Sequence record: OZ035755.1
Source of the DNA: Kayfunavirus AN17P1
Length of the DNA stretch: 39,656 bases
Direction: 5' to 3' (one strand)
Part shown: in pieces, positions 1 through 39,656 of the stretch
Numbering within the stretch: position 1 is the first letter of the stretch
How the letters are laid out: the number at the start of each line of letters is the position of its first letter
Position numbers and translations under genes: made by a program
Notes under the pieces: generated by a model
The model's database searches: none
Told to the model about the DNA's origin: nothing
What the model saw: the letters and a program-made list of their open reading frames with translations, nothing else

Positions 1-29
1 TACAAAACGATTAAAGGAGGTGGTAAAAC

Positions 30-293
30 ATGACGCAGATGGACTTAGAGAAGTTCCTCTTGATGCTGGATACTGAACGTGCTAGACTCATGCTGCAAGA
101 CCTGCGGGATGACTCTAAGCGTTCACCTCAGCTTTACAACGCCATTGAGAAGCTACTGGCTCGTCACAACTTCGTGCTAAGCAAGGTGTCTGTTGACGAG
201 AAGACGCTCGCTGATATGGAGGCTTTGAACAGGGAGTACGATAAGGTGCTCTCAGCTACTGAGGATAACGACACCGGGTATGGTGTACAGTAA
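30..293 (+). CDS. gene 18: Terminase small subunit / DNA maturation protein A (T7 gp18-like), 87 aa
   Basis: Strong SD AAAGGAGG upstream of ATG; size and position immediately before the spanin pair and terminase large subunit match T7 gene 18 (89 aa). Confidence 0.7.
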   Translation: MTQMDLEKFLLMLDTERARLMLQDLRDDSKRSPQLYNAIEKLLARHNFVLSKVSVDEKTLADMEALNREYDKVLSATEDNDTGYGVQ

Positions 294-346
294 GTGTTAG
301 ACTCAAGGTCATTACTATATGTAGTGGCCTTTATGGTTAACACACA
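294..346 (+). promoter_or_regulatory. Conserved imperfect stem-loop, putative RNase III processing site (R18.5-like)
   Basis: Motif AGACTCAAGGTCATT...GTGGCCTTTATG with outer arms GTGTTA/TTAACAC; near-identical elements at 9451-9492 and 16631-16677; T7 has RNase III sites at the equivalent positions. Confidence 0.4.
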
Positions 347-394
347 CTACGGGCGGAGACGCTACGTGGATTCTGAGAAATGAGGAGGGCAACT

Positions 395-832
395 ATGCTC
401 GAACTTTTACGTAAAGCAATCCCGTGGCTGGTTGCAGGACTCCTGTTCTGTTCTGGCTACTGGGTGGCAGACAATAAGTGGGAGGCGAAGGTAAACAATG
501 AGTACATCACGAAACTTGAGGCACGAGAGAATCAACGGGCTGCTGTCCAAGGTGAAATCAACAAAGTGTCAGCCGAGTGGCAAGACAAGATGTCCGCGCT
601 GGAAGGCTCTACTGATAGGATTATTGCTGACCTTAACCGCGATAACAAGCGGCTGCGCGTCCGAGTCAACACCTCAGGTCTCACCGAGTCAGATGTCAGT
701 AGATGCTTCCCTAATGGTAGAGTCGAACTACACCCAGAAACTTCTAAAAGTCTTATCCGATTAACTCAGGAGGCAGACCTTAAGGAGAAGGCGCTTCAGG
801 ACACAATAAGGAGGCTCCAAGGTGTTAAGTGA
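395..832 (+). CDS. gene 18.5: i-spanin (Rz-like, T7 gp18.5 homolog)
   Basis: Translation MLELLRKAIPWLVAGLLFCSGYW... resembles T7 gp18.5 N-terminus (MLEFLRKLIPW...) as I recall it; N-terminal TM segment; SD GAGGAGG 7 nt upstream of ATG 395 (the track's ATG 380 lies inside the SD). Confidence 0.8.
   Translation: MLELLRKAIPWLVAGLLFCSGYWVADNKWEAKVNNEYITKLEARENQRAAVQGEINKVSAEWQDKMSALEGSTDRIIADLNRDNKRLRVRVNTSGLTESDVSRCFPNGRVELHPETSKSLIRLTQEADLKEKALQDTIRRLQGVK
498..764 (+). CDS. gene 18.7: o-spanin (Rz1-like lipoprotein, T7 gp18.7 homolog) embedded in +1 frame of 18.5
   Basis: 88-aa ORF wholly inside the i-spanin gene in another frame; lipobox-like LTAITSGC followed by Pro/Ser-rich region; same embedded arrangement as T7 18.5/18.7. 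Confidence 0.75.
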   Translation: MSTSRNLRHERINGLLSKVKSTKCQPSGKTRCPRWKALLIGLLLTLTAITSGCASESTPQVSPSQMSVDASLMVESNYTQKLLKVLSD

Positions 833-1259
833 TTACTACAAAGTGGACCCGGCTAGTCCATCCGGTCTGGTCTCCGTTAGGACTGGAAAGCCTGTGGGGA
901 CATTAAGTCGGATGGGATATTGGATAGTACAGACACGAAGTCTAGGCAGTAAGCGGGCCCATCGTGTGATATGGGAACTAACCAATGGTCCTATACCGCA
1001 TGGTATGCAAATAGACCACATCGACAGGAACCCTAGCAATAATACCTTAAGTAACTTACGGCTCGTTACTGCCGCTGAAAACACTTGGAATACTGGTAGC
1101 CATTATGACTCTAAGACAGGAGTGAAGTGCGTTACCCGTCACCAGAATGGTTATAGGATTCAGGTTAAACGCGGGAATGCCTATATGCGAACAACACGTC
1201 CCACTTTAGAGGAGGCTATCGCTGTCCGGGACCTAATGCTGGAGGGACTATATGTCTAA
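822..1259 (+). CDS. HNH homing endonuclease (HNH plus AP2-like DNA-binding region), 145 aa
   Basis: Motif [41 protein letters not shown] typical of phage HNH endonucleases; GTG start with SD AAGGAGG; overlaps the 3' end of 18.5 and the 5' end of terminase; T7 has no gene here. Confidence 0.8.
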
Positions 1260-3018
1260 GAAAACACCCGCTGAAAGACAGGCAGAAATGGTCCAAAGGA
1301 TGAGGGACGACTTCGTGTTCTTCATCTTCGTTCTCTGGAAAGCACTAAGTCTTCCGGTTCCAACCCGCTGCCAGATAGATATGTGTAAGAAGCTGGCTGC
1401 TGGGGATAATCGCCGCTTCATCCTTCAGGCGTTCCGTGGTATTGGCAAGTCGTTTTTGACCTGTGGCTTTGTGGTCTGGAAGCTATGGAATAACCCAGAC
1501 TTGAAGTTCATGATTGTGTCGGCCTCAAAGGAACGAGCCGATGCGAACTCCATCTTCATCAAGCGAATCATCGACCTCATGCCTCAGCTTCGGGAACTCA
1601 AACCTAAGCAGGGGCAGCGAGATGCGGTTATCAGCTTCGACGTTGGACCAGCCAAGCCAGACCACTCACCTTCGGTTAAGTCCGTTGGTATCACTGGTCA
1701 GTTGACTGGTAGTCGTGCTGACATCCTGATTGCCGATGACGTGGAGGTTCCGAACAACTCAGCGACTCAGGCTGCACGAGACCGTCTATCAGAGCTTGTG
1801 AAAGAGTTCGACGCTATCCTGAAGCCGGGAGGTACGATCATCTATCTGGGTACTCCTCAGAACGAGATGACCCTGTACCGTGAGCTGGAAGGTCGTGGGT
1901 ACACCACTACTATCTGGCCCGCTCGTTATCCACGCGACAGGAAGGACTGGCAGTCTTACGGCGACCGTCTGGCTCCTATGCTTCAGGCAGAGCTGGAAGA
2001 GGACCCTGAGTCCTTCTACTGGCGTCCGACTGATGAAGTACGCTTCGATGATACGGACCTGAAGGAACGTGAGCTGTCCTACGGTAAAGCTGGCTTCGCT
2101 CTACAGTTCATGCTTAACCCGAACCTGAGTGATGCCGAGAAGTACCCTCTTAAGCTCCGTGACCTTATCGTAGCCGACTTGGACCCAGCGTCCAGCCCAA
2201 TGGTCTACCAATGGTTGCCGAACCCTCAGAACAAGCGTGAGGACGTTCCTAACGTTGGACTCATGGGTGACTCGTACCACACGTATCAGACTGTAGGTTC
2301 TGCCTTCAGCTCATACACCCAGAAGATTCTGGTCATTGACCCTAGTGGTCGTGGTAAGGATGAAACTGGATATGCGGTACTGTACCAGCTCAACGGCTAC
2401 ATCTTCGCTATGGAAGTTGGTGGCATGCGTGGTGGTTATGAAGACTCTACGCTGGAAGCCTTGGCTAAGATTGGTCGTAAGTGGAAGGTCAACGAGTACG
2501 TCATTGAGGGTAACTTCGGTGATGGTATGTACCTTGAGTTATTCAAGCCTGTAGCGGCCCGTATCCATCCTTCGTCTGTAACTGAAGTGAAGAGTAAGGG
2601 TCAGAAAGAACTCCGCATCTGTGACGTTCTGGAGCCTATCATGGGGTCTCACCGACTTATCGTTAACGCTGCTGCTATAGTCCAAGACTACCAGTCTGCC
2701 TCTGATAAGGATGGTGTTCGTAACCCTATCTACTCTCTCTTCTATCAGATGACACGTATCTCTCGTGAGCGTGGAGCCTTGGCACACGATGACCGACTTG
2801 ATGCGCTGGCTATCGGTGTACAGTTCTTCGTTGAGTCTATGGCTAAGGATGCTAGCAAAGGCGAACGTGAAGTCACTGAGGAATGGCTGGAGGAACAGAT
2901 GGAGAACCCACGGAAAGGCTTCGAGTCCATCCACACTGAGTTCTGGGACAATGGGGTCCGGGTAACTCACGATACGGACGACGAGCTTGGACTAGGGGCA
3001 TACGTTACGTTACACTAG
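1252..3018 (+). CDS. gene 19: Terminase large subunit (T7 gp19 homolog), 588 aa
   Basis: Length and position match T7 gp19 (586 aa); Walker A-like GIGKS and ATPase/nuclease-type motifs (LIADDVEVP); strong SD GGAGGGACTAT before ATG. Confidence 0.95.
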
Positions 3019-3027
3019 CTGAATGAA

Positions 3028-3076
3028 TAACTATAGGTGAAAGCTGCATGAATAAGCAGTTAGTAACCTATAGTTA
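3028..3076. repeat. Perfect 11-bp inverted repeat TAACTATAGGT / ACCTATAGTTA with 27-nt loop
   Basis: Arms at 3028-3038 and 3066-3076 are exact reverse complements; arms contain the promoter core ACTATAGG; lies directly after the terminase stop. Confidence 0.5.
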
Positions 3077-3112
3077 CTACCAGTCTAACATACTGTTTTA
3101 TAAGGAGTTTGG

Positions 3113-3136
3113 ACTTAACTATCACTATAGGGAAGA
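3113..3136 (+). promoter_or_regulatory. Phage RNAP promoter (phiOR-like, right end)
   Basis: TTAACTATCACTATAGGGAAG matches the 11-member consensus CTAAACTATCACTATAGGGA; +1 G at about 3130. Confidence 0.75.
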
Positions 3137-3315
3137 CCCCCGGTTACTTATAGTATTACTGTAGTGAATATACATATGCAGACTTTATTCAAGACCTTAG
3201 GAGGCAGACTCCGAGTTCTTACCTAAGGCTTGCACCGATGGAAGGAGGGTGATATTAATCATAATCCCTCCAATACAGATAGTCACCGACCATAGATACA
3301 GGAGGTATGTAGCAT

Positions 3316-3474
3316 ATGGCAAAGACCAAAGCTGTACTTAAAGCTCTGGCGACCAATCGAGCTACATACAGGTTTCTTGCTGCTGTTCTACTTGCTGCTG
3401 GCGTTACTGCTGGAAGTCAGTGGGTCGGGTGGGTCGAGACTCTCGTATGTTCTCTGGTCTCTCAGTGTAATTAA
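3316..3474 (+). CDS. Small membrane protein, 52 aa (gene 19.5 position)
   Basis: ATG with SD ACAGGAGG; translation MAKTKAVLKALATNRATYRFLAAVLLAAGVTAGSQWVGWVETLVCSLVSQCN has one hydrophobic helix; below the 60-aa track cutoff so read directly from sequence. Confidence 0.45.
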   Translation: MAKTKAVLKALATNRATYRFLAAVLLAAGVTAGSQWVGWVETLVCSLVSQCN

Positions 3475-3510
3475 CGCAATCATGATAACAATCAACGAAA
3501 GGAGGTAGGG

Positions 3511-3579
3511 ATGGACGAGGAGTCTTATGGGCCGTTCTCTGACGAAGATTATCAGACGGAGTGGGAATACGCGCATTGA
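3511..3579 (+). CDS. Very small acidic ORF, 22 aa (MDEESYGPFSDEDYQTEWEYAH)
   Basis: ATG preceded by SD AAAGGAGG at good spacing; no other support. Confidence 0.25.
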   Translation: MDEESYGPFSDEDYQTEWEYAH

Positions 3580-3583
3580 AGAC

Positions 3584-3624
3584 CTAAGGTCAGTTCATAG
3601 CTGACGCTACTCTACTGACCTTAG
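3584..3624. repeat. Inverted repeat CTAAGGTCAGT / ACTGACCTTAG (11-bp stem, 19-nt loop) near the right genome end
   Basis: Exact reverse-complement arms at 3584-3594 and 3614-3624; no downstream U-tract. Confidence 0.45.
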
Positions 3625-3699
3625 CTACTGTAGTCAAGGACTTTAGGTAACACCTTAATAGAAGCTCACTTAGGGTCATCCTACTTATTGGTCTATCCT

Positions 3700-4100
3700 A
3701 GTGTCGCCTGACCTACGGTCCTTGACCTACAGTAGCTGCCACCTACAGTATTCGATGAGTTTTGGACCAAAAGTTTGAGACCACATCTCACAGTTCAAGA
3801 ACCTCAAGTCTCCCCATAGGCCCTCTTTCAGTCCAGACCAAAGGCCCTACCCCAGTCTATCATAAGGTTAGACCGATGGTCAAGACTTCAGGTCAACGAT
3901 AGGTTGTGGCTATGGCTTAGGGAAGGACGATAGGTAGGGACTATTGGTCTGTCTTTGAGTCTCTATCTGTATCAGACCTTGAGTCACTACCTACAGTCTA
4001 ACTACCTACAGTCTAACTACCTACAGTCTAACTACCTACAGTCATCGACCATCGGTAATGCCGCTACCTACAGTCAGAGACCTACGGTTAATAGACACAA
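3700..4100. repeat. Genome terminus region: putative direct terminal repeat flanked by CCTAC(A/G)GT short repeats
   Basis: TCTCACAGTTCAAGAACC...CCCCATAGG at 3786 resembles the T7 (TCTCACAGTGTACGG) and T3 left-end sequences as I recall them; repeated GACCTACGGT / CACCTACAGT motifs on both sides mirror the CCTAAAG arrays flanking the T7 terminal repeat; no CDS. Repeat length cannot be read from a collapsed assembly. Confidence 0.5.
3986..4044. repeat. Tandem array, about 3.9 copies of 15-bp unit ACTACCTACAGTCTA
   Basis: Exact copies at 3986-4000, 4001-4015, 4016-4030 and a partial copy at 4031-4044. Confidence 0.9.
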
Positions 4101-4340
4101 GGCTATAGACTTAAGGTCTAAGACATGTTAGTCAAAGACTACATCCTCTTACACCATGGGGCCGACGATAGCTTAATCAATATTATTTCAAATTACCTAT
4201 TGACTATAGGTCCAGATTATGGCCTAATAGCTTCCGTCAACACGACACGGCAACAACCGGATAGTGAAGACGCCTGGTCATCCCGGTTAAGTAGACAGCC
4301 TGATAAGTCATACGAACAACAGGCAGATGACAGAAAGTAG

Positions 4341-4378
4341 TTGACAAGCAGTAACGATAAGATGTAAGCTGTACCACA
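4341..4378 (+). promoter_or_regulatory. Host sigma70 early promoter candidate (T7 A2/A3-like)
   Basis: Perfect -35 TTGACA (4341-4346), about 18-nt spacer, -10 TAAGCT, then GTACCACAT as in T7 A3 (TACGAT-GTACCACAT) as I recall it; about 200 nt upstream of the first early gene. Confidence 0.5.
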
Positions 4379-4486
4379 TCAAAACAACGGTGACGACCGA
4401 CACTGAAACGGTCTACCTGAAGTCCTCTGACTGAAGGGAATGCTCTTTAACAATCTGGATAAACTCTTAATGTGCGCCGATAGCGA

Positions 4487-4543
4487 CTAACTACAGGGTC
4501 TTTGAGTCTACATCTGAAGGCCCTGACTGATAGTCACTAACAA
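4487..4543 (+). promoter_or_regulatory. Conserved leader element, copy 1 (TAACTACAGGGTC ... CCTGACTGATAGTCACTAA), possible RNase III / translation-initiation leader
   Basis: Shares a 19-nt exact block CCTGACTGATAGTCACTAA and a TAACTACAGG(G)TC block with 4842-4892; ends about 17 nt before the start codon at 4560; small CAGGG/CCCTG stem. Confidence 0.5.
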
Positions 4544-4559
4544 CCTAAGAGGATTCATT

Positions 4560-4838
4560 ATGAGACTGAACAAAGCTACAGCAGAAGCCTTTCGCAAGGA
4601 GCTTGAATCAAGATTATTGTGTGGAGTGGCGGAAGGAGCCGCTCGATATAAAGAGAATGGTCTAACGTTCAAGCGCTTTATGTGGGATTGCTATCACGGA
4701 GTGGGCCATAAAAAGTTGCAGGAAATAATCACCAGCAACAATGCAGAAGTGCAAGTGATAGGAGGATATATGGCTAACGTGAAGGATTCACACATCGAGA
4801 CCATGCTTAAGAATGCACTTAACGATGTAGCCTACTAG
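4560..4838 (+). CDS. Hypothetical early protein, 92 aa; first gene to enter the cell, upstream of ocr
   Basis: SD AAGAGG before ATG; uninterrupted ORF; sits behind a copy of the same leader element as ocr; no recognisable family. Confidence 0.6.
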   Translation: MRLNKATAEAFRKELESRLLCGVAEGAARYKENGLTFKRFMWDCYHGVGHKKLQEIITSNNAEVQVIGGYMANVKDSHIETMLKNALNDVAY

Positions 4839-4841
4839 TGA

Positions 4842-4892
4842 TTAACTACAGGTCGTTAGACTGATAGCGGCCTGACTGATAGTCACTAAAAC
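4842..4892 (+). promoter_or_regulatory. Conserved leader element, copy 2, upstream of ocr
   Basis: Contains CCTGACTGATAGTCACTAA (4871-4889) and TTAACTACAGGTC; paralogous to 4487-4543. Confidence 0.5.
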
Positions 4893-4918
4893 ATACTTAA
4901 CTTTGAGAGGATATAACT

Positions 4919-5251
4919 ATGGAACGTAACGCTAACGCATACTATGAGCTGCTGGCTGCAACCGTTGAAGCATTTAACGAGCGTATTCAGTACGACGAAA
5001 TAGCTGAAGGCGATGACTACCACGATGCGCTGCATGAAGTCGTAGACGGTCAGGTTCCGCACTATTACCACGAGATTTTCACGGTGATGGCTGCTGATGG
5101 TATTGACCATGAGTTTGAAGACTCTGGGCTGATGCCTGATACCAAGGATGTGACGCGTATACTGCAAGCTCGCATCTATGAGGCGCTTTATAACGACGTG
5201 GCTGATAGCTTGGATGTAGTCTGGTTTGAGGCTGAAGAGGGAGACGAGTGA
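4919..5251 (+). CDS. gene 0.3 (ocr): Ocr (T7 gp0.3 homolog), DNA-mimic anti-restriction protein, 110 aa
   Basis: Translation ...[46 protein letters not shown]... is closely similar to T7 Ocr as I recall it ([45 protein letters not shown]); acidic C-terminus. Confidence 0.9.
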
Positions 5252-5406
5252 TGGTAACTTACGGTCTCTGTCAGCATCACGTCACCAACGCCCGGAGTAT
5301 GGTCAAGACCGGGCAATTAAACCACGATGCGACTATGCGTCACCTGAAAGCGGTCTATGAGGGCCACAAGCGCATACACGACAGTTTGCACGCTGAGGAT
5401 AAGTAA
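5251..5406 (+). CDS. gene 0.4: Small early protein, 51 aa, T7 gp0.4-like (FtsZ inhibitor family)
   Basis: ATGA start/stop overlap with ocr; translation [51 protein letters not shown] shares length and YGL...LKxxYExxKxI pattern with T7 gp0.4 as I recall it. Confidence 0.45.
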   Translation: MVTYGLCQHHVTNARSMVKTGQLNHDATMRHLKAVYEGHKRIHDSLHAEDK

Positions 5407-5519
5407 CGTGTATCATAGCCTGACCATAACGCTGACAGGTGGGTACTGAGTGATAGATGAGAGGTCATCGACTGATAGGTGGCCTCAAAGATTACCACTT
5501 GAATTAATAGGAGTTAACT

Positions 5520-5609
5520 ATGAGTGTGGGATATTGGGTCTGCCTAGCGCCAGTTATCTGGATGATAGGCTATGGGTTATACGACTGTATTAAACGGAAA
5601 TCACTATGA
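5520..5609 (+). CDS. Small hydrophobic ORF, 29 aa
   Basis: ATG after TAGGAG; translation MSVGYWVCLAPVIWMIGYGLYDCIKRKSL; stop overlaps the next ORF start. Confidence 0.25.
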   Translation: MSVGYWVCLAPVIWMIGYGLYDCIKRKSL

Positions 5610-5803
5610 GTCTTGCACTATTGATAGCAATAGGCTATGGACTTATCGCCTACGTGCTGGTGAGTGACATTAACAAGGCGCGTAAAGTCTACAAATTCAA
5701 CTATGTACGTCTGGGCCGCTGGACCGTACGTCAACCTAACGGACGATTCATGCGCAACCTAGCGAACGTATGGGATATAGCAACCTTAGGGAGCAAACTG
5801 TAA
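5606..5803 (+). CDS. Early membrane protein, 65 aa
   Basis: N-terminal TM segment (LALLIAIGYGLIAYVLV); position equivalent to the T7 0.5/0.6 region. Confidence 0.45.
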   Translation: MSLALLIAIGYGLIAYVLVSDINKARKVYKFNYVRLGRWTVRQPNGRFMRNLANVWDIATLGSKL

Positions 5804-5853
5804 TGCGCAATACTTGTAGCAAGCGCACTCAAATATCTTCAGGAGAATAAGTA

Positions 5854-6075
5854 ATGAATATAATTAAGGCAGCCACGGAGTCTATTAGCGCCATATTCCT
5901 ACCACGGCAAGAGGTATGTACCTCCCACAAGTTCATACTATCTTGCGTTGTCGGCGACGAGTTTGATGGTTTTGATAAGCTCGTTGTATGTGATTATTGT
6001 GGTCAAGAAGCTATACAGCACTCAAACGGTAAATTCGAACTAATTAACGAGGAAGGGGACGGCGATGGTGAATAA
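5854..6075 (+). CDS. Early Cys-containing protein, 73 aa; N-terminus resembles the start of T7 gp0.7
   Basis: SD CAGGAGAATAAGTA-ATG; N-terminus MNIIKAATESISAIFLP resembles T7 gp0.7 MNITDIMNAIDAIKALP as I recall it; four Cys including CDYC; far too short for a kinase. Confidence 0.45.
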   Translation: MNIIKAATESISAIFLPRQEVCTSHKFILSCVVGDEFDGFDKLVVCDYCGQEAIQHSNGKFELINEEGDGDGE

Positions 6076-6358
6076 CAAAAACAACGTATTTGGATACTTG
6101 GTGACAGGCTACCGACACGGAACCTCAAGTCACACCGCACGTCAACAGCAGGAGCGTGACAGGGTACTGCAAGCAAGACTCCGAGCTGAGGGCCATAAGT
6201 CCGAACTGTTGTGTCTGGCGTATGGTGGACGACCAATCACTGATGATGGTAAACTTCTGGTCTCAGGCTGGAAGGCGATAGACCAACGGTCAACCATCAA
6301 GCACACGACCCATGGTGACTTCAGCCATCTTCACGCTAACCCACTGATATGCAAGTGA
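6065..6358 (+). CDS. Hypothetical early protein, 97 aa
   Basis: ORF overlapping the previous stop; last gene before RNAP; no family recognised. Confidence 0.45.
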   Translation: MVNNKNNVFGYLVTGYRHGTSSHTARQQQERDRVLQARLRAEGHKSELLCLAYGGRPITDDGKLLVSGWKAIDQRSTIKHTTHGDFSHLHANPLICK

Positions 6359-6363
6359 TTCTG

Positions 6364-6387
6364 ACTTAACTATCACTATAGGACTCA
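6364..6387 (+). promoter_or_regulatory. Phage RNAP promoter upstream of the RNAP gene
   Basis: CTTAACTATCACTATAGGACTC fits the consensus; +1 G about 6381, 75 nt before the gene 1 ATG. Confidence 0.65.
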
Positions 6388-6455
6388 AGGTCTAAGACTC
6401 CAAGTGAAAGACCAAAGAGACTTTAAGTGAAAGACTAATAACAAGGACTTTAAGT

Positions 6456-9137
6456 ATGAGCGTCATCTCTATTGACAAACACGACTTCTCTGATGTGTCG
6501 AACGCCATTGAGCCGTTTAACCTGCTGGCTGACCACTACGGGCAAGACCTTGCAGTCAAACAGCTTCAGCTGGAGCACGAGGCATACACTGAAGGCGAGC
6601 GACGTTTCATCAAAAACCTTGAGCGACAGACTGAGCGCGGGGAACTGGCAGACAATCAGGTAGCCAAGCCTTTGATGCAGACTCTGGTCCCTAAGATTGC
6701 GCAAGCCGTCAGGGAGTGGCATGAAGGTCCAGACGGGAAGCTGTCAACCTCTCGTCCGAGCGTAGCGTTCACCATGTTAAGCACTGAAGAGAAGGCCGTC
6801 AAGGACCGCTCTCTTCGCATCTCCTGCGAGTCTGCTGCGGTTATCATACTGAAGGTCATCCTATCCAAGCTGGTCAAACCTGAAGGTATACCGATTACAC
6901 CGATGGCCTCCGCGATAGGTCGCACACTTGAGGATGAAATCCGATTCGGTCGCATTCGTGACAAGGAGAAGGAGCACTTCAAGAAGGCGATAGCTGATAA
7001 CCTGAACAAGAGAGCCGGGGCATCATACAAGAAAGCCTACATGCAAGCGGTCGAGACATCCATGCTGGAGCAAGGCCAACTAGAAGATGCGTGGGGAACT
7101 TGGAGTCCGACCGAGGCTGTCCACGTTGGAATCAAGATGCTGGAGATTGTCATCCAGTCAACACAACTGGTCGAGCTTAAGCGTTACGGTGCTGGCAATG
7201 CAGCGGCTGACGTTGAGATGGTCCACCTGTCAGACTTCTGGGTCAAGAAGATGACACAACGCGGCTTCAGCCTTGCGGGTATCGCTCCAGTCTACCAACC
7301 TTGCGTAGTTCCACCTAAGCCGTGGACTGGTGTCGTAGGCGGTGGGTACTGGGCCAAAGGTCGCAGACCATTACCACTGATTCGCTTAGGGTCTAAGTCT
7401 GCGGTGGCACGTTACGAAGACGTGTATATGCCTGAAGTCTATGACGCTGTTAACATAATCCAGAATACACCTTGGAAAGTGAACAAGAAGGTTCTGGACG
7501 TGGTGAACATGGTCGAGAAGTTGAACAACACGCCTATTGATGACATCCCTCAGATGGAGCCACTGAAGCCTGAAGAATATGCGGGTGAGACTGAAGAGGA
7601 ACTCAAGGCGTGGAAGAAAGCGGCTGCTGGTATCTATCGCCGCGAGAAGGCCAGACAGTCACGCAGATTGTCGCTGAGCTTTATCGTTAACCAAGCGAAC
7701 AAGTTCTCTCAGTTCAAGACCATCTGGTTCCCGTATAACATGGACTGGCGCGGTCGCGTCTACGCTGTGCCGATGTTCAACCCTCAGGGTAACGACATGC
7801 AAAAGGGTCTCCTGACTCTGGCAGTCGGTAAGCCTATTGGTGCTGATGGTTTCAAATGGCTGAAGGTCCACGGTGCAAACTGTGCGGGTGTCGATAAAGT
7901 AACCTTCGAGGAGCGCATCAAGTGGGTGGAAGATAACCACGACAACATCATGGCTACCTCTAAGGCACCGATGGACAGCATTGAGTGGTGGGGAAAGTTA
8001 GACTCTCCGTTCTGCTTCCTAGCGTTCTGCTTCGAGTATGCCGGCGTAATGCATCACGGATTGTCTTACTCCTGCTCGCTGCCGATAGCTTTCGATGGGT
8101 CCTGCTCTGGGATTCAGCACTTTAGCGCGATGCTTCGTGATCACATCGGTGGACATGCAGTAAACCTGACGCCTTCCGGTAAGGTCCAAGACATCTACCG
8201 CATCGTGTCTGACCGCATTGAGGAAGAGCTTAAAGTCCTGCTGGTTAACGGCACGGACAACGAGATGGTAACTCACGAGGACAAGAAAACTGGTGAGATT
8301 ACCGAACGTCTCAAGCTGGGGACACGAGAGCTGGCCCGGCAGTGGCTGACTTACGGTATGTCACGCAAGGTTACTAAGCGCTCAGTCATGACTCTGGCCT
8401 ATGGGTCGAAAGAGTACGGCTTTGCAGACCAAGTTTATGAGGACATCGTGATGCCAGCGATTGACTCAGGGTCTGGCGCTATGTTCACTGAACCAAGCCA
8501 AGCGTCCTGCTTCATGGCTAAGATGATTTGGGAAGCTGTGAGTGTGACCGTAGTTGCTGCGGTTGACGCGATGAAGTGGCTTCAAGGTGCTGCCAAGCTG
8601 CTGGCGGCTGAAGTGAAGGACAAGAAGACTGGAGAAATCCTGAAGCCTTGCCTTCCGGTACACTGGGTCACACCTGATGGGTTCCCGGTCTGGCAGGAAT
8701 ACCGCAAGAAGGATACCACTCGTCTGAACCTGATGTTCTTAGGGTCATTCAACCTTCAGCCTACCGTCAACAAAGGCACGAAGAAGGAGTTGGATAAGCA
8801 CAAGCAGGAGTCAGGAATTAGCCCGAACTTCGTCCACTCACAAGATGGTAGCCATCTCCGCAAGACTGTAGTCCACACTCACCGTAAGTATGGCGTGATG
8901 TCGTTCGCAGTGATTCACGATAGCTTCGGGACCATCCCGGCTGACGCTGAATATCTGTTCCGTGGTGTCCGTGAGACGATGGTCGAGACCTACCGCGATA
9001 ACGATGTGCTGCTTGACTTCTACGAGCAGTTTGAATACCAACTTCATGAGAGCCAGCGCGACAAGTTGCCTGAGCTTCCGAAGAAAGGTAAACTGAATAT
9101 TGAGGACATTCTATCTTCAGACTTTGCATTCGCTTAA
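6456..9137 (+). CDS. gene 1: T7-type single-subunit DNA-dependent RNA polymerase, 893 aa
   Basis: Collinear similarity to T7 RNAP as I recall it (AIWFPYNMDWRGRVYAV, HGANCAGVDK, SPFCFLAFCFEYAG, SCSGIQHFSAMLRD, IHDSFGT, C-terminal FAFA). Confidence 0.97.
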   Translation: MSVISIDKHDFSDVSNAIEPFNLLADHYGQDLAVKQLQLEHEAYTEGERRFIKNLERQTERGELADNQVAKPLMQTLVPKIAQAVREWHEGPDGKLSTSRPSVAFTMLSTEEKAVKDRSLRISCESAAVIILKVILSKLVKPEGIPITPMASAIGRTLEDEIRFGRIRDKEKEHFKKAIADNLNKRAGASYKKAYMQAVETSMLEQGQLEDAWGTWSPTEAVHVGIKMLEIVIQSTQLVELKRYGAGNAAADVEMVHLSDFWVKKMTQRGFSLAGIAPVYQPCVVPPKPWTGVVGGGYWAKGRRPLPLIRLGSKSAVARYEDVYMPEVYDAVNIIQNTPWKVNKKVLDVVNMVEKLNNTPIDDIPQMEPLKPEEYAGETEEELKAWKKAAAGIYRREKARQSRRLSLSFIVNQANKFSQFKTIWFPYNMDWRGRVYAVPMFNPQGNDMQKGLLTLAVGKPIGADGFKWLKVHGANCAGVDKVTFEERIKWVEDNHDNIMATSKAPMDSIEWWGKLDSPFCFLAFCFEYAGVMHHGLSYSCSLPIAFDGSCSGIQHFSAMLRDHIGGHAVNLTPSGKVQDIYRIVSDRIEEELKVLLVNGTDNEMVTHEDKKTGEITERLKLGTRELARQWLTYGMSRKVTKRSVMTLAYGSKEYGFADQVYEDIVMPAIDSGSGAMFTEPSQASCFMAKMIWEAVSVTVVAAVDAMKWLQGAAKLLAAEVKDKKTGEILKPCLPVHWVTPDGFPVWQEYRKKDTTRLNLMFLGSFNLQPTVNKGTKKELDKHKQESGISPNFVHSQDGSHLRKTVVHTHRKYGVMSFAVIHDSFGTIPADAEYLFRGVRETMVETYRDNDVLLDFYEQFEYQLHESQRDKLPELPKKGKLNIEDILSSDFAFA

Positions 9138-9153
9138 TAACAGGAGAGACAAC

Positions 9154-9354
9154 ATGCAATTCGAACACCGTGTATCAAACGTACCTGGTGGTAACAAGGT
9201 CGTAACAGTAACAATGGCGGCTGGCAAGGGTCTATTCAAAGTTACTATGGTCCCGACTGGAACGGCTAAGGCCAAAGGTATCAGCCAGAAGGAGCTGATT
9301 CAGGTAATCCAGTGGTCGCACGAGAAGGCCCTACGGGAAGAGGCAACCAAATGA
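9154..9354 (+). CDS. Hypothetical small protein, 66 aa, inserted after gene 1
   Basis: ATG with SD AGGAGA; translation MQFEHRVSNVPGGNKVVTVTMAAGKGLFKVTMVPTGTAKAKGISQKELIQVIQWSHEKALREEATK; the track ORF 9100-9354 starts inside RNAP and is the same frame. Confidence 0.45.
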   Translation: MQFEHRVSNVPGGNKVVTVTMAAGKGLFKVTMVPTGTAKAKGISQKELIQVIQWSHEKALREEATK

Positions 9355-9428
9355 CAGACCTACAGTTACTGGCCATGTGGCTGGGAGCACTAGCAGTATT
9401 CACTTTAATCCAACGCAGAAGAGGTTAA
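9351..9428 (+). CDS. Small hydrophobic ORF, 25 aa (MTDLQLLAMWLGALAVFTLIQRRRG)
   Basis: ATGA overlap with the previous stop; single hydrophobic helix plus basic tail; no SD of its own, so possibly translationally coupled. Confidence 0.25.
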   Translation: MTDLQLLAMWLGALAVFTLIQRRRG

Positions 9429-9429
9429 C

Positions 9430-9453
9430 CCTAAACTATCACTATAGGATTAG
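9430..9453 (+). promoter_or_regulatory. Phage RNAP promoter (phi1.1-like)
   Basis: CCTAAACTATCACTATAGGATTA; consensus match. Confidence 0.75.
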
Positions 9454-9492
9454 ACTAAAGGTCATGACTCAAAGTCGTGGCCTTCATGATTA
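9451..9492 (+). promoter_or_regulatory. Conserved stem-loop, putative RNase III site (R1.1-like)
   Basis: AAGGTCATGACT / AGTCGTGGCCTT arms (9458-9469, 9473-9484) with two G-U pairs and a 3-nt loop; same family as 294-346 and 16631-16677. Confidence 0.4.
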
Positions 9493-9525
9493 ACCCTAAA
9501 TAAACACTACTGGAGATTTAACCGT

Positions 9526-9705
9526 ATGTATCAGAACACTATCAACTTCGAGCGCATCCGTGAACGTCAGCAGACTGAAGGTTACATCCCGAAGGGCCGT
9601 AAGCTGAACAAGACCAAGCGTGGCGGTGGTATCAAAGGCGCTTTCCGAAACGCTGAAGGTAAAGACTCTCTGGTCAACCAAGAGAAATACTTCGTAGGAG
9701 CATAA
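9526..9705 (+). CDS. gene 1.1: gp1.1-like small basic protein, 59 aa
   Basis: Translation MYQNTINFERIRERQQTEGYIPKGRKLNKTKRGGGIKGAF... contains KGRKLNKTKR, as in T7 gp1.1 as I recall it; just below the 60-aa track cutoff. Confidence 0.6.
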   Translation: MYQNTINFERIRERQQTEGYIPKGRKLNKTKRGGGIKGAFRNAEGKDSLVNQEKYFVGA

Positions 9706-9709
9706 CTCT

Positions 9710-9967
9710 ATGGGCCGACTTTATAGTGGCAACCTCAACGCTTTCAGAGCAGCGTGTAACAAGCTTTATCAGTTAGACTTCTGCGTGATACAGCAGGACT
9801 GGTACGACGCGCATCTTCGGAAAGAGTGCATGAGACTTCAAGTCGAGGACCGAGCTGGTAACATCTTCGCGCTTAAGACCTTCGCACACCGCGATGAAGA
9901 CGTACTGTACAACACTGCAACAGGCTTCATTAACTGTCTCGCTAACCAACTCGACACATGGAGATAA
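9710..9967 (+). CDS. gene 1.2: gp1.2 homolog (host dGTPase Dgt inhibitor), 85 aa
   Basis: MGRLYSGNLNAFRAACNKLYQLDFCVIQQDWYDAHLRKECMRLQVEDRAGN... versus T7 gp1.2 MGRLYSGNLAAFKAATNKLFQLDLAVIYDDWYDAY... as I recall it; identical length. Confidence 0.85.
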   Translation: MGRLYSGNLNAFRAACNKLYQLDFCVIQQDWYDAHLRKECMRLQVEDRAGNIFALKTFAHRDEDVLYNTATGFINCLANQLDTWR

Positions 9968-9971
9968 CACA

Positions 9972-11054
9972 ATGACAACTATTAAAACTAACCCGCACCG
10001 CTCTGTAGATTACTCTGAGTCTGGCGTTAAGAAGGCTTTGGAAGCTGCCGGGTCTCTCGAAGCTGAAGTGAAGTACGATGGTGTCCGGTTGAACCTTCCG
10101 GTATTCCCTACTGGTGAGACTCAATGGTTGAGCCGTGAGTCTAAACCTCTTCCAGCCTTGGAGTGGATGAACTCTGAGTTAGGTAATGCGTGGACCCAAG
10201 CTGACTGGCGATGGTTCCTGCGTCAAGCTGGCTACGAAGGCGTGGGCTTGATGATTGATGGCGAGGTAATGGTCAAAGGCGTGGACTTCAATACCTCCTC
10301 AGGTCTCATTCGAACCAAGTGGCTCAAGCCAAGCAATGAGCACTACGCTGAGTGCTATCCGGGGCGCGGTAAGAAGGTCCCATTCTGGGTATCCCGGTCA
10401 CGACTTCAGGTTGTGGTATATGGCGTTGTCGATATGACAACCATAGCAGACCCGAAAGCAGAAGGTCCTATCCATAGCGTAACCCGCCTGAAGGCTGAAG
10501 CTATCGTCCCTCTCCTCCAGAAATACTTCCCGGAAATCGACTGGGTTCTGTCTGAGTCACACACGGTCTATGACCTTGAGTCGCTCAACTCCCTGTACGA
10601 ACAGAAGCGTCTGGAAGGACATGAGGGTCTGGTAGTCAAGGACCCACTGGGTAAGTACAAGCGTGGCAAGAAGTCTGGCATGTGGAAAATGAAGCCTGAG
10701 GAGACCATCGACGGGACCGTGTGTGGCCTCGTGTGGGGGACTCCTGGTAAGGCTAACGAAGGTAAGGTCATCGGCTTTGAGGTTCTACTGGAGGATGGCA
10801 TGGTGGTCAACGCCTGTGGTCTGACTGAAGAACAGAAGGACGAGTTTACGGCTAAGGTCAAGGAGGACACGCTTGCTGCGGTTGGCATCTTTGCGCCGTA
10901 CGGCATTGGTGGTAACGAACCTTGCTTAGATAACCCATACGAAGGCTGGCAGTGTGAAGTCCTCTTCATGGAGAGGTTCCCTGATGGCTCCCTTCGTCAC
11001 CCCAGCTTCAAGTGCTGGCGTGGAACCGAAGACAACCCAACGGTGAAGTCATGA
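9972..11054 (+). CDS. gene 1.3: ATP-dependent DNA ligase (T7 gp1.3 homolog), 360 aa
   Basis: Start MTTIKTNPHRSVDY... with SD GGAGATAACACA-ATG matches the T7 ligase N-terminus MMNIKTNPF; contains KYDGVR adenylation motif; the track ORF start at 9894 overlaps gene 1.2 and is an upstream in-frame extension. Confidence 0.9.
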   Translation: MTTIKTNPHRSVDYSESGVKKALEAAGSLEAEVKYDGVRLNLPVFPTGETQWLSRESKPLPALEWMNSELGNAWTQADWRWFLRQAGYEGVGLMIDGEVMVKGVDFNTSSGLIRTKWLKPSNEHYAECYPGRGKKVPFWVSRSRLQVVVYGVVDMTTIADPKAEGPIHSVTRLKAEAIVPLLQKYFPEIDWVLSESHTVYDLESLNSLYEQKRLEGHEGLVVKDPLGKYKRGKKSGMWKMKPEETIDGTVCGLVWGTPGKANEGKVIGFEVLLEDGMVVNACGLTEEQKDEFTAKVKEDTLAAVGIFAPYGIGGNEPCLDNPYEGWQCEVLFMERFPDGSLRHPSFKCWRGTEDNPTVKS

Positions 11055-11230
11055 GTACACAACTTTATATCAACATAGCAAGTGGTCAACTCTACGCTGT
11101 GGTAAATGGCGAGCTGTGGTATCGTAAACTCAAGAAGTGGGCCAAGTCCTACTACGATGAAGAGACAATATCAACCATGAGTCATCGCTACCGTAAGGCT
11201 GCTAAGGTGAACAACTTTAAGATGCGTTAA
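11051..11230 (+). CDS. Hypothetical protein, 59 aa (gene 1.4/1.5 position)
   Basis: ATG overlapping the ligase stop (ATGA); translation MSTQLYINIASGQLYAVVNGELWYRKLKKWAKSYYDEETISTMSHRYRKAAKVNNFKMR. Confidence 0.4.
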   Translation: MSTQLYINIASGQLYAVVNGELWYRKLKKWAKSYYDEETISTMSHRYRKAAKVNNFKMR

Positions 11231-11234
11231 CGTC

Positions 11235-11273
11235 AACCCAGTGGTCTTAGGACTGCTGGGTTTCTTTGCTTCT
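11235..11273 (+). terminator. Putative rho-independent early terminator (TE-like)
   Basis: Stem AACCCAG / CTGGGTT (11235-11241, 11256-11262) followed by TCTTTGCTTCT; lies after the ligase block, where T7 has TE. Confidence 0.4.
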
Positions 11274-11289
11274 GGGCCACCAGCTAGAC

Positions 11290-11313
11290 CCTAAGCTATC
11301 ACTATAGGACAAC
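11290..11313 (+). promoter_or_regulatory. Phage RNAP promoter
   Basis: CCTAAGCTATCACTATAGGACAA; consensus match. Confidence 0.7.
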
Positions 11314-11338
11314 CCTAACCGACCAAAGGAGAAACCTT

Positions 11339-11593
11339 ATGTCTAAAAACTTAATGTTCAACCGATTTACTCGAAGCTTCCACCTGTCGCATAGCCCATT
11401 CAGCTTCCATAAAGCTAATCAACCATTACCCCGCTTTGGTAAGACAGTGGCTCTGTCTCCAGCAGTTCATGCGCTAGTCACCCGCAAGTCTATGCTGAAG
11501 GCTATGGATAAAGAACAAGTTGATGTGCCTGTGGTCATTACAAAATGGCCTCGCATTAAGCTGGCACTTCTGGTAATTAAGGAGGCGCTCTGA
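11339..11593 (+). CDS. gene 1.6: gp1.6-like protein, 84 aa
   Basis: Pattern ...LSPAVHALVTRKSMLKAMDKEQVDVPVVITKWPRIKLALLVIKEAL resembles T7 gp1.6 (...[47 protein letters not shown]) as I recall it. Confidence 0.65.
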   Translation: MSKNLMFNRFTRSFHLSHSPFSFHKANQPLPRFGKTVALSPAVHALVTRKSMLKAMDKEQVDVPVVITKWPRIKLALLVIKEAL

Positions 11594-11925
11594 TGACATA
11601 CTGTGATAGCACCACATACTGTGAAGCGTGTAATGGTGACGACCGCTTCCCGCACGTTGGTAAACTTGTAGGTAACAAACTACAAGAAATTGATGACGTC
11701 CGCAAGCCGTCCCACTATCAGGTCTTTGATAGCGTGGAATCCATTGAGATTATCGCACGGTCAATGACTGTGAGTGAGTTCCGTGGGTTCTGCATGGGTA
11801 ACGTCCTGAAGTATCGACTCCGGGCTGGTAAGAAGTCCGAACTGGCTACTATGGAGAAGGACCTGAACAAAGCATCCTTCTATCAGAAGCTGTTCGACTT
11901 GCATAAAGGTAAGTGCTATGCTTAA
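11593..11925 (+). CDS. gene 1.7: gp1.7-like protein (nucleotide kinase family), short 110-aa form
   Basis: C-terminal 70 aa (KPSHYQVFDSVESIEIIARSMTVSEFRGFCMGNVLKYRLRAGKKSELATMEKDLNKASFYQKLFDLHKGKCYA) closely match the C-terminus of T7 gp1.7 as I recall it; lacks the N-terminal roughly 90 aa of the 196-aa T7 protein. Confidence 0.8.
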   Translation: MTYCDSTTYCEACNGDDRFPHVGKLVGNKLQEIDDVRKPSHYQVFDSVESIEIIARSMTVSEFRGFCMGNVLKYRLRAGKKSELATMEKDLNKASFYQKLFDLHKGKCYA

Positions 11926-12004
11926 TGATACTGTGTATTACTGTGTAGTATGCGCCGGAGTTGGAGCACTAATCATTTTAATATATTGGGCCATAGAGGT
12001 GTAA
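11918..12004 (+). CDS. Small hydrophobic ORF, 28 aa
   Basis: MLNDTVYYCVVCAGVGALIILIYWAIEV; overlaps the 1.7 stop; weak support. Confidence 0.25.
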   Translation: MLNDTVYYCVVCAGVGALIILIYWAIEV

Positions 12005-12005
12005 T

Positions 12006-12104
12006 ATGGAAAAGCCGAGTGAGTGGTGCGAGCGTAAATTTGAGGAGACAGGTAACGTCGATTACCTTCAGCTCTACAACTTATGGAAGGAGCGTGGTCT
12101 ATGA
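12006..12104 (+). CDS. Small ORF, 32 aa (gene 1.8 position)
   Basis: [32 protein letters not shown]; stop overlaps the Gp2 start. Confidence 0.3.
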
Positions 12105-12259
12105 CTGACGTAGAGAAGAAGTACATCGTGGAGCTTGAGGGTCGCATTCAGTCCTTCGAGGTTCCGGTGTACGCAAAGTCTCTTGAAGAGGCTACCCTGA
12201 AGTCCCAAGAGTATGAGGACGCTGGGTTTGTGGTCGGACGGATTCGCCCTGAGACCTAA
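12101..12259 (+). CDS. gene 2: Gp2, inhibitor of host RNA polymerase, 52 aa
   Basis: [52 protein letters not shown] matches the T7 Gp2 core (HSFEVPIYAETLDEA...AGFEVTRVRP) as I recall it; below the track cutoff. Confidence 0.8.
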
Positions 12260-12278
12260 ACTATCACTGTAGGACAGA
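12255..12278 (+). promoter_or_regulatory. Phage RNAP promoter, variant (TGTAGG instead of TATAGG)
   Basis: CCTAAACTATCACTGTAGGACAG; one mismatch in the TATA element; 40 nt before the SSB gene. Confidence 0.6.
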
Positions 12279-12316
12279 CGTCCAGTTCGTAACTTTAAAT
12301 TAGGAGATTTACACCG

Positions 12317-13015
12317 ATGGCTAAAGAGCAACTGAAGACTTTCACCACTCCGGTAGCTGGTATCGTTGAGCCTTACGCATGGCTGAACAAAGCAGACACC
12401 AAGTTTAATGAGCGTGGTGAGCATAAGGTTAACCTGACTTTCAGTCTGGATGACCCGAAGGTCCGTAAGATGATTGATGTCTTACAGAAGATTCACGACG
12501 ATGCGTATGCGAAAGCACTCGCAGACCACGAGAAGAACCCACCTCAGGTTCAGCGTGGCAAGAAGCCTATCGAGCCGCGCGAAGGCGATATGCCGTGGAT
12601 TGAGAATGGGGACGGTACTGTTACCATGAAGTTTAAATGCTTTGCGTCTTACCTGAAAGACGGCAAGTCAGAGCCTATCGTATTACGGTTCTACGACACT
12701 GATGCTAAGTTAATCCGTGACGTCCCGAATATTGGCGCTGGCTCCAAACTGAAGGTCAAGTTCAAAGTCCTGCCGTTCAAGTGGAACGCTGCGACTGGTG
12801 CAAGCGTTAAGCTCCAGCTTGAGTCCTGCCTTCTGGTAGAACTGAAGGAGTGGAAAGGTGATGGTGCTGGTGGTGATGGTGGCTGGGGTGACGATGAAGA
12901 CCTCGGTACTGGGTACAAAGCGTCAACCGATGGTGACTTCGGGTCTGATGACTTCGGTGACGATGGTTCCGAAGGAGGTGACGACTCCAGCTCTGGTGGC
13001 GATTACGACTTCTAA
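12317..13015 (+). CDS. gene 2.5: Single-stranded DNA-binding protein (T7 gp2.5 homolog), 232 aa
   Basis: Size, position and Gly/Asp-rich acidic C-terminal tail ending ...GGDYDF (T7 gp2.5 ends in an acidic tail with terminal F). Confidence 0.9.
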   Translation: MAKEQLKTFTTPVAGIVEPYAWLNKADTKFNERGEHKVNLTFSLDDPKVRKMIDVLQKIHDDAYAKALADHEKNPPQVQRGKKPIEPREGDMPWIENGDGTVTMKFKCFASYLKDGKSEPIVLRFYDTDAKLIRDVPNIGAGSKLKVKFKVLPFKWNAATGASVKLQLESCLLVELKEWKGDGAGGDGGWGDDEDLGTGYKASTDGDFGSDDFGDDGSEGGDDSSSGGDYDF

Positions 13016-13470
13016 TGGCCCAATGGTCTGCAAAACGGGGGCACTCTGTGGGTGCCTACCGCTCTGGACTTGAAGCCAAGAACCAGCAGTGGCTGGAACA
13101 GAACGGCGTCAAAGCGGAGTACGAAAGCCGTTATATCAACTATGTGATTCCGGCTTCCGACCACAAGTACACACCAGATTTTATCCTTCCCAACGGTATC
13201 ATCGTGGAGACCAAAGGTATCTTCGATAGTGATGACCGTAAGAAGCACCTTCTGGTACGAGAACAGCACCCAGAGTTAGACATCCGGTTCGTGTTCTCAA
13301 GTTCACGCTCCAAGCTATACAAAGGGTCCCCGACCACGTATGGCGCATGGTGCGAAAAGAACGGCTTTAAGTTTGCCGACAAGTTTATCCCTGTTGAGTG
13401 GCTGCGAGAGGCGACTGTACGTCTGCCTTCAGGTATACTCATTCCCAAGAAGAAAGGAGTTAAGAAATGA
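13015..13470 (+). CDS. gene 3: Endonuclease I, Holliday-junction resolvase (T7 gp3 homolog), 151 aa
   Basis: YVIPASDHKYTPDFILPNGIIVETKGIFDSDDRKKHLLVREQHPELDIRFVFSSSRSKLYKGSPTTYGAWCEKNGFKFADK is near-identical in pattern to T7 gp3 as I recall it. Confidence 0.92.
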   Translation: MAQWSAKRGHSVGAYRSGLEAKNQQWLEQNGVKAEYESRYINYVIPASDHKYTPDFILPNGIIVETKGIFDSDDRKKHLLVREQHPELDIRFVFSSSRSKLYKGSPTTYGAWCEKNGFKFADKFIPVEWLREATVRLPSGILIPKKKGVKK

Positions 13471-13958
13471 GCCAGAAGTTTAAACTGTTAGTAGATATAT
13501 ATGGTTGGCCTCGTGGGACTATCGTTACCAAGTGTAAGAAGGACCCAGCTCCGTTGCCTACCCTTACCCTAGTTGAGTGCCAGACTCCAGGCAAATACAA
13601 ACATGGGCCTAACGGCTTCAATACTCAGCCTAAGGGCATGTGGGGAGCATGGATTGCTGACAGATATCTTGAGGAAATCAAACCAGAAGAGGAACTCACT
13701 GGTGTACAGACCACTCAAGTCCTTCCAGCTTCGAGCGTACCTCCTGTGACAGTGAAACGCGAAGTCCTGACAATCGACAAGATTGGGGTGGGCCAGACGT
13801 TCATCGTCCACGGAAAGCCTGACGAAGTTTACGTGAAGATCAGCAACTCACACGTCTTCAACCATAAGCGTCTCCAGATGCATACCACGGACGCACAACG
13901 CTTCACCCAGCATCTGAATCTAGTGGTTGTAGAATTGGTGGTGTACAATGGTAAGTAA
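13467..13958 (+). CDS. Hypothetical protein, 163 aa, inserted between endonuclease I and lysozyme
   Basis: Strong SD AGAAAGGAG before ATG; ATGA overlap with the gene 3 stop; T7 has no gene here; no family recognised. Confidence 0.6.
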   Translation: MSQKFKLLVDIYGWPRGTIVTKCKKDPAPLPTLTLVECQTPGKYKHGPNGFNTQPKGMWGAWIADRYLEEIKPEEELTGVQTTQVLPASSVPPVTVKREVLTIDKIGVGQTFIVHGKPDEVYVKISNSHVFNHKRLQMHTTDAQRFTQHLNLVVVELVVYNGK

Positions 13959-14406
13959 GGTACAGTTCAAACCGCGCAGCCGTACAGACGCAATCTTCGT
14001 CCACTGTAGCGCAACCAAGCCAGAGATGGACATCGGGGTAGAGACCATCCGTATGTGGCACAAGCAGCAAGGCTGGCTGGACGTAGGCTACCACTTTATC
14101 ATCAAGCGCGATGGTACTGTGGAAGAGGGTCGCCCGGTCAATGTCGTAGGGTCACACGTTAAGGACTGGAACTCACGGTCTGTAGGCGTCTGCCTTGTAG
14201 GTGGAATTGACGCTAAGGGCAAGTTTGAAGCTAACTTCACTCCGGCCCAGATGAACTCACTGCGCAACAAGCTGGCTGACCTGAAGGTCCTGTATCCTCA
14301 GGCAGAAATCAAAGCACACCATGACGTAGCACCAAAGGCGTGTCCAAGTTTCGACTTGCAACGCTGGCTGTCTACCAATGAACTGGTAACTTCCGACCAC
14401 GGTTAA
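13948..14406 (+). CDS. gene 3.5: Lysozyme / N-acetylmuramoyl-L-alanine amidase (T7 gp3.5 homolog), 152 aa
   Basis: AIFVHCSATKPEMDIGVETIRMWHKQQGWLDVGYHFIIKRDGTVEEGR...KACPSFDL matches T7 lysozyme as I recall it. Confidence 0.92.
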   Translation: MVSKVQFKPRSRTDAIFVHCSATKPEMDIGVETIRMWHKQQGWLDVGYHFIIKRDGTVEEGRPVNVVGSHVKDWNSRSVGVCLVGGIDAKGKFEANFTPAQMNSLRNKLADLKVLYPQAEIKAHHDVAPKACPSFDLQRWLSTNELVTSDHG

Positions 14407-14429
14407 TAAACTCTAAAGTAGAACACTCA

Positions 14430-14645
14430 ATGATTAAACTTATCGAATTTCTTGGTCGTCTGGTGGTGCGTGGTTATCGTCGTGCTGCGGTTATGGAACG
14501 AAAGGTAGCAGAGAAGACTGCCGATGGTGCGGCTGATGCTGCTGCTCTGGCTGACAAGCTGACCATCGCGTCACTGGAAGCTGGCATGAAGGCGCGTCAG
14601 GCTGACACCAAAGCCGACCAGTTGTCTCAGTTCTTCAAAGCCTAA
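14430..14645 (+). CDS. Hypothetical Ala-rich small protein, 71 aa
   Basis: ORF between lysozyme and primase-helicase; helical low-complexity sequence; weak SD. Confidence 0.45.
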   Translation: MIKLIEFLGRLVVRGYRRAAVMERKVAEKTADGAADAAALADKLTIASLEAGMKARQADTKADQLSQFFKA

Positions 14646-14664
14646 ACTATCACCTTAGGGATGG
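14641..14664 (+). promoter_or_regulatory. Phage RNAP promoter, degenerate variant (CACCTTAGGG)
   Basis: CCTAAACTATCACCTTAGGGATGG; two mismatches in the -5 to -2 region; 50 nt before gene 4. Confidence 0.4.
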
Positions 14665-14710
14665 GACCGTGAGTCCTGTCCCTCTGTTCGCATTTGTGAT
14701 TAAGGAGTGA

Positions 14711-16466
<1,756 letters not shown>

Positions 16467-16630
16467 TGTTTAAGAAACTTAAAGCTCGATACCATCGGTT
16501 CATGTACAAATGGTGGAGCGATGAAGCAACCTGCCTGTCGAACATTCTGGGAGACCAGCGGTTCAACTCTGCGGCATGGAAGAAAGCTAACCGGAAGTTC
16601 ATGTATCACTTCTTGCGTACAGACTTCTAG

Positions 16631-16677
16631 GTCTAGACTCAAGGTCATTCACATCGAGTGGCCTTTATGATTAGACT
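16631..16677 (+). promoter_or_regulatory. Conserved stem-loop, putative RNase III site upstream of the DNA polymerase gene
   Basis: GTCTAGACTCAAGGTCATTCACATCGAGTGGCCTTTATGATTAGAC; third member of the family at 294-346 and 9451-9492. Confidence 0.4.
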
Positions 16678-16693
16678 AAACGGAGGATTAACC

Positions 16694-18865
16694 ATGTTTG
16701 ACCTTAAGAGTATCTGGGGTTCTGACATCGAGACCAACGGTCTCCTTGATACAGTCTCCAAGTTCCACTGTGGGGTCCTGATTAACGCCGAGTCGAATGA
16801 GACCCTTAAGTATGGGGTAGCTCCGATGGTCGGTATCGTCGGTGGCTTCAAAGAGTATGTACAGAAGGTGGAAGAAATTGCTGCAACGCCTACGGGTATG
16901 CTGGTCTTCCATAACGGTATCAACTATGACGTCCCGGCTATTGACAAGCTGAAGCGTTTGTACTTTGGGAAACGATTTAACTTCCCGAAACACAAGATGA
17001 TTGATACCTTGGTGCTGGGCCGCTTGATGTATCCAAACATTAAGTTCTCAGACATGGGCGCGGTGAAAGCTGGTCGTCTGCCCCATAAGATGATGGGACG
17101 CCAGTCTCTTGAGGCTTGGGGCTATCGTCTAGGTGAGATGAAGGGTGAGTACAAACACGATTACGTTGCCAAGTGCAAGGCTGAAGGTATCGAATATAAG
17201 GCTGGGGACGAATGGTTGTTCCCATCTCAGGAGATGCTAGACTATAACGTTCAAGACGTTGTGGTCACACTGGCGTTGTTCAAGAAGTTCCTGACTGACA
17301 AGTATTACTTCCAGTCTGAACAGCTCGCTTTCGACCAGATTTATGCGTTGCGTCTGGAACATGATGCTGCGTGGACCTGTGCGAAGATGGAACGTAACGG
17401 ATATCCGATGAACACCGAGATGGTCGAAGGATTATATCGTGAACTCACCGTCAAACGTGCAGAGTTGTTGGACAAGCTGCGTTCGACTTTCGGTAGCTGG
17501 TACGCACCAAAGGGAGGCAAGGAGTTCTTCAAGCACCCACGGACAGGCAAGGACCTTCAGAAGTATCCGCGAGTCGTGTATCCTAAGGTCGGGTCAGTAT
17601 TCAAGAAGCCGAAGAACAAAGCTCAACGCTTAGGTATTGAACCTTGTGAACGCGATACGCGAGACACGATGGAAGGAGCACCGTTCACGCCAATCACTTA
17701 CGTTGAGTTTAATCCGGGAAGCGGAGACCACTTAGCGAAAGTCTTGATGGAGCGTGGTTGGGAGCCTGTGGACTTCACTGACACTGGGAAACCTGTAGTT
17801 GATGACGAGACGTTAGAACACGTTAAGTTACCAGACGCAGAGGCTCAGGCTTGCGTAGAGCTGGTCCGTGAGTATCTGGTAGTCCAGAAGAGAATCGGGC
17901 AGGCTGCTGAAGGTAAGAACGCATGGTTGAAACTTGTAGGTCCAGACGGACGTATGCACGGTTCAATCAACCCTTGTGGAGCAGTAACAGGACGTGCGAC
18001 CCATAGTTCACCAAACATGGCTCAGGTCCCGGCTAACGGTGCTCCGTATGGTGAGACTTGCCGTGGTGCTTTCGGTGCAGCGTGGAACAAGAAGGACGGT
18101 AAGCCAGACCCTTGGATTCAAGTAGGCGTGGATGCTTCAGGTCTTGAGCTTCGTTGTCTGGGGAACCGAGCGGCTCCGTTTGATGGTGGAGATTATGCGA
18201 AGACTGTGGTCGAAGGTGACATACACTGGGCAAACGCAGTCAACGCTGGGTTAGCACCTAACGTCCCACGCGACAAGTCGAGCCATGACCACGATGCTTT
18301 CCGTAATAACGCCAAGACGTTCATCTATGCGTTCCTGTATGGTGCAGGGGCCGCGAAGATTGGACTGATAGTTGGTGGTGGTAAGAAGGAAGGTGCGGCC
18401 CTGATGAAGAAATTCATTGAGGGTACACCAGCTATCAAGGACCTGCGAGAGGCTGTGCAGAACACGCTCATCTCAGAGTCGAAGTGGGTAGATGGTGAGA
18501 ACATCGTGAAGTGGAAACGTCGCTGGCTGAAAGGTCTGGATGGTCGCAGAATTCACATCCGGTCACCACACTCAGCACTTAACGCCCTACTTCAGGGTGA
18601 TGGTGCGGTTGTCTGTAAGCACTGGATGGTACTGACTGAGAAGAAACTTGAAGAGGCTGGTTACGGTAACGGATGGGACGGTGACTTTGCGCTAATGGCT
18701 TGGATTCACGATGAATTGCAGATAGCGTGCCGTACTCAGGAGATAGCAGAAGATGTCGTCCGTATTGCTCAAGAGGCGATGCGCGAGGTCGGACGCTTCT
18801 ATAACTTCAAGTGTGAACTTGATACGGAGGGTAAGATTGGACCAACGTGGAAAGAGTGTCATTGA
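16694..18865 (+). CDS. gene 5: DNA polymerase (T7 gp5 homolog), 723 aa
   Basis: Start MFDLKS... with SD ACGGAGG; collinear T7 gp5 motifs as I recall them (DIETNGLLDTVSKFHCGV, NVQDVVVT exonuclease site, AKTFIYAFLYGAG, HDELQIACR). Confidence 0.96.
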   Translation: MFDLKSIWGSDIETNGLLDTVSKFHCGVLINAESNETLKYGVAPMVGIVGGFKEYVQKVEEIAATPTGMLVFHNGINYDVPAIDKLKRLYFGKRFNFPKHKMIDTLVLGRLMYPNIKFSDMGAVKAGRLPHKMMGRQSLEAWGYRLGEMKGEYKHDYVAKCKAEGIEYKAGDEWLFPSQEMLDYNVQDVVVTLALFKKFLTDKYYFQSEQLAFDQIYALRLEHDAAWTCAKMERNGYPMNTEMVEGLYRELTVKRAELLDKLRSTFGSWYAPKGGKEFFKHPRTGKDLQKYPRVVYPKVGSVFKKPKNKAQRLGIEPCERDTRDTMEGAPFTPITYVEFNPGSGDHLAKVLMERGWEPVDFTDTGKPVVDDETLEHVKLPDAEAQACVELVREYLVVQKRIGQAAEGKNAWLKLVGPDGRMHGSINPCGAVTGRATHSSPNMAQVPANGAPYGETCRGAFGAAWNKKDGKPDPWIQVGVDASGLELRCLGNRAAPFDGGDYAKTVVEGDIHWANAVNAGLAPNVPRDKSSHDHDAFRNNAKTFIYAFLYGAGAAKIGLIVGGGKKEGAALMKKFIEGTPAIKDLREAVQNTLISESKWVDGENIVKWKRRWLKGLDGRRIHIRSPHSALNALLQGDGAVVCKHWMVLTEKKLEEAGYGNGWDGDFALMAWIHDELQIACRTQEIAEDVVRIAQEAMREVGRFYNFKCELDTEGKIGPTWKECH

Positions 18866-18896
18866 CCATCGAACCCAGACCCTACGCTTCCATACC

Positions 18897-19172
18897 ATGC
18901 CTACCGGATGTATCGTCTGCGTGTCCCACAAGAGGAACCAAGATGGGTACTTCCGGTACTCCATGGGAAGCTACAGGAAGGGCAACAAGTTCGCCTTCAT
19001 GTTCCACCGATGGGTGTGGGAGCAGAAGCGCGGACCTATACCAAATGGCTACGAGATAGACCATTTATGCTTGAACCGTGGGTGCTGCAGCATAGAGCAT
19101 CTACAGTGTATTCCAAAACGCGAACACGTCATTAAGACGAACCGTGAGCGCAAACTTGTTAAGAAGGAGTAA
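18897..19172 (+). CDS. HNH endonuclease, 91 aa from ATG 18897
   Basis: HRWVWEQKRGPIPNGYEIDHLCLNRGCCSIEHLQCIPKREH is an HNH motif with Cys zinc ligands; the in-frame ORF opens at 18753 inside the polymerase gene, so the start is uncertain and no clear SD precedes 18897. Confidence 0.65.
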   Translation: MPTGCIVCVSHKRNQDGYFRYSMGSYRKGNKFAFMFHRWVWEQKRGPIPNGYEIDHLCLNRGCCSIEHLQCIPKREHVIKTNRERKLVKKE

Positions 19173-19177
19173 CCACA

Positions 19178-19462
19178 ATGGCTATGACCAAACGTATGCG
19201 AGTAAGTTTTGACCTGAAGATGGTTGTTAGCTCAAAGGAAGAAGAGACCATGTGTTGCCAACTAGCTGAGATTACTAAAGCCTACGCTGGTGGTGAGAAG
19301 CTGGACGGACTTCAGTTGGCTATGGTCAAAGCAGCTATTGAGTTAGGACCTGAGTCTGCTCTTGAGCTGGCACTGAAGAAGGCCCTCAAGGAGGTGATTG
19401 TGGAGGGGTTCGATGGAGACCAGTTCAATGTCTCCAACTTCCGCTTCGAGGTGAAACGATGA
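19178..19462 (+). CDS. gene 5.5: gp5.5 homolog (H-NS-binding protein family), 94 aa
   Basis: N-terminus MAMTKRMRVSFD versus T7 gp5.5 MAMTKKFKVSFD as I recall it; SD AAGGAG. Confidence 0.8.
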   Translation: MAMTKRMRVSFDLKMVVSSKEEETMCCQLAEITKAYAGGEKLDGLQLAMVKAAIELGPESALELALKKALKEVIVEGFDGDQFNVSNFRFEVKR

Positions 19463-19668
19463 GTGAATACTTACGGGTCCTAGCGGCCATTAAGTCCTGC
19501 CCGAAGACCTTCCAGTCCAACTATGTGCGCAACAACGCTGCACTTGTGGCTGAGGCTGCGAGTCGTGGACATCTAAGCTGCCTGTCTATGGATGGGCGTA
19601 ACAACGGTGCGTGGGAGATTACAGCTGCTGGCACCAAATTCCTGAACCAACACGGAGGATGCCTGTGA
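19459..19668 (+). CDS. gene 5.7: gp5.7 homolog, 69 aa
   Basis: MSEYLRVLAAIKSCPKTFQSNYVRNNAALVAEAASRGHLSCL... is near-identical to T7 gp5.7 (MSDYLKVLQAIKSCPKTFQSNYVRNNASLVAEAASRGH...) as I recall it. Confidence 0.88.
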   Translation: MSEYLRVLAAIKSCPKTFQSNYVRNNAALVAEAASRGHLSCLSMDGRNNGAWEITAAGTKFLNQHGGCL

Positions 19669-20531
19669 GCGAAAAGAAAATAGCTCTGGTGCTAGACGGT
19701 GACTACTTAGTGTTCTCTTCTATGGCTGCTGCCGAGGACGAGACAGACTGGGGTGATGGCATATGGACCCTTATCTGCGACCATGAGAAGGCTCGTCGTA
19801 TCCTTGAGAACACCATCGCTGAAATCGTTAAGAAGCGTAAGGCGTGGAAAGACGCTAAGATTGTGATGTGCTTTACTGACGATAACAACTGGCGTAAGGA
19901 CGTGCTACCTACCTATAAGGCCAATCGTAAAGGTTCCCGCAAGCCTGTAGGTTACAAGAAGTTCGTAGCCGAAGTGATGGCTGACCCACGGTTCAACAGC
20001 TTCCTGCGTCCTACGCTTGAGGGCGATGACTGTATGGGTATCATCGGGACCAGACCTCAGATTGTTGGATGTGACCATGCGGTTCTGGTGTCCTGTGATA
20101 AGGACTTCAAGACCATCCCGAACTGCGAGTTCTTCTGGTTAACCACTGGTGAAATACTAAGTCATACGACTGCTGAGGCAGACTACTGGCACATGGAGCA
20201 GACCATCAAGGGTGACACTACAGATGGTTATGGCGGGATTCCTGGGATGGGTGAGGACACCACTCGTGCGTTCCTTGACGAGCCGTACTACTTCGTGCAG
20301 GAGAGCCGTGAGCTTAAGACTGGCAAGAACAAAGGCCAGATTAAGACTGAGTGGAAGAAGTACCCTAAGCGTGAAGACATGACGCTGTGGGACTGCATGG
20401 TGACTCTGGCTGCTAAAGCTGGGATGACCGAGGAGGAACTTCTGGTCCAAGCTCAGGTAGCTCGTATTTGCCGAGCCTCTGACTATGACCCTAAGTCAAA
20501 GGAGGTCATCCTATGGACACCATCCATGTAA
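19665..20531 (+). CDS. gene 6: 5'-3' exonuclease (T7 gp6 homolog), about 288 aa
   Basis: VLDGDYLVF, CFTDDNNWRK, YKANRK, CDKDFKTIPNCEFFW, IKGDTTDGYGGIPG match T7 gp6 as I recall it; start taken as GTG 19665 (SD GGAGGA, 6-nt spacer); ATG 19659 is an alternative. Confidence 0.9.
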   Translation: MSEKKIALVLDGDYLVFSSMAAAEDETDWGDGIWTLICDHEKARRILENTIAEIVKKRKAWKDAKIVMCFTDDNNWRKDVLPTYKANRKGSRKPVGYKKFVAEVMADPRFNSFLRPTLEGDDCMGIIGTRPQIVGCDHAVLVSCDKDFKTIPNCEFFWLTTGEILSHTTAEADYWHMEQTIKGDTTDGYGGIPGMGEDTTRAFLDEPYYFVQESRELKTGKNKGQIKTEWKKYPKREDMTLWDCMVTLAAKAGMTEEELLVQAQVARICRASDYDPKSKEVILWTPSM

Positions 20532-20605
20532 TATACTGGGCCGGACTTCTGGCCCTTTACTGCATGTACAAGTGGTTCGGGTCGAACAACCGCCCCAAAC
20601 ACTGA
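20513..20605 (+). CDS. Small hydrophobic protein, 30 aa (gene 6.3 position)
   Basis: Strong SD AAAGGAGG before ATG; MDTIHVIYWAGLLALYCMYKWFGSNNRPKH; overlaps the exonuclease 3' end. Confidence 0.4.
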   Translation: MDTIHVIYWAGLLALYCMYKWFGSNNRPKH

Positions 20606-20657
20606 GTCTAACAGATAGTCATATCCTATCAATCCAATAGTCATCCATAGGTGAAAC

Positions 20658-20681
20658 ACTAAACTATCACTATAGGGACTT
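20658..20681 (+). promoter_or_regulatory. Phage RNAP promoter (phi6.5-like)
   Basis: CACTAAACTATCACTATAGGGACT; consensus match. Confidence 0.8.
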
Positions 20682-20741
20682 TAGGACCTAAGATATGACT
20701 ATAAGATAGACTTTAGTCTTAACTTAAAGAGGAGATTCAAG

Positions 20742-21014
20742 ATGGCGATTAATGCTATTGAAAACGTTGTTAAGCAGTTACAGGAAGAAAGACTCGATGT
20801 CCCGAACATCTCCCAGTCTGCCATCCAGTTCATGCACGTATTGTTTAACGCAAGCTACGCTGAGAAGATGGGAGCTATCAGTCTCCTCAAGCAGCAAGGC
20901 TACAGCGATGCGTTCATTGCCGGATTCATCAAGGGTCTCCAGTATTGTTCTGACACTCTCGACTCTGCGATTGCTATGCGTCGTGAGCTGAAAGATACCG
21001 TTCAGTTCGATTAA
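20742..21014 (+). CDS. gene 6.5: gp6.5-position protein, 90 aa
   Basis: SD AAAGAGGAG; position after the phi6.5-like promoter. Confidence 0.55.
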   Translation: MAINAIENVVKQLQEERLDVPNISQSAIQFMHVLFNASYAEKMGAISLLKQQGYSDAFIAGFIKGLQYCSDTLDSAIAMRRELKDTVQFD

Positions 21015-21028
21015 CTGTAGGAGGGACT

Positions 21029-21253
21029 ATGTGTTTCAGTCCAAAGATTAGCACTCCGAAGCCTTCGGTCCAAGCACCTGAACCAGCACCTCTGAGTGAG
21101 GAAGTTGCGTCAGTTGACATCGGGGCTGAATCGGATGTGGACACAAACGAGACCAAAGGTATCAAAGACCTTAAGGTTAAGAAGGAGTCTGCACCTAAAG
21201 ATAAATCGTCAGTGAGCCGCGCTATGCGAGCCTCTGGCGTAAACATGGGGTAA
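21029..21253 (+). CDS. gene 6.7: gp6.7 homolog (small virion-associated protein), 74 aa
   Basis: N-terminus MCFSPKISTPK...EPAPLSEEV matches T7 gp6.7 MCFSPKIKTPK...EPAPLTQEV as I recall it. Confidence 0.75.
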   Translation: MCFSPKISTPKPSVQAPEPAPLSEEVASVDIGAESDVDTNETKGIKDLKVKKESAPKDKSSVSRAMRASGVNMG

Positions 21254-21257
21254 GACA

Positions 21258-21662
21258 ATGCTACCATATCTCAACTCACGCGAAGGTCGCCACATGTGCG
21301 CCTGTCGCCTCTGGGAAGACGGGCAGTCTAACTTCAAGTCATTCGAGGACTTCAAGGCTCATACCTACCGTATGGCTGACGAGTTCGAAGGTGAAGAGTA
21401 CACAATCTACGATGTCTCAGGTCAACCAGTAGCGTATCTCTACATGCTGGCTACCGCATCTTGGCACCGACCGACTCCCGGTCTTGACCTTTCAATCGTC
21501 GCTATTCGTCGTGACTCGCAGTCCTCCCGCAAGGTTCTTGAGACTGTCAGGCACATCATAGATGAAGAGTGCAAGCGTTGGGGTCTTGGCTGGTATTCTC
21601 GTGTCAAGCATGTTTCCGGGTCGGTAGACATCGTAACAACTAAGGAGATTAACCGTGGGTAA
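21258..21662 (+). CDS. gene 7: gp7-position protein, 134 aa
   Basis: Position between 6.7 and 7.3; size matches T7 gp7 (133 aa). Confidence 0.55.
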   Translation: MLPYLNSREGRHMCACRLWEDGQSNFKSFEDFKAHTYRMADEFEGEEYTIYDVSGQPVAYLYMLATASWHRPTPGLDLSIVAIRRDSQSSRKVLETVRHIIDEECKRWGLGWYSRVKHVSGSVDIVTTKEINRG

Positions 21663-21906
21663 ATCAATCAGTAAGGCTTTCAAGAAAGTGGTGAACAGTG
21701 CGCTAGGGACCGTTGGTCTCGGCAAGGACGATGCACCTAAGGTTGTTGAGGCTCCGACCCCAGCAGCAGCACCAGTGGAAGTCCCGAACGACAAAGTGGA
21801 GGATGTGGATACTGAATCAACCGCATCTGACGAGAAGAAAGTGAAGCGTTCCGGTAAGCGTAGCCTTCAGGTCTCTCGCACCTCTGGTGGCGGTATTTCT
21901 ATTTAA
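21655..21906 (+). CDS. gene 7.3: gp7.3 homolog (tail-associated protein), 83 aa
   Basis: Start MGK..., Ala/Pro/Val-rich middle and C-terminal ...KRSLQVSRTSGGGISI resemble T7 gp7.3 (...KKSLSVARSSGGGINI) as I recall it. Confidence 0.7.
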   Translation: MGKSISKAFKKVVNSALGTVGLGKDDAPKVVEAPTPAAAPVEVPNDKVEDVDTESTASDEKKVKRSGKRSLQVSRTSGGGISI

Positions 21907-21917
21907 GGAGGTGACGA

Positions 21918-23486
21918 ATGGCTGAACGTGAAGGGTTCGCTGCTGAAGGAGCCAAAGCGGTCTATGACCGACTGAAGAACGGTAGACAGCCATATGAGAC
22001 ACGCGCTCAGAACTGTGCTGCTGTCACTATCCCGTCACTGTTTCCTAAGGAGTCAGACAACTCATCTACTGAGTATACCACTCCGTGGCAATCCGTAGGT
22101 GCTCGCTGCTTGAACAACTTGGCTGCAAAGCTGATGTTGGCGTTATTCCCTCAGTCACCATGGATGAGACTGACAGTCTCCGAATATGAGGCAAAGACCT
22201 TGAGTCAGGACTCAGAGGCCGCTGCTCGTGTTGACGAAGGGCTGGCTATGGTCGAGCGGGTGTTGATGGCCTACATGGAGACTAACAGTTTCCGTGTCCC
22301 ATTGTTCGAGGCCTTGAAGCAGCTTATCGTCTCCGGTAACTGTCTGCTCTACATCCCTCCTCCAGAACAAGGAACCTACAGTCCTATGCGGATGTACCGC
22401 TTAGTGTCTTACGTTGTTCAACGTGATGCGTTCGGTAACATCTTGCAGATTGTGACTCTCGACAAGGTAGCGTTTAGTGCTCTACCTGAAGACGTGAAGT
22501 CTCAACTCAATGCAGACGACTATGAGCCTGACACCGAGCTGGAAGTGTATACGCACATCTACCGTCAGGACGACGAGTATCTGCGCTACGAGGAAGTGGA
22601 AGGAATTGAGGTAACAGGTACCGATGGTTCATATCCTCTGACCGCATGTCCATACATCCCGGTACGAATGGTTCGACTGGACGGTGAAGACTACGGTCGT
22701 TCTTACTGCGAGGAGTATCTGGGAGACCTGAACTCGCTGGAGACGATTACAGAAGCTATCACCAAAATGGCTAAGGTAGCCTCCAAGGTGGTGGGCCTCG
22801 TTAACCCGAACGGCATCACGCAACCTCGACGTCTGAACAAGGCGGCTACAGGTGAGTTCGTGGCTGGTCGCGTTGAGGACATCAACTTCCTGCAACTGAC
22901 GAAAGGTCAGGACTTTACGATTGCCAAGTCGGTGGCTGACGCTATCGAGCAACGTTTAGGCTGGGCCTTCCTTCTTAATAGTGCTGTTCAGCGTAATGCC
23001 GAGCGAGTCACTGCTGAAGAGATTCGTTATGTTGCTGGAGAACTGGAGGCGACCTTAGGTGGCGTGTACTCAGTGCAGTCACAGGAGCTTCAGTTGCCTA
23101 TCGTCCGTGTGCTGATGAACCAGCTTCAGTCTGCTGGCATGATTCCTGACCTTCCGAAAGAAGCGGTAGAACCTACTGTCTCCACTGGTCTGGAAGCGTT
23201 AGGTCGTGGTCAAGACTTAGAGAAGCTGACTCAGGCAGTCAACATGATGACCGGGCTACAGCCTCTGCAACAGGACCCAGACATTAACTTGCCTACCCTG
23301 AAGCTGCGACTGCTGAATGCCTTAGGTATTGACACTGCTGGCTTGCTGCTGACCCAGGACGAGAAGTTGCAACGTATGGCTGAACAATCCGCTCAAGGAG
23401 CTGTGGTCAACGGTGCGTCTGCTGCTGGTGCTAACATGGGAGCTACTGTTGGACAAGTAGCTGGTGAGGACGTGGCTCAAGCCTAA
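21918..23486 (+). CDS. gene 8: Portal (head-tail connector) protein (T7 gp8 homolog), 522 aa
   Basis: Extensive collinear similarity to T7 gp8 as I recall it (YETRAQNCA, YRLVSYVVQRDAFGN, VRMVRLDGEDYGRSY, GLVNPNGITQPRRL, AEEIRYVA). Confidence 0.96.
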   Translation: MAEREGFAAEGAKAVYDRLKNGRQPYETRAQNCAAVTIPSLFPKESDNSSTEYTTPWQSVGARCLNNLAAKLMLALFPQSPWMRLTVSEYEAKTLSQDSEAAARVDEGLAMVERVLMAYMETNSFRVPLFEALKQLIVSGNCLLYIPPPEQGTYSPMRMYRLVSYVVQRDAFGNILQIVTLDKVAFSALPEDVKSQLNADDYEPDTELEVYTHIYRQDDEYLRYEEVEGIEVTGTDGSYPLTACPYIPVRMVRLDGEDYGRSYCEEYLGDLNSLETITEAITKMAKVASKVVGLVNPNGITQPRRLNKAATGEFVAGRVEDINFLQLTKGQDFTIAKSVADAIEQRLGWAFLLNSAVQRNAERVTAEEIRYVAGELEATLGGVYSVQSQELQLPIVRVLMNQLQSAGMIPDLPKEAVEPTVSTGLEALGRGQDLEKLTQAVNMMTGLQPLQQDPDINLPTLKLRLLNALGIDTAGLLLTQDEKLQRMAEQSAQGAVVNGASAAGANMGATVGQVAGEDVAQA

Positions 23487-23505
23487 ACTATCACTATAGG
23501 AACAC
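23482..23505 (+). promoter_or_regulatory. Phage RNAP promoter (phi9-like)
   Basis: CCTAAACTATCACTATAGGAACA; overlaps the portal stop codon. Confidence 0.75.
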
Positions 23506-23601
23506 CGAAAGTAAGAGCGACTAAGCAGACCATATGGTAGCCGTTAGTTACACACTGCAAGTAGGTGTTTACCTATTAACGACTTAAAGGAGAACGACTC
23601 A

Positions 23602-24489
23602 ATGTCTCAATCAGTTTATGCCGAGTTCGGCGTTAGCTCTAATGCAATCACTGGTTCCGTTGAGGACCTGAACGAACACCAAAAGTCTATGCTTGAACAG
23701 GACGTAGCTGTTCGTGATGGTGACGACGCTATTACCTTCAAGCAACTGGAAGCCGAAAACGAAGAGGCTACCGAAGAAGACGAGAACGTCGAAGAGGCTG
23801 AAGGTGAAGAAGAAGACCACGAGTCCGATGACGAAGAGTCTGAGACCGATGGTGAGCAGCCTGAGTTCATTGAACTGGGTGATGCACCGAAAGAGCTGAC
23901 CGAAAGTGTCACCGCTCTGGATGAAAACGAAGCTGCATTCGACGACATGGTGTCTTCTGCTGTGGAAGCTGGCAAGGTCACTGCTGATGAAATTACCGCT
24001 ATCAAGGCTGAATACGCCAAGGACGGTAAGCTGTCTGACGCATCCTACGCTAAGTTGCAGGAAGCAGGTTACACCAAGCGTTTCGTAGATTCGTTTGTCC
24101 GTGGTCAGGAAGCTCTGGCTGAACAGTATGCTGCTGGAGTGGTTCGCTACGCTGGTGGAGCTGAACAGTTTAACCGCATTCTGTCTCACCTTGAGTCAAC
24201 CGACCCGTCAACTCGTGAGGCACTGGAAGCTGCTATCGTTCGTAAGGACATTTCGACTACCAAAGCTCTGCTGAATCTGGCTGGCAAGACTCTTGGTAAA
24301 GCTGTAGGAGTTAAACCTCAGCGTACCATCACCACTCAGGCTAAACCTGTGGTAGCACCTAAGGCTCCTAAGACCGAAGCATTCAGCTCTAAGGCTGACA
24401 TGATTAAGGCTATGAGTGACCCGCGATACCTGCGTGACGCTAAGTACACGATGGAAGTGCGCGCTAAGGTAGCTGCATCGAGCCTGTAG
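23602..24489 (+). CDS. gene 9: Capsid assembly (scaffolding) protein (T7 gp9 homolog), 295 aa
   Basis: Highly acidic Glu/Asp-rich protein between portal and major capsid; strong SD AAAGGAG. Confidence 0.85.
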   Translation: MSQSVYAEFGVSSNAITGSVEDLNEHQKSMLEQDVAVRDGDDAITFKQLEAENEEATEEDENVEEAEGEEEDHESDDEESETDGEQPEFIELGDAPKELTESVTALDENEAAFDDMVSSAVEAGKVTADEITAIKAEYAKDGKLSDASYAKLQEAGYTKRFVDSFVRGQEALAEQYAAGVVRYAGGAEQFNRILSHLESTDPSTREALEAAIVRKDISTTKALLNLAGKTLGKAVGVKPQRTITTQAKPVVAPKAPKTEAFSSKADMIKAMSDPRYLRDAKYTMEVRAKVAASSL

Positions 24490-24490
24490 G

Positions 24491-24514
24491 ACTAAACTAT
24501 CACTATAGGGAGAC
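24491..24514 (+). promoter_or_regulatory. Phage RNAP promoter (phi10-like), best consensus match
   Basis: ACTAAACTATCACTATAGGGAGACC; only copy with the full TATAGGGAGA initiation region; about 100 nt before the capsid gene. Confidence 0.85.
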
Positions 24515-24615
24515 CAAGAGACAGACTCAAGGTTTCCATATTACTTCAGTCCATACGGATTGGGCGTACAGTAAGTAATAAACTTTATATTTCAATTGAA
24601 TAGGAGAATTATCAT

Positions 24616-25671
24616 ATGGTAAACGTTCCGGGTCAGAAAATTGGTACAGACCAAGGTAAAGGCAAAGGCAAATCTGGTTCCGACGCTCTGGCGTTGTTCC
24701 TTAAGGTATTTGCTGGTGAAGTACTGACCGCATTCACTCGCCGCTCTGTAACTGCCGACAAGCATATTGTCCGTACCATTCAGAACGGTAAGTCTGCTCA
24801 GTTCCCGGTCATGGGTCGCACCTCTGGTGTGTATCTGGCTCCGGGTGAGCGACTGTCCGATAAGCGTAAAGGCATCAAACACACCGAGAAAGTGATTACC
24901 ATTGATGGTCTGCTGACTGCCGATGTGATGATTTTCGACATTGAAGACGCGATGAACCACTATGACGTGGCTGGCGAGTATTCCAACCAGCTAGGCGAAG
25001 CGCTGGCTATCGCTGCTGATGGTGCTGTTCTGGCTGAAATGGCTATCCTGTGTAACCTACCTGCAGCTTCCAACGAGAACATCGCTGGTCTAGGCACTGC
25101 GTCCGTACTGGAAGTTGGTGCCAAGGCTGACCTGAACACCCCTGCTAAACTGGGTGAAGCAATCATCGGTCAACTTACCATCGCTCGTGCGAAGCTGACC
25201 TCCAACTACGTACCTGCTGGCGACCGTTACTTCTACACCACGCCTGACAACTACTCTGCGATTCTGGCCGCTTTGATGCCTAACGCTGCTAACTACGCTG
25301 CTCTGATTGACCCTGAGACGGGCAACATCCGTAACGTAATGGGCTTCGTTGTTGTTGAGGTTCCGCACCTGACTCAGGGTGGTGCTGGTGAGACTCGTGG
25401 TGACGATGGTATCACTATCGCTTCCGGTCAGAAACACGCATTCCCAGCGACTTCTAGCGATACCGTTAAGGTTGCTCTGGACAACGTTGTGGGTCTGTTC
25501 TCTCACCGTTCTGCGGTGGGTACCGTTAAACTGCGTGACTTGGCGCTGGAACGTGACCGTGACGTCGATGCTCAGGGCGACCTGATTGTTGGTAAGTACG
25601 CTATGGGTCACGGTGGTCTGCGTCCTGAAGCAGCGGGAGCACTGGTTTTCACAGCAGCGTCAGCGGATTAA
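24616..25671 (+). CDS. gene 10: Major capsid protein 10A (T7 gp10A homolog), 351 aa
   Basis: Near-collinear identity blocks with T7 gp10A as I recall it (LALFLKVFAGEVLTAF, HTEKVITIDGLLTADV, AILAALMPNAANYAALIDPE, HRSAVGTVKLRDLALER, KYAMGHGGLRPEAAGA). Confidence 0.97.
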   Translation: MVNVPGQKIGTDQGKGKGKSGSDALALFLKVFAGEVLTAFTRRSVTADKHIVRTIQNGKSAQFPVMGRTSGVYLAPGERLSDKRKGIKHTEKVITIDGLLTADVMIFDIEDAMNHYDVAGEYSNQLGEALAIAADGAVLAEMAILCNLPAASNENIAGLGTASVLEVGAKADLNTPAKLGEAIIGQLTIARAKLTSNYVPAGDRYFYTTPDNYSAILAALMPNAANYAALIDPETGNIRNVMGFVVVEVPHLTQGGAGETRGDDGITIASGQKHAFPATSSDTVKVALDNVVGLFSHRSAVGTVKLRDLALERDRDVDAQGDLIVGKYAMGHGGLRPEAAGALVFTAASAD

Positions 25672-25934
25672 CGACCTTTAAGGCCCTCTCTACCGAGGGT
25701 CCTACCTTAGAGACGTATAGTTCTACGGTGGGAACCAGCTTGAAGGTTGACTTCCCTGAGCTTTCAGATGTGACCGACTGGTCGCTGCTTGATGTTGCTA
25801 CGCCTGATGGTGTTAGTTACTCCCGTAGAACCAACAGTCTCTACTTCAAGGCCACCTCTGGCGTGGAAGGTCTAGTGATTGTTGAGTATGACGGTTCGCC
25901 TGTGCGTTCCTTCAACGTATCTTTCACAAACTAA
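25644..25934 (+). other. gene 10B: Putative -1 programmed frameshift site (G GUU UUC) and minor capsid 10B extension
   Basis: GGTTTTC lies 6 codons before the 10A stop, as in T7 (GTG GTT TTC AAA as I recall it); the -1 frame is open from the site to TAA at 25932-25934, adding about 94 aa; the track ORF 25728-25934 is part of this frame. Confidence 0.45.
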
Positions 25935-25938
25935 TTGA

Positions 25939-25977
25939 AACCCCTTGGGTGCCTTCGGGTGCTTGAGGGGTTTTTTG
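25939..25977 (+). terminator. T-phi-like terminator hairpin
   Basis: AACCCCTTGGGTGCC-TTCG-GGTGCTTGAGGGGTTTTTTG: G-U-containing stem plus U-tract, resembling T7 T-phi (AACCCCTTGGGGCCTCTAAACGGGTCTTGAGGGGTTTTTTG) as I recall it; immediately after the capsid region. Confidence 0.75.
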
Positions 25978-25991
25978 CTTAAGGAGGGACT

Positions 25992-26081
25992 ATGGTCCTT
26001 ATTTACACAGGGTTAGCACTATTCGTCTTATTCTGGGCGTACCTTCTGTCCAGCTCACCGTCTAGTGCCTATGACCGTTAA
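25992..26081 (+). CDS. Small membrane peptide, 29 aa (MVLIYTGLALFVLFWAYLLSSSPSSAYDR)
   Basis: Strong SD TAAGGAGGG before ATG; one TM helix; between T-phi and gene 11. Confidence 0.35.
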   Translation: MVLIYTGLALFVLFWAYLLSSSPSSAYDR

Positions 26082-26093
26082 GGAGTAAAACCT

Positions 26094-26660
26094 ATGGCTC
26101 AATATATTCCACTGAATGCTAACGATGACTTAGACGCCATCAACGATATGCTAGCAGCTATCGGTGAACCAGCAGTCCTACAGCTTGACGAGGGGAACGC
26201 TGACGTATCGAACGCTCAACGTATCCTGCATCGTGTCAATCGTCAGGTCCAAGCTAAAGGATGGAACTTTAACATTAATGAAGCTGCTGTCCTGACACCT
26301 GATGTCCAAGACAACAGGATTCGATTCCTGCCGTCATACCTTCGTGTAATGACTGCCGGGGCCACCAGCTACTACAGCAACATGGGTGGATACCTATACG
26401 ACCTGTCCACTCAGTCAACCACTTTCACCGACCCTATAACGGTAGAGCTTGTTGAGATGAAACCGTTCTCTGAGATGCCTGTGGTATTCAGGGACTACAT
26501 CGTTACCAAGGCCAGCCGTGAGTTCAACGCTAAGTTCTTCGGTAGCCCAGAGTCTGAACTGTACCTTCGTGAGCAGGAAGCAGAACTCTATCAGCAGGTC
26601 ATGGAATACGAGATGGACACTGGTCGCTACAACATGATGTCCGACATCGGGAGGGACTAA
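26094..26660 (+). CDS. gene 11: Tail tubular protein A (T7 gp11 homolog), 188 aa
   Basis: Similarity to T7 gp11 as I recall it (ANARRILN.INRQIQ..GW.FNI.E, IVTKASR.FN..FFG.PE, MEYEMD.G.YNM). Confidence 0.9.
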   Translation: MAQYIPLNANDDLDAINDMLAAIGEPAVLQLDEGNADVSNAQRILHRVNRQVQAKGWNFNINEAAVLTPDVQDNRIRFLPSYLRVMTAGATSYYSNMGGYLYDLSTQSTTFTDPITVELVEMKPFSEMPVVFRDYIVTKASREFNAKFFGSPESELYLREQEAELYQQVMEYEMDTGRYNMMSDIGRD

Positions 26661-26887
26661 TGGCTAGTCACAACCTGAAGATTCACCGCCAGCACTTTGG
26701 TCCGGTACAACTAGGTCTAAAGACAGCAGAGCTGAGACTTAACGACCGGGACTTTAAGGTTGGCGATTGGCTTATCCTGAATGAGTGGGACAACGGGTAT
26801 ACTGGACAACAGGTAGCACGTAAGGTTGTCCACATTGCTGACGTTGGTGACATCGCTGAGGGATACGTCCTAATGAGTATGATTTAA
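26660..26887 (+). CDS. DUF3850-like (ASCH/PUA-fold) small protein, 75 aa, inserted between tail tube genes
   Basis: SD GGGAGGGA; motif LKIHRQHFGPVQLGLKTAELRLNDRDFKVGDWLILNEWD fits the DUF3850 signature as I recall it; T7 has gene 12 directly after gene 11. Confidence 0.6.
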   Translation: MASHNLKIHRQHFGPVQLGLKTAELRLNDRDFKVGDWLILNEWDNGYTGQQVARKVVHIADVGDIAEGYVLMSMI

Positions 26888-26896
26888 GGAGGGCAT

Positions 26897-29254
26897 ATGC
26901 CACTAATTACTCAATCAATCAAGAACCTTAAAGGTGGCATTAGCCAACAGCCTGATATACTGAGGTTCTCAGACCAAGGCGAGGAACAGGTAAACTGCTG
27001 GTCATCAGAGAGTGATGGCCTACAGAAGCGTCCACCTACAGTCTTCAAGCGACGTCTTAACATCGACGTTGGGAGCAACCCTAAGTTCCACCTGATTAAC
27101 CGTGATGAGCAGGAGCAGTATTACATCGTGTTCAACGGGTCCAACATTCAGGTAGTTGACTTGAGTGGTAATCAATACTCAGTTTCCGGTGCGGTAGATT
27201 ACGTTAAGTCGTCCAACCCGCGAGATGACATACGTGTCGTTACCGTTGCAGACTATACGTTCATCGTGAACCGTAAGGTTGTCGTTAAAGGTGGAAGCGA
27301 GAAGTCACACTCTGGTTATAATCGTAAAGCTCGTGCTTTAATTAACCTGCGTGGTGGACAGTATGGTCGCACCCTTAAGGTAGGAATCAACGGAGGCGTT
27401 AAGGTTTCGCATAAGCTGCCAGCAGGTAATGATGCCGAGAATGACCCACCTAAGGTGGATGCTCAGGCCATCGGTGCAGCTCTGAGAGACCTTCTTGTTG
27501 CTGCCTATCCTACCTTCACGTTTGACCTTGGGTCTGGCTTCCTGTTAATCACTGCACCTGAAGGGACCGACATTAACGCAGTGGAGACGGAGGATGGCTA
27601 CGCTAACCAGCTAATAAGCCCAGTCCTAGACACTGTGCAGACAATCTCTAAACTACCTCTTGCCGCTCCTAATGGGTATATCATTAAGATTCAAGGTGAG
27701 ACCAACAGTAGCGCCGATGAATATTACGTGATGTATGACTCCAACACTAAGACGTGGAAGGAGACAGTAGAGCCGGGAGTGGTCACTGGGTTCGATAACA
27801 CCACAATGCCACATGCTCTGGTGAGACAATCTGACGGCTCCTTTGAGTTCAAGACTCTGGACTGGTCTAAGCGTGGTGCTGGTAATGATGACACAAACCC
27901 TATGCCTAGCTTCGTGGATGCTACGATTAACGATGTGTTCTTCTACAGGAACAGGCTAGGGTTCTTGTCAGGCGAGAACGTAATCATGAGCCGTTCAGCC
28001 AGCTACTTTTCGTTCTTCCCTAAGAGTGTGGCGACACTGAGTGATGATGACCCTATTGATGTAGCTGTAAGTCACCCTCGAATCTCAATCCTTAAGTATG
28101 CCGTTCCGTTTAGCGAGCAGCTACTACTTTGGTCTGATGAGGTTCAGTTCGTGATGACAAGCTCTGGGGTGCTTACCTCGAAGTCTATCCAGCTTGATGT
28201 AGGCTCAGAGTTTGCCTTAGGAGATAATGCCAGACCGTTCGCTGTAGGACGCTCAGTCTTCTTCCCAGCGCCTCGTGGGTCATTCACCAGCATTAAGCGA
28301 TACTTCGCTGTAGCAGATGTGTCTGACGTGAAGGATGCCGATGATACCACTGGTCACGTACTGTCCTATATCCCTAACGGGGTGTTTGACATTCAAGGTA
28401 CAGGGACTGAGAACTACATCTGCGTCAACTCTACAGGTGCATACAACCTAATCTACATCTATAAGTTCTTGTTTAAGGACGGCGTACAGCTTCAAGCCTC
28501 TTGGTCGCACTGGGAGTTCCCTAAAGCTGATAAGATTCTGGCGTCTGCTTCGATTGGCTCTACCATGTTCATTGTTCGTCAGCACCAAGGCGGCGTGGAC
28601 CTTGAGCACCTTAAGTTTATCAAGGAGGCAACCGACTTTCCGTTAGAGCCATATAGACTCCACGTTGACTCCAAGGTGTCTATGGTAATACCAATTGGCT
28701 CATACAACGTTGACACCTATAAGACTACGGTTGACATTGGTTCTGCTTATGGTGGAAACGCTCCGTCTCCCGGTCGGTACTATCTTATTGACAGTCAGGG
28801 TGCCTACGTGGACCTTGGTGAATTGACAGACATCTCAACTGTGGCTATACTAAATGGCGATTGGTCAGGACGTACAGTGTTCATAGGACGGTCTTATCTG
28901 ATGTCCTACAAGTTCTCACGGTTCCTGATTAAGATTGAAGACGGTAGCGGCACTCAATCTGAAGACACTGGTCGTCTACAACTTCGTCGGGCTTGGGTCA
29001 ACTACAAGGACACTGGCGCTCTTAGACTCATTGTCAGAAACGGTGAGCGGGAGTTCGTGAATACCTTTAATGGGTACACCCTTGGTCAGCAGACCATTGG
29101 GACTACCAACATTGGTGACGGTCAGTATCGCTTCGCTATGAATGGTAACGCATTAATCACGAGTCTAACCTTAGAGTCAGATTATCCTACCCCAGTGTCC
29201 ATCGTTGGCTGTGGCTGGGAGGCGTCATACGCTAAGAAAGCTCGTTCTGTCTAA
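26897..29254 (+). CDS. gene 12: Tail tubular protein B (T7 gp12 homolog), 785 aa
   Basis: N-terminus MPLITQSIKNLKGGISQQPDILRFSDQG matches T7 gp12 MALISQSIKNLKGGISQQPDILRYPDQG as I recall it, with many collinear blocks (RNRLGFLSGEN, LKYAVPFSE, GRLQLRRAWVNY). Confidence 0.96.
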   Translation: MPLITQSIKNLKGGISQQPDILRFSDQGEEQVNCWSSESDGLQKRPPTVFKRRLNIDVGSNPKFHLINRDEQEQYYIVFNGSNIQVVDLSGNQYSVSGAVDYVKSSNPRDDIRVVTVADYTFIVNRKVVVKGGSEKSHSGYNRKARALINLRGGQYGRTLKVGINGGVKVSHKLPAGNDAENDPPKVDAQAIGAALRDLLVAAYPTFTFDLGSGFLLITAPEGTDINAVETEDGYANQLISPVLDTVQTISKLPLAAPNGYIIKIQGETNSSADEYYVMYDSNTKTWKETVEPGVVTGFDNTTMPHALVRQSDGSFEFKTLDWSKRGAGNDDTNPMPSFVDATINDVFFYRNRLGFLSGENVIMSRSASYFSFFPKSVATLSDDDPIDVAVSHPRISILKYAVPFSEQLLLWSDEVQFVMTSSGVLTSKSIQLDVGSEFALGDNARPFAVGRSVFFPAPRGSFTSIKRYFAVADVSDVKDADDTTGHVLSYIPNGVFDIQGTGTENYICVNSTGAYNLIYIYKFLFKDGVQLQASWSHWEFPKADKILASASIGSTMFIVRQHQGGVDLEHLKFIKEATDFPLEPYRLHVDSKVSMVIPIGSYNVDTYKTTVDIGSAYGGNAPSPGRYYLIDSQGAYVDLGELTDISTVAILNGDWSGRTVFIGRSYLMSYKFSRFLIKIEDGSGTQSEDTGRLQLRRAWVNYKDTGALRLIVRNGEREFVNTFNGYTLGQQTIGTTNIGDGQYRFAMNGNALITSLTLESDYPTPVSIVGCGWEASYAKKARSV

Positions 29255-29261
29255 CTTATTG

Positions 29262-29311
29262 AAGGGCCTATAGATTTACCTTAACTATCACTATAGGGAC
29301 TATAGGCCCTT
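29262..29311. repeat. Perfect 12-bp inverted repeat AAGGGCCTATAG / CTATAGGCCCTT enclosing the phi13 promoter core
   Basis: Arms at 29262-29273 and 29300-29311 are exact reverse complements; the 26-nt loop holds TTAACTATCACTATAGGGA. Confidence 0.6.
29279..29302 (+). promoter_or_regulatory. Phage RNAP promoter (phi13-like)
   Basis: CCTTAACTATCACTATAGGGACT; consensus match. Confidence 0.75.
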
Positions 29312-29330
29312 AAGGTTATAAGGAGACTTT

Positions 29331-29801
29331 ATGTATATTCGCAAGGCTACGGAACCAGATGTCCACTACTTTCTGTGGCATCTTTCAGCAGATGATGTTA
29401 ATGAATGCAAAGCAAACTACGGGTCAACCGTTGGTCTCTCAGAGAGACTGCTTAAGCACCTATCTCCATCATCTGTGGTTTTAACGAACGGTGTAGGTGA
29501 AGTGTTTGCCTATGGTGGAAACCAAGGGGATAACGTATGGTTCTTGACTTCTGGTCTGGTCTACAAGCTGGGGCCTAAAGAGAAGCGAGAGTTCATAAAG
29601 TGTATCTCTGAGTACAGGGACTTAATGTTAGACCAATACGGGACCATCTGGAACTACGTGTGGTCAGGCAATAAGTCTCACATTAAATTCTTGAAGTTGC
29701 TTGGCGCTAAATTCCATGATGATTGGACTGTAAGCCCGGTAACTGGTGAGCGTTTTCAACTATTCACTATCTCTAAGGAGGACGTATGTGCGAGCCAGTA
29801 A
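29331..29801 (+). CDS. gene 13: gp13-position protein (internal virion / assembly protein A), 156 aa
   Basis: SD TAAGGAG; position between gp12 and gp14 behind a phage promoter. Confidence 0.55.
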   Translation: MYIRKATEPDVHYFLWHLSADDVNECKANYGSTVGLSERLLKHLSPSSVVLTNGVGEVFAYGGNQGDNVWFLTSGLVYKLGPKEKREFIKCISEYRDLMLDQYGTIWNYVWSGNKSHIKFLKLLGAKFHDDWTVSPVTGERFQLFTISKEDVCASQ

Positions 29802-30373
29802 GTATCGGCATGGGTATTATGGCTGTAGCTGGTGCCGCTATGTCCGCTTCTAGTCAGGCCAAAGCTGAGGGTGCTGCTATCGACGCTCAGAACCGTCAGG
29901 CTCAGGAGATGGTTAAGCAGATGAACTACTCTGACGCCAACCTGAAGATGCAGGAGCGAGACCTGAAGGAGCAGCAGATGGCTGAACTGACAGAGACCAC
30001 GTTAAACGGTATCCGCAATCAGGGTATGGTCCGAGCTGCGGTAGCTGAGTCCGGTCTGGAAGGTAACTCTATGGACAGGATTGAACGTCAAGTCGCGGGA
30101 GACACAGTCAAGGAGAGAGCCGGGATTACCGAAAGCTACAACCGTGACTATGCGGCTATCTTCGGGAACCGTATCGCCAACATTGAGAACACCAAGTCTG
30201 CTATCCGTGGTCAAGGTAAAATCATCAAGACCAGCCCACTAGCTCATGCACTTAATGTTGCTAACGCCGGGATGCAAGGGTACGCTGCTGGCAAGTCAAT
30301 ATCTGGGGCATCAAGCTCCGGTGGTGCCGCACCGATTAGTGCTGCTAAAGGCACACCTACAGGTCATAGCTAA
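29786..30373 (+). CDS. gene 14: Internal virion protein B (T7 gp14 homolog), 195 aa
   Basis: Size (T7 196 aa), Ala/Gln-rich N-terminus, and AAVAESGLEGNSMDRIERQ versus T7 AAIGESMLEGSSMDRIKRV as I recall it. Confidence 0.85.
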   Translation: MCEPVSIGMGIMAVAGAAMSASSQAKAEGAAIDAQNRQAQEMVKQMNYSDANLKMQERDLKEQQMAELTETTLNGIRNQGMVRAAVAESGLEGNSMDRIERQVAGDTVKERAGITESYNRDYAAIFGNRIANIENTKSAIRGQGKIIKTSPLAHALNVANAGMQGYAAGKSISGASSSGGAAPISAAKGTPTGHS

Positions 30374-30384
30374 GAGGAGGACTA

Positions 30385-32667
30385 ATGGCTAGTAATATTG
30401 AATCAGCTCTGGCTAATCGGACTATGGGTCGTGGCAGGGCTCCGGGTAAAACTATCGCCGTCAACTATCAAGCAGCCAGCGTTCAGGCTCCAACTGGTGA
30501 CTCAGGTCTGGCTCGGGCGTTAACCAACTTCGTTGAGTCTGGTACTGGATTATACAAGCAGTTCAAAGACGAGGAGAAGACACGGGCCGACGAGCGGTCT
30601 AACGAGATTATCCGTAAGCTGACACCTCAGCAAAGACGTGAGGCTATCCAGAACGGTACATTGCTGTATCAGGATGACCCTTACGCTATGGAAGCACTTC
30701 GAGTCAAGACTGGACGTAACGCTGCCTTTGCGGTGGATGACGAGATTAACGTTAAGATTCAGAACGGTGAGTTCCGTACACGTCAGGACATGGAAGAGTA
30801 TCGCCACCAGCGACTTCAGGACGCCGCTAAGTCCTATGCGGAAGAGGCGGGTATTAACCCTACCGATGAGTTCTTCCAGCGAGGGTTCAACGATAACATC
30901 ACAGACCGCAACATCGCTATCTATGGGTCCTTCAATAAGTATTTCAGTAAGCAGTCTGAAGAGACAGCAATGTTGAATACTCGTATTGAGATGAACTCAT
31001 TCCTGAACGATGGCGACCTGATGCGTTCACCTGAGTCAGGTAAGACCTTCATGGCCTACCTTCGTGATGGACTGACTACTGCTGCTATCCCTTCAGACCA
31101 GAGAGCACGGGAGGTCATTACCCAGACGGTCCGTGACGCAATCCAGAAGTCCGGCGGCTCAAACTTCCTACAGCAAGTACGAGGCGAGAGAATCACCCTT
31201 AACGGCGTGGATGCTACAGTCGAAGAGATTGTAGGACCTGATGTCTTCAACGCTGCTATTGTTGAGGCACAAGGAACTGAGTACAAGCTGGTGGCTAAGT
31301 ATCAGGAAGACTTGTCGTTAGGCGTTCAGTCTGCGATTCTTCAGGATGACCCAACCATCGGTCTGGCCCAGATTCAGAAACTCAAGGAGCAGAACAACCT
31401 GCTTCAACCGGGTGAAGAACTCACGCCTCAGCGTCAGATGCTTATTAATGCCGAAGCCAGCTTACTGGAAGCGGTCAAGCGTAAGTCTGCTGAACAAGCG
31501 AATGAGAACACTAAGTTAATCCAGACCCAGAACAAGCAACTGGTCATCGACCAAGTGTATCAGCGACGTCTGGCTGGTGACAACGTATCCACCAACTATG
31601 AGGACCTTCCGGTCTCTGACGCTACAGGGGAGTTCAAGCGTTCAGACATGAACAACTATGCGTCTTCCAAGCTACAGCAGATTGACCAGATGGACATCCC
31701 TGAGGCTGCTAAGGACGCTCAGAAGGTGGCATTGTTAAGAGCTGACACTAATAACGGTCCGTTCCGTAATGCCTTCCAGACGCTGACTCAGGACGCTGCT
31801 GGTGAGTGGCAAGCTGCGGTCATCCGTGGACAGTACGACCCAGATAAGATGCAACGCTTCGAGTCTCTTCGTCGTGCCTACACTCAGGACCCTTCAAGTT
31901 TCGCTGCTCTGTATCCTGACCAAGCTCAGTTGTTCTCTACATTCGACCAGATGGACAAAATGGGTCTGGACCCTCAGACGATGATTGAAGCTGATAAGCA
32001 AGCTGCAAGTCAAAGCCGTGAGATGCGCATGGAGTCAGACAAGGCGTGGCAGGAGCTGAAGAACGACTCCAAGAACACCCAGTTGTCTCGCCTCCCAACG
32101 TCTCTGGACTCAAGTGCTCGTAAGGTCTGGGACTCATGGTACTATCGTACAGGTAACGCTGACGCTGCAACTCAGCAGACTCAACGCTGGCTGAATGAGA
32201 ACACCGTAACGTTCCAGTCTGAAGGTTCTGACGGTAAGTCCATCGGCATGGTGTCCAAGCACCAGCTTATGGTCGGGGATAACCCAGAGTCATGGCAGGT
32301 AGGTCGAGACATTATCGACACCGCTCGTCAGCAGCTAATTAAGACGAACCCTTGGGTAGTGAACTCTCAGTTGTCCGTTGTTGAACAGAACGGCTCTATC
32401 TTCCTCCAAGACGCTACAGGGACTATTCGTATTCGCTACGATAAAGAACTTGTAGGTAAACTCTACCGCGAACAACAGCAGAAGGCACAAGATGCCGCAT
32501 ATGCTCAGGCAGAACGTGACGCTAACAAGCGGGCACGTATCGTCGGGACTAAGGCTACTGGTGACAAACGTCGAGCTGACCGAGAGGCCAACATCGAGAA
32601 GCGCGGTGGGATGTATAATGACGTCTCACTGGAGGGTATCGCAAACGTACTAATCGGTAAGGAGTAA
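30385..32667 (+). CDS. gene 15: Internal virion protein C (T7 gp15 homolog), 760 aa
   Basis: Size and position (T7 gp15 747 aa); strong SD AAGAGGAGG. Confidence 0.85.
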   Translation: MASNIESALANRTMGRGRAPGKTIAVNYQAASVQAPTGDSGLARALTNFVESGTGLYKQFKDEEKTRADERSNEIIRKLTPQQRREAIQNGTLLYQDDPYAMEALRVKTGRNAAFAVDDEINVKIQNGEFRTRQDMEEYRHQRLQDAAKSYAEEAGINPTDEFFQRGFNDNITDRNIAIYGSFNKYFSKQSEETAMLNTRIEMNSFLNDGDLMRSPESGKTFMAYLRDGLTTAAIPSDQRAREVITQTVRDAIQKSGGSNFLQQVRGERITLNGVDATVEEIVGPDVFNAAIVEAQGTEYKLVAKYQEDLSLGVQSAILQDDPTIGLAQIQKLKEQNNLLQPGEELTPQRQMLINAEASLLEAVKRKSAEQANENTKLIQTQNKQLVIDQVYQRRLAGDNVSTNYEDLPVSDATGEFKRSDMNNYASSKLQQIDQMDIPEAAKDAQKVALLRADTNNGPFRNAFQTLTQDAAGEWQAAVIRGQYDPDKMQRFESLRRAYTQDPSSFAALYPDQAQLFSTFDQMDKMGLDPQTMIEADKQAASQSREMRMESDKAWQELKNDSKNTQLSRLPTSLDSSARKVWDSWYYRTGNADAATQQTQRWLNENTVTFQSEGSDGKSIGMVSKHQLMVGDNPESWQVGRDIIDTARQQLIKTNPWVVNSQLSVVEQNGSIFLQDATGTIRIRYDKELVGKLYREQQQKAQDAAYAQAERDANKRARIVGTKATGDKRRADREANIEKRGGMYNDVSLEGIANVLIGKE

Positions 32668-32671
32668 CATA

Positions 32672-35600
32672 ATGGCGACTCGTGGTATTCGCAATAACAA
32701 TCCGGGGAACATCCGGGTAAGTAAGGACCAATGGGAAGGAATGACTGGAGATGATGGCGCATTCGTCACCTTCGATAGTCCAGAGTCTGGCGTCCGAGCT
32801 TTAGGTAAAAACCTGCTGTCCTACGGTCGCCAAGGTTATGACTCCATCGAGAAGATTATCAACAGGTGGGCACCTCCTAACGAGAACGACACTCAGGCTT
32901 ATATTGACTCAGTGGTGGCTGCGACTGGTATTCCAGCTACCCAGAGTCTCGACCTCTCGGACCCGGACACCCTGTCTTCTCTGGCGCAAGCTATCAGCTT
33001 CCATGAGACAGGCTCCCGGTACGACCCTGAAGTCTATCAACAGGGAGTCGCAAGAGCACTCAACGGTATCAGCCCAAAGACTCCACCAGTAAGCGCTAAC
33101 GTATTTGACGCACTCACGGAAGGACTCAAAGCTAAACCTAAAGTAGCTCTGGGCGAGAACCTCCCGACCGCTGCTGGTCTGAACATTGAGGGTCAAGCAC
33201 CTGAAGCTCCCAACGAATCGTTCGGTGAGATGTTCTATAAAGCTACTGGCGAGACCATGCAGGAACGAGAGGACCGCTCTACGTGGTTCGGTTTCGGTGC
33301 GGCTACAGAAGCTGAAGTGAAGAACTCTATGGTCGGCGTGGCTATCCGCGCTGGTAAGACCGAGGACTCACTGGATGTCATTGGTGATGTGTTCAACCCG
33401 ACCAGATGGAACAACCATAAGTGGTCTCGTGAGGAGCTGGACCAGATTCGTAACGCTGGGGTTCTGCCTCAGTATTATGGGGTAATTACTGGTGGGTCTC
33501 CTCAGAACCTGACCGAGCTTATTAACTTGGCTCTTGAGAACCAGAAGTTGGACCAAGAGAAGGCCAAGGCTGGGACTGGTGCTCAGTTAGCTGCTGGTGT
33601 GATTGGTGCTGGTGTAGACCCTCTGACATACGTTCCTATCGCTGGACAGGTTGGTAAAGGTGGTAAGCTGGTCAATAAGATGTTCACCGTGGCTGCTCAA
33701 TCTGGAGCACTGGCTGGTGTGTCCGAGATGGCCCGTACCTCAGTGGTTGGTGGTGATGCTCATGTGGCTGAAGCTATCCTTGGTGGTGCTCTCTTCGGTG
33801 GTGGTATGACTGCTATCGCCGATGGGTTAGGCAGAGCCTTAGGCCGCAACACTAATGAGTTCGCTGGCCCAGCTACACGTCTGGAAGCTCGTGAGACTGC
33901 TCGTAACGTTGATGGTCAGGACCTATCTCGTCTACCTATTCAGGAAGGTGAGCAGACCTTTAGTCATCAAGGTGTTAAGTTCGCAGACGTTCCGAACGAG
34001 CCGGGTAGTGTACGACTGGAAGATGGTTCAATCCTGATTGGTGAGAACCCTCTGAACCCTAAGACACGTCAGGTCTTTGACGAAGTGATTGAGCCTGAAC
34101 GTGCCGCTGCTGGTGTGAACCTTGGTGGTCTTACTGAGATTGGCCTGAAGCTGCTTCGGTCTGAGAACCCTGAGATTCGTGGAGTAGCTGCTGACTTAGT
34201 GCGTTCACCGACTGGTATGCAGTCTGGGGCCTCAGGTAAAATCGGGACAACTGCGTCAGACGTGTTCGAGAGACTTCGTGCTGTGGACCATCGGTTCTAC
34301 AACGACATCGACGATGCGGTTACTGAGGCGCTCAAGGACCCATACTTCCAGACAGCATTCTGGCGAGACTCTGGCGCATTCCGTCAGGACATCTACCAGC
34401 GTGTGTCTATGGCTATCGAAGATGGTAGTGGGAACCTGAAGGCTGAACTAACTCCGGGAGAACTGAAAGTCTATGACCTACTGAAGAACCAGTTCGACGC
34501 CAAGCGTGAGATGATGGAGAACCCAGCGATGTTTGGTCGTCCAGACGCTCAGTCTATCTTTCCGGGTAGCCGCTTCAAGGGAACCTACGTCCCGCATGTG
34601 TATAGCAAACAGATGAAGGAGCTGTACATCAAGGAGCTTGGAAGTCCAGAGGCACTACAGGAGGCCATCAAGAAGTCATGGTTGACCAGCTATGCGTCTC
34701 GACCTGAGGTCAAGAAACGTGTGGACGAGGCACTATTAGAGGCTTACCCTACGTTGACTCCAGAAGGACTTGCGGCTGCGGTCGATAAGTACGCCAACGA
34801 TAAGGCTTATGGTATCTCTCACACCGAGCAGTTCGAGCGTTCATCCGTAATGGAGGAGAACATCAACGGGCTGGTGGGTCTGGAGAACAACAGCTTCCTT
34901 GAGGCTCGTAACCTGTTCGATAGCGATATGTCAATCGTTCTTCCTAACGGTCAGACCTTCAGTGTCAACAACCTGCGTGAGTGGGACATGGACAAGATTG
35001 TCCCGGCCTACAACCGTCGAGTTAATGGTGATATTGCTATCATGGCTGGTACAGGCAAGACAACGAAGGGAATGAAGGACTTAGTTGAGACCATGATGAA
35101 CAAGGCTGGTGATGACGGAAAGTTGAAAGGTGAAGTATCTACCTTACGTGACACCCTGAAGATTCTCACTGGTCGTGCTCGACGTGATGGTGCTGATGAT
35201 GTGGCCTTCGCTACCGTGATGCGCACTATGACAGACCTATCGTTCTTCGCTAAGAATGCCTACATGGGTGTTCAGAACTTAACGGAGATTGGTGGTATGC
35301 TGGCTCGTGGTAACGTTCGTGCACTGCTACACGGAGTACCGATGTTCCGTGACCTAGCCTTCCGTAACAAGAAGGTCGGGGCCGCAGAGATTAAGGACCT
35401 GCACAATGTTATCTTTGGTAAGGAACTGGACGACTCAATCCGTCCGTCTAAACAGGATGTTATCGACCGTCTGCGATCTTACAGTGACCTAGGTCGCGGG
35501 GCCGCTACAGCTCTGGGGACTGCCAAGTATTACACTGGTGAGCTTGTAGTACGCTCTCCGTTCACTAAAGTCCTCAACGGCACGACCAACTACCTGTTAG

Positions 35601-36559
35601 ATGCTGGACGTCAGGGATTCCTGTCTGACATCGTGGAGCATAGTCTGACTGGCAGTAAGCGTCGGTTCGATGACCGCTGGCTTAAGACCGCTGGTATATC
35701 TGACGAGCAGTGGAAGGGCATTAAGTCCCTAATCCGTGAGTCAGTGACTCGTGGTCCAGACGGGAAGTACACCATCAAGGATAAGAAGGCGTTCAGTCAG
35801 GACCCAAGGGCTATGGACCTGTGGCGTATGGGTGACACCATCGCTGACGAAACGTTACTCCGGCCCCACAAGCTGTCAAACATGGACGCCAAGGCTTATG
35901 GTCCTCTCGCTAAGACTGTCCTTCAGTTTAAGAACTTCGTCATCAAGTCTATCAATGGGAGAACCATGCGAACCTTCTATAACGCCACGAAGAACAACAG
36001 AGCGATTGACGCTGCACTGTCGACCGTGATGTCTATGGGTCTGGCTGGTATCTACTACATGGCTCAGGCGCATGTCAAGGCTTATGCTATGCAGGATGGT
36101 CGAGACAGTGACTACCTTAAGCAAGCTCTGGACCCAACGATGATTGGCTATGCGGCCCTGTCCCGTAGTTCACATCTTGGTGGCCCACTTGGGGTAGCTA
36201 ACATTCTGGGAGGCATCGCTGGATATGAGGACACTAAGATGCTCCGTTCGTCTATCCTACCTCGTTCGCCTACAGAGAAGCCTGAGCGTGCCATCGCGTA
36301 TGGTGCAGCTACAAGTGACCCTGTGATGAATGTTGTTGGTAACTTCTTGGAGCAGGTTCCAGCTTTCGGATATGCTGCTAACGTTGGCGCTTCGGCTTAC
36401 AACTTGGCTGGCTACCTCAAGGCTGATACTCGTGTCAACGAGCGTGACTACATGACCGGGATGTATAATACGTTCCGTGAACTGGTTCCGAACGACCCCA
36501 TTACCCAGAAGCTGCTGCTTGGAACGTTTGAGGAGCAAGGCATCCACATCAAGGACTAA
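32672..36559 (+). CDS. gene 16: Internal virion protein D with N-terminal lytic transglycosylase domain (T7 gp16 homolog), 1295 aa
   Basis: Long collinear similarity to T7 gp16 as I recall it (VDPLTYVP, RLEARETARN, RSPTGMQSGASGK, YGISH..QFERSS, GLENNSFLEARNLFDSD, NRRVNGDIAIMAGTGKTTK, MDLWRMGD, RAIDAALS); the N-terminal roughly 150 aa fit a peptidoglycan hydrolase domain. Confidence 0.95.
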   Translation: MATRGIRNNNPGNIRVSKDQWEGMTGDDGAFVTFDSPESGVRALGKNLLSYGRQGYDSIEKIINRWAPPNENDTQAYIDSVVAATGIPATQSLDLSDPDTLSSLAQAISFHETGSRYDPEVYQQGVARALNGISPKTPPVSANVFDALTEGLKAKPKVALGENLPTAAGLNIEGQAPEAPNESFGEMFYKATGETMQEREDRSTWFGFGAATEAEVKNSMVGVAIRAGKTEDSLDVIGDVFNPTRWNNHKWSREELDQIRNAGVLPQYYGVITGGSPQNLTELINLALENQKLDQEKAKAGTGAQLAAGVIGAGVDPLTYVPIAGQVGKGGKLVNKMFTVAAQSGALAGVSEMARTSVVGGDAHVAEAILGGALFGGGMTAIADGLGRALGRNTNEFAGPATRLEARETARNVDGQDLSRLPIQEGEQTFSHQGVKFADVPNEPGSVRLEDGSILIGENPLNPKTRQVFDEVIEPERAAAGVNLGGLTEIGLKLLRSENPEIRGVAADLVRSPTGMQSGASGKIGTTASDVFERLRAVDHRFYNDIDDAVTEALKDPYFQTAFWRDSGAFRQDIYQRVSMAIEDGSGNLKAELTPGELKVYDLLKNQFDAKREMMENPAMFGRPDAQSIFPGSRFKGTYVPHVYSKQMKELYIKELGSPEALQEAIKKSWLTSYASRPEVKKRVDEALLEAYPTLTPEGLAAAVDKYANDKAYGISHTEQFERSSVMEENINGLVGLENNSFLEARNLFDSDMSIVLPNGQTFSVNNLREWDMDKIVPAYNRRVNGDIAIMAGTGKTTKGMKDLVETMMNKAGDDGKLKGEVSTLRDTLKILTGRARRDGADDVAFATVMRTMTDLSFFAKNAYMGVQNLTEIGGMLARGNVRALLHGVPMFRDLAFRNKKVGAAEIKDLHNVIFGKELDDSIRPSKQDVIDRLRSYSDLGRGAATALGTAKYYTGELVVRSPFTKVLNGTTNYLLDAGRQGFLSDIVEHSLTGSKRRFDDRWLKTAGISDEQWKGIKSLIRESVTRGPDGKYTIKDKKAFSQDPRAMDLWRMGDTIADETLLRPHKLSNMDAKAYGPLAKTVLQFKNFVIKSINGRTMRTFYNATKNNRAIDAALSTVMSMGLAGIYYMAQAHVKAYAMQDGRDSDYLKQALDPTMIGYAALSRSSHLGGPLGVANILGGIAGYEDTKMLRSSILPRSPTEKPERAIAYGAATSDPVMNVVGNFLEQVPAFGYAANVGASAYNLAGYLKADTRVNERDYMTGMYNTFRELVPNDPITQKLLLGTFEEQGIHIKD

Positions 36560-36578
36560 ACTATCACTATAGGAAACG
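36555..36578 (+). promoter_or_regulatory. Phage RNAP promoter (phi17-like)
   Basis: GACTAAACTATCACTATAGGAAAC; overlaps the gp16 stop. Confidence 0.75.
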
Positions 36579-36623
36579 GGAGGCGCTACCATAGGTCTCC
36601 GTTTAAATAACAAAGGAGGCATA

Positions 36624-39155
36624 ATGTCCACGATTACACAATTCCCTTCAGGAAACACTCAGTACAGGATTGAGTTCGACTACCTAGCCAGAACGTTTGT
36701 TGTTGTTACGCTGGTGAATAGCTCTAACCCTACCCTGAACCGTGTACTGGAAGTTGGTCGAGATTACCGATTCCTTAATCCAACGATGATTGAGATGTTG
36801 GTTGACCAATCAGGTTTCGACATAGTTCGTATTCACCGTCAGACTGGAACTGACTTAGTGGTAGACTTCAGGAATGGCTCAGTGTTGACAGCTAGTGACC
36901 TGACCAATGCAGAGCTTCAGGCTATCCATATTGCAGAAGAAGGTCGAGACCAAACGGTTGACTTAGCGAAGGAATATGCCGATGCTGCTGGTAGCTCTGC
37001 TGGCAACGCTAAGGATAGCGAGGACGAAGCACGCCGAATCGCTGCGAGTATCAGGGAAGCTGGTCTAATTGGCTATATTACCCGTCGCTCCTTCGAGAAA
37101 GGCTACAACGTTACAACATGGAGTGAGGTCCTGCTATGGGAAGAGGATGGTGATTATTACCGCTGGGATGGTACGCTTCCAAAGAACGTTCCTGCTGGTT
37201 CAACTCCTGAAACTTCCGGTGGGATTGGATTAGGTGCGTGGGTTAGTGTTGGTGATGCTGCTTTAAGAAGTCAGATTTCAAACCCGGAAGGGGCAATACT
37301 CTACCCGGAATTGCAGATGGCAAGATGGCGTGATGAGGGTGATGTTCGAGGCTGGGGTGCTAAAGGGGATGGTGTAACAGATAGTACGGAGAATATAGCT
37401 GCTTCACTAAATTCTCAAAAAGCTGTCGTAGCATCAGAAGGTGTATTCTCTAGTTCTGGTATTAATAGTAATTACTGTAACTTAGACGGTAGGGGTAGTG
37501 GCGTGCTAAGTCACCGTTCCAGTACAGGTAACTACTTAGTATTTAACAATCCACGTACAGGTCGCTTAAGTAATATTACGGTAGAAAGTAATAAGGCGAC
37601 TGATACAACTCAGGGACAGCAGGTATCTCTTGCGGGTGGAAGTGATGTTACTGTAAGTGACGTTAACTTCTCAAACGTTAAAGGTACTGGTTTCAGTTTA
37701 ATCGCATACCCTAATGATGCGCCACCTGATGGACTTATGATTAAAGGCATTCGAGGTAGCTATTCCGGCTATGCTACTAATAAGGCAGCCGGATGCGTAC
37801 TTGCTGACTCCTCAGTTAACTCCCTCATAGATAACGTCATTGCTAAGAACTACCCTCAGTTCGGAGCAGTGGAGTTGAAAGGTACAGCCAGTTACAACAT
37901 AGTCAGTAATGTTATAGGGGCAGATTGCCAGCATGTAACTTACAACGGCACTGAAGGGCTAATAGCTCCTTCTAATAACATTATAAAGGGGGTGATTGCT
38001 AATAACCCTAAGTATGCAGCGGTTGTTGCAGGCAAAGGAAATACGAACTTAATCTCAGACGTGCTCGTAGATTACTCAACTTCTGATGCTAGGCAGGCTC
38101 ATGGCATTACCGTAGAAGGGTCTGATAACGTCATAAATAATGTGCTTATGTCAGGATGTGATGGTACTAACTCTTTAGGACAAGGGCAGACTGCTACAAT
38201 TGCACGCTTTATAGGTACAGCTAATAACAACTATGCGTCTGTATTTCCTAGCTACAGTGCTACAGGTGTTATTACTTTCGAATCCGGCTCTACCCGTAAC
38301 TTCGTAGAGGTAAAGCACCCTGGCAGGAGAAACGACCTTCTCAGTTCTGCTAGTACTATTGACGGTGCAGCTACTATTGACGGCACTAGTAATAGTAACG
38401 TAGTGCACGCACCTGCCTTAGGGCAGTACATAGGTAGTATGTCAGGTAGGTTCGAATGGCGGATTAAGGCCATGTCACTCCCTTCAGGCGTTCTTACTTC
38501 TGCTGATAAGTACAGAATGCTTGGGGATGGTGCTGTGTCATTAGCTGTAGGTGGTGGTGCATCTTCTCAAGTTCGACTATTTACTTCTGATGGTATTTAT
38601 CGGACAGTATCCCTCACCAACGGCAACGTGCGTCTTCCTACCAGTAGCACAGGTTATTTGCAGTTAGGTCCTGATGCAATGACCCCAGATAGTACTAATA
38701 CATACGCATTAGGTTCCGCAAGTAGAGCATGGTCTGGCGGTTTTACTCAATCAGCATTCACTGTTGTCTCAGATGCTAGGGATAAAACAGAGCCTCTTAA
38801 TATCTCAGATGCTTTACTGGATGCTTGGTCTGAAGTTGACTTTGTGCAGTTTCAGTACTTGGACCGAATTGAGGAGAAGGGTGCAGACTCAGCTAGATGG
38901 CACTTCGGCATCATCGCTCAGCGAGCTAAGGAGGCCTTCGAACGTCACGGTATAGATGCACATCGCTATGGCTTCCTGTGCTTCGACAGTTGGGATGATG
39001 TATACGAGGAAGATGCCAATGGCTCTCGTAAACTGATTACACCAGCAGGTTCCCGCTACGGTATTCGTTACGAGGAAGTACTGATATTAGAGGCTGCGTT
39101 GATGCGGCGTACTATTAAGCGTATGCAGGAAGCATTAGCTGTTATGTCTAAGTGA
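36624..39155 (+). CDS. gene 17: Tail fiber / tailspike: T7 gp17-like N-terminal tail-attachment domain, beta-helix (pectate-lyase-like) domain, C-terminal intramolecular chaperone (peptidase S74-like) domain; 843 aa
   Basis: First roughly 150 aa collinear with T7 gp17 (FDYLARTFVVVTL, DYRF, VDFRNGSVLTASDL, AIHIAEEGRD); middle has GAKGDGVTD beta-helix hallmark and Gly/Asn/Ser/Thr/Val-rich repeats; C-terminus VVSDARDKTEP...WHFGIIAQ...YGFLCFDSWDD fits the self-cleaving chaperone domain of endosialidase-type tailspikes. Confidence 0.9.
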   Translation: MSTITQFPSGNTQYRIEFDYLARTFVVVTLVNSSNPTLNRVLEVGRDYRFLNPTMIEMLVDQSGFDIVRIHRQTGTDLVVDFRNGSVLTASDLTNAELQAIHIAEEGRDQTVDLAKEYADAAGSSAGNAKDSEDEARRIAASIREAGLIGYITRRSFEKGYNVTTWSEVLLWEEDGDYYRWDGTLPKNVPAGSTPETSGGIGLGAWVSVGDAALRSQISNPEGAILYPELQMARWRDEGDVRGWGAKGDGVTDSTENIAASLNSQKAVVASEGVFSSSGINSNYCNLDGRGSGVLSHRSSTGNYLVFNNPRTGRLSNITVESNKATDTTQGQQVSLAGGSDVTVSDVNFSNVKGTGFSLIAYPNDAPPDGLMIKGIRGSYSGYATNKAAGCVLADSSVNSLIDNVIAKNYPQFGAVELKGTASYNIVSNVIGADCQHVTYNGTEGLIAPSNNIIKGVIANNPKYAAVVAGKGNTNLISDVLVDYSTSDARQAHGITVEGSDNVINNVLMSGCDGTNSLGQGQTATIARFIGTANNNYASVFPSYSATGVITFESGSTRNFVEVKHPGRRNDLLSSASTIDGAATIDGTSNSNVVHAPALGQYIGSMSGRFEWRIKAMSLPSGVLTSADKYRMLGDGAVSLAVGGGASSQVRLFTSDGIYRTVSLTNGNVRLPTSSTGYLQLGPDAMTPDSTNTYALGSASRAWSGGFTQSAFTVVSDARDKTEPLNISDALLDAWSEVDFVQFQYLDRIEEKGADSARWHFGIIAQRAKEAFERHGIDAHRYGFLCFDSWDDVYEEDANGSRKLITPAGSRYGIRYEEVLILEAALMRRTIKRMQEALAVMSK

Positions 39156-39493
39156 GTAATACTGGTACGGTATTTTCGCACAATGAAATCGTTGAACACA
39201 CTGACGAGGAGGGTAATGTCACTACTACGGAAGAACCTGTATACACCGAGGTGTTTATTCACGAAGAGGGTGGGGAGTAGGGTGTTCGGCCTGACGGAAT
39301 TTTCTTTGCTGAAGCCGCTTATCAGAGAAGAAAACTGGAAAGAATCGAAGCCAGACTTTCTGCTCTTGAACAGAAGTAATAAACAAAACCATTTTGCCAT
39401 TAAGTTGGTGTGGGGGGGTAGAGACTAACTACACGCTAACCAACGTATGTAACAACTTTGGGTCACGGACGACCCGCTTTAAACTGGAGGTTT

Positions 39494-39656
39494 TATGATT
39501 GAGTTAGACTTCAAGAATGAGGTCCTTAAAGCCTCTCCTATCGTCGGGACCGCTGCGGCTGATGGTGCCAGTCGGTTCTTCTTCGGACTTACACTGAACG
39601 AATGGTTCTACGTTGCAGCTATCGCGTACACCGTTGTCCAGATTGGTGTGCTAGTC
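39494..39656 (+). CDS. gene 17.5: Class II holin (T7 gp17.5 homolog), 5' part only; runs off the window end
   Basis: MIELDFKNEVLKASPIVGTAAADGASRFFFGLTLNEWFYVAAIAYTVVQIG... versus T7 gp17.5 MLSLDFNNELIKAAPIVGTGVADVSARLFFGLSLNEWFYVAAIAYTVVQIG as I recall it; SD CTGGAGG. Confidence 0.85.

Follow-up and report, generated by a model that had tools for sequence, protein, structure and literature searches.

A probable TTG start inside the DNA polymerase gene for the gene 5.3-type HNH endonuclease of Kayfunavirus AN17P1

Introduction

In the genome of Kayfunavirus AN17P1 (OZ035755.1; the whole stretch of 39,656 nucleotides that was analysed is called the window here), a reading frame for an HNH endonuclease stands directly behind the DNA polymerase gene, and the question is where its translation begins. 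In the ORF listing this frame runs from 18753 to 19172 on the + strand, opens with an ATG, encodes 139 aa and contains EIDHLCLNRGCCSIEHL. The polymerase gene ends with the TGA at 18863-18865, and the HNH frame, which is +1 relative to the polymerase frame, therefore opens 113 nt inside it. A sequence-only reading of the window had noticed this overlap, and also that the first ATG after the polymerase stop (18897) has no obvious SD. Both points hold: the 20 nt preceding ATG 18897 have no anti-SD complementarity (+0.5 kcal/mol). The kind of gene is already known, namely an HNH endonuclease of the gene 5.3 type. Full-text literature searches found no experiment on any protein of the gp5.3 family, and gp5.3 of phiYeO3-12 and SH2 is listed as a homing endonuclease, with TAAGGAGGAtttATG (PMC4925675).

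Results

The window protein matches Pfam HNH_3 (PF13392; E=1.9e-19, 69.5 bits against a cut-off of 24.8, and so above the curated gathering score) and PHROG phrog_1872 (E=3e-26), which bears out the earlier statement that the HNH motif is clear. Its alignment with T3 gene 5.3 covers query residues 5-102 at 82.7% identity (E=6e-52), and the gene order 5 / 5.3 / 5.5 / 5.7 is common to the window and T3. The placement of the gene by the sequence-only reading, directly after the polymerase gene and at the gene 5.3 position, is thus upheld. By sequence similarity and position, the gene is assigned as the orthologue of T3/phiYeO3-12 gene 5.3 in a Kayfunavirus (T7-like) genome. The features of the locus are listed in Table 1. 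The likely start of the polymerase gene (ATG 16694) is preceded by an SD, GGAGG (-9.5 kcal/mol), and the resulting 723 aa equal the length of the annotated SH3 and Pipis polymerases. On the other side, the counterpart of 19178..19462 is labelled gene 5.5 in the records of relatives, and its SD consists of the two sense codons before the HNH stop codon and is a copy of the ancestral polymerase terminus. A scan for phage promoters gave none between 14636 and 20653.

Table 1. Features at the junction of the DNA polymerase gene, the HNH gene and gene 5.5 in the window
Feature	Position	Strand	Remarks
DNA polymerase gene (T7 gene 5 homologue)	16694..18865	+	likely start ATG 16694, stop TGA 18863-18865; ORF list
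SD GGAGG	18826..18830	+	6 nt upstream of TTG 18837, inside polymerase codons ACG GAG GGT
Proposed full HNH gene	18837..19172	+	111 aa, TTG start, stop TAA 19170-19172; overlaps polymerase gene by 29 nt, +1 frame
11-codon leader D H R T Q T L R F H T	18864..18896	+	behaves as translated sequence
First ATG after polymerase stop	18897..18899	+	Met21 of the 111-aa form; rival start, 91-aa product
Second in-frame ATG	18963..18965	+	rejected start; used in SH3 (RefSeq), Pipis, TM1 and SD6 records
HNH_3 catalytic core	18999..19130	+	Pfam match, residues 35-78 of the 91-aa form
Catalytic-core residues	D75-H76 19059-19064; H88 19098-19100; H97 19125-19127	+	
Ser85 codon AGC	19089..19091	+	substitution private to the window; alignment column nearly invariant
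Gene 5.5 SD AAGGAG	19164..19169	+	duplex energy -8.3 kcal/mol
Gene 5.5 homologue (H-NS binding)	19178..19462	+	right-hand border of the insertion; Pfam Phage_T7_55 weak match

T3 gene 5.3 (AJ318471, CAC86286) and gp5.3 of phiYeO3-12 and Citrobacter phage SH2 occupy the same site, from gene 5 to gene 5.5, and share with the window protein the HNH_3 core, the Cys pattern and the N-terminal TLRFHxMPTGC. The junctions differ, and two types can be told apart. In type A (T3-type), found in about 97 of 116 phage records, the polymerase TAA is followed by GGAG(G) and then by the ATG of a product beginning MGGVATLRFHxMPTGC. Type B, which comprises the window and about 19 others, is without this ATG and SD, and no ATG, GTG or TTG occurs from the polymerase stop to 18897; an SD and ATG of the gene's own directly after the polymerase stop (MGGVA...) are lacking in the window and in 17 type-B relatives. 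The type-B-specific junction measures 16 nt, against 27 nt in the T3 type, and the polymerase 3' haplotypes of the window and the T3 type are 56-76% identical across the final 250 nt. The window gene is a junction variant of the T3 gene 5.3 family and not a separate family.

The type-B orthologues (T147P5, SH3 YP_009292492, 22664BS1 QZI78470, MopsHU1 BFH10235, Pipis and EPr2; 91-99% protein identity) have the same junction, leader, SD and TTG as the window. The window differs from them in having Ser85 for Asn, and its stop comes earlier, directly after KKE rather than after KKECH, a feature common only to T147P5 and CtuP_B1. An exact-pattern metagenome scan for type-B haplotypes added three, all identical to known ones; the other 16 matches were unrelated. 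The database records disagree on the type-B gene, which is given as 113, 93, 89 or 71 aa, left unannotated, or replaced by an antisense ORF. The antisense ORF annotated in UFJF_EcSW4 and CtuP_B1 was treated as spurious, and the other sense frames were rejected as coding (pN/pS >1).

The 11 codons between the polymerase stop and ATG 18897 can be used to ask whether translation starts upstream of this ATG. Over 10 haplotypes the leader has 13 polymorphic sites, 10 of which, CTA/TTG and CGC/AGG among them, leave the amino acid of the HNH frame unchanged (binomial P about 1e-4 to 8e-4). The leader pN/pS is 0.14 in the HNH frame, compared with 1.2 and 2.8 in the other frames. Within the TLRFHT segment all eight polymorphisms are synonymous (pN/pS 0.03), and gene conversion from type-A alleles might in principle account for part of this variation; the type-B-specific leader codons (-11 to -7) alone show a weak constraint (pN/pS 0.33). 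Directly at the border of homology the polymorphisms can be arranged as a series of single steps, which argues for purifying selection within type B itself. It can also be seen that TLRF aligns with a hydrophobic-x-hydrophobic N-terminal strand that is present in all homologues, and the AlphaFold model places a strand (E18-20) within the leader. As judged from these substitution patterns, the 11 codons evolve as coding sequence under purifying selection in the HNH frame.

The only conserved start upstream of ATG 18897 that is preceded by an SD is TTG 18837. The anti-SD duplex at this codon has an energy of -10.0 kcal/mol, equal to that of the best genes of the genome, the bona fide genes of which range from -7 to -13 kcal/mol. 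TTG 18837 is kept in 17 of 17 type-B relatives and the preceding GGAGG in 16 of 17 (TM1 has AGAGG), a conservation that is inseparable from polymerase coding constraint and shared ancestry, because the HNH-less relatives with the same polymerase 3' haplotype (L031, L032, L036 and Penshu1) keep both SD and TTG. HNH-less group II relatives have CGAAG in place of GGAGG. The 27-nt overlap gives no independent support to the TTG start, since all five of its polymorphisms are synonymous for the polymerase and non-synonymous for the HNH frame. The PHROG profile match covers residues 8 to 110 of the 111-aa form. The annotators of MopsHU1 (a Morganella phage) picked the TTG start; most automatic gene callers prefer ATG 18897 or ATG 18963. 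The sequence-only reading had named an upstream non-ATG codon overlapping the polymerase gene as one option, and with the leader under purifying selection and an SD-preceded TTG at 18837 this option is now the favoured one. Taken together, the above results suggest, with moderate confidence, a free-standing homing-type HNH gene, orthologous to gene 5.3, whose translation most likely begins at TTG 18837. The N-terminal sequence relevant to the predicted upstream start is MDQRGKSVIDHRTQTLRFHTMPTGC; a TTG-initiated product would open with Met-Asp-Gln.

Other upstream candidates were rejected or are unlikely. The ATG at 18753, which opens the listed ORF, is preceded, at a distance of 10 nt, by AGGAG (-7.4 kcal/mol); this ATG is replaced by AAG in TM1, KM02 and R1, and L006, EcL30g, SD6, KM02 and R1 have in-frame stops behind it (6 relatives affected in all), so that the ORF start given in the sequence-only reading does not stand. 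GTG 18813 and TTG 18819 are conserved without an SD (+1.9 and -0.2 kcal/mol) and are unlikely starts. ATT 18861, which overlaps the polymerase stop, is ACT in TM1, SD6 and R1, has a weak SD and is rejected. A TTG at leader codon -5 occurs only in Pipis, L006, KM02, R1 and SD6, the window having CTA, and it is not a general start.

The main rival to TTG 18837 is ATG 18897 itself, from which a 91-aa protein would be made independently of an SD or by re-initiation after the polymerase UGA 31 nt upstream, the leader being an untranslated relic of type A. Bacterial ribosomes are able to re-initiate close to a stop codon, at distances up to a few tens of nucleotides, and low expression would suit a homing nuclease. 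This codon is the first ATG past the polymerase stop, it is kept in all type-A and type-B relatives, and it was picked by annotators or gene callers in the 22664BS1 and EPr2 records and for proteins P0047, P0050 and P0060. However, it lacks an SD, and its Met is internal in the T3-type relatives, 11 codons past the annotated start; distant homologues have Leu or Thr at the Met21 position. An untranslated relic would leave the codon-periodic synonymous variation of the leader unexplained, as well as the loss of the family-wide N-terminal strand. RNA structure gives no help either: the fold of 18800-18940 is no better than that of shuffles (z=0.76), around ATG 18897 or as a means of presenting a start signal. 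A start at ATG 18897 is therefore rather unlikely, though it deserves to be kept in mind.

The protein features bear on whether the copy in the window is functional at all. When 43 homologues were aligned, H76, H88 and H97 proved invariant. By profile alignment, which spans I-HmuI residues 30-82 including the catalytic D-H pair, D75/H76 align with I-HmuI D74/H75; H88/H97 may occupy the positions of I-HmuI N87/N96, an assignment made by spacing only. The Cys cluster of the window protein consists of C78, C83 and C84. Position 85 is Asn in at least 90% of the family (CCN[IV]EHL), and this Asn is kept in T147P5 (99% identical) and in every other type-B relative; with Ser85, the window thus lacks one of the nearly invariant motif residues, and its copy may be impaired. 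The AlphaFold model of the window protein has a pLDDT of 83.7, and its best PDB match by Foldseek is I-HmuI (1u3e; probability 1.0, TMq 0.50). A His-Cys box of the I-PpoI type (PF05551) was considered and rejected (22.0 bits against a gathering score of 27; Foldseek I-PpoI E=0.25).

It might be supposed that the window copy is a decaying, non-functional remnant which has lost its start signals, carries N85S and yields no active protein. In keeping with this, the canonical SD and ATG are gone, the Ser at position 85 is found in this genome only, KM02 (a stop) and SP7 (a frameshift) are decayed relatives, and the gene is absent from the annotation in several records. Against it, the ORF of the window is intact, D75, H76, H88, H97 and the cysteines are all kept, and N85S is a single conservative change. 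Moreover, the body of the gene has a pN/pS of 0.06 over 16 distinct type-B sequences, which indicates purifying selection on the junction type in general. Decay of the window copy therefore seems improbable.

A fusion of polymerase and HNH protein, produced by a programmed +1 frameshift close to the end of the polymerase frame (CAU UGA C behind a purine-rich stretch, resembling prfB), would account for a translated leader that lacks its own start codon. The HNH frame is +1 to the polymerase frame and open over the last ~70 nt of the polymerase gene in all type-B relatives, and AAAGAG-UGU-CAU-UGA-C superficially resembles the prfB site. But tRNA-His on CAU/CAC is unable to re-pair on AUU/ACU in the +1 frame, and re-pairing is the defining requirement of a prfB-type shift, so that the site does not belong to this class. 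Besides, the P-site codon varies among relatives (CAT or CAC), AAAGAG makes a weak SD-like element (-3.3 kcal/mol), an ordinary SD with TTG stands 26 nt upstream, and a fused Pol-HNH ORF occurs in no relative. Programmed frameshifting as the route to the HNH protein is extremely unlikely; a low-abundance Pol-HNH fusion that would arise if ribosomes shifted by +1 within the final ~70 nt of gene 5, and would tether the nuclease to the replisome, is very unlikely as well.

Finally, a start at ATG 18963 (69 aa), although used in the SH3, Pipis, TM1 and SD6 annotations and in gene call P0058, is scarcely credible, as it would delete the invariant C25, H31, K32, N34 and D36-R40 (SHKxNxDGYFR) block, homologous to the DNA-binding sheet of I-HmuI, the 22 codons upstream of it (codons 1-22) have a pN/pS of 0.047, and its SD is weak and misplaced (-3.7 kcal/mol).

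Discussion

The comparative evidence points to a TTG start overlapping the polymerase gene, against the start in RefSeq (SH3). The preferred reading is a 5'-truncated homing-nuclease gene that was likely rescued by an SD and a TTG silently written into the polymerase coding sequence. The gene lacks its own promoter and is transcribed together with the polymerase gene from the phage promoter at 14636. In type B the usual SD and ATG of the family after the polymerase stop are missing, and initiation would take place at TTG 18837, with SD and start codon both written into the final polymerase codons. In the T3 type, by contrast, the gene has its own GGAG(G) and ATG after the polymerase TAA (MGGVA), and the window has neither and probably uses a TTG inside the polymerase gene. 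The first ~12 residues of the 111-aa product would be an arbitrary, disordered tail, and residues 16-20 (LRFHT) would restore the N-terminal beta-strand of the family. If this is true, expression of the HNH protein is tied to, and throttled by, translation of the polymerase, and the locus is a small, clean example of a selfish nuclease that is without its own translation signals and is expressed via signals in an essential neighbour. The importance is mainly one of annotation: this junction variant occurs in about 19 deposited Kayfunavirus genomes, the records of which conflict. The known picture of HNH homing endonucleases is unchanged by this gene.

The protein is predicted to combine an N-terminal sheet like that of I-HmuI with a Cys-rich HNH core (D75, H76, H88, H97), and it is probably a nuclease. 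I-HmuI, a nicking homing endonuclease of the HNH class from Bacillus phage SPO1, shares with it the N-terminal DNA-binding sheet and the D-H pair, and both genes are associated with a phage DNA polymerase gene. However, the identity is only 19%; I-HmuI has 174 aa, is encoded in an intron and possesses a C-terminal helix-turn-helix domain that is missing in the window protein. In addition, I-HmuI has N87/N96 where the window protein has H88/H97, and it lacks the Cys cluster, which is probably a structural zinc site.

The distribution of the insert was compared among relatives. It is present in only 32 of 224 related records and absent from SH4, Penshu1 and 13 IMG/VR relatives. In HNH-less relatives the polymerase gene and gene 5.5 are directly joined through TAATG; an example of the junction, from the SH4 or Dev2 type, is ...TGGAAGGAGTGTCACTAATGGCT.... 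The right junction in most type-B relatives, AAGGAGTGTCACTAATGGCT, is identical to the junction of polymerase end and gene 5.5 in HNH-less phages and duplicates the ancestral polymerase terminus, and the copy at the left junction differs from HNH-less genomes by silent changes (AAG to AAA, CAC to CAT, TAA to TGA). The last ~250 nt of the polymerase gene form a haplotype linked to the HNH type. The sporadic presence, the linked polymerase 3' haplotype and the two decayed copies fit a homing element, and the intact copies are under selection. We infer that the HNH protein may cut HNH-less genomes near the junction of the polymerase gene and gene 5.5, and that the gene would, through recombinational repair, then spread together with its own ~250-nt polymerase 3' haplotype; each HNH variant would thus travel with its own polymerase 3' end.

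The window has another HNH gene at 822..1259 (CR44b gene 3.8A type; PF13392, E=6.7e-21), as the sequence-only reading had recognized. It is free-standing, adjoins an essential gene (large terminase) and occurs in 13 of 260 related records. Both HNH genes are sporadic among close relatives, which agrees with the repeated invasion proposed earlier. The accompanying claim of two different HNH families fails at the level of Pfam, both being PF13392, and holds for lineages: 822-1259 belongs to phrog_99 and the 5.3-type gene to phrog_1872. On these profile assignments, the two genes are placed in the same Pfam family and in different lineages. Their proteins are 36% identical over a 45-aa core only, and the 822-1259 protein has a canonical H-N-N motif and no Cys cluster, whereas the 5.3-type protein is Cys-rich.

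Identity of the HNH protein

The window comprises the complete genome, in circularly permuted form, of a T7-like phage of the genus Kayfunavirus, and its HNH region is matched best by Kayfunavirus T147P5 (99.3%). In the ORF listing, the polymerase ORF is closed by TGA at 18863-18865, and the +1-frame ORF under study codes for ...EIDHLCLNRGCCSIEHL...; the ATG codons of this frame are those at 18753, 18897 and 18963. The HNH motif claimed from the sequence alone was confirmed by Pfam HNH_3 (E=1.9e-19; 69.5 bits against a cut-off of 24.8) and by PHROG phrog_1872 (E=3e-26), whose profile alignment begins at residue 8 (numbering from TTG 18837). ATG 18897 is the first after the polymerase stop and had been described as having no obvious Shine-Dalgarno (SD) sequence; anti-SD pairing upstream of it is indeed absent (+0.5 kcal/mol, on a scale where well-defined genes of this genome reach -7 to -13 kcal/mol). 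Since the ORF, stop, ATG, SD and HNH profile data agree, that observation was correct as written.

A close homologue was detected by tblastn in 116 phage records, including T3 gene 5.3 (82.7% identity). The T3 record has the gene order 5, 5.3, 5.5, 5.7, and homologues of genes 5.5 and 5.7 follow the HNH gene in the window. The gp5.3 proteins of phiYeO3-12 and SH2 (110 aa) are given as homing endonucleases with the RBS TAAGGAGGAtttATG (SH1-SH5 paper, PMC4925675). The gene is of a known kind, already with annotated orthologues.

An AlphaFold model was built with 43 homologues as input (mean pLDDT 83.7). Among PDB structures, Foldseek ranked I-HmuI, an HNH homing endonuclease, first (probability 1.0, TMq 0.50), with I-PpoI a weak second. 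In a profile search, SHKxNxDGYFR...HR...IDH aligned to I-HmuI residues 30-82; D75 and H76 are the counterparts of catalytic D74 and H75, and H88 and H97 may, by their spacing, occupy the positions of N87 and N96. Four cysteines (C25, C78, C83 and C84) vary little or not at all among homologues and suggest a structural zinc site. The His-Cys-box model of Pfam scored 22 bits, below its cut-off of 27; therefore the protein was not classed there.

Features of the window discussed in the text
Feature	Coordinates	Strand	Remarks
HNH ORF, gene-5.3 type	18753-19172	+
Start candidate ATG	18753	+	AAG in three relatives, stops after it in five; rejected
Start candidates GTG, TTG	18813, 18819	+	no SD; unlikely
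Start candidate TTG	18837	+	GGAGG 18826-18830, 6-nt spacer, -10.0 kcal/mol; favoured
Start candidate ATT	18861	+	ACT in TM1, SD6, R1; rejected
Counterpart of antisense ORF	~18882-19100	-	annotated in two relatives
Gene 5.5 homologue	19178-19462
Gene 5.7 homologue	19459-19668
Second HNH_3 endonuclease gene	822-1259	+	free-standing, 145 aa, phrog_99, CR44b gene 3.8A type
Rz-like spanin gene	380-832
Large terminase gene	1252-3018
~40-nt element	298-339, 9451-9492, 16634-16673		after gene 18; after RNA polymerase gene; immediately ahead of DNA polymerase gene
15-nt tandem array	3986-4043		perfect, ~4 copies, non-coding, downstream of terminase gene
CTACCTACAGTC motifs	4032-4088, 3723-3753		kindred to the array
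ORF	13467-13958	+	163 aa, between endonuclease I and lysozyme genes

Two arrangements of the polymerase/HNH junction

The junction was aligned in 25 relatives and fell into two arrangements. Type A (T3, ZG49, pO91, KN1-1 and the remaining tblastn matches beginning at query residue 5 or later; ~97 of the 116 records) has the polymerase TAA, GGAG(G/A), 4-7 nt, and then ATG GGA GGY GTN GCA ACN YTN CGN TTY CAY AAG/ACN ATG CCT, giving the N-terminus MGGVATLRFH(K/T)MPTGC. Type B (~19 records) comprises the window, T147P5, SH3, Pipis, 22664BS1, U8, MopsHU1, EP1, EcL30g, TM1, SD6, KM02, R1, EPr2, SP7 and L006. Here the polymerase terminates in CA(T/C) TGA, and a 16-nt segment with the stop (TGACCATCGAACCCAG) replaces the 27-nt stop, SD and ATG segment of type A; homology starts again at ACC CTA CGC TTC CAT. 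Between the polymerase stop and 18897, the window contains no ATG, GTG or TTG.

Evidence for translation of the leader

The 17 type-B sequences of the leader (the 33 nt, or 11 codons, ahead of ATG 18897) were reduced to 10 haplotypes with 13 polymorphic sites, of which nine are third positions of HNH-frame codons. First positions account for three changes, and two of these are also synonymous, CTA/TTG (Leu) and CGC/AGG (Arg), the sole kinds of synonymous first-position change in the genetic code. The pN/pS ratio is 0.14 in the HNH frame and 1.2 and 2.8 in the other two; it is 0.03 for the six codons TLRFHT and 0.06 for the gene body. For 13 random changes, at least 10 synonymous ones would be expected with a probability of 1e-4 to 8e-4. 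Type-A alleles could supply such variants through gene conversion, and at codons -6 to -4 (counted back from ATG 18897) the variable sites lie within a few nt of the type-A homology border. This location and the haplotypes, which form a series of single steps, count against conversion and fit in-place evolution under protein-level constraint.

As independent evidence, all 23 homologues in the alignment, the most distant at 45% identity, have a hydrophobic-x-hydrophobic element ~8 residues ahead of an invariant G-C. In the AlphaFold model, residues 18-20, directly before Met21, form a beta-strand, and residues 1-12 are disordered. Because of the leader substitution pattern, the conserved N-terminal element, the start of the PHROG alignment and the modelled strand, ribosomes very probably enter the HNH frame upstream of 18870.

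Choice of the start codon

The frame is open across all type-B genomes only from ~18792. ATG 18753, with which the sequence-only reading opened the ORF, is ruled out by its state in relatives (see table). ATG 18963, which the records of SH3 (RefSeq), Pipis, TM1 and SD6 annotate as the start, is likewise ruled out: invariant residues would be cut off, and the preceding 22 codons show a pN/pS of 0.047. A +1 frameshift of the prfB kind, at CAU UGA C, is very unlikely, the required re-pairing being absent and the P-site codon variable.

An upstream non-ATG start overlapping the polymerase, proposed earlier as one option, is favoured by the leader constraint and by TTG 18837, which is present in 17/17 type-B genomes, its GGAGG in 16/17. 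Its SD strength matches that of the best genes of this genome, and the MopsHU1 annotators (one team) picked the same codon. The GGAGG arises from two silent polymerase positions (ACG + GAG), which read ACC + GAA in the HNH-less group II genomes. The case is weakened by HNH-less genomes, among them Penshu1, L031, L032 and L036, which carry the same polymerase haplotype including SD and TTG. The 27-nt overlap lends no independent support, because its polymorphisms (5/5) are silent for the polymerase and replacements for the HNH frame. Use of ATG 18897 alone, via SD-independent initiation or re-initiation, would leave the leader constraint unexplained, and we consider it unlikely. A start somewhere upstream of 18897 is probable, and, with somewhat less assurance, the start problem is resolved in favour of TTG 18837 as the likely codon.

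No significant RNA structure was found around the start region. No phage promoter was found between 14636 and 20653; therefore the HNH gene is co-transcribed with the polymerase.

Signature of a probable selfish element

Coverage of the HNH insert is confined to 32 of 224 related records. In HNH-less group II (SH4 and 12 IMG/VR contigs) the polymerase terminus is ...TGG AAG GAG TGT CAC TAA TGG CT, its stop overlapping the gene 5.5 ATG, with AAGGAG as the 5.5 SD. In most type-B genomes, exactly this string (21 nt, GAAGGAGTGTCACTAATGGCT) closes the HNH ORF (...KKECH*) at its 3' end and opens gene 5.5. The left copy, the true polymerase end, is AAA GAG TGT CAT TGA, its changes being silent and abolishing SD and TAATG. 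The cassette is therefore bordered by an imperfect 17-nt duplication of the polymerase terminus. Over its final ~250 nt the polymerase gene falls into haplotypes that go with HNH state: group II shares 92-100% identity with the window in most 50-nt bins further upstream, versus 72-86% over this stretch, where type-A Kayfunaviruses show 56-76%. In KM02 the HNH gene is interrupted by an in-frame stop (YSM*SYRK), and in SP7 it is frameshifted by a 1-nt deletion; either these homing-endonuclease genes are in decay or the two sequences contain errors. Judged from sequence comparison, sporadic presence, duplication, linked flank and decayed copies fit a homing element co-converting its flank, and the HNH protein presumably cleaves and homes.

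In Penshu1 (L003, 966-1070), L031, L032 and L036 (after position 1450) the polymerase ends as in type B (CAT TGA C), but the place of the HNH gene is taken by an unrelated ~100-nt spacer that includes hairpin-forming sequence (CAGCAC..GTGCTG). The spacer is either the scar of a deletion or another insert.

Second HNH gene and other elements

The second HNH gene lies between the spanin and large terminase genes, overlapping both by a few nt, and was found in 13 of 260 related records. Both HNH genes belong to PF13392, so the idea of two HNH families does not hold at the Pfam level. They are only 36% identical over 45 aa and fall into separate PHROGs (phrog_99 and phrog_1872); with their sporadic presence, this indicates two independent invasions by different lineages, and the suggested repeated invasion stands.

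Ser85 of the window (AGC, 19089-19091) is Asn in at least 90% of the family and in all other type-B relatives, T147P5 included. The right junction, GGAG TAA CCACA ATG, gives an earlier stop (KKE*), otherwise seen only in T147P5 and CtuP_B1. Database records treat the HNH gene inconsistently: UFJF_EcSW4 and CtuP_B1 annotate an antisense "hypothetical protein" (both 622-840, minus strand) and not the HNH gene. This antisense ORF was rejected, substitution patterns being coding in the sense HNH frame only.

The ~40-nt element (TAGACTCAAGGTCATT ... AGTGGCCTTTATGRTTA; repeat families D16 and D18) occurs at three positions, which correspond to those of T7 RNase III sites R18.5, R1.1 and R4.7. The ORF at 13467-13958 had no match in the Pfam search and matched over its full length phrog_16385, a family without assigned function. 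The 15-nt array (unit ACTACCTACAGTCTA) probably belongs to a region of genome ends or terminal repeats in the permuted assembly.

Follow-up and report, generated by a model that had tools for sequence, protein, structure and literature searches.

Background

The C-terminus of the T7 protein 10B is surface-exposed and has been used for display. T7 gene 10 carries a heptanucleotide slip site in which X_XX is G_GU and which is decoded by bacterial ribosomes, and a CCCC in the terminator, which lies more than 200 nt further along, takes part in a long-range stimulation that is unexplained (PMC5009743). In T7, 10B amounts to about 10% of the gene 10 translation products (Slootweg 2006, PMC1635266), and its extension is stated not to be an Ig-like domain (PMC5009743). 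In T3, frameshifting places an Ig-like 10B extension on a fraction of the capsid proteins (PMC5009743; bioRxiv 10.64898/2026.06.25.734500). For K1F it was reported that GFP, Hoc, BACON or Ig-like adhesins attached to the end of g10b, the −1 frameshift product, lead to viable decorated phage (PMC6277420, PMC13370021).

Closer to the phage analyzed here, the database record of Citrobacter phage CR8 contains a joined CDS with a predicted −1 internal frameshift and a marked ‘tttt’ run. The record gives ‘matches in mass spectrometry analysis’ for 10B and makes no statement of extension or junction peptides; the CR8 genome announcement is silent on 10B, and the przondovirus assembly paper mentions sequencing-error frameshifts only. 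Escherichia phage Peacock, which is 93% identical, annotates the same joined CDS as ‘minor capsid protein’ and refers to CR8 in a note. The downstream domain (termed type B in the following) was named putative minor capsid protein in Pectobacterium phages (PMC7693777), and most database records enter it as a separate hypothetical ORF. Because of the Peacock and CR8 annotations and the Ig-like class of T3, a frameshifted Ig-like 10B as described in this work is already known from relatives. Our additions are modest: frame constraint in the linker, the association of heptamer and extension, a predicted Ig-like fold for which there is no Pfam model, and a hairpin anchored to the stop codon of 10A.

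Gene 10 region and proposed slip site

The analyzed stretch of DNA (“the window”, 39,656 bases) represents a nearly complete and circularly permuted genome of a T7-like phage, with the large terminase at positions 1252-3018 and an 893-aa ORF at 6456-9137 which probably encodes the RNA polymerase. In the gene 10 region many Kayfunavirus (K1F-like) genomes, with Escherichia, Enterobacter, Salmonella, Klebsiella and Citrobacter as hosts, share 93-96% identity with the window, the top match being Escherichia phage 216Ecol046PP with 95.8%. All features discussed below lie on the plus strand. By reading of the sequence, a phi10-like phage RNA polymerase promoter, ACTAAACTATCACTATAGGGAGA (…TCACTATAGGGAGA), is placed at 24491-24513, where it would drive gene 10; we take it to resemble the T7 class III promoter consensus. 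A Shine-Dalgarno sequence AGGAG (24602-24606) was read 9 nt 5′ of the gene 10 ATG. Gene 10A itself (24616-25671 including the stop codon, taken from the ORF list and Pfam) encodes the major capsid protein of 351 aa, which matches Pfam Gp10A-like (E 4.5e-106), is about 95% identical to PDB entry 9vvq, and reaches E 4.7e-146 to T7 10A structures.

The proposed −1 shift site is the slippery heptamer G GUU UUC (25644-25650), which reads Val-Phe in the 0-frame and departs from the canonical X XXY YYZ pattern. In the 39.6-kb window GGTTTTC occurs as a single copy with both strands counted, compared to 3.8 copies expected from shuffles. The register is ctG GTT TTC, followed by the six sense codons ACA GCA GCG TCA GCG GAT and by the 10A stop TAA (25669-25671). 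After a −1 slip decoding would resume at CAC 25650 and run through 94 sense codons to TAA 25932-25934, which leads to a predicted 10B of 345 + 94 = 439 aa with the slip-junction peptide (YAMGHGGLR)PEAAGALVFHSSVSGLTTFK. The chance of an open run of 94 codons is roughly 0.01 by the rough estimate (61/64)^94. Three nucleotides past the 10B stop a T-phi-like intrinsic terminator begins (25937-25976), with a 17-bp stem and a UUCG loop; its hairpin covers 25937-25974, its T-run 25971-25976, and a CCCC stretch lies at 25941-25944.

An earlier note on this DNA had placed GGTTTTC six codons before the 10A stop in the T7 register, with a −1 frame open for about 94 codons to the TAA at 25932, a 10B of roughly 439 aa and a 10B stop directly before a T-phi-like hairpin; positions, translation and the spacing of 3 nt agree with this. 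The note had also called the extension longer than the one of T7. This holds by either count (94 versus 56 codons from the slip, or 88 versus 53 aa as 10B minus 10A), but the note had mixed both measures.

Coding potential of the −1 frame

To describe the constraint on the extension we compared the window with 13 close relatives by Nei-Gojobori counting; every pair contains the window sequence, so the pairs are phylogenetically non-independent. The dN/dS value of the extension is 0.17 in the −1 frame, while the two remaining frames give 2.6 and 1.1. No premature stop was found in the extension among 19 unique type-B relatives, and all insertions and deletions in the alignment of these 19 sequences are whole numbers of codons. 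Judged by these substitution counts, the extension is under purifying selection in the −1 frame only. The constraint which the earlier note had expected for the extension frame across relatives is thus found, and the early −1 stops which it had named as contrary evidence are absent from the 19 type-B sequences. Its main prediction, a long 10B extension deduced from slip site and open frame, gains support from this constraint, from the heptamer conservation and co-occurrence reported below, and from the annotation of relatives.

The same frame could also be regarded as an independent small gene, which would start at GTG 25728 and yield a free protein of 68 aa that is not fused to 10A. Gene callers do report homologues as stand-alone ORFs of 54-87 aa, and nearly all of the folded domain (extension residues 18-94) is located downstream of 25728. 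Against this stands that no Shine-Dalgarno sequence precedes GTG 25728 in the window, and that no ATG, GTG or TTG occurs there in the −1 frame between 25629 and 25728. In other type-B lineages the position of the GTG reads GTA, GCT or GAT; this lack of conservation argues against the stand-alone ‘hypothetical protein’ of most records. The 19 start-less codons between the 10A stop and GTG 25728 (extension codons 8-26) have a dN/dS of 0.09 in the −1 frame, and tblastn identity to KP32-type sequences begins already at residue 1 past the slip, both of which speak against a separate gene, as does the co-occurrence of the heptamer with the extension. A free Ig-like domain of 68 aa would furthermore lack an evident means of capsid attachment. 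We regard an independent gene as quite unlikely and favor −1 frameshifting at 25644-25650 as the origin of 10B, to which we assign a probability of roughly 0.88.

Predicted linker and Ig-like domain of the extension

The extension was modeled with AlphaFold from a shallow alignment of 19 sequences, resulting in a mean pLDDT of 80 for the best model and of 67-72 for the other four. Residues 1-17 are disordered in the model with a pLDDT below 50, and residues 21-93 form a seven-strand β-sandwich with a block pLDDT of 87-91. When the model was compared to the PDB by Foldseek, the Ig-like domain of lambda gpV ranked second; in a viral library the best match was the ‘minor capsid protein’ of Pectobacterium phage PP81 (E 9e-9). 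On the basis of the AlphaFold model and the Foldseek matches, the extension is predicted to consist of a flexible tether of about 17 residues and an Ig-like domain of 77 residues. In the translated −1 frame the putative linker (extension residues 1-17, HSSVSGLTTFKALSTEG) corresponds to 25650-25700 and overlaps the last 7 codons of 10A. The predicted C-terminal Ig-like β-sandwich (residues 18-94) together with the TAA stop corresponds to 25701-25934.

With regard to protein families, extension residues 15-94 match positions 2-82 of the 82 positions of the PHROG 7473 profile (E 1.6e-35), a family whose function is listed as unknown. The window extension has no Pfam family at an E-value of 1 or below, and a Pfam scan of 19 family members returned just weak, sub-threshold Big_3 matches (E 0.0025). 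A PDB sequence search with the profile of the extension family gave nothing significant. An exhaustive profile search matched a BACON-repeat protein with E 2e-12, for which hhalign gave a probability of only 50%; the Pfam BACON model (PF13004 / PF19190) is matched by none of the family members. Two assignments were rejected. Membership in Big_2 (PF02368) obtained an hhalign probability of 0.3% against the T3-type Big_2 extensions, and a tail of the T7/K1F type is contradicted by the motif TLTPxQxAARTRAAN, which is present in K1F, T7 and the two T7-like loci L017 and L032 and absent from the window extension.

Extension types and heptamer conservation in relatives

We compared 78 related loci drawn from IMG/VR and annotated GenBank records. 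Across these phages three unrelated cassettes are found between the slip site and T-phi. The T7/K1F type, found in T7, K1F and part of the genus, has 44-56 codons and the motif …TLTPxQxAARTRAAN…. The Big_2 type carries the Pfam Big_2 Ig-like domain as in T3, and its slip site is usually C CCA AAG or A AAG G. Type B is the cassette of the window. About 130 Kayfunavirus records contain it with an identity above 80%, and about 320 records of Klebsiella phages (Przondovirus, including KP32), Pectobacterium phages and others with an identity of about 40-50%; Citrobacter phage CR8 has it as well. Identity to the window extension exceeds 90% in many of the Kayfunavirus records and is about 42-57% in the CR8-like and KP32-like sequences.

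As a side observation, the interval between slip site and T-phi can also contain a single Big_2 domain or two of them, or else a module in which Big_2 is combined with an SGNH-like region and which measures about 480 aa. The long −1 ORFs of three further loci (L029, L052, L056) were considered as extensions and rejected, as their frames simply continue into gene 11.

The Val codon GTT of the heptamer is invariant in all 27 unique Kayfunavirus 10A sequences. Codon invariance applies to just 3 of the 25 conserved Val columns in 10A, and the Ala, Gly and Ala codons flanking the heptamer vary. The TTC half of the heptamer represents weak evidence, because this Phe codon is invariant at 8 of the 10 conserved Phe columns of 10A. 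Over about 75 related loci, NGTTTTC is present in every one that has a T7/K1F-type or type-B cassette. If gene 11 starts 60-85 nt past the 10A stop, so that only the terminator fits in between, the Val-Phe position mostly reads GGTCTTC; the remaining loci without a cassette have GGTATTC, GATCTTC, GGTGTTC, GGTCTTT or GGTTTAC. The single exception to the co-occurrence of heptamer and cassette is L019, a K1F-type locus in which the frame is broken by a 1-nt deletion. The slip site is kept beyond what the amino acids require, and it is confined to loci with an extension. While one must keep in mind that the compared sequences share ancestry and are not phylogenetically independent, the tests agree over several genera.

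These data also bear on the idea that the −1 frame is what remains of a cassette acquired by recombination, in decay or not expressed, with the heptamer retained solely on account of preferred Val-Phe codons. The invariance of TTC at most conserved Phe columns would fit such a remnant, and the extension is absent from many Studiervirinae and lost or broken in two natural variants (L015, L019). The latter suggests that the extension may be dispensable in the laboratory. What speaks against decay is the strong frame-specific purifying selection over lineages whose protein sequences diverge by about 50%, and the invariance of GTT in spite of the variable Val codons elsewhere in 10A. Moreover Kayfunavirus, Caroctavirus, Przondovirus and Pectobacterium phages have retained the type-B domain at this one locus. 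In our view a remnant is very improbable.

A change at the RNA level was considered as well, in which the phage RNA polymerase slips on the run of four T and a minority of mRNAs is one U short. Such a view can refer to the short homopolymer at the site and to its being marked as a feature in the CR8 record. Transcriptional slippage is not known from runs shorter than about 7 identical bases, and the four T are too short for it. The conserved stretch in addition comprises all of the heptamer and keeps one codon register, which is what re-pairing of tRNAs predicts. The T7 site with the same heptamer was studied experimentally and is treated as ribosomal (PMC5009743). An origin of 10B from slippage of the polymerase has next to no probability in our estimate, and frameshifting by the ribosome remains the favored reading.

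RNA elements and proposed mechanism

A predicted RNA hairpin (AGGCCCUC-ucuacc-GAGGGuCCU, 25681-25703) is a candidate stimulator. It begins 10 nt past the 10A stop and 30 nt past the slip site, and with −12.6 kcal/mol it falls into the top 3% of the 36-nt windows within 10A. No structure starts at the usual distance of 5-9 nt from the slip at the window site, and the predicted hairpin lies at a greater distance from the slip than a classical stimulator would allow. The CR8-like and KP32-like lineages possess stronger hairpins of wholly different sequence with the same start 9-10 nt after the 10A stop. Measured from the slip site, these stop-anchored hairpins lie at 22 to 30 nt, varying by lineage. 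The T7-like loci L017 and L032 have strong hairpins at the equivalent position, K1F and T7 weak or modest ones, and loci with a Big_2 cassette and an A AAG site have none there. RNAalifold with 19 sequences gave a weak consensus for the hairpin, since the three lineages cannot be aligned at the nucleotide level; its conservation was judged by position and stability in place of covariation. An Rfam scan of 25400-26150 led to chance-level matches alone.

The terminator provides a second candidate element. Its outer stem including the CCCC is identical to that of T7 T-phi, and it is located about 290 nt from the slip compared to more than 200 nt in T7. As heptamer, register and the CCCC-bearing terminator stem match T7, tandem −1 slippage of the T7 type is most likely the mechanism in the window. 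By analogy with T7 we infer a frameshift efficiency of the order of 10%, and the hairpin at 25681-25703, the terminator CCCC or both may act as stimulators. The idea that a ribosome queued behind another one terminating at the 10A stop drives the slip was dropped, because the distance between slip and stop varies (3, 6 or 7 codons) and is shorter than the ribosome footprint.

According to the proposed mechanism most ribosomes would read 24616-25671 and produce 10A of 351 aa. A minority would slip one base back with tRNA-Val and tRNA-Phe on GUU UUC. Tandem re-pairing could then move tRNA-Val from GUU to GGU and tRNA-Phe from UUC to UUU, so that reading would continue at CAC 25650. The slipped ribosomes would end at TAA 25932 and release a 10B of 439 aa, composed of the capsid body with HK97 fold, the linker and the Ig-like β-sandwich. 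10B would assemble together with 10A, so that some of the 415 capsid subunits would bear an outward-facing Ig-like module, whose most likely role would be that of a weak accessory adhesin directed at carbohydrate or host-surface polymers.

Potential function and implications

Ig-like modules like this one have been connected with adherence to mucin or to host surfaces. The earlier note had expected the extension to decorate the capsid surface; display of the Ig-like domain on the outside of the capsid is what the T7 display systems and the K1F g10b fusion experiments lead us to infer. Other Ig-like decorations of phages, among them the 10B domain of T3, suggest by analogy a role as an accessory adhesin. 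We further put forward, as a tentative and rather doubtful proposal, that the type-B extension represents a distinct Ig-like family outside the present classification, with neither a Pfam model nor a solved structure, and acts as a capsid-displayed adhesin for glycans or the host surface. Its synthesis may be tuned by the stop-anchored hairpin, which would have been maintained through sequence turnover in three lineages, and the interval from slip site to T-phi could represent a swappable “display cassette” locus.

For annotation the analysis implies that the 68-aa ‘hypothetical protein’ entered in most records of Kayfunavirus and Przondovirus ought to be joined to gene 10 as its −1 frameshift product. 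It also indicates an Ig-like module on some of the capsid subunits of many coliphages and of Klebsiella and Citrobacter phages that are considered for therapy. The C-terminus of the window 10B would represent a natural low-copy display site, as used in K1F. The understanding of frameshifting in T7-like phages is left unchanged by the present case.

Comparison with known systems

T7 resembles the window in the identical heptamer and register near the 3′ end of gene 10 and in the order promoter phi10, gene 10, T-phi and gene 11. It differs in the extension, which in T7 comprises 56 codons after the slip, is rich in Ala and Glu and contains the motif TLTPAQEAARTRAAN, whereas in the window it runs to 94 codons and includes an Ig-like domain. 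There is no similarity between the two extensions past roughly the first 11 residues, which are shared with the K1F type. The distance from slip to stop is 3 codons in T7 and 6 in the window. T3 (Teetrevirus) shares −1 frameshifting and a C-terminal Ig-like domain, which with about 86 aa is comparable in size to that of the window, but slips at C CCA AAG, and its domain belongs to Pfam Big_2 (E 3.5e-10).

K1F, the type species, is a member of the same genus and its g10b has the same heptamer; in contrast to the window, its extension is short and T7-like, with 44 codons past the 10A stop (…TLTPQQKAARTRAAN…), and lacks the Ig-like domain. The closest agreement is observed for CR8, KP32, Peacock and PP81, which carry the PHROG 7473 domain at the same locus behind the same heptamer, with essentially no difference to the window.

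Cassette organization between the slip site and gene 11

We compared the interval from the 10A stop codon to gene 11 across the collected gene 10 loci L005-L082. The stretch from the slip site to the T-phi-like terminator behaves as a swappable cassette in these loci. If the cassette is empty, the interval measures only 60-85 nt. A short tail of the T7/K1F type brings it to approximately 195 nt, and a type-B extension or a T3-like Ig-like domain (Big_2) to approximately 320-330 nt. In locus L031, where two Big_2 domains follow each other, the interval reaches approximately 590 nt. The slip site itself differs too: most Big_2 cassettes are reached through A AAG G or C CCA AAG in place of G GUU UUC.

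Altered loci occur among the relatives as well. In L019 the loss of a single nucleotide at the stop codon of 10A leaves the K1F-type extension unreachable by a −1 shift, and an HNH endonuclease gene is inserted 3' of the terminator in L023.

A stable hairpin is predicted shortly behind the 10A stop codon of the window (25681-25703, plus strand), with equivalents in loci L018, L021, L025 and L069. In three type-B lineages with wholly different sequences such a predicted hairpin starts 9-10 nt past the stop codon, in one of them with a UUCG loop. It is the distance from the stop codon that is constant here, not the distance from the slip site.

A long −1 frame in a metagenomic T7-like phage

A long variant was observed in a metagenomic T7-like phage (L087, positions 241-2681; also L086, L044 and L054; IMG/VR contigs 3300034349_000001 and 3300034127_000003). 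At the end of its capsid gene stands G GTT TTT, and the −1 frame continues for approximately 480 codons past this heptamer, ending shortly before gene 11. This frame codes for a Big_2 domain, then for a region in which GDS(L) and DGTH motifs occur, and finally for another C-terminal region. These motifs are typical of SGNH hydrolases; the region carrying them had no match in Pfam. The first Big_2 strand has neither a start codon nor a Shine-Dalgarno sequence in front of it. The product may be an enzyme that is shown on the capsid via frameshifting.

Capsid structure and genome layout

A capsid structure is available for a very close relative, since the 347-aa chain in PDB entry 9vvq, deposited as “Minor capsid protein”, is approximately 95% identical to 10A of the window (24616-25668, plus strand). 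The chain contains no extension residues.

Viewed over positions 1-6500, the gene map of the window is a circular permutation of the usual T7-like map, with the large terminase at 1252-3018 and an 893-aa ORF, probably the RNA polymerase, at 6456-9137. It is therefore likely that the physical ends of the genome fall within the window.

Additional reading frames around gene 11

An insertion of approximately 100 nt separates the T-phi-like terminator from gene 11 in the window and houses a hydrophobic ORF of 29 aa (MVLIYTGLALFVLFWAYLLSSSPSSAYDR; 25992-26081, plus strand) with a strong Shine-Dalgarno sequence. Searches of Pfam and PHROG returned no match for it. Among the relatives fetched it was found only in L003 and L006 and, as a fusion, in L015, where a deletion joins it to a truncated type-B 10B extension and the terminator is lost.

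A further ORF of 75 aa with DUF3850/ASCH domains (26660-26887, plus strand; E = 1.9e-19) is placed between the tail tubular genes 11 and 12. The close relative Peacock likewise carries an ORF between these genes, whereas K1F, the type species of the genus, has none at this position.

Follow-up and report, generated by a model that had tools for sequence, protein, structure and literature searches.

A predicted 29-residue membrane peptide gene on an accessory cassette at the gene 11 start of Kayfunavirus AN17P1

Morons, known from HK97/lambda-type phages through the work of Hendrix and colleagues, are extra genes found between two genes that are adjacent in close relatives. They are dispensable and horizontally exchanged, have a GC content slightly below that of their flanks, and are flanked by their own promoter and terminator. 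At the protein level, KdpF, PmrR, CydX, AcrZ and T4 Ac are modulators of larger membrane complexes, of about 30 residues with a single transmembrane (TM) helix, and the type I toxins TisB, Hok, Ibs and ZorO have fewer than 60 residues and a single hydrophobic helix. T7-like phages offer two further points of comparison, namely the regulators of the holin/antiholin kind, and the coupled gene pairs or upstream ORFs of the late operons, in which a stop codon lies over the downstream Shine-Dalgarno (SD) sequence.

The locus described here has something in common with each of these. It is a small ORF at positions 25992-26081 (+ strand) of the 39,656-nucleotide sequence of Kayfunavirus AN17P1 (OZ035755.1), which as a whole is called the window below. 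The ORF has an ATG, 29 codons and a TAA stop, and its product, MVLIYTGLALFVLFWAYLLSSSPSSAYDR, was followed by ORF translation, tblastn and codon comparisons. Like a moron, it forms an extra gene between neighbours that adjoin each other in close relatives. Its GC content is 0.47 in allele 1, the form of the window, 0.39 in allele 2 and 0.44 in Przondovirus, versus 0.50 for the window, values that 90 nt are too short to judge. Unlike a moron, it has neither promoter nor terminator of its own, measures only about 100 nt, is bounded by SD/ATG repeats and takes the start signals of its neighbour; moreover, the phage is strictly lytic, with no lysogenic-conversion logic. The peptide matches KdpF, PmrR, CydX, AcrZ and T4 Ac in size, in its single helix followed by a short polar tail and in having no signal peptide, but searches of NCBIfam and Pfam gave no sequence similarity to them. 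Its length and hydrophobic helix are also those of type I toxins, and it could likewise depolarise or perturb the inner membrane, but 25992-26093 holds no promoter-like site on the minus strand and no antisense RNA, and the mRNA fold is not unusual. It would be expressed late, as is the T7 holin gp17.5, but it differs from holins and antiholins in its position outside the lysis cassette, in having no dual-start motif and in showing no homology to the holin families of Pfam and PHROGs. Finally, the stop over the downstream SD and the 12-nt gap to the gene 11 ATG are those of a coupled pair, but a pure coupling ORF needs no peptide conservation and here the peptide is conserved across lineages.

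Megablast of 25600-26700 returned 234 phage records, the best being Escherichia Kayfunavirus genomes at 94-98% identity, and the window belongs to Kayfunavirus, a K1F-like relative of T7. It is a complete, circularly permuted genome that starts with gene 18, the spanin pair, an HNH-like ORF and gene 19. Spanin genes 18.5/18.7 lie at 380-832, and holin gene 17.5 (MIELDFKNEVLKASPIVGTAAADGASRFFFGLTLNEWFYVAAIAYTVVQIGVLVYKTIKGGGKT) starts at 39495 and crosses the window end (39495-39656, continuing at 1). The HNH-like ORF, of 145 aa at 822-1259 (+), between spanin gene 18.5 and terminase gene 19, is probably a homing endonuclease. A separate observation in the early region is a perfect tandem of the 15-nt unit ACTACCTACAGTCTA, whose copies span 58 nt (3986-4043), with related ACCTACAGT motifs nearby at 3723-3753 and 4032-4088. 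Annotated relatives follow the T7 order, with scaffold gene 9, capsid gene 10A, a 10B-type ORF, gene 11, a gene for a 75-aa "RNA-binding" (ASCH-like) protein and gene 12. The 10B-type ORF of the window (phrog_7473; 68 aa, listed as 25728-25934, within 25629-25934) uses the -1 frame relative to 10A, a frame already open within the 10A end. This arrangement suggests a 10B of the T7 kind, produced by -1 frameshifting and extended by about 85 aa at its C-terminus. K1F, L005 and L062 have a short T7-like 10B tail (...TLTPQQKAARTRAANRAAKLAESNN) instead, and both 10B types assort independently of the peptide cassette. The ASCH-like gene (26660-26887; phrog_986, E=3e-35), between genes 11 and 12, is absent from K1F and about a third of relatives, again independently of the cassette. 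A linkage of the cassette with either of these neighbours was therefore rejected.

The initial annotation had described the ORF as carrying a strong SD and encoding a single TM helix with a polar tail, and each of these features was borne out. The SD is TAAGGAGG, with TAAGGAGGG at 25980-25988 leaving 3 nt before the ATG. Residues 1-19 (25992-26048, + strand), a predicted hydrophobic TM helix, include no charged residue; their Kyte-Doolittle 19-residue mean (KD19) is 2.22, and their summed Hessa score is negative. The polar juxtamembrane tail is encoded by codons 20-29 (26049-26078, + strand). Its motif, [ST][GS]PxS[PA]YD[RK], was defined from family alignments in which the P and S are invariant, and D28 and R29 are the only charged residues of the whole peptide. 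Among 223 ATG ORFs of 20-60 aa in the six frames of the window, this ORF alone combined a KD19 of at least 2.0 with an SD-like 5-mer. A second strongly hydrophobic ATG ORF, at 11918-12004 (+), encodes 28 aa (MLNDTVYYCVVCAGVGALIILIYWAIEV, KD19 2.33) and has no SD-like 5-mer. No lipobox, AxA site or positively charged n-region was seen in the peptide, and no charge precedes the helix. A reading as lipoprotein or signal peptide was rejected, as allele 1 has no Cys and the LTGPC of other alleles has Pro at -1.

Upstream of the ORF, a terminator of the T-phi type occupies 25937-25976 (+ strand) and consists of a 17-bp hairpin (GC core 25941-25970) followed by a U6 tract (25971-25976). It folds at -33 kcal/mol over an 81-nt stretch (z=-4.0), is also detected by a terminator scan, and is nearly invariant across all Kayfunavirus loci compared; we take its hairpin to resemble T7 T-phi. 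The phage RNA polymerase promoters belong to a 12-copy repeat family, CTAAACTATCACTATAGG. Copies lie at 23477 and at 24486, the latter (24486-24510, + strand), before capsid gene 10, being the last one upstream of the small ORF, and the next is at 29274-29298. Scanning the window with this family gave no phage promoter between the terminator and 29274, so that the small ORF, gene 11, the ASCH gene and gene 12 would be transcribed by terminator read-through only. T7 genes 11 and 12 are likewise expressed by read-through. Within 25977-26093, neither a sigma-70-like site nor a phage promoter was found, and no terminator follows the small ORF. Thus, the two earlier claims about transcription, that the ORF lies downstream of a T-phi-like terminator and that only read-through transcripts would carry it, both held. 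A particular case is phage ZG49 (L004, about 1040-1100), in which the terminator hairpin is seemingly deleted and the inside of an Ig-type 10B region runs into ...CCTGAGTGGTTTTTTTTGCTT, followed by the allele-2 peptide. If this loss is real, the peptide and gene 11 are transcribed there without attenuation. ZG49 records annotate gene 11 as reaching over the peptide ORF.

Comparison with relatives revealed an aspect that goes beyond the initial annotation. The gene downstream, gene 11 (tail tubular protein A/adaptor; 26094-26660, + strand; phrog_446, E=8e-68, and annotations of relatives), begins 12 nt past the small-ORF stop. At many Kayfunavirus loci the site is empty: gene 11 comes directly after the terminator, and its SD and ATG read GCTTAAGGAGGGCCTATG-GCTCAA. 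The equivalent in K1F, the type phage, is GCTTAAAGTGAGAGGAGACTTATG-GCTCAA. In the window, the small ORF starts from what is the gene 11 SD and ATG of empty-site relatives, and gene 11 lies 102 nt further on, behind a second SD. In-silico removal of these 102 nt (25992-26093, + strand) gave GCTTAAGGAGGGACTATGGCTCAA, which differs by a single mismatch from the junction that relatives show at the empty site, and the peptide therefore appears to use the gene 11 SD and ATG of cassette-free phages. Indeed, both the sequence of the small-ORF SD and its spacing match those of gene 11, an essential gene, in relatives without the ORF. This SD (TTAAGGAGGG, 25979-25988, + strand) also contains the first copy of an 8-nt direct repeat, TTAAGGAG. 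The second copy (26078-26085, + strand), 99 nt from the first, contains the small-ORF stop (26079-26081), which overlaps the gene 11 SD. Przondovirus shows the same 99-nt spacing with a perfect 15-mer, AGGAGGCTTTATGTT, and in L014 an allele-2 cassette sits exactly 3' of a K1F-type ATG. The stop overlaps the gene 11 SD in 3/3 29-codon alleles (TAAGGAG, TAGGAGG), an arrangement that, as read from the sequence, permits translational coupling to gene 11. What is added to the earlier description is, at the level of gene organisation predicted here, a presence/absence cassette that occupies the initiation region of gene 11 and has its stop over a second gene 11 SD.

A tblastn search of 50,697 phage records for peptide homologues distinguished four allele groups, two in Kayfunavirus, one in Klebsiella Przondovirus and one in Klebsiella/Proteus Molineuxvirinae. 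Allele 1 was found in 46 records, allele 2 (MFYLLTALGLFVSFWAIILLTGPCSPYDR) in about 15-19, the Przondovirus form (MFIVLSAVSLAVATMLYVVVTGPCSPYDK) in 6 and the Molineuxvirinae form (MYYLLCVTLLLFA[SG]FWCYVLATGPVSVAERRDNANSK) in 17. The slot is common to every lineage, the capsid terminator being followed by the peptide ORF and then by gene 11; T7/T3-type loci (L033-L049) have the slot without any peptide counterpart. All three Studiervirinae alleles have exactly 29 codons and no indels despite a nucleotide identity of 49-58%; in the Molineuxvirinae form, the tail is different and longer and runs into gene 11. The reading frame and the peptide were thus kept across four diverged groups, a lack of frame conservation being what the initial annotation had named as evidence against it.

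Most relatives do not carry the cassette. The gp11 protein is 100% identical between the window (allele 1), L004 and L006 (allele 2), and L005, L007, L008 and K1F (all empty), and the terminator leads directly to gene 11 in these last four, in L013 and in others. Similarly, the Molineuxvirinae locus L052 has a 99% identical gp11 and no cassette, its junction lying inside AGGAG. It follows directly from this comparison of sequences that the cassette would be dispensable and horizontally exchanged among Autographiviridae (Kayfunavirus, Przondovirus, Molineuxvirinae). In one record (IMGVR_UViG_3300045988_000061; L010, 713-1198), a 161-aa ORF occupies exactly the slot of the peptide ORF, and an HNH/endonuclease-VII-like motif (...LAVDHSHSTGEIRGVLCQRCNCAIG...) was recognised in it by eye; the slot thus appears to be an insertion hotspot. 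Short direct repeats readily allow T7-type recombination to delete what lies between them; that four lineages have kept a 99-nt unit with such flanks therefore speaks for positive maintenance.

The differences between alleles bear the mark of coding selection, with the reservation that 29 codons limit the statistical power of such tests. Alleles 1 and 2 share 56% nucleotide identity, and about 17/20 synonymous sites are changed as against about 22/67 non-synonymous ones (pS 0.86 versus pN 0.33, Fisher p=6e-5). Within groups, dN/dS was 0.25-0.33. Two Przondovirus alleles differ at 5/0/7 sites in codon positions 1/2/3, which is the pattern expected where hydrophobicity is preserved, and helix substitutions between alleles exchange one hydrophobic residue for another. 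Met, Pro and Ser are invariant in the family alignment, whose tail consensus is the motif given above. In the three 29-codon alleles tested, no other frame on either strand stays open throughout, each being interrupted by a stop in one allele or more. One further frame had been called elsewhere, as a TM protein from a TTG start across the terminator in Pipis (L062, 270-374); we rejected it because its start lies inside the terminator and its frame is not conserved. The cassette RNA is no more stable than its shuffled versions (z=-0.32, 68/200 shuffles folding as well) and has no Rfam match. Together with the constraint on the protein, this places the signal at the protein level. Leaving its role aside, the small ORF is, on these comparative grounds, a predicted genuine protein-coding accessory gene for a single-helix membrane peptide.

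Allele 1 nevertheless varies, with the non-synonymous variants V2F, G7W, A9V, W15C, A16S, S20P, A26P/L and R29H/C. In vB_EcoP-22664UKE3-2 (L053, 401-496), a C run is shorter by 1 nt, so that the last four residues are replaced (…SSPMTAKE, 31 aa) and the stop no longer overlaps the SD; this is either natural variation of the tail or a sequencing error in the homopolymer. Given this deletion and the several variants, either the allele 1 tail is loosely constrained or some of the differences are sequencing errors.

Database searches linked the peptide to no known family. Searches of Pfam, PHROG, NCBIfam and PDB sequences with the peptide gave nothing meaningful. In a set of 5.8 billion proteins, a profile search recovered five members of the family, each from one of these phages, and nothing else. 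Among 1.84 billion cluster representatives, searched exhaustively with a HMMER profile, there were only family members and one repetitive false match; the annotated members were all labelled "hypothetical protein". Scanning viral, metagenome and genome collections with a degenerate DNA pattern for TGPCSPYD[RK]-stop yielded only Kayfunavirus allele-2 copies and two chance matches, in a soil contig and in an alphaproteobacterial MAG, neither of them in an equivalent ORF. Such scans found no copy of the peptide in another genomic context. Keyword searches of the literature found no paper dealing with the 29-aa ORF. As to annotation, the MZ2340xx records list it as a hypothetical protein, and in RefSeq LM33_P1 (NC_031937) and most records inspected it is unannotated. 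The family is thus found in a minority of Autographiviridae, and a few GenBank records already list members.

Taking these observations together, we consider it very probable, from the sequence comparisons, that the ORF is a genuine, translated gene for a 29-residue inner-membrane peptide, carried on an exchanged cassette of about 100 nt at the gene 11 start and expressed by read-through. The cassette would run from one SD to the next and would have been inserted exactly at the gene 11 translation start. The peptide would take the SD and ATG that serve gene 11 elsewhere, and the cassette would supply gene 11 with a replacement SD placed over the peptide stop, so that peptide and gene 11 may be translated successively from one late mRNA. 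As this mRNA passes the T-phi-like terminator, it would be scarcer than capsid mRNA. The short SD/ATG repeats on either side are the likely sites of exchange. Being shorter than the ribosome exit tunnel, the peptide would be released and then inserted post-translationally into the inner membrane, probably with its N-terminus out and its C-terminus in. This topology is suggested by the Molineuxvirinae tail ERRDNANSK, whose three positive charges fit the positive-inside rule; the 29-aa forms are ambiguous. There, the helix might modulate some membrane process late in infection. The explanation as a whole, that is, the peptide gene and its cassette plus this late membrane role, is on balance probable.

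What the membrane process might be is a matter for guesses, and the initial annotation had suggested lysis timing or superinfection exclusion as possible roles. The likeliest guess, and still a tentative one, is that the peptide tunes lysis time through the membrane or through the one-TM holin gp17.5. Lysis timing fits best with late expression, with co-expression with class III genes including the holin, and with presence or absence at the strain level. The small ORF lies between capsid and tail genes, outside the lysis cassette (39495 onward and 380-832), and its product shows no similarity to the holin of the window. A doubtful alternative, about as plausible as lysis tuning, is superinfection exclusion or counter-defence, in which an inner-membrane peptide without any role in lysis would block DNA entry by related phages or neutralise a membrane defence or sensor of the host. 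The single TM helix would suit it, as would the passage of the cassette across subfamilies and the patchy distribution among near-identical phages with several old alleles at one site, which is typical of conflict genes. However, expression of the peptide would be late and dependent on read-through, whereas those exclusion genes that are known from lytic phages, T4 imm and sp among them, are expressed early. Besides, the peptide has no match in PHROGs or Pfam, and a search for homology to holins, antiholins or exclusion proteins (T4 Imm/Sp and similar PHROG entries; holins also in Pfam and NCBIfam) gave nothing significant. Several of these threads meet in a broader and speculative, though possible, reading, that the unit of about 100 nt is a "micro-moron" running from SD to SD, which would spread between the distantly related Studiervirinae and Molineuxvirinae by recombination, through the universal microhomology at the gene 11 SD/ATG, and be selected for an advantage in conflict conferred by its peptide, whether lysis tuning, exclusion or anti-defence.

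Other explanations give the peptide no role in the membrane. One is that translation of the short ORF acts in cis only and sets the level of gp11, by coupling or by delivering ribosomes beside the hairpin. The stop over the gene 11 SD in all three 29-codon alleles would agree with this, and so would the overlap of the Molineuxvirinae ORF with the gene 11 start. We nonetheless hold it to be unlikely, because amino acids are under purifying selection, alleles that diverge by 44-51% in nucleotides still share the helix and the tail motif, and in empty-site phages the same SD serves to express gene 11 without any upstream ORF. That the peptide is a small virion-associated or assembly factor, working with gp11/gp12 in the tail or ejection channel, might be proposed from its place among structural genes and its coupling to gene 11 in every lineage, but a fully hydrophobic helix indicates a lipid environment. 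Moreover, phages with a 100% identical gp11 lack the peptide, which is therefore not a required structural partner, and such a function is very unlikely. We judge it highly improbable that the ORF arose by chance or is decaying, as a neutral passenger of a recombination hotspot. It is true that most relatives do without it, that one phage has an HNH-motif ORF in the same slot, itself an insertion hotspot, and that allele 1 shows non-synonymous variants and one frameshifted tail; yet peptide and frame are kept across four allele groups whose synonymous sites are saturated, and the cassette persists despite its flanking direct repeats. Lastly, since T7-like late mRNAs have processing sites between genes, a structured RNA element, for instance an RNase III site or a regulatory hairpin, could be imagined in which the ORF is incidental. 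This has next to no probability and was rejected on the fold statistics and the absent Rfam match, the similarity among alleles being, in addition, one of protein rather than of nucleotides. The reading that we retain is that of an inner-membrane peptide acting late in infection.

Genes this short are routinely missed, and here is a peptide without a Pfam or PHROG family that is under selection at the protein level and crosses subfamilies. Kayfunavirus, Przondovirus and Klebsiella Molineuxvirinae provide widely used therapeutic candidates against E. coli and Klebsiella, and any effect of an accessory membrane peptide on exclusion, on host range or on the timing of lysis would matter when such phages are chosen and engineered. 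Natural isogenic pairs, with identical gp11 and with or without the cassette, make its function directly testable. If the micro-moron reading were true, the peptides would define a new micro-protein family in phages, and the cassette a minimal way for a gene to be mobile. As for its architecture, the locus suggests how a T7-like phage may gain a gene and leave an essential operon undisturbed, the newcomer taking the start signals in place and bringing a spare SD for the gene that it displaces.

Follow-up and report, generated by a model that had tools for sequence, protein, structure and literature searches.

Between tail genes 11 and 12 of Kayfunavirus AN17P1, a K1F-like phage, lies a short reading frame that is almost certainly a genuine accessory gene of the DUF3850/ASCH type. 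The window analysed here is the whole 39,656-nucleotide stretch of sequence record OZ035755.1, and all positions refer to it. Taken together, the data are best explained by an acquired mini-ASCH gene whose product stays outside the virion and offers a pocket for a modified base, with N-acyl hydrolysis as the favoured candidate for its activity; this composite account has about an even chance of being right. The presence of a DUF3850 gene between the tail genes is not new: public records already annotate it, and Citrobacter phage CR44b has had a 'gene 11.05' since 2014.

Gene layout and the empty site

The gene and its surroundings are arranged as follows.

24487–24511, plus strand: phage RNA polymerase promoter of the ten-copy CTAAACTATCACTATAGG family, 5' of gene 10 and the nearest upstream promoter for the gene 11/DUF3850/gene 12 transcript
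25952–25979, plus strand: T-phi-like hairpin with T-run between genes 10 and 11; genes 11, DUF3850 and 12 lie downstream
26094–26660, plus strand: gene 11 (tail tubular protein A, gatekeeper), the upstream neighbour; 100% amino-acid identity to K1F gp11; Pfam Tube in homologous loci
26650–26654, plus strand: Shine–Dalgarno sequence GGAGG of the DUF3850 gene, within the 3' end of gene 11 and 5 nt 5' of the ATG
26658–26662, plus strand: TAATG stop/start overlap of gene 11 and the DUF3850 gene, with one base in common; a translational-coupling layout
26660–26887, plus strand: DUF3850 (mini-ASCH) coding sequence, an ORF with ATG at 26660 and TAA at 26885–26887; 75 amino acids
26888–26896, plus strand: 9-nt spacer GGAGGGCAT after the DUF3850 TAA, holding the gene 12 Shine–Dalgarno sequence GGAGG at 26888–26892
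26897–29254, plus strand: gene 12 (tail tubular protein B, nozzle), the downstream neighbour; 96.8% amino-acid identity to K1F gp12; Pfam Phage_nozzle in homologous loci

The sequence-only reading described an insertion between tail tube genes that are contiguous in T7, with a strong Shine–Dalgarno sequence of its own and with start and stop overlapping both neighbours. The insertion is borne out: T7 genes 11 and 12 are parted by a 23-nt spacer holding no ORF, and comparison with K1F reveals a clean 237-bp indel, the block 26660–26896 (coding sequence plus 9-nt spacer) being missing in that phage. The Shine–Dalgarno sequence is in place and the start does overlap gene 11; the stop does not reach gene 12, whose ATG at 26897 lies beyond the spacer. 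In K1F the GGAGG matching 26650–26654 is the Shine–Dalgarno sequence of gene 12, and the left junction GGGAGGGACTAATG is kept in filled and empty genomes alike.

Scans for the promoter family and for terminators found neither a phage-promoter copy nor a terminator between genes 11 and 12; the next copy of the CTAAACTATCACTATAGG family is at 29275–29299, and sigma-70-like matches are at chance level. This arrangement suggests that the gene, having no promoter of its own, would share with tail genes 11 and 12 a late mRNA produced by read-through of the T-phi-like terminator, and that its translation would be coupled to that of gene 11 via the TAATG overlap and served by its own GGAGG.

The gene recurs at this site in approximately 150 GenBank/RefSeq phage records, under the names 'RNA-binding protein', 'DUF3850' or 'hypothetical'. 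Kayfunavirus records such as phiHAO1-1 (gp39), GA2A (gp43) and EPr2 share the slot, the TAATG coupling and the length, most with 93–100% protein identity, and it is this prevalent, canonical allele that the window carries. Diverged phages harbour alleles of 85, 77, 69, 61 and 45% identity in the identical gp11–gp12 slot; gene 11.05 of CR44b is the counterpart of the window gene at only 45% identity and has lost several family-invariant residues. The empty junction is present in 27 records in all, K1F, ZG49 and about 20 other relatives among them. K1F and ZG49 lack the DUF3850 gene, although their gp11 is 100% identical to that of the window and their gp12 no less than 96.8%. The sequence-only reading had counted on the ORF being present in otherwise near-identical phages; its absence from K1F, ZG49 and some 20 others, with gp11 up to 100% identical, marks it as an optional accessory gene that is not integral to the tail module. 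Since K1F does without it despite an identical gp11, the gene is dispensable. On the favoured reading, Kayfunavirus phages gained this accessory gene by horizontal transfer.

Scattered among the essential genes of T7-like phages are small non-essential genes and genes for homing endonucleases. The DUF3850 cassette resembles these in being compact, bounded by Shine–Dalgarno and start sequences, promoterless, dispensable and variably present; unlike homing-endonuclease genes, it codes for neither a nuclease nor a mobility function. An Endonuclease_7-type gene lies directly 3' of the DUF3850 gene in KM02, Hafnia yong1 and Enterobacter B1. This is a separate, rarer insertion, which is not in the window and is not found in most DUF3850 carriers.

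The DUF3850 gene is under purifying selection, with a dN/dS of ∼0.13 over 125 pairs; all 28 filled loci preserve an intact ORF, free of frameshifts and stops, and the gene is kept at the same site across alleles diverged to dS >1. Judged by these comparisons, the gene is probably functional. Its dS of 0.11, set against 0.27–0.30 in the flanks, indicates a younger coalescence; the tract of low diversity spans 26619–26843. An embedded RNA element as the cause of this low synonymous diversity was considered and rejected, the fold of 26620–26900 being not significant (z −1.67); a search of Rfam over 25400–27400 gave no match at E ≤ 1. A foreign composition was likewise ruled out, GC (0.49) and GC3 (0.52) being equal to those of gp12.

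Fold, family and conserved residues

The DUF3850/ASCH identity proposed from the sequence holds up in profile and structure comparisons, the profile match being much stronger than chance would give. Pfam DUF3850 (PF12961) scores 70.1 bits against a gathering cut-off of 22.9 (E 1.9e-19), the match spanning residues 4–73 and profile positions 2–76 of 77. Pfam ASCH (PF04266) follows with 26.2 bits against a cut-off of 21.2 (E 1.4e-5), over profile positions 2–61 of 103 only. PHROG 986 ('RNA-binding protein') aligns residues 1–74 to profile positions 95–171 of 253 at E 2.8e-35, and NCBIfam profiles give no match. DUF3850 and ASCH are the only domains found with Pfam, which detects no nuclease domain in the protein.

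The closest structure is PDB 3IUW, a structural-genomics entry from Enterococcus faecalis V583 (NP_814290.1) deposited as 'activating signal cointegrator', which is matched by sequence at E 1e-10 and with a profile at E 2.9e-19. In Foldseek the AF2 model of the window protein (pLDDT 93.6) superposes on 3IUW with a TM of 0.92, an rmsd of 1.2 Å and 41% identity: the modelled protein has the 3IUW-type fold. Next, in this order, come YqfB, PH0355, PF0470, TTHA0113, ZmASCH, EOLA1 and TRIP4 (solution structure 2E5O), with probabilities of 0.84–1.00 and TMq of 0.60–0.75; the TRIP4–DNA complex 9KYL ranks lower (probability 0.47, TMq 0.57). In comparison with PF12961 and 3IUW, to which identity is ∼40%, nothing essential differs: the block K-T-x-E-x-R-x-N-D-R-[DN]-F-x-V-G-D is common to all, and the window protein is a typical stand-alone member, without the extra C- or N-terminal regions (DUF551, ParB-CTPase, HTH) that many PF12961 members possess. 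Two motifs stand out.

26714–26737, plus strand: ASCH octapeptide GLKTAELR (G19, K21, E24, R26), which fits GxKxxExR
26741–26767, plus strand: DUF3850 hallmark NDRDFKVGD, residues 28–36, also in 3IUW

K21, E24 and R26 are conserved in at least 97% of 70 unique DUF3850 homologs, and in the octapeptide of 109 multi-domain DUF3850 representatives the Lys and Glu are invariant and the Arg nearly so. The wider hallmark K-x-x-E-x-R-x-N-D-R-[DN]-[FY]-x-x-G-D is present in full in the window protein (K21, E24, R26, N28, D29, R30, D31, F32, K33, V34, G35, D36); the conservation of NDRDFKVGD in the IMG/VR sample is in part ascertainment-biased, these loci having been collected by the pattern NDRDFKVG. 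Two Kayfunavirus alleles have other residues at family-invariant pocket positions, with the ORF kept: that of CR44b carries K7I, E24D and NDRDF changed to SIPEI, and in that of LET1 RLNDRDF has become RPYDEGY. On sequence grounds, either selection in this slot may not be for pocket function or these copies may be decaying.

The DUF3850 family is very large: at 50% identity it falls into 16,015 clusters, and phages and prophages account for many of these. Homologs in other phages have as neighbours P2 gpA, NinB/NinG, Toprim primases, Dam, N6_N4 and Mom methylases, and further RecU, Gam, SNF2 and an exoribonuclease. These homologs sit in replication, recombination and DNA-modification modules and not in structural ones, so that a tail operon is an unusual place for a family member, as the earlier remark that the gene is unexpected in a late structural operon had it. 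Fusions are not decisive as to function: among the 109 multi-domain representatives there are 11 with DUF551, one with a dATP/dGTP pyrophosphohydrolase and a few with HTH, and in ten fused homologs from IMG/VR loci Pfam recognises no second domain. The literature that mentions DUF3850 assigns no function to any member.

Candidate functions

The product would be a stand-alone minimal ASCH/PUA-like β-barrel of the DUF3850 family. Acidic and basic residues are mixed in a dense cluster of conserved positions that is pocket-like: the family-invariant polar residues H4, K7, K21, E24, R26, N28–D31, D36 and E42 and the conserved aromatics F13, F32, W43, Y47 and Y69 would line a pocket that binds a modified nucleobase or nucleoside, whether as a free molecule or within a nucleic acid. 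That this is a modified-base pocket protein is somewhat better than an even bet. The activity envisaged is the hydrolysis of an exocyclic N-acyl group (ac4C-type amidohydrolysis), which appears more likely than general RNA binding; it is put first because the Lys-Glu(-Arg) octapeptide, catalytic in GKER-type ASCH enzymes, is kept.

The enzymes to compare are YqfB, the E. coli ac4C amidohydrolase (PDB 9KYF/9KYH), and the GKER-type TthASCH (2DP9), EOLA1 and TRIP4-ASCH. In a recent preprint all 19 ASCH proteins tested deacetylate ac4C, none of them a DUF3850 or phage protein, and GKER-type proteins cannot carry out this reaction without the Lys and Glu of the octapeptide; according to its discussion, studies conflict on ac4C deacetylation by the GKER type (bioRxiv 10.64898/2026.02.27.708502). 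The window protein shares with these enzymes the PUA-like β-barrel (TMq 0.57–0.75), the GxKxxExR octapeptide and the F-K-x-G-D strand. It differs from them in an additional invariant N-D-R-D loop, which is DUF3850-specific, and in being ∼30 residues shorter than canonical ASCH, without the helical segment that holds YqfB Glu74. This segment is judged to be missing because the match to the ASCH profile stops at position 61 of 103 and the hhalign alignment to YqfB is restricted to residues 10–47; within that alignment K21, E24 and R26 are in register with K21, T24 and R26 of YqfB. The C-terminal part that carries YqfB Glu74 or TthASCH Tyr81 is absent, as the protein ends at residue 75; no counterpart of Tyr81 can be aligned, and Y47 or Y69 in this role are guesses. 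Catalysis may perhaps have been lost in the window protein, and its specific identification as an N4-acylcytidine amidohydrolase is doubtful.

The protein is probably not a virion component and would act inside the infected cell, in its cytoplasm. In the CR44b record, genes 11 and 12 are marked as matched by mass spectrometry and 11.05 is not, a negative and indirect observation, and the virion analysis of that phage did detect the 82-residue gp7.3. The virion proteomes of SH3/SH4 and B1 do not bear on packaging, SH3 being without the gene and B1 being represented by gel bands only.

Two alternatives to a modified-base hydrolase are unlikely to a similar degree. The first is an anti-defence role, in which the mini-ASCH barrel would sequester or destroy a modified nucleotide that acts as host alarm or toxin product, candidates being m6dAMP from the phage-degraded host chromosome, which is sensed by Metis and PUA-Cal-HAD, and the products of GNAT-type acetylating toxins. 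Host DNA is broken down in T7-like phages by gp3 and gp6, and domains of the PUA/ASCH clan are the m6dAMP sensors in both defence systems, for which no phage counter-measure is described. ASCH genes are also found alongside operons for GNAT-EVE toxins and with type I restriction-modification systems, DNA methylases adjoin the phage homologs, and presence/absence polymorphism in near-identical phages combined with the reduced dS (0.11 versus 0.27–0.30) is a typical counter-defence pattern. Against this, the PADLOC match is at chance level only (E 0.007), expression with the late tail genes is late for counter-defence, and pocket residues are lost in the CR44b and LET1 alleles. The broader proposal, that the phage DUF3850 family constitutes a counter-defence class directed at modified-nucleotide alarms or toxin products (m6dAMP; acetylated cytidine or tRNA from GNAT toxins), of which the Kayfunavirus copy would be a recently spreading allele in a tail operon, is a shade less probable still.

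The second alternative is an RNA-binding regulator that would bind phage or host RNA, for instance the gene 11–12 mRNA or tRNA, and tune late translation or RNA stability with no catalysis. It draws on the PHROG 986 label (E 2.8e-35) and the identical RefSeq name, on the historical tie of the PUA/ASCH superfamily to RNA binding and on the ssRNase activity of ZmASCH (PMC5615036). The label, however, is a transferred prediction for which no supporting experiment was found in the literature. The product, computed from its translation as an 8.5 kDa protein of pI 6.4 and net charge −1.1 with only eight Lys and Arg residues, is probably no generic nucleic-acid binder; its conserved mixed acidic/basic cluster has the character of a pocket, ASCH catalytic domains on their own, without an additional HTH, gave no tRNA shift in EMSA, and there is no conserved RNA structure nearby (fold z −1.67, no Rfam match).

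A functionless hitch-hiker, persisting without benefit through linkage or through co-conversion with the neighbouring homing endonuclease, is highly improbable. Dispensability, the Endonuclease_7-type gene directly 3' in KM02, Hafnia yong1 and Enterobacter B1, a low synonymous diversity that fits recent spread and the degenerate pocket motifs of CR44b and LET1 would all suit such a passenger, but the dN/dS of ∼0.13 with 28 loci devoid of frameshift or stop, the retention of the gene at one site in alleles beyond dS 1, the lack of an endonuclease gene in most carriers and the normal diversity beside the endonuclease insertion point (0.073) tell against it.

The T7 tail structures are sufficiently built from gp8, gp11, gp12 and gp17. 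A tail-assembly chaperone or minor virion protein working with gp11 and gp12 is the least credible proposal of all and largely refuted: the gp11–gp12 slot is kept in alleles down to 45% identity and the gene is translationally coupled to gene 11, yet a T7-type tail protein should be present wherever gp11 and gp12 are, and T7, K1F and ZG49 are without the gene, the latter two building tails with an identical gp11, while siphovirus and myovirus homologs lie in replication modules, CR44b mass spectrometry flags gp11, gp12 and the small gp7.3 and not gp11.05, and the T7 tail needs only the four proteins named.

Significance

For the window, these observations describe a catalogued, optional and largely ordinary accessory gene, and a tail module that works without it. 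For annotation the lesson is that the name 'RNA-binding protein' lacks support. The 75-residue copy represents a minimal, naturally knock-out-validated member of DUF3850 in a genetically tractable T7-like phage. The wider value lies in the size of this family and in recent reports that link ASCH to ac4C deacetylation and the PUA/ASCH clan to the sensing of modified mononucleotides in antiphage defence.

Junction and transcription context of the gene

The 75-residue ORF that a sequence-only reading had placed between genes 11 and 12, which encode tail tubular proteins A and B, is present and has its own Shine-Dalgarno sequence. The observation is real except for one wrong detail. The start does overlap gene 11 (TAATG, the A of the ATG being shared with the gene 11 TAA), but the stop does not overlap gene 12, which starts at 26897 after a 9-nt spacer.

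Features of the junction
25952-25979, T-phi-like hairpin with T-run
26650-26654, + strand, Shine-Dalgarno sequence GGAGG, 5 nt 5' of the ATG
26660-26887, + strand, DUF3850 gene, ATG 26660 to TAA 26885-26887
26888-26896, + strand, spacer GGAGGGCAT directly after the TAA, the gene 12 ribosome-binding site

A phage-RNA-polymerase promoter-like sequence with core CTAAACTATCACTATAGG is present in ten copies (3109, 9426, 11286, 12251, 14637, 20654, 23478, 24487, 29275 and 36551), and this family defines the transcription units of the window. The copies nearest to the DUF3850 gene precede gene 10 (24487) and follow gene 12 (29275); among the window repeat families, none falls between genes 11 and 12. 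The positions of promoters and hairpin would place genes 11, DUF3850 and 12 on one common late transcript. In T7 the equivalent transcript arises only when the polymerase reads past the terminator that follows gene 10, and by analogy the transcript carrying the DUF3850 gene would depend on the same event. The TAATG overlap and the GGAGG suggest that translation is coupled to that of gene 11.

Several other features were observed in the window. A further promoter-like copy lies near 6360, in repeat family D4. At 25629-25934 (+) the -1 frame is open past the gene 10 stop (25669-25671) to 25934 and looks like a frameshift extension of the T7 gene 10B type; its distal part is inconsistently annotated in related records as 'hypothetical protein' or 'minor capsid protein'. 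The early region harbours three exact tandem 15-nt units (ACTACCTACAGTCTA) at 3986-4043, with related degenerate copies at 3273-3297 and 4032-4088, and an exact 19-nt direct repeat, CCTGACTGATAGTCACTAA, at 4522-4540 and 4871-4889, 349 nt apart.

Presence and absence among relatives

The sequence of the window is that of a Kayfunavirus (K1F-like, Studiervirinae). Its region 26000-27600 has matches in 217 phage records, with nucleotide identity of 90-97% for most of them. By tblastn, the DUF3850 protein is found in 146 records at at least 95% identity and in ∼157 at at least 80%; in all records listed at the latter level (a spread of 60) the gene adjoins the tail-tube genes, and it is annotated there as 'hypothetical protein', 'RNA-binding protein' or 'DUF3850 domain-containing protein'. 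The slot was called gene 11.05 in Citrobacter phage CR44b (2014, PMC4038870), and the feature is therefore already catalogued: it is an optional accessory gene that records of Kayfunavirus phages already annotate. Four Kayfunavirus-type records (OR786095.1, PV615262.1, PP889465.1 and PV485104.1; hits H57, H24, H23 and H41) are filed as Staphylococcus, Acinetobacter and Klebsiella phages, host labels that look doubtful.

In K1F, gene 12 begins at the gene 11 TAATG, and alignment with the window reveals a clean 237-bp indel (window 26660-26896) between a gp11 that is 100% identical and a gp12 that is 96.8% identical; ZG49 is similar. T7 has a 23-nt spacer without an ORF at this point. The proposed insertion between genes 11 and 12 is borne out by the indel against K1F. 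Probing with 60 nt that span the K1F junction located the empty site, lacking the gene, in 27 records from ∼20 phages, and a composite probe separated three junction states among close relatives by span.

Junction states by composite probe
637 nt, filled (DUF3850 gene present), the commonest state
400 nt, empty
1055 nt, filled with an extra endonuclease gene

Absence from near-identical phages, chosen beforehand as the outcome that would speak against the proposal, is what the 27 empty records, K1F and ZG49 among them, display. It leaves the identity of the gene unrefuted and shows, as judged from gene content, that the gene is not an integral component of the tail module. By synonymous distance of the flanks, empty phages nest within the filled group (gp11 dS is 0.051 between ZG49 and locus L019, against a mean of 0.30 among filled genomes), a pattern which shows that the gene was gained or lost recently or repeatedly. 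The left junction, GGGAGGGACTAATG, is identical in filled and empty genomes, and the right junction reads TAA, 0-5 nt, GGAGG, 3-4 nt, ATG; recombination between these two imperfect SD-ATG repeats would excise the cassette precisely.

Endonuclease_7-family genes directly after the DUF3850 gene, ahead of gene 12
L002 2307-2747, phage KM02
L092 1940-2380, Hafnia phage yong1
ORF41, Enterobacter phage B1 (PMC12785254)

These inserts of 146-158 aa, probably homing endonucleases, occur in a minority of relatives and are absent from the window. Since some relatives carry them, the gene 11-12 junction is a recurrent insertion site.

Selection and allele diversity

The ORF is intact in 28/28 filled T7-like loci, and its median dN/dS of 0.13 (125 pairs with dS > 0.05; gp11, 0.025) indicates a functional gene under purifying selection. 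Divergent alleles occupy the same slot.

Alleles by identity to the window
GA2A (L098) and L021, 85%
L005-L007, 77%
L008, 69%
Pectobacterium phage LET1, L097 1701-1919, 61%
CR44b gene 11.05, L100 22053-22277, 45%

The CR44b allele carries K7I, E24D and NDRDF to SIPEI, with the Pfam score down to 26.6 bits, and the LET1 allele RLNDRDF to RPYDEGY; both keep the ORF. This replacement of family-invariant pocket residues could reflect decay or altered function.

For the 21 genomes that share the window-type allele, pairwise dS averages 0.113 in the DUF3850 gene against 0.298 in gp11 and 0.270 in the opening 600 nt of gp12; in 89% of the 210 pairs the DUF3850 gene has a lower dS than either flank. 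Third-position diversity of the gene, compared over 13 close loci, is 0.067, lower than in all 823 equally long in-frame gp11/gp12 windows (minimum 0.096). The low-diversity tract, ∼2.5 times below its flanks, is window 26619-26843 (the gene 11 3' end and most of the DUF3850 gene), where neither a significant RNA fold nor an Rfam match was found. Lower synonymous diversity points to a common ancestor of the cassette younger than that of the flanks; the cause would be either recent spread or sweep of the cassette by recombination or extra nucleotide-level constraint. In the relatives that carry it, the homing-type Endonuclease_7 gene might promote co-conversion, but diversity is normal immediately beside its junction.

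Fold, family and candidate function

The DUF3850/ASCH-like assignment made from sequence is upheld and can be regarded as virtually certain. Pfam DUF3850 matches at 70.1 bits (cut-off 22.9; E 1.9e-19; profile positions 2-76 of 77), Pfam ASCH at 26.2 bits (cut-off 21.2; E 1.4e-5), limited to profile positions 2-61 of 103, and PHROG 986, labelled 'RNA-binding protein', at E 2.8e-35. By sequence, 3IUW is the sole solved relative (E 1.2e-10; 2.9e-19 with a profile); it is an 83-aa protein from Enterococcus faecalis, solved by structural genomics. An AlphaFold2 model from 31 sequences (pLDDT 93.6) predicts the topology beta1, helix, beta2 to beta5; its best Foldseek match in the PDB is 3IUW (TM 0.92, rmsd 1.2 Å), followed by the ASCH-type structures PH0355, YqfB (9KYF/9KYH), PF0470, TTHA0113, ZmASCH, EOLA1 and TRIP4 (TMq 0.57-0.75), and BFVD matches are phage DUF3850/ASCH proteins. 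Profile and predicted fold together describe a minimal ASCH/PUA-like barrel. The ASCH octapeptide GxKxxExR appears as G19-L-K21-T-A-E24-L-R26, with K21, E24 and R26 aligning with YqfB K21, T24 and R26 (profile alignment). Unlike the canonical ASCH domain, the protein lacks the C-terminal part that holds YqfB Glu74.

Searched with a profile, 1.84 billion representatives gave 16,015 proteins at E <= 1e-3, of which 5,102 reach E <= 1e-10; many of the proteins carry additional regions. The families that could be recognised among 149 ORFs neighbouring homologs in contigs of non-T7 phages (P2 gpA, NinB, NinG, Toprim primases, Dam, N6_N4 methylase, Mom, RecU, Mu Gam, SNF2 helicase, 3'-5' exoribonuclease, CII and HNH) indicate replication, recombination and DNA-modification modules, the only exceptions being one small terminase and one lysin. 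Replication gene A is the neighbour of the gene in P2-like prophages. Fusions in 109 longer representatives comprise DUF551 (11/109, the commonest recognisable partner), one dATP/dGTP pyrophosphohydrolase and a few HTH domains; many DUF3850 proteins (Kagunavirus-like L022-L024, P2-like L036-L046, P0032-P0180) are extended at the N or C terminus by 70-250 aa without a Pfam match. Outside the podoviruses, the closest relatives, at 60-65% identity, come from enterobacterial siphoviruses (Kagunavirus and Erwinia phage Midgardsormr38), and phages of this type are plausible donors. In the literature searched, DUF3850 is named in seven papers, the most informative being on ParB-CTPase-DUF3850 fusions in prophages, and the function of this gene is discussed nowhere.

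Beyond identity, dispensability, selection and context, what is proposed for the gene is inference. Seventy unique homologs have H4, L6, K7, K21, E24, R26, N28, D29, R30, D31, F32, K33, V34, G35, D36, L40 and E42 (near-)invariant; conservation at 28-35 is partly inflated by the search pattern used to collect them, and the same residues are invariant in an unbiased set. Such a dense polar cluster in a small, slightly acidic protein (8.5 kDa, net charge -1.1, pI 6.4) suggests a pocket or active site, not a basic surface for binding nucleic acids. Among ASCH proteins, YqfB acts as an N4-acetylcytidine amidohydrolase (PMC6972931), and removal of ac4C from tRNA is reported for 19 members of GKTR and GKER types, with Lys and Glu/Thr of the octapeptide essential and TthASCH Tyr14 and Tyr81 contributing with free nucleoside (2026 preprint, bioRxiv 10.64898/2026.02.27.708502). 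The DUF3850 protein has in common with these enzymes the Lys, Glu, Arg and an aromatic at position 13; no counterpart of Tyr81 could be aligned. The best-supported model is a cytoplasmic, late-expressed accessory protein, probably non-virion, whose pocket would recognise a modified base, a reading held with somewhat better than even confidence; hydrolysis of an N-acyl group of the ac4C type is possible, though less likely than not.

An attractive but speculative alternative is counter-defence, the putative sequestering or destroying of m6dAMP or acetylated nucleotides, because the sensors of Metis and PUA-Cal-HAD are PUA/ASCH-clan domains and ASCH genes accompany GNAT-EVE toxin operons; the many homologs in temperate phages weaken it. 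The database label of a generic RNA-binding regulator finds no support in the net charge, in experiment or in a nearby RNA element. A tail-assembly or virion role is contradicted by K1F and ZG49, which lack the gene; the CR44b record, which notes mass-spectrometry matches for genes 11 and 12, not 11.05, also makes it less likely. Purifying selection contradicts a mere hitch-hiker. DUF3850 is a very large family lacking an assigned function, and this gene is chiefly of value as a tractable entry point for assigning one.

Follow-up and report, generated by a model that had tools for sequence, protein, structure and literature searches.

Genomic context of the phi13 region

The window, as the whole stretch of DNA analysed here (39,656 nt) is called throughout, is a complete, circularly permuted Kayfunavirus genome (K1F-like, Studiervirinae), which shares 99.5% identity with phage vB_EcoP-22664UKE3-2 over the test kilobase. 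Landmarks of the circular permutation are gene 19 at 1252-3018, the phiOR promoter core at 3118 and the RNA polymerase gene at 6456-9137, and the terminal-repeat or left-end non-coding region (about 3500-4120) carries 15-nt tandem units, CCTACAGTCTAACTA, at about 3985-4045 as well as an 11-bp inverted repeat, CTAAGGTCAGT, at 3584-3594/3614-3624. The hairpin element described in this work is located between genes 12 and 13, in a gap of 76 nt, and its surroundings comprise the following features:

about 25940-25975: late terminator Tphi, a hairpin at 25952-25969 with a T-run (terminator scan)
26897-29254, plus strand: gene 12, tail tubular protein B (ORF and homology)
29279-29301, plus strand: phage RNA polymerase promoter phi13 (-17 to +6, with G29296 as +1)
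29331-29801, plus strand: gene 13, internal virion protein A (ORF; Pfam Phage_T7_Gp13, E = 1.6e-41), the first gene downstream of phi13 and the hairpin

Eleven T7-type promoter cores are present on the plus strand of the window, against 0.35 expected by chance, and one of them, ACTATCACTATAGGGA (29284-29299), is carried by the spacer between two inverted arms, where the promoter fills most of a 26-nt loop. Its start, G29296, was placed by alignment with the curated record of phage EcoDS1 (NC_011042), in which "promoter phi13" is annotated at 25367-25389; the same sequence thus bears that name in a near-identical gap, and the promoter that the original prediction had called phi13-like is confirmed as such. 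No promoter-like sequence was found between Tphi and phi13, even when 6 mismatches in 20 were allowed, and genes 11 and 12 are therefore transcribed by read-through of Tphi only, so that each gene 12 transcript enters the hairpin. Likewise, genes 11 and 12 of T7 are expressed by terminator read-through (PMC5592923).

Bracketing arms are absent at the other ten promoters of the window. Hairpins that start at or just past +1 were observed at other promoters (9447-9490, 14658-14685, 24508-24537 and 36572-36607), such as AAGGUCAUGACU...AGUCGUGGCCUU (promoter at 9435) and GGGAUGGGAC...GUCCUGUCCC (promoter at 14646). Unlike the phi13 element, these are included in the transcripts from their own promoter, and they are likely to be 5' stabilising or processing hairpins.

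The inverted repeat around phi13

The inverted repeat and the promoter-core duplication that overlaps it are made up as follows:

29262-29273, plus strand: AAGGGCCTATAG, the 5' arm (-34 to -23, counted from the phi13 start; on upstream read-through RNA only)
29265-29273, plus strand: core of the 5' arm, GGCCTATAG (-31 to -23, where it has no promoter role)
29290-29307, plus strand: tandem direct repeat of the promoter core, ACTATAGGG (29290-29298) and then ACTATAGGC (29299-29307), as read from the sequence
29300-29311, plus strand: 3' arm of the hairpin, CTATAGGCCCTT (+5 to +16 of phi13 transcripts; invariant in 21 of 21 distinct relatives)

The two arms, of 12 nt each, are 100% complementary and lie 26 nt apart, just as had been proposed for this promoter. 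It had also been proposed that the right arm overlaps the start region, which is correct for the initially transcribed region (+5 to +16) but not for the start site itself, which the arm leaves uncovered. The 3' arm is supplied by the downstream copy of the tandem repeat, ACTATAGGC.

No other inverted repeat in the 39.7-kb window combines perfect arms of 12 bp or more with a loop no longer than 60 nt. Of the dinucleotide shuffles, 13% contained at least one such repeat (0.17 per genome on average), and arm length alone is therefore only modestly improbable. What excludes a chance origin is that the repeat brackets a promoter in a 76-nt intergenic gap and is conserved across the genus.

Two further readings of the arms as promoters were considered and rejected. 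A minus-strand promoter in the 5' arm matches by CTATAGG alone: the -7 to -17 determinants do not match, and each of the 11 promoters lies on the plus strand. For the same reasons, the downstream core copy was not accepted as a separate start site. Minus-strand CTATAGG occurs at two sites in the genome only, the phi13 5' arm and a second hairpin at 3028-3076. The latter is located after the stop codon of the terminase gene (gene 19) and upstream of the phiOR promoter, and it consists of arms with the promoter-core heptamer, TAACTATAGGT / ACCTATAGTTA (11 bp), and a 6-bp upper tier, AGCTGC/GCAGTT (-24.7 kcal/mol, z = -3.2). It may be another processing hairpin composed of promoter-like sequence.

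Predicted structure of the read-through RNA

Folding of the read-through RNA gave a 12-bp stem of -18.4 kcal/mol, with pair probabilities of 0.69-1.0 in a 221-nt context, which upholds the strong hairpin that had been predicted for transcripts coming from upstream. The 96-nt region as a whole folds at -28.4 kcal/mol (z = -2.9). RNA initiated at phi13 lacks the 5' arm and is predicted to be unstructured (z = +0.44). The 5' arm can also pair with the true promoter core, but only weakly, through 7 bp worth -6.6 kcal/mol as compared with -18.4 kcal/mol for the stem. Two short tiers are predicted to extend the helix on either side:

29252-29256, plus strand: 5' strand of the predicted lower tier, UAACU, including the gene 12 stop codon and pairing with 29314-29318
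29279-29298, plus strand: predicted upper tier, CCUUA (29279-29283) pairing with UAGGG (29294-29298) in the minimum-free-energy structure
29314-29318, plus strand: GGUUA, the 3' side of the predicted lower tier, located 2 nt upstream of AAGGAG (29320-29325), the Shine-Dalgarno sequence of gene 13

The upper tier adds -3.1 kcal/mol and leaves a 10-nt terminal loop, and it is not conserved in relatives with the other promoter type described below. In the alignment of relatives, the lower tier (columns 18-22 with 80-84) is paired in 93% of cells, and its changes are one-sided, from U-A to U.G. Relatives of the Dev2/GA2A type form a 22-bp composite helix according to RNAfold.

A small hairpin, AGGUU/GACUU (29313-29317 with 29325-29329), was also observed at 29313-29329, the loop of which holds most of the gene 13 Shine-Dalgarno sequence. 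It was predicted by RNAalifold across the 21 relatives, is kept across a 10-11 nt insertion in some of them, and competes with the lower tier of the main helix.

Hairpins were assessed by folding each intergenic gap; this replaced a genome-wide energy scan in 90-nt windows, which was dominated by G+C-rich coding windows and left A+T-rich intergenic hairpins unranked. A search of Rfam returned no match in 29150-29450 at E up to 10.

Conservation within Kayfunavirus

Conservation was followed in an alignment (A1) of 21 distinct versions of the gap, taken from Kayfunavirus genomes in which the gp12 C-terminus is 60-99% identical to that of the window. The numbers of variable columns were as follows:

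Core arms, GGCCTATAG / CTATAGGCC: 1 of 18
Specificity region of the loop promoter: 11 of 15
End of the gene 12 coding sequence: 12 of 16

The lone variable column of the core arms holds an A-to-G change in the 5' core, GGCCTATAG, which yields a G.U pair. The outer 3 bp of the 12-bp stem are neither conserved nor compensated, and the G:C pair 29264/29309 is broken in 14 of the 21 sequences. No compensatory pair was found within the genus, whether in the 12- or 15-pair stem, by RNAalifold or in a two-tier model of 19 pairs; in this last model 91.5% of positions are paired and the changes are again one-sided (U-A to U.G). The original prediction had looked to conservation and co-variation of the arms among relatives: the first was found, in 21 sequences, but the second was not, the number of compensatory pairs being 0. 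The case for structure rests on invariance within the genus and on analogy with other genera, not on covariation, and the covariation tests neither support nor refute it.

The promoter consensus of the window, CTAAACTATCACTATAGG, is found at 11 sites, while that of Cronobacter phage GW1 (NC_048161), TTAAACCCTCACTATAGG, is found at 12 sites genome-wide. A promoter of the TTAAACCCTCACTATAGG type is also present at phi13 of SFP20 and IJM02. The existence of two promoter consensus types within Kayfunavirus implies that the specificity of the RNA polymerase has switched within the genus. Conservation of the arms is independent of promoter specificity, as the arms of GW1, SFP20 and IJM02 are unchanged around a loop with another promoter.

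Among the reference genomes of the genus, the type phage K1F has a 76-nt spacer identical to that of the window, in a record with CDS features only, and EcoDS1 has the same arms and an annotated phi13 promoter. The curated records of EcoDS1 and K1F contain no annotation of an RNase III site or of a hairpin.

A 75-aa ORF with a DUF3850/ASCH domain (Pfam E = 1.9e-19; PHROG 986, "RNA-binding protein") lies between genes 11 and 12 at 26660-26887. A link between this ORF and the hairpin was considered and rejected: EcoDS1 has the ORF, but K1F and GW1 lack it and still have the hairpin, and for this reason we regard the ORF as an accessory gene unrelated to the hairpin.

Comparison across Studiervirinae

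The gap after gene 12 was recovered from about 28 distinct Studiervirinae lineages, and a hairpin is present in the gene 12-13 gap of almost every other lineage sampled. In most of them (T7, T3-like, two K11-like promoter types and gh-1-like), the phage's own promoter core lies inside the 3' arm of the main hairpin, and the 5' arm is complementary to it, tracking the promoter lineage by lineage. The arms (5' / 3') are:

T7: UUCUCCCUGUGGUG / CACUAUAGGGAGAA
T3-like: GUCUCCCUGUGGUG / CACUAAAGGGAGAC
K11-like: CCUUAUGGUGUGCUC / GGGCACACUAUAGGG
Second Klebsiella type: GUCUCCCUGUGGUGUUGCU / GGUAGCACUAUAGGGAGAC
gh-1-like: AAGUGGGGG / CCCUCACU

The hairpins of these other genera include one to four G.U pairs, positions that would be mismatched in DNA as well as on the opposite strand. 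A 5' arm that tracks each promoter in stems with G.U pairs points to selection on the sense-strand RNA, and this is the strongest evidence for such selection that we obtained. In ICP3-like phages the hairpin is located downstream of +1. Among the groups sampled, arms that bracket the promoter are found in Kayfunavirus only.

A sister lineage was observed in IMG/VR (UViG 2700988933, about 1250-1345), with a gp12 C-terminus 64% identical and the same gene 13 start. It has a phi13 hairpin of the T7 type, GUCCCCUAUGGU / ACACUAUAGGGGAC, in which the promoter core is the 3' arm.

Relationship to R13 and putative function

The closest annotated counterpart is found in the T3 RefSeq record (NC_003298), where "T3 promoter phi13" (25457-25479) lies inside a stem_loop (25443-25480) labelled "RNase III recognition site R13". 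Both elements occupy the gene 12-13 gap, with the promoter wholly within the stem-loop and the 5' arm upstream of the promoter, so that the hairpin can form on read-through RNA only. They differ in that the 3' arm of T3 R13 is the promoter core itself (CACUAAAGGGAGAC), its loop is the 8-10 nt upstream half of the promoter and its stem contains one G.U pair and a mismatch. In the Kayfunavirus form, by contrast, the 26-nt loop takes up the whole promoter, a duplicate of the core at +5 to +16 serves as the 3' arm, and its complementarity to the 5' arm is perfect. R13 of T7 is located in the same gap, where the hairpin UUCUCCCUGUGGUG/CACUAUAGGGAGAA overlaps phi13 (start 27274) and folds at -31 kcal/mol over 101 nt (z = -3.9); here, too, the promoter forms the 3' arm, and the stem has two G.U pairs. 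The T7 transcript is reportedly cut at 27281, a position that goes back to the 1983 work of Dunn and Studier, while the T7 records NC_001604, V01146 and PP384405 list the promoter and give no R13 cut coordinate. T7 R13 is accepted as an RNase III site on late read-through transcripts and has been described as weak (PMC5592923). The original prediction had invoked T7 R13 as a precedent, which is apt insofar as the R13 hairpin overlaps phi13 in T7 and is annotated in T3, but a promoter placed in the loop is not the geometry of either phage.

With these elements the Kayfunavirus hairpin shares its location, overlapping phi13 between genes 12 and 13 as in T3 and EcoDS1, and a stable predicted fold on the sense read-through RNA with the 5' arm upstream of +1. 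The use of the promoter core as the 3' arm (-7 to +7), which is seen in T7, T3, K11-like and gh-1-like phages, is not found in the window. This is a geometric variant, by which the functional analogy with R13 does not fail.

Taken by this analogy, the inverted repeat is best explained, with a fair degree of confidence on our part, as an RNA hairpin that is the Kayfunavirus counterpart of T7/T3 R13 and a putative RNase III site, and it would probably serve as a host RNase III processing or stability site on read-through RNA. Phage RNA polymerase reads through Tphi, so that the transcript of genes 11-12 continues across the gene 12-13 gap. On this RNA, 29262-29273 would pair with 29300-29311, and the short tiers would extend the helix to approximately two turns with internal loops. 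Host RNase III would then be expected to bind the helix and cut near its base, presumably around 29312-29318 on the 3' side, separating the 11-12 message from the 13-17 message, and the 3'-terminal hairpin left on the upstream mRNA may protect it. Transcripts started at phi13 (+1 = 29296), being without the 5' arm and predicted to be unstructured, would escape processing.

The known rules for E. coli RNase III bear on this reading in both directions. The enzyme needs a helix of at least 11 bp between the cut site and the loop; its substrates typically have two helical turns, which coaxial stacking can provide; where there are internal loops, only one strand is cut, which leaves a protective 3' hairpin behind; and a G-C pair at position 2 of the proximal box is inhibitory for binding (PMC1540722). 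The window helix offers 12 contiguous base pairs together with the predicted 5-bp upper and 5-bp lower tiers, and the 22-bp composite helices predicted for the Dev2/GA2A-type relatives would fall in the RNase III substrate range. T7 R1.1-type substrates, as studied by Nicholson and co-workers, have approximately two helical turns made of stacked tiers and internal loops; the loop of the phi13 hairpin is much larger than theirs (26 nt, or 10 nt with the upper tier). Counting against the RNase III reading, the uninterrupted helix is only 12 bp long and its outer 3 bp are broken in most relatives, T7 R13 is weak, Rfam gives no match and the EcoDS1 and K1F records carry no RNase III annotation. 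Counting against efficient cleavage, a cut at the very base of the 12-bp stem would put a G-C pair at proximal-box position 2. A literature search returned no paper naming both Kayfunavirus and RNase III.

The shortness of the contiguous helix and the weak cutting of T7 R13 fit with a selected RNA structure on read-through transcripts that RNase III leaves uncut, and that acts as a barrier to 3'-to-5' exonucleases once decay has proceeded from downstream, as a binding-only site or as a structural insulator between gene 12 termination and gene 13 initiation. The fold and its conservation would be the same as for the RNase III reading, and this reading is in keeping with a lower tier that takes in the stop codon of gene 12 and reaches to 2 nt from the Shine-Dalgarno sequence of gene 13. 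It is at odds with the annotation of the T3 positional homologue as an RNase III site, with the accepted status of T7 R13 as a cleavage site and with the composite helix of relatives, whose 22 bp are a canonical substrate length. We hold an uncut structure of this kind to be somewhat unlikely, but a rival to be taken seriously.

Far less credit can be given to the idea that the hairpin is a functionless by-product, composed of a tandem duplication of the promoter core and a chance or relic complementary segment. The 3' arm does visibly duplicate the promoter core, compensatory covariation is nil and 13% of the shuffled genomes contain a perfect inverted repeat of 12 bp. However, the core of the 5' arm, which has no promoter role at -31 to -23, is invariant among relatives with 60-99% gp12 identity while adjacent positions vary, and a hairpin is kept at this gap in nearly all Studiervirinae with unrelated sequences, which makes a by-product very improbable.

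Action at the level of DNA, either through a cruciform or hairpin around the promoter or through a protein-binding palindrome with two half-sites that regulates phi13 initiation, had been raised by the original prediction. A 26-bp spacer makes cruciform extrusion very unfavourable, and we know of no candidate binding protein; the ASCH-domain ORF nearby is missing from K1F and from GW1, both of which retain the arms. The arms are perfectly Watson-Crick in the window and flank the promoter symmetrically, the single-stranded DNA folds at -11.4 kcal/mol (z = -3.3), and there is a host defence system that can detect the palindromes of T7 RNase III sites at the DNA level (PMC11707656). On the other side, the other ten promoters are without arms, so initiation does not need them, and the homologous hairpins use G.U pairs, which are DNA mismatches, just as the arm substitution and the lower-tier changes within the genus are of the G.U type. 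The spacer, the G.U-bearing homologues and the G.U-type arm change leave the DNA-level proposal without support, and we consider it highly unlikely.

Finally, that the hairpin is a pause or termination signal for phage RNA polymerase, attenuating read-through into genes 13-17 so that phi13 sets their expression, is scarcely probable either: a stable nascent-RNA hairpin does lie directly upstream of a new transcription unit, but T7 Tphi-type terminators (a stable hairpin and then a U run) require the U-run, the stem is followed by CUUAAGGUUAUAAGG (AAGGUUAUAAGG) with no U-run, and the terminator scan reports Tphi (25952-25969 and its T-run) and nothing at the phi13 hairpin.

Origin and significance

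Comparison of the two geometries suggests how the bracketing arms may have arisen, and from the sequences we infer that the 3' arm came from a 9-nt tandem duplication of the promoter core in a T7-type ancestor. In such an ancestor the 5' arm would have paired with the promoter core, which was itself the 3' arm. After duplication, the upstream copy would have kept the full promoter with its GGGA start and the downstream copy the pairing, and the bracketing arms would no longer constrain the promoter. The geometry that preceded the 9-nt duplication may be represented by UViG 2700988933.

It might further be proposed that the bracketing geometry is adaptive, freeing phi13 from pairing with the arm, and that the three-tier helix could be an origin-sensing switch, which is conceivable because the helix begins at the stop codon of gene 12 and stops 2 nt short of the ribosome-binding site of gene 13. 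We regard this as unlikely. If true, the hairpin would be a promoter-independent cassette, allowing a switch between CTAAACTATCAC-type and TTAAACCCTCAC-type specificity without loss of the processing site, and read-through and phi13-initiated gene 13 mRNAs would differ in processing, stability or translation.

The phi13 hairpin is real and conserved but essentially ordinary, the same arrangement being already annotated in T3 and known in T7, and in this respect the finding adds little that is new. It is unannotated in Kayfunavirus records, though the sequence itself is not new, the K1F spacer being identical. K1F-like genomes, which are common therapeutic and engineering chassis, are annotated for the promoter only, and editing or refactoring of the gene 12-13 gap might abolish a conserved RNA element without the designer being aware of it. 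Host defence systems, DdmABC/Lamassu for example, are also able to recognise perfect palindromes of this kind as DNA. For the subfamily, a promoter-in-hairpin arrangement is kept across essentially the whole of Studiervirinae, with a different geometry in K1F-like phages, and the way in which the 5' arm follows the promoter of each lineage is a clear case, provided by nature, of selection on RNA superimposed on a DNA signal.

Follow-up and report, generated by a model that had tools for sequence, protein, structure and literature searches.

The tailspike gene of Kayfunavirus AN17P1: a K5-lyase-type cassette behind a K1F-type anchor, followed by the relic of an endosialidase gene

Gene 17 and the domains of its product

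The window analyzed here is the whole 39,656-nt stretch of Kayfunavirus AN17P1 DNA (OZ035755.1), a circularly permuted K1F-like (Kayfunavirus) genome in which the open reading frame at 36624-39155 on the plus strand is gene 17. This 843-aa frame was found exactly as a preceding sequence-only reading of the locus had claimed it. It lies between the end of gp16 (1295 aa) at 36559 and the start of the holin gene at 39496, in an order colinear with that of K1F; because the genome is permuted, holin gene 17.5 is incomplete at the end of the window. A Shine-Dalgarno sequence (AAGGAGG) is present before gene 17 at 36613-36619, and further upstream lies a phage RNA polymerase promoter core, ACTATCACTATAGG, of which the plus strand of the window holds 11 copies vs. 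0.24 expected by chance. Scanning of positions 36400-39656 for sigma-70 promoters and terminators gave no hits above those in shuffled sequence, and such signals were set aside, as gene 17 is transcribed by the phage RNA polymerase. Minus-strand open reading frames over the gene (e.g., 36257-36658 and 39068-39400) were dismissed as shadow ORFs. The features of the locus are as follows:

36560-36573, plus strand: phage RNA polymerase promoter core ACTATCACTATAGG, upstream of gene 17 (sequence read and copy count)
36624-39155, plus strand: gene 17, tailspike precursor, 843 aa, 90.3 kDa (open reading frame and full-length match to PDB 9vvr_A)
36624-37073, plus strand: T7 gp17-type tail anchor and Ala/Asp/Lys-rich segment, aa 1-150 (Pfam PF03906; 7boz, 8dsp)
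37089-37256, plus strand: Tail_spike_N of the TSP1/gp66 type (PF18668; CBA120 TSP1, G7C gp66), aa 156-211 (Pfam, PDB chains)
37302-37312, no strand: 5' crossover interval TACCC(G/T)GAATT, an 11-nt identity (K1F-type upstream, Gamaleyavirus-K5-lyase-type downstream)
37347-38771, plus strand: K5 heparosan lyase beta-helix and C-terminal trimerizing stalk, aa 242-716 (identity to 2x3h, phrog_14895)
37493-38510, plus strand: patch of the K5A/K1-5 allele, gene nt ~870-1887 (informative sites; flanks of the UE-S5b/ZG49 allele)
38769-38774, plus strand: predicted autocleavage between Ser716 and Asp717 (S74 profile start, 2x3h end, dyad alignment)
38772-39152, plus strand: Peptidase_S74 intramolecular chaperone, aa 717-843, 14.7 kDa (PF13884; 3gud, 3gw6)
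39166-39171, no strand: 3' crossover in the 6-nt microhomology TACGGT (80-nt junction query)
39166-39377, plus strand: 3' relic of a K1F-type endosialidase gene 17, last 70 codons and stop (identity to K1F)
39496-39656, plus strand: holin gene 17.5, start only (identical to the start of K1F 17.5)

At the N-terminus, the previously noticed match to T7 gp17 is real, with PF03906 (Phage_T7_tail) found at aa 10-115 (57.2 bits, cutoff 25.2) and the T7 gp17 chains 7boz and 8dsp aligning with aa 6-116 (E = 1e−16 to 1e−17), but the extent of about 150 aa that had been given to it did not hold. As many as 225 of the first 229 residues are identical in the K1F endosialidase, and the vertically inherited N-terminal portion amounts to ~229 aa, Tail_spike_N included. 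The Tail_spike_N domain itself had been overlooked; it sits between the anchor and the lyase, scores 69.3 bits against PF18668 (gathering cutoff 25), and the CBA120 TSP chains 4oj5, 5w6h, 5w6f, and 6nw9 align with aa 151-224. A Pfam LEA_4 match at aa 104-132 (15 bits, cutoff 51) was put down to low complexity in the Ala/Asp/Lys-rich segment and rejected.

The polysaccharide depolymerase domain suspected in the central part was recovered at aa 242-716, where the protein is 94.5% identical to the crystallized K5 lyase KflA (chain 2x3h; 475 aa, ungapped, E = 1e−288). Overall identity to KflA is 94.7% across aa 242-843, and only eight differences (97.8% identity) were counted in the lyase core, aa 272-630. 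The phrog_14895 match covers aa 209-843 (1297 bits), while a pectate-lyase-like Pfam match stayed below threshold (16 bits vs. 27), and, of the eight core substitutions, five (L446, I453, I458, N473, and I495) are found in neither KflA nor the PDB entry 9vvr; the other three are E272, G521, and A616. KflA is a trimeric beta-helical protein (PMC8822698), and identity to 2x3h (94.5%) and to 9vvr (96.4%) suggests a trimeric right-handed parallel beta-helix fold here. From the overall identity to KflA, with its eight differences in aa 272-630, conservation of the active site is predicted; the enzyme would be a lyase (beta-elimination) and not a hydrolase, and the capsule- or O-antigen-specific host range proposed earlier can be sharpened to a predicted specificity for the E. 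coli K5 (heparosan) capsule. The GAKGDGVTD motif, which had been taken for a beta-helix signature, does stand at aa 245-253, in the linker adjoining the 5' crossover, but it has no diagnostic value, because the K1F endosialidase, which is not a K5 lyase and the catalytic domain of which is labeled as a beta-propeller in one GenBank record, carries it too.

For the last ~130 aa, the assignment to a self-cleaving chaperone domain was upheld by PF13884 (aa 716-776, 52.8 bits, cutoff 22), as well as by matches to 3gud (GA-1 neck appendage protein), which covers aa 716-838 at most (716-834 also given), and to 3gw6 (Endo-N-acetylneuraminidase), which covers aa 686-838. The candidate cleavage site VVS-DARDK also stood, as the S74 profile begins exactly at S716 of this motif and the crystallized KflA chain 2x3h stops at the homologous Ser. 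Lys721 (codon 38784-38786), five residues after Ser716, completes a Ser-Lys dyad, and in the alignment to K1F/endoNF the residues S716 and K721 correspond to S911 and K916, the catalytic dyad of endoNF (PMC8326128). The predicted mature spike comprises aa 1-716 (75.6 kDa). One K1F record carries the labels 'precursor of gp17' and 'gp17-CTD'.

Composition, cassette junctions, and the endosialidase relic

The AT-richness of the gene and its excess of AAT, AGT, and TTA codons, both described earlier by eye, were borne out by sliding-window GC and codon counts, the composition being non-uniform. The GC content is 0.461 in gene 17, 0.439 in the part coding for aa 242-600, and 0.499 in the genome, and across the genome GC in 1000-nt windows drops furthest at 37401 (0.432; mean 0.499, sd 0.024). 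GC3 is 0.380 in gene 17 vs. 0.548 ± 0.038 (minimum 0.459) in the 24 other genes, and reaches 0.34 in the lyase; when 150-codon windows from the whole genome are ranked by GC3, the lowest 15 (15/15) all fall in gene 17. Since GC at codon positions 1 + 2 is normal (0.49-0.50 in gene 17, 0.49 in the lyase), the shift is synonymous and not an amino-acid effect. Codon usage in aa 254-716 vs. the other genes differs accordingly for AAT (45% vs. 20%, binomial p = 4e−4), AGT (36% vs. 11%, p = 2e−7), TTA (34% vs. 10%, p = 3e−4), and CTG (0/29 vs. 40%, p = 8e−7). While the shift is real, its start had been placed at ~37250 and the boundary is in fact at ~37302-37312 (aa ~227-230); GC3 is already reduced from about aa 150. 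With a GC content of ~0.45, the cassette is closer to the loci of UE-S5b (0.434) and K1-5 (0.42-0.48) than to the Kayfunavirus backbone (0.50).

The start of the foreign block is aa ~229 (nt ~37307) instead of aa 150. Aligned from 37200, the window equals K1F through 37306, and K1F departs from 37313, while UE-S5b is only ~70% identical to gene 17 before gene nt ~690 and 100% identical from there. At the 3' end, an 80-nt junction query was matched at 100% by the UE Gamaleyavirus phages over positions 1-46 (to 39171) and, also at 100%, by K1F-type phages over positions 41-80 (from 39166); the 16 nt past the stop of gene 17 continue as UE-S5b's own downstream sequence. The whole 3' junction was found in 13 records, which represent 12 K5-lyase Kayfunavirus phages (ZG49 is listed twice), and because all of them, ZG49 included, carry the same junction, a single ancestral event is argued for.

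Beyond this junction, 208/212 nt are identical to K1F gene 17, and the translation of this relic, ending in VRPDGIFFAEAAYQRRKLERIEARLSALEQK and two stop symbols, is the C-terminus of K1F gp17. The relic is inactivated by TGG>TAG at 39278-39280 and lies in a different frame from gene 17, two reasons why translational read-through from gp17 into it was ruled out. The relic region also holds a 42-codon acidic ORF (39152-39280). The relic of the displaced endosialidase gene, together with the junctions common with Gamaleyavirus K5 lyase genes, substantiates the horizontal acquisition that had been proposed for this gene. The donor can be named as 'Gamaleyavirus-type' only, and the actual source could be a phage not yet sampled that has identical flanks.

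An internal patch of the lyase carries another allele. Inside it, 87/89 informative sites are of the K5A/K1-5 type, while in its flanks the UE-S5b/ZG49 type is found at 72 sites 5' of the patch and at about 27 sites 3' of it (PDP21P1, Midid, and 22664UKE3-2 were left out of the allele scoring). Compared with the K5A kflA DNA, the patch is 99-100% identical in most 100-nt windows and 95-98% identical at gene nt ~1300-1540. The lyase core was thus overwritten by the K5A/K1-5 allele in a second, later recombination.

Proposed working and history of the locus

We consider it highly probable that gene 17 encodes the sole tailspike of a K1F-like podovirus specific for the E. coli K5 capsule, and that it has arisen by a cassette swap. 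Activity, processing, and host range are those that we infer from 94-96% identity to characterized proteins. In the proposed working, the 843-aa chains would trimerize with the aid of the C-terminal S74 chaperone, and once the stalk is folded, the Ser716-Lys721 dyad would cut after Ser716, freeing the 14.7-kDa chaperone and leaving a 716-aa mature spike. The T7 gp17-type N-terminus (aa 1-~150) would hold the spikes on the tail, presumably as six trimers per tail by analogy with T7, and the virion would tunnel through the capsule. As for the history, the sequence shows that a K1F-type endosialidase gene lost the stretch between aa ~229 and its last 70 codons to a ~1.86-kb cassette, which carried a Gamaleyavirus-type K5 lyase, starting at aa ~229 and ending 10-16 nt past the stop codon; the crossovers fell in the 11-nt (37302-37312) and 6-nt (39166-39171) identities. 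The last 70 codons of the endosialidase remained as a dead relic, and homologous recombination later put the K5A/K1-5 allele in place of the lyase core (gene nt ~870-1887).

Three other explanations were weighed. The transfer could have run in reverse, from a Kayfunavirus gene to the K5 lyases of Gamaleyavirus and Vectrevirus, with the block downstream of gene 17 as an independent insertion. Identity by itself is symmetric, and the UE Gamaleyavirus phages have an endosialidase with a 3' end 97% identical to the relic, which argues for exchange between Kayfunavirus and Gamaleyavirus in more than one direction. However, the relic is colinear with the 3' end of K1F gene 17, the intergenic region, and the holin gene, so that the Kayfunavirus locus was the interrupted one; the 16 nt after the stop run on into the downstream sequence of UE-S5b, and the GC and GC3 of the cassette match low-GC phages and not the Kayfunavirus backbone. 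We therefore regard a reverse transfer as very improbable.

Slightly less credible still is a spike that acts as an inactive, lectin-like adhesin for heparosan- or heparan-sulfate-like glycans, as proposed for the tail fibre of phage ES17. The ES17 protein (ES17-TFP), distantly related to K5 lyase in structure, bound heparan sulfate, while its lyase activity was undetected (bioRxiv 10.1101/2020.07.20.212829), and the five AN17P1 substitutions seen in neither KflA nor 9vvr all lie within aa 446-495. Against this, ES17-TFP is just remotely KflA-like (HHpred E = 4e−12), whereas the AN17P1 spike is 97.8% identical to active KflA over aa 272-630 and its core DNA is 95-100% identical to K5A kflA per 100-nt window.

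The last explanation, by which the gene is not foreign but was inherited vertically within Kayfunavirus and its AT-richness reflects a Ser/Asn/Thr/Gly-rich beta-helix composition, can be dismissed as having next to no probability: although beta-helix tailspikes abound in residues with AT-rich codons and GC in the N-terminal part of gene 17 (36500-36900) likewise falls short of the genome average, it is refuted by a shift at third positions (GC3 0.34 vs. 0.49 at positions 1 + 2), by a synonymous codon choice unlike that of the genome (CTG 0/29 vs. 40%, p = 8e−7), by 93-100% identity at the DNA level with Schitoviridae and Molineuxvirinae phage genes, and by the analysis of the junctions, in which the endosialidase relic marks a replacement.

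Significance and comparison with known relatives

With the cassette swap as the preferred reading, the locus is a cleanly resolved switch of capsule specificity from K1 to K5, with mapped crossovers, a recognizable donor context, a relic, and a later allele swap. Tailspike modularity across phage families is already well accepted, and the locus illustrates this picture while leaving it unchanged. Gene 17 predicts infection of K5-encapsulated E. coli, which could help in selecting phages for therapy and in obtaining heparosan lyase. Without its sulfate groups, the backbone of mammalian heparan sulfate is heparosan, so that the spike might additionally attach to this mammalian glycan, or trim it, on the gut or urinary epithelium and in mucus; we hold this to be rather unlikely, along with a lesser variant in which the undecayed relic is kept for a function. 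If true, heparan sulfate binding would enrich the phage at the sites inhabited by K5 E. coli, an effect also proposed for the unrelated phage ES17. The probiotic strain Nissle 1917 is reported to carry a K5 capsule (PMC6895014).

The entire gene is present at 95.8-99.2% nt identity in 13 GenBank Kayfunavirus records, including AN24P4, vB_EcoP-101120B2, PM129-139, IME177, and R1. The PDB entry 9vvr ('Tail spike protein', 843 aa, 18 chains), for which the literature search gave no publication or entry description, has the same length and architecture and 96.4% aa identity over its full length, but differs at 30 aa, mostly within aa 433-684, where it resembles the UE-S5b/ZG49 allele. T7 gp17 has the attachment domain in common with gene 17 (aa 6-116, equivalent to T7 aa 12-122) and the same position between genes 16 and 17.5, while being a non-enzymatic fibre without Tail_spike_N, beta-helix, or S74.

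The K1F gp17 endosialidase (endoNF) shares with the AN17P1 spike aa 1-229 (98% identical), the GAKGDGVTD linker, a homologous S74 chaperone with Ser911/Lys916, and the same promoter-to-holin slot. In contrast, the two chaperones are just ~38% identical, the catalytic part is unrelated (106/448 aligned residues identical, aa 254-715), and the target of K1F is the K1 capsule vs. the K5 capsule predicted for AN17P1. KflA of coliphage K5A (PDB 2x3h; GenBank Y10025) has the same S74 chaperone and cleavage Ser, but measures 632 aa, with only ~30 aa N-terminal to the region common with gp17; the spikes of the SP6-like relatives K1E and K1-5 attach via a short N-terminal peptide to a separate adaptor protein (PMC5380687). 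The AN17P1 lyase is instead joined to a 229-aa T7/K1F-type anchor with Tail_spike_N, and its linker (aa 230-271), stalk tip, and chaperone are of the UE-S5b/ZG49 allele.

The 'K5 lyase' genes of the Gamaleyavirus (Schitoviridae) phages UE-S5a/b, UE-M3, and UE-M6 are identical to gene 17 over both cassette junctions (gene nt ~690-830, and nt ~2090 to the stop and 16 nt beyond), and that of UE-S5b additionally has a homologous Tail_spike_N and a W(V/L)SVGDAALR motif. They differ in that their own aa 1-~100 are unrelated, their core is a ~9% diverged allele, and their neighbors, in an N4-like genome of ~74 kb, are an endosialidase and an adaptor protein. Among the literature matches listed, no paper combined 'K5 lyase' with 'remnant', and one preprint mentions Kayfunavirus together with K5 lyase. 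Set beside these systems, the tailspike is of an already known kind, a K5 capsule lyase on a T7-like anchor with a self-cleaving chaperone, and the sole new detail is the leftover of the replaced sialidase gene.

Tailspike gene and its product

The following features and profile matches define gene 17 and its product gp17, with amino acid (aa) and gene nucleotide (nt) positions counted from the start of the gene.

Gene 17 and the domains of gp17
36560-36573, +: phage-RNA-polymerase promoter core ACTATCACTATAGG, 5' of gene 17 (sequence match)
36613-36619: strong Shine-Dalgarno sequence AAGGAGG of gene 17 (sequence read)
36624-39155, +: gene 17, 843 aa (ORF call)
aa 10-115: Phage_T7_tail (Pfam profile, 57 bits, cutoff 25)
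aa 156-211: Tail_spike_N, PF18668 (69 bits, cutoff 25)
aa 241-364: Pectate-lyase-like (16 bits, under the cutoff of 27)
aa 716-776: Peptidase_S74, first residue exactly Ser716 (53 bits, cutoff 22)

The ORF agrees exactly with the sequence-only reading, from which Tail_spike_N was absent. The promoter core was found in 11 copies in the window, all on the + strand (3118, 6369, 9435, 11295, 12260, 14646, 20663, 23487, 24496, 29284, and 36560), against 0.24 expected by chance.

A PDB sequence search matched gp17 to 9vvr_A ('Tail spike protein', 843 aa, 18 chains; 96.4% identity, full-length and ungapped), and its aa 242-716 to 2x3h, the K5 lyase KflA of coliphage K5A (94.5% identity, with only 8 differences in aa 272-630). 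By this near-identity to KflA, gp17 is predicted to depolymerise E. coli K5 capsules, with specificity for the polysaccharide heparosan, [-4)-βGlcA-(1,4)-αGlcNAc-(1-], which KflA cuts as a lyase (PMC5380687). KflA is described as trimeric and β-helical, its central β-helix leading into a β-prism or triple-stranded β-helix (PMC8822698). A role as a non-catalytic adhesin, as in ES17, is unlikely given that the gp17 core is 97.8% identical to active KflA. Five gp17 substitutions (L446, I453, I458, N473, and I495) are found neither in KflA nor in 9vvr, and all fall in a 50-residue stretch of the β-helix (aa 446-495, 37959-38108).

The C-terminal S74 chaperone that had been claimed was recovered both by the Peptidase_S74 profile and by PDB matches to 3gud (aa 716-834) and 3gw6 (aa 686-838); intramolecular chaperone domain families include endoNF, the endosialidase of K1F, and the GA-1 neck appendage protein (PMC8326128). 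The cleavage site predicted at VVS-DARDK appears correct, as S716 aligns with the last residue of the 2x3h chain, a Ser, and S716 and K721 align with K1F gp17 S911 and K916, which form the Ser-Lys dyad for autocleavage in endoNF (PMC8326128). The predicted masses are 90.3 kDa for the precursor, 75.6 kDa for the mature protein, and 14.7 kDa for the released chaperone. By homology, the T7-type N-terminus would anchor the spike to the tail, and gp17 would trimerise, process itself, and tunnel through the capsule.

A lyase cassette in place of an endosialidase

Junctions of the lyase cassette
37302-37312: 5' crossover, TACCC(G/T)GAATT (K1F and UE-S5b alignments)
39166-39171: 3' crossover, 6-nt overlap TACGGT
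39166-39377: endosialidase relic, last 70 codons of a K1F-type gene (208/212 nt identical to K1F)

The inherited part of gp17 had been placed in the first ~150 aa as a match to T7 gp17, but it is 229 aa long (225/229 positions identical to the K1F endosialidase). A further 19/24 positions match in aa 230-253, beyond which the two proteins are unrelated as far as the chaperone. The motif GAKGDGVTD (aa 245-253) is present as reported, but it also occurs in the K1F endosialidase and is thus part of a shared linker, not diagnostic of a β-helix. Gene nt 1-~634 or 1-~760 are common to many Kayfunavirus phages with other spikes. From nt ~690, the DNA is 100% identical to the 'K5 lyase' genes of UE-S5a/b, UE-M3, and UE-M6, which belong to Gamaleyavirus (N4-like, Schitoviridae); 5' of this point, inside the common Tail_spike_N domain, these genes are only ~70% similar.

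At the other end, the 16 nt 3' of the stop (GTAATACTGGTACGGT) occur unchanged downstream of the UE-S5b lyase, and the relic leads into an intergenic region of K1F type and then the holin gene. An 80-nt query spanning this junction gave three classes of matches: 13 records, representing 12 Kayfunavirus phages (ZG49 twice), matched throughout, UE phages matched positions 1-46 at 100%, and K1F-type endosialidase phages matched positions 41-80 at 100%; the overlap of the latter two defines the 3' crossover. One of the four relic substitutions changed TGG to TAG (39278-39280). ZG49 has the same 3' junction, yet little of the relic is left in it, and parts of the relic are missing from IME177, 22664UKE3-2, and SHAK7854. 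This common junction with varying relic loss points to one replacement event in a K1F-like ancestral phage, after which the relic decayed. The relic also creates a 42-codon acidic ORF with a GTG start (39152-39280, +), which overlaps the gene 17 stop, lacks a Shine-Dalgarno sequence, and is unlikely to be expressed.

The UE-type junctions, the endosialidase relic, and the foreign GC3 together support the proposed horizontal acquisition of a receptor-binding/depolymerase module. The reverse transfer, with Kayfunavirus as the lyase source, is unlikely, because it was the Kayfunavirus locus that was interrupted, and because the composition of the cassette resembles low-GC phages: its GC (~0.45) is closer to the UE-S5b (0.434) and K1-5 (0.42-0.48) loci than to the Kayfunavirus backbone. 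Since UE phages hold an endosialidase with a relic-like 3' end (97% identity between UE-M3 and the relic), tailspike parts have crossed between the two genera more than once. In the UE-S5b locus (PP301341, 1025-7918), as in Gamaleyavirus UE phages, adaptor gene, endosialidase, and K5 lyase adjoin.

Sliding-window GC and GC3 gave quantitative support to the reported AT-richness. GC was 0.499 in the genome (mean of 1000-nt windows 0.499, sd 0.024), 0.461 in gene 17, and 0.439 in aa 242-600, and no 1000-nt window of the genome is lower than that at 37401 (0.432). GC3 of gene 17 was 0.380, against 0.548 ± 0.038 (minimum 0.459) in 24 other genes, and the 15 lowest windows of a 150-codon genome scan all fall within it. 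An effect of amino-acid composition is excluded, as codon positions 1+2 have a normal GC (0.49-0.50) and the shift is therefore synonymous. All three codons named earlier are enriched in aa 254-716 relative to elsewhere (AAT 45% vs 20%, AGT 36% vs 11%, TTA 34% vs 10%), while CTG is missing (0/29 vs 40%; binomial p for the four from 4e-4 to 2e-7). The Tail_spike_N segment (aa 151-241, 37074-37346), also common to other Kayfunavirus phages, already has a GC3 of 0.40, a hint that this domain is itself an older import.

Recombination among lyase alleles

Sites informative between the UE-S5b and K5A alleles form blocks along gene 17. Nt 644-831 are UE-type (72 sites), nt 870-1887 are K5A/K1-5-type at 87/89 informative sites, and nt ~2014-2531 are UE-type again. 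Within the middle block, DNA identity to K5A kflA is 99-100% in most 100-nt windows, falling to 95-98% at nt ~1300-1540. Judged from the alleles, a second recombination occurred within the cassette. The ZG49 lyase, in contrast, is UE-type throughout, without the K5A-type block, and that of IME177 is a further, different patchwork. From these patterns, Studiervirinae, Molineuxvirinae, and Schitoviridae phages appear to be still exchanging K5 lyase alleles by homologous recombination. In ZG49 (NC_047777, 4001-7241) the tailspike is annotated as two CDS, gp38 ending at aa ~686 and gp39 repeating aa 453-843, which reflects either a partial duplication in tandem or an artefact of assembly.

Genome context and known systems

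Genes at the window ends
30-293: small terminase gene 18 (Pfam DNA_Packaging_2)
380-832: Rz-like gene 18.5
822-1259, +: HNH_3 endonuclease ORF, 145 aa (74 bits)
1252-3018: large terminase gene
39496-39656: start of holin gene 17.5, continuing past the right end

As a Kayfunavirus genome (K1F-like, T7 supergroup), the window is circularly permuted: it is cut inside holin gene 17.5, with the genes for the small terminase, the Rz-like protein, and the large terminase at its left end. Many Kayfunavirus records match its backbone at 93-97.5% identity. The HNH_3 ORF, probably a mobile homing endonuclease, sits between 18.5 and the large terminase gene, where K1F has a 29-nt gap and no annotated gene. 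A second region with GC as low as the lyase region (0.42-0.44 in 500-1000-nt windows) occupies ~3000-4500, directly past the 3' end of the large terminase gene, in the area of the early region and the permuted genome ends.

In the literature that could be searched, no report was found of the endosialidase relic or of the microhomology junctions mapped here to the exact crossover; they neatly illustrate a principle that is not new. The gene 17 finding itself is already known, since the architecture, enzyme, chaperone mechanism, and modular tailspike exchange are established (PMC5380687, PMC6966330, PMC8326128), the PDB holds a near-identical full-length protein, and the whole gene occurs in 13 GenBank phage records at 96-99% nucleotide identity.

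Follow-up and report, generated by a model that had tools for sequence, protein, structure and literature searches.

The window analysed here is the whole 39,656-nt stretch of Kayfunavirus AN17P1 (OZ035755.1), and the locus under study is the spacer between its tailspike gene (gene 17, 36624-39155 on the plus strand) and its holin gene (gene 17.5). Since the TGA stop codon of gene 17 (39153-39155) ends at 39155 and the holin ATG (39495-39497) begins at 39495, the spacer runs from 39156 to 39494, and the roughly 340 bp given by an earlier, sequence-only reading of this DNA measure 339 nt. The holin start is served by a Shine-Dalgarno sequence, GGAGG, at 39486-39490, four bases 5' of the ATG, and the gene extends past the end of the window. 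The features that frame the spacer, together with the open stretch that enters it from gene 17, are as follows:

36555-36577, plus strand: K1F-type phage RNA polymerase promoter, with one mismatch to the K1F consensus MCTAAACTATCACTATAGGRAAA
36624-37301, plus strand: gene 17 part 1, K1F-type N-terminal anchor and linker (gp17 codons 1-226), with K1F-specific bases up to 37301
37313-39155, plus strand: gene 17 part 2, assigned by homology to a K5 lyase (KflA-type heparosan lyase) that has a C-terminal chaperone domain of its own and ends in the TGA
39156-39428, plus strand: in-frame open stretch after the gene 17 TGA, which runs through the remnant described below (off-frame) and intergenic DNA
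39495-39656, plus strand: 5' part of gene 17.5 (class II holin), the same as the holin starts of K1F and relatives, which are annotated as holins in their records

The promoter consensus was taken from the annotation of the ASO2B record.

Gene 17 itself is a chimera in which a K1F anchor is fused to a K5 lyase cassette. In pairwise BLAST comparisons, positions 36400-37382 are 96.7% identical to K1F, 37238-39171 are 92.9% identical to UE-S5b over its K5 lyase, 37377-39159 are 95.5% identical to gp46 of K1-5, and 39166-39656 match K1F again at 94.1% identity. Megablast of 36560-39200 likewise finds the gene 17 body 96% identical to the K5/K1-5 enzyme and 93% identical to the K5 lyase of the 73-kb Gamaleyavirus genomes UE-S5a and UE-S5b. 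At the protein level, Pfam places Phage_T7_tail and Tail_spike_N in the N-terminal part and Peptidase_S74 at gp17 residues 716-776, while residues 242-716 match the K5 lyase structure (PDB 2x3h) with E = 1e-288. Homology to 2x3h, an N-terminal anchor and a C-terminal S74 domain are all found in one protein, which fits a K5 lyase (KflA) tailspike. The full length of gp17 also matches PDB 9vvr, a tail spike protein of 843 residues present in 18 chains (1819 bits), so that a tailspike of essentially this chimeric K5-lyase make-up has already been solved; the literature search found no paper citing PDB 9VVR.

Two frames of the spacer had drawn attention. The gene 17 frame remains open past the TGA for 90 sense codons, up to a TAA at 39426-39428 (91 codons with the stop), as had been described. 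The second frame can be read from a GTG at 39152, which overlaps the gene 17 stop codon as GTGA, and everything reported of it is present: an acidic 42-aa peptide, MSNTGTVFSHNEIVEHTDEEGNVTTTEEPVYTEVFIHEEGGE, terminated by an amber TAG at 39278-39280, then a helical tail, GVRPDGIFFAEAAYQRRKLERIEARLSALEQK, and finally TAA TAA at 39377-39382. On reading the sequence, no Shine-Dalgarno motif is visible 5' of either frame, also as claimed. The sequence-only reading had further put the chance of the open gene 17 frame at about 1% and considered it unlikely to be accidental. The figure holds per frame, base composition giving P = 0.0095 (0.95%) for 91 open codons, but the unlikelihood does not, as stop-free runs of at least 91 codons occur 74 times in the window, 36 of them on the minus strand. 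T7-like phages are transcribed from one strand only, and the minus strand can therefore be taken as gene-less; there, 40 of 1974 inter-stop intervals (2.0%) reach at least 90 codons. A 90-codon open run is unremarkable within this genome. Antisense to the gene 17 end and the remnant (39071-39424, minus strand), there is also a run open for 118 codons, with a 110-aa ATG ORF; it is one of the 36 on that strand and probably meaningless.

BLAST of positions 39100-39560 against phage genomes returns 271 records. In K1F, as in other phages whose gene 17 has 1064 codons, similarity sets in abruptly at 39166 and continues into the holin. This divides the spacer into the following parts:

39156-39165, plus strand: donor DNA past the K5 lyase stop, ten nucleotides GTAATACTGG, present in UE-S5b and absent from K1F and K1-5
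39166-39382, plus strand: putative pseudogene remnant, the last 71 codons and double stop of a K1F-type endosialidase gene, with 98.2% nucleotide identity to K1F 35642-35858
39278-39280, plus strand: amber TAG within the remnant, at a codon that is TGG in K1F, AN24P4 and UE-S5b
39383-39494, plus strand: K1F-type 17/17.5 intergenic region, which aligns with K1F apart from an 18-nt indel

By these alignments, the spacer is made up of three pieces, namely donor DNA (10 nt), a pseudogene fragment (217 nt) and a normal intergenic region (112 nt), the last containing a run of seven G residues (G7, 39412-39418), a small hairpin (GGGTC-ACGGAC-GACCC) and the holin Shine-Dalgarno sequence. The identity of about 98% between the 217 nt and the 3' end of K1F gene 17 includes the double TAA. 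The sequence-only reading had listed a decayed gene and a remnant of module exchange as separate possibilities; with 39166-39382 matching the 3' end of the K1F endosialidase gene, they prove to be one and the same explanation, and it is supported. The informative frame is the second one, not the gene 17 frame on which that reading had laid stress.

The matching stretch is annotated as the end of gene 17 in the K1F record (AM084414); the product of that gene is the precursor of the endosialidase endoNF, and the C-terminal part of the protein, gp17-CTD, is an intramolecular chaperone domain. K1F gp17 ends in ...DTVFSHNEIVEHTDEEGNVTTTEEPVYTEVVIHEEGEEWGVRPDGIFFAEAAYQRRKLERIEARLSALEQK before its stop codon. 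The remnant peptide agrees with K1F gp17 residues 995-1064 at 67 of 70 positions, and its alignment to residues 206-275 of PDB 3gw6 gives the same 67/70 with E = 3.9e-40. The second frame is thus the former coding frame of K1F codons 995-1064, and the remnant corresponds to the distal half of the endosialidase C-terminal intramolecular chaperone domain. Homology to a characterised domain of this type (CIMCD) is clear from both the protein and the DNA. The remnant begins at K1F codon 994, and the Peptidase_S74 core and the autocleavage site are absent from it. It is not fused in frame to a fibre or spike either: its frame is shifted with respect to gene 17, it is located past the gene 17 TGA, and it has a TAG inside. 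Pfam gives no match for the remnant peptide because the Peptidase_S74 model, at residues 5-61 of the 154-aa K1F CTD, ends some 58 residues into the domain, and the remnant lies beyond it.

The changes accumulated by the remnant are unlike those of intact genes. Three changes in it are private to AN17P1, namely V>F, E>G and W>stop, the last being the amber codon that replaces Trp-1032 of K1F (TGG). Full-length endosialidase copies (those with a 1064-codon gene 17 or an annotated endosialidase) differ from K1F in the same segment by 3-7 synonymous changes and 0-2 conservative replacements. This excess of non-synonymous changes suggests that the remnant is under relaxed selection. The endosialidase 3' end is itself widely distributed: it is 94-98% DNA-identical in 40-kb Kayfunavirus, 73-kb Gamaleyavirus, 47.5-kb IME207 and 155-kb YX22 genomes, and 89% identical in the 116-kb IME392. 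Such identity (94-98%) across unrelated phage types fits a wide and recent horizontal spread of the K1 endosialidase cassette.

Both ends of the exchanged segment can be located by comparison with K1F and UE-S5b:

37302-37312, plus strand: left crossover interval, with the last UE-S5b-specific mismatch at 37301 and the first K1F-specific mismatch at 37313
39166-39171, plus strand: right crossover at a 6-nt microhomology, TACGGT, with UE-S5b homology up to 39171 and K1F homology from 39166

Base by base, the window follows K1F to 37301 and UE-S5b from 37313, and this switch places the left crossover in a linker common to both tailspikes (...GAWVSVGDAALRSQISNPEGAILYPEL...). Position 37307, inside the interval, carries a change private to the window. 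On the right side, the window reads TGA GTAATACTGG TACGGT ATTTTCGC. Past its K5 lyase, UE-S5b reads TGA GTAATACTGG TACGGT TAGATC, and inside gene 17 of K1F, at about codon 995, the sequence is ...GACCGA TACGGT ATTTTCGC. Because TACGGT is common to the post-stop DNA of UE-S5b and to K1F gene 17, it marks the right crossover. The flanks follow one parent, the insert follows another, and the breakpoints between them are definable, as in a recombination scar.

The donor is represented here by UE-S5b, an N4-like Gamaleyavirus that is 92.9% identical and serves as the best available stand-in; a donor from that lineage would fit these data. The lyase of K1-5 type ends differently, in ASLPK followed by TAA, and does not have the GTAATACTGG bases downstream, which makes a UE-S5b-type cassette the better proxy. 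The UE-S5b record (PP301341) has other features at its tailspike genes. The 11-mer GATACGGTATT is found in its endosialidase gene (locus ~3660-3930) exactly at the site of the Kayfunavirus K5-lyase junction, and it occurs again some 250 nt downstream, where the match to K1F stops. At locus ~6418-6440, the K5 lyase gene is followed by GGTACGGTTAG. It may be that GATACGGTATT is a recurrent cassette-boundary motif in tailspike exchange.

Fifteen Kayfunavirus records carry this K5-lyase gene 17 (13 with query coverage of at least 80%, the two ZG49 records with exactly 80%). Nine of these were fetched and their spacers aligned; all nine have an identical stop codon, the same 10 donor nucleotides and an identical junction, which argues for a single acquisition. 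Downstream of this common junction the spacers are in various states of decay:

AN24P4: full remnant with an intact frame and TGG; spacer of 341 nt
AN17P1 (the window): full remnant with an amber codon; spacer of 339 nt
101120B1-2: 1-bp deletion and 1-bp insertion in the remnant; spacer of 334 nt
22664UKE3-2 and SHAK7854: 173-nt deletion between ACTGG repeats (39161-65 and 39334-38); spacers of 183 and 186 nt
Midid: deletion of about 208 nt (39210-39417); spacer of 130 nt
PDP21P1, R1, IME177 and ZG49: 235-nt deletion between ACAC repeats (39196-99 and 39431-34); spacer of 104 nt

Five siblings of 101120B1-2 have the same hit statistics as that genome and lie outside the alignment. The full 217 nt are kept by 8 of the 16 K5-lyase Kayfunavirus genomes (the window plus the 15 database records), and loss of the remnant is therefore not rapid. 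The only stretch that none of the nine aligned relatives has lost is 39431-39494, the 64 nt immediately 5' of the holin ATG. The comparison with relatives that had been proposed as a check shows neither spacer frame to be conserved across these nine. An inherited junction is thus followed by a decaying leftover, which across these genomes shows an amber codon, two frameshifts, three distinct deletions and the excess of non-synonymous changes.

Several of these records have peculiarities of their own. In ZG49 (NC_047777), two consecutive tail-spike CDS are annotated at 1565-4805, corresponding to window positions 37963-38672, and about 710 bp of the K5 lyase gene are tandemly doubled (BLAST finds matches to both 36400-38672 and 37963-39205). 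Either gene 17 of ZG49 is truly split by an internal duplication, or the doubling arose in assembly. Among relatives, the length of the G7 run at 39412-39418 (flanks 39403-39425) varies, and about 18 extra nucleotides are present near it in K1F, 22664UKE3-2 and SHAK7854, flanked in K1F by GGTAGA direct repeats. The area is either a further hotspot of slippage and deletion or a place of homopolymer sequencing uncertainty. The SHAK7854 record (OR594182, UNVERIFIED, circular) has a feature table about 2.5 kb out of register with its sequence, and its tailspike DNA sits under features named terminase, spanin and holin.

With a probability of about 0.93, we consider the spacer to be a recombination scar, in which a K5 lyase cassette replaced the body of a K1F-type endosialidase gene and the stranded 3' end of that gene is now decaying. 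The ancestor would have been a K1F-group T7-like phage (Kayfunavirus) with a 1064-codon endosialidase gene 17, in which the incoming cassette took the place of endosialidase codons ~227 to 994. On the left, the crossover would have used the linker segment common to both tailspikes (37302-37312). On the right, it would have been illegitimate, at the 6-nt TACGGT that begins 11 nt past the incoming stop codon. Because the K5 lyase came with a chaperone domain and a stop codon of its own, the endosialidase 3' end would have been left untranslated: its last 71 codons would lie stranded downstream, out of frame, with neither start codon nor ribosome-binding site. The stranded piece would then decay, by point mutations first and by microhomology-mediated deletions later, and the 90-codon open stretch would be an accident of the frame created by the joint. 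We infer the direction of the exchange, from a K1-type ancestor to K5, because K1F-type phages possess the whole of the domain from which the truncated fragment derives, and because the fragment is contiguous with K1F-type downstream DNA. In strictness, an ancestor with a different tailspike that merely had a K1F-type chaperone tail would fit too.

Could the extra DNA be kept as a non-coding element, acting in mRNA processing or stability, as a spacer that tunes holin expression, or as a homology arm for swaps? All 217 nt persist in half of the genomes, K1F-identical DNA borders the variable module on both sides, as the N-terminal anchor and as the remnant, and it has been proposed that new receptor-binding genes may use truncated ones as docking sites (PMC6872550). 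However, three independent deletions remove 173-235 nt and, over all relatives, leave just the 64 nt next to the holin ATG, and no signal was found in the spacer by any of the searches made. Of nine K1F-type promoter sites in the window (none being expected), none is in the spacer; a scan of 38900-39656 for sigma-70 promoters and intrinsic terminators finds none there; Rfam returns no family for 39000-39656 at an E-value of up to 1; and the folding of 39383-39500 is equal to that of shuffled sequences (z-score -0.38). The GGGTC/GACCC hairpin is small, and it is weakened in Midid. If the segment served as a homology arm, it would do so as a side effect and not through selection for that role. 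A maintained non-coding role is on these grounds quite unlikely.

The side effect might nonetheless have consequences. The remnant and the K1F-type 5' anchor could permit switching between K1 and K5 by homologous recombination with co-infecting K1F-type phages, a doubtful but not fanciful proposal; if it were true, lineages that keep the remnant would be more "switchable" than those that have deleted it. A weaker variant of this idea supposes that a GTGA-coupled fragment (from the TGG allele) interferes with, or assists, trimerisation of the chaperone domain.

It is very unlikely that the remnant frame is a small functional gene, encoding either the 42-aa peptide or, through suppression or in the TGG allele, a 75-aa chaperone fragment whose translation is coupled by GTGA. 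The GTG at 39152 does overlap the gene 17 stop codon, and the frame is uninterrupted for 75 codons in AN24P4, so that coupling could be possible in principle; moreover, the GenBank record MZ234022 has a 55-aa CDS at the same place, under the name "tail fiber protein". But the frame lacks a Shine-Dalgarno sequence, it is stopped by the amber codon here, broken by two frameshifts in 101120B1-2 and mostly deleted in seven relatives, and the window's private substitutions are non-synonymous or nonsense. The fragment is also without the Peptidase_S74 core and cleavage site, and the natural deletion variants are isolated, propagating phages.

Programmed read-through of the TGA, by which some of the tailspike subunits would gain a basic extension of 90 residues at the C-terminus, was the other possibility raised by the sequence-only reading, and it finds no support. 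The frame is indeed open for 90 codons here and for 114 in AN24P4, but in relatives with the same tailspike the extension shrinks to 9 codons (101120B1-2) or to 16, 45 and 35 codons (the others). The same off-frame is already open in K1F, where the DNA codes in another frame and the open stretch is an extension of nothing. The 90-aa in-frame extension has no Pfam match, and no structured RNA was found downstream of the stop codon (Rfam over 39000-39656, folding over 39383-39500 only). If the chaperone domain is cleaved during maturation like K1F gp17-CTD, the extension would, by analogy, be expected to be discarded with it. Read-through is for these reasons highly improbable. Finally, a sequencing or assembly error that created the gene 17 stop or the spacer, as could be suspected from the G7 run, which is prone to miscalling and whose length differs between records, is barely conceivable, since an identical TGA, 10 nt and junction are found in nine aligned records from several sources, UE-S5b has the identical stop, and the full-length 843-aa protein has been solved as 9vvr.

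As a recombination scar, then, the spacer records a switch in capsule specificity, from K1 endosialidase to K5 lyase, with both breakpoints at base resolution. One crossover used shared linker homology and the other only a 6-nt microhomology, and the cassette is closest to those of N4-like phages. The sister genomes show how fast, and along which route, a compact genome of the T7 type sheds DNA that has no use, and the natural deletions among them indicate that the remnant is dispensable. Neither open frame of the spacer should be annotated as a gene, and the 55-aa CDS of GenBank MZ234022 is best regarded as a pseudogene fragment. K1F-group coliphages are therapeutically relevant. Modular exchange of tailspikes behind a conserved T7/K1F anchor, with leftover gene fragments, is well documented; this is an ordinary recombination scar, and it leaves known phage biology unchanged. 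A literature search for the remnant, for K5-lyase Kayfunaviruses and for ZG49 found no paper describing this remnant; the only relevant one was PMC8614997, in which the gene is called a K5 lyase in 101120B1-2 and the PM phages and the spacer is not discussed.

The closest known counterpart of the remnant is K1F gp17-CTD (PDB 3GW6), whose last 70 residues, including the terminal helix ...AYQRRKLERIEARLSALEQK, it matches at 67 positions, and with which it has the double TAA in common; in K1F, too, the downstream intergenic region and then the holin follow in the same order. Unlike gp17-CTD, which comprises about 153 codons, the remnant retains no more than the final 71, is unfused and has an amber codon inside, which makes it a fragment and not a functional domain. 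The catalytic module and chaperone domain of gene 17 resemble the K5 lyases of K5 and K1-5 (Vectrevirus) and of UE-S5b (Gamaleyavirus) (2X3H, 9VVR), with 93-96% DNA identity, and the UE-S5b lyase and gene 17 are alike in ending with AVMSK and TGA and in the 16 nt that follow. In K1-5, however, the lyase docks via a short peptide on an adapter protein (PMC6872550), whereas here it is fused to a T7/K1F-type anchor. Truncated first or second receptor-binding proteins (RBPs) have been catalogued in Klebsiella phages of the KP32 and KP34 types, and they were suggested to be docking sites for new modules (PMC6872550). The arrangement in AN17P1 is similar, in that the anchor is kept, the specificity module is swapped and a truncated leftover lies beside the active gene. 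However, the Klebsiella phage leftovers are 5' fragments or docking-peptide ORFs that are possibly expressed, whereas the one described here is a 3' fragment that has no start codon.
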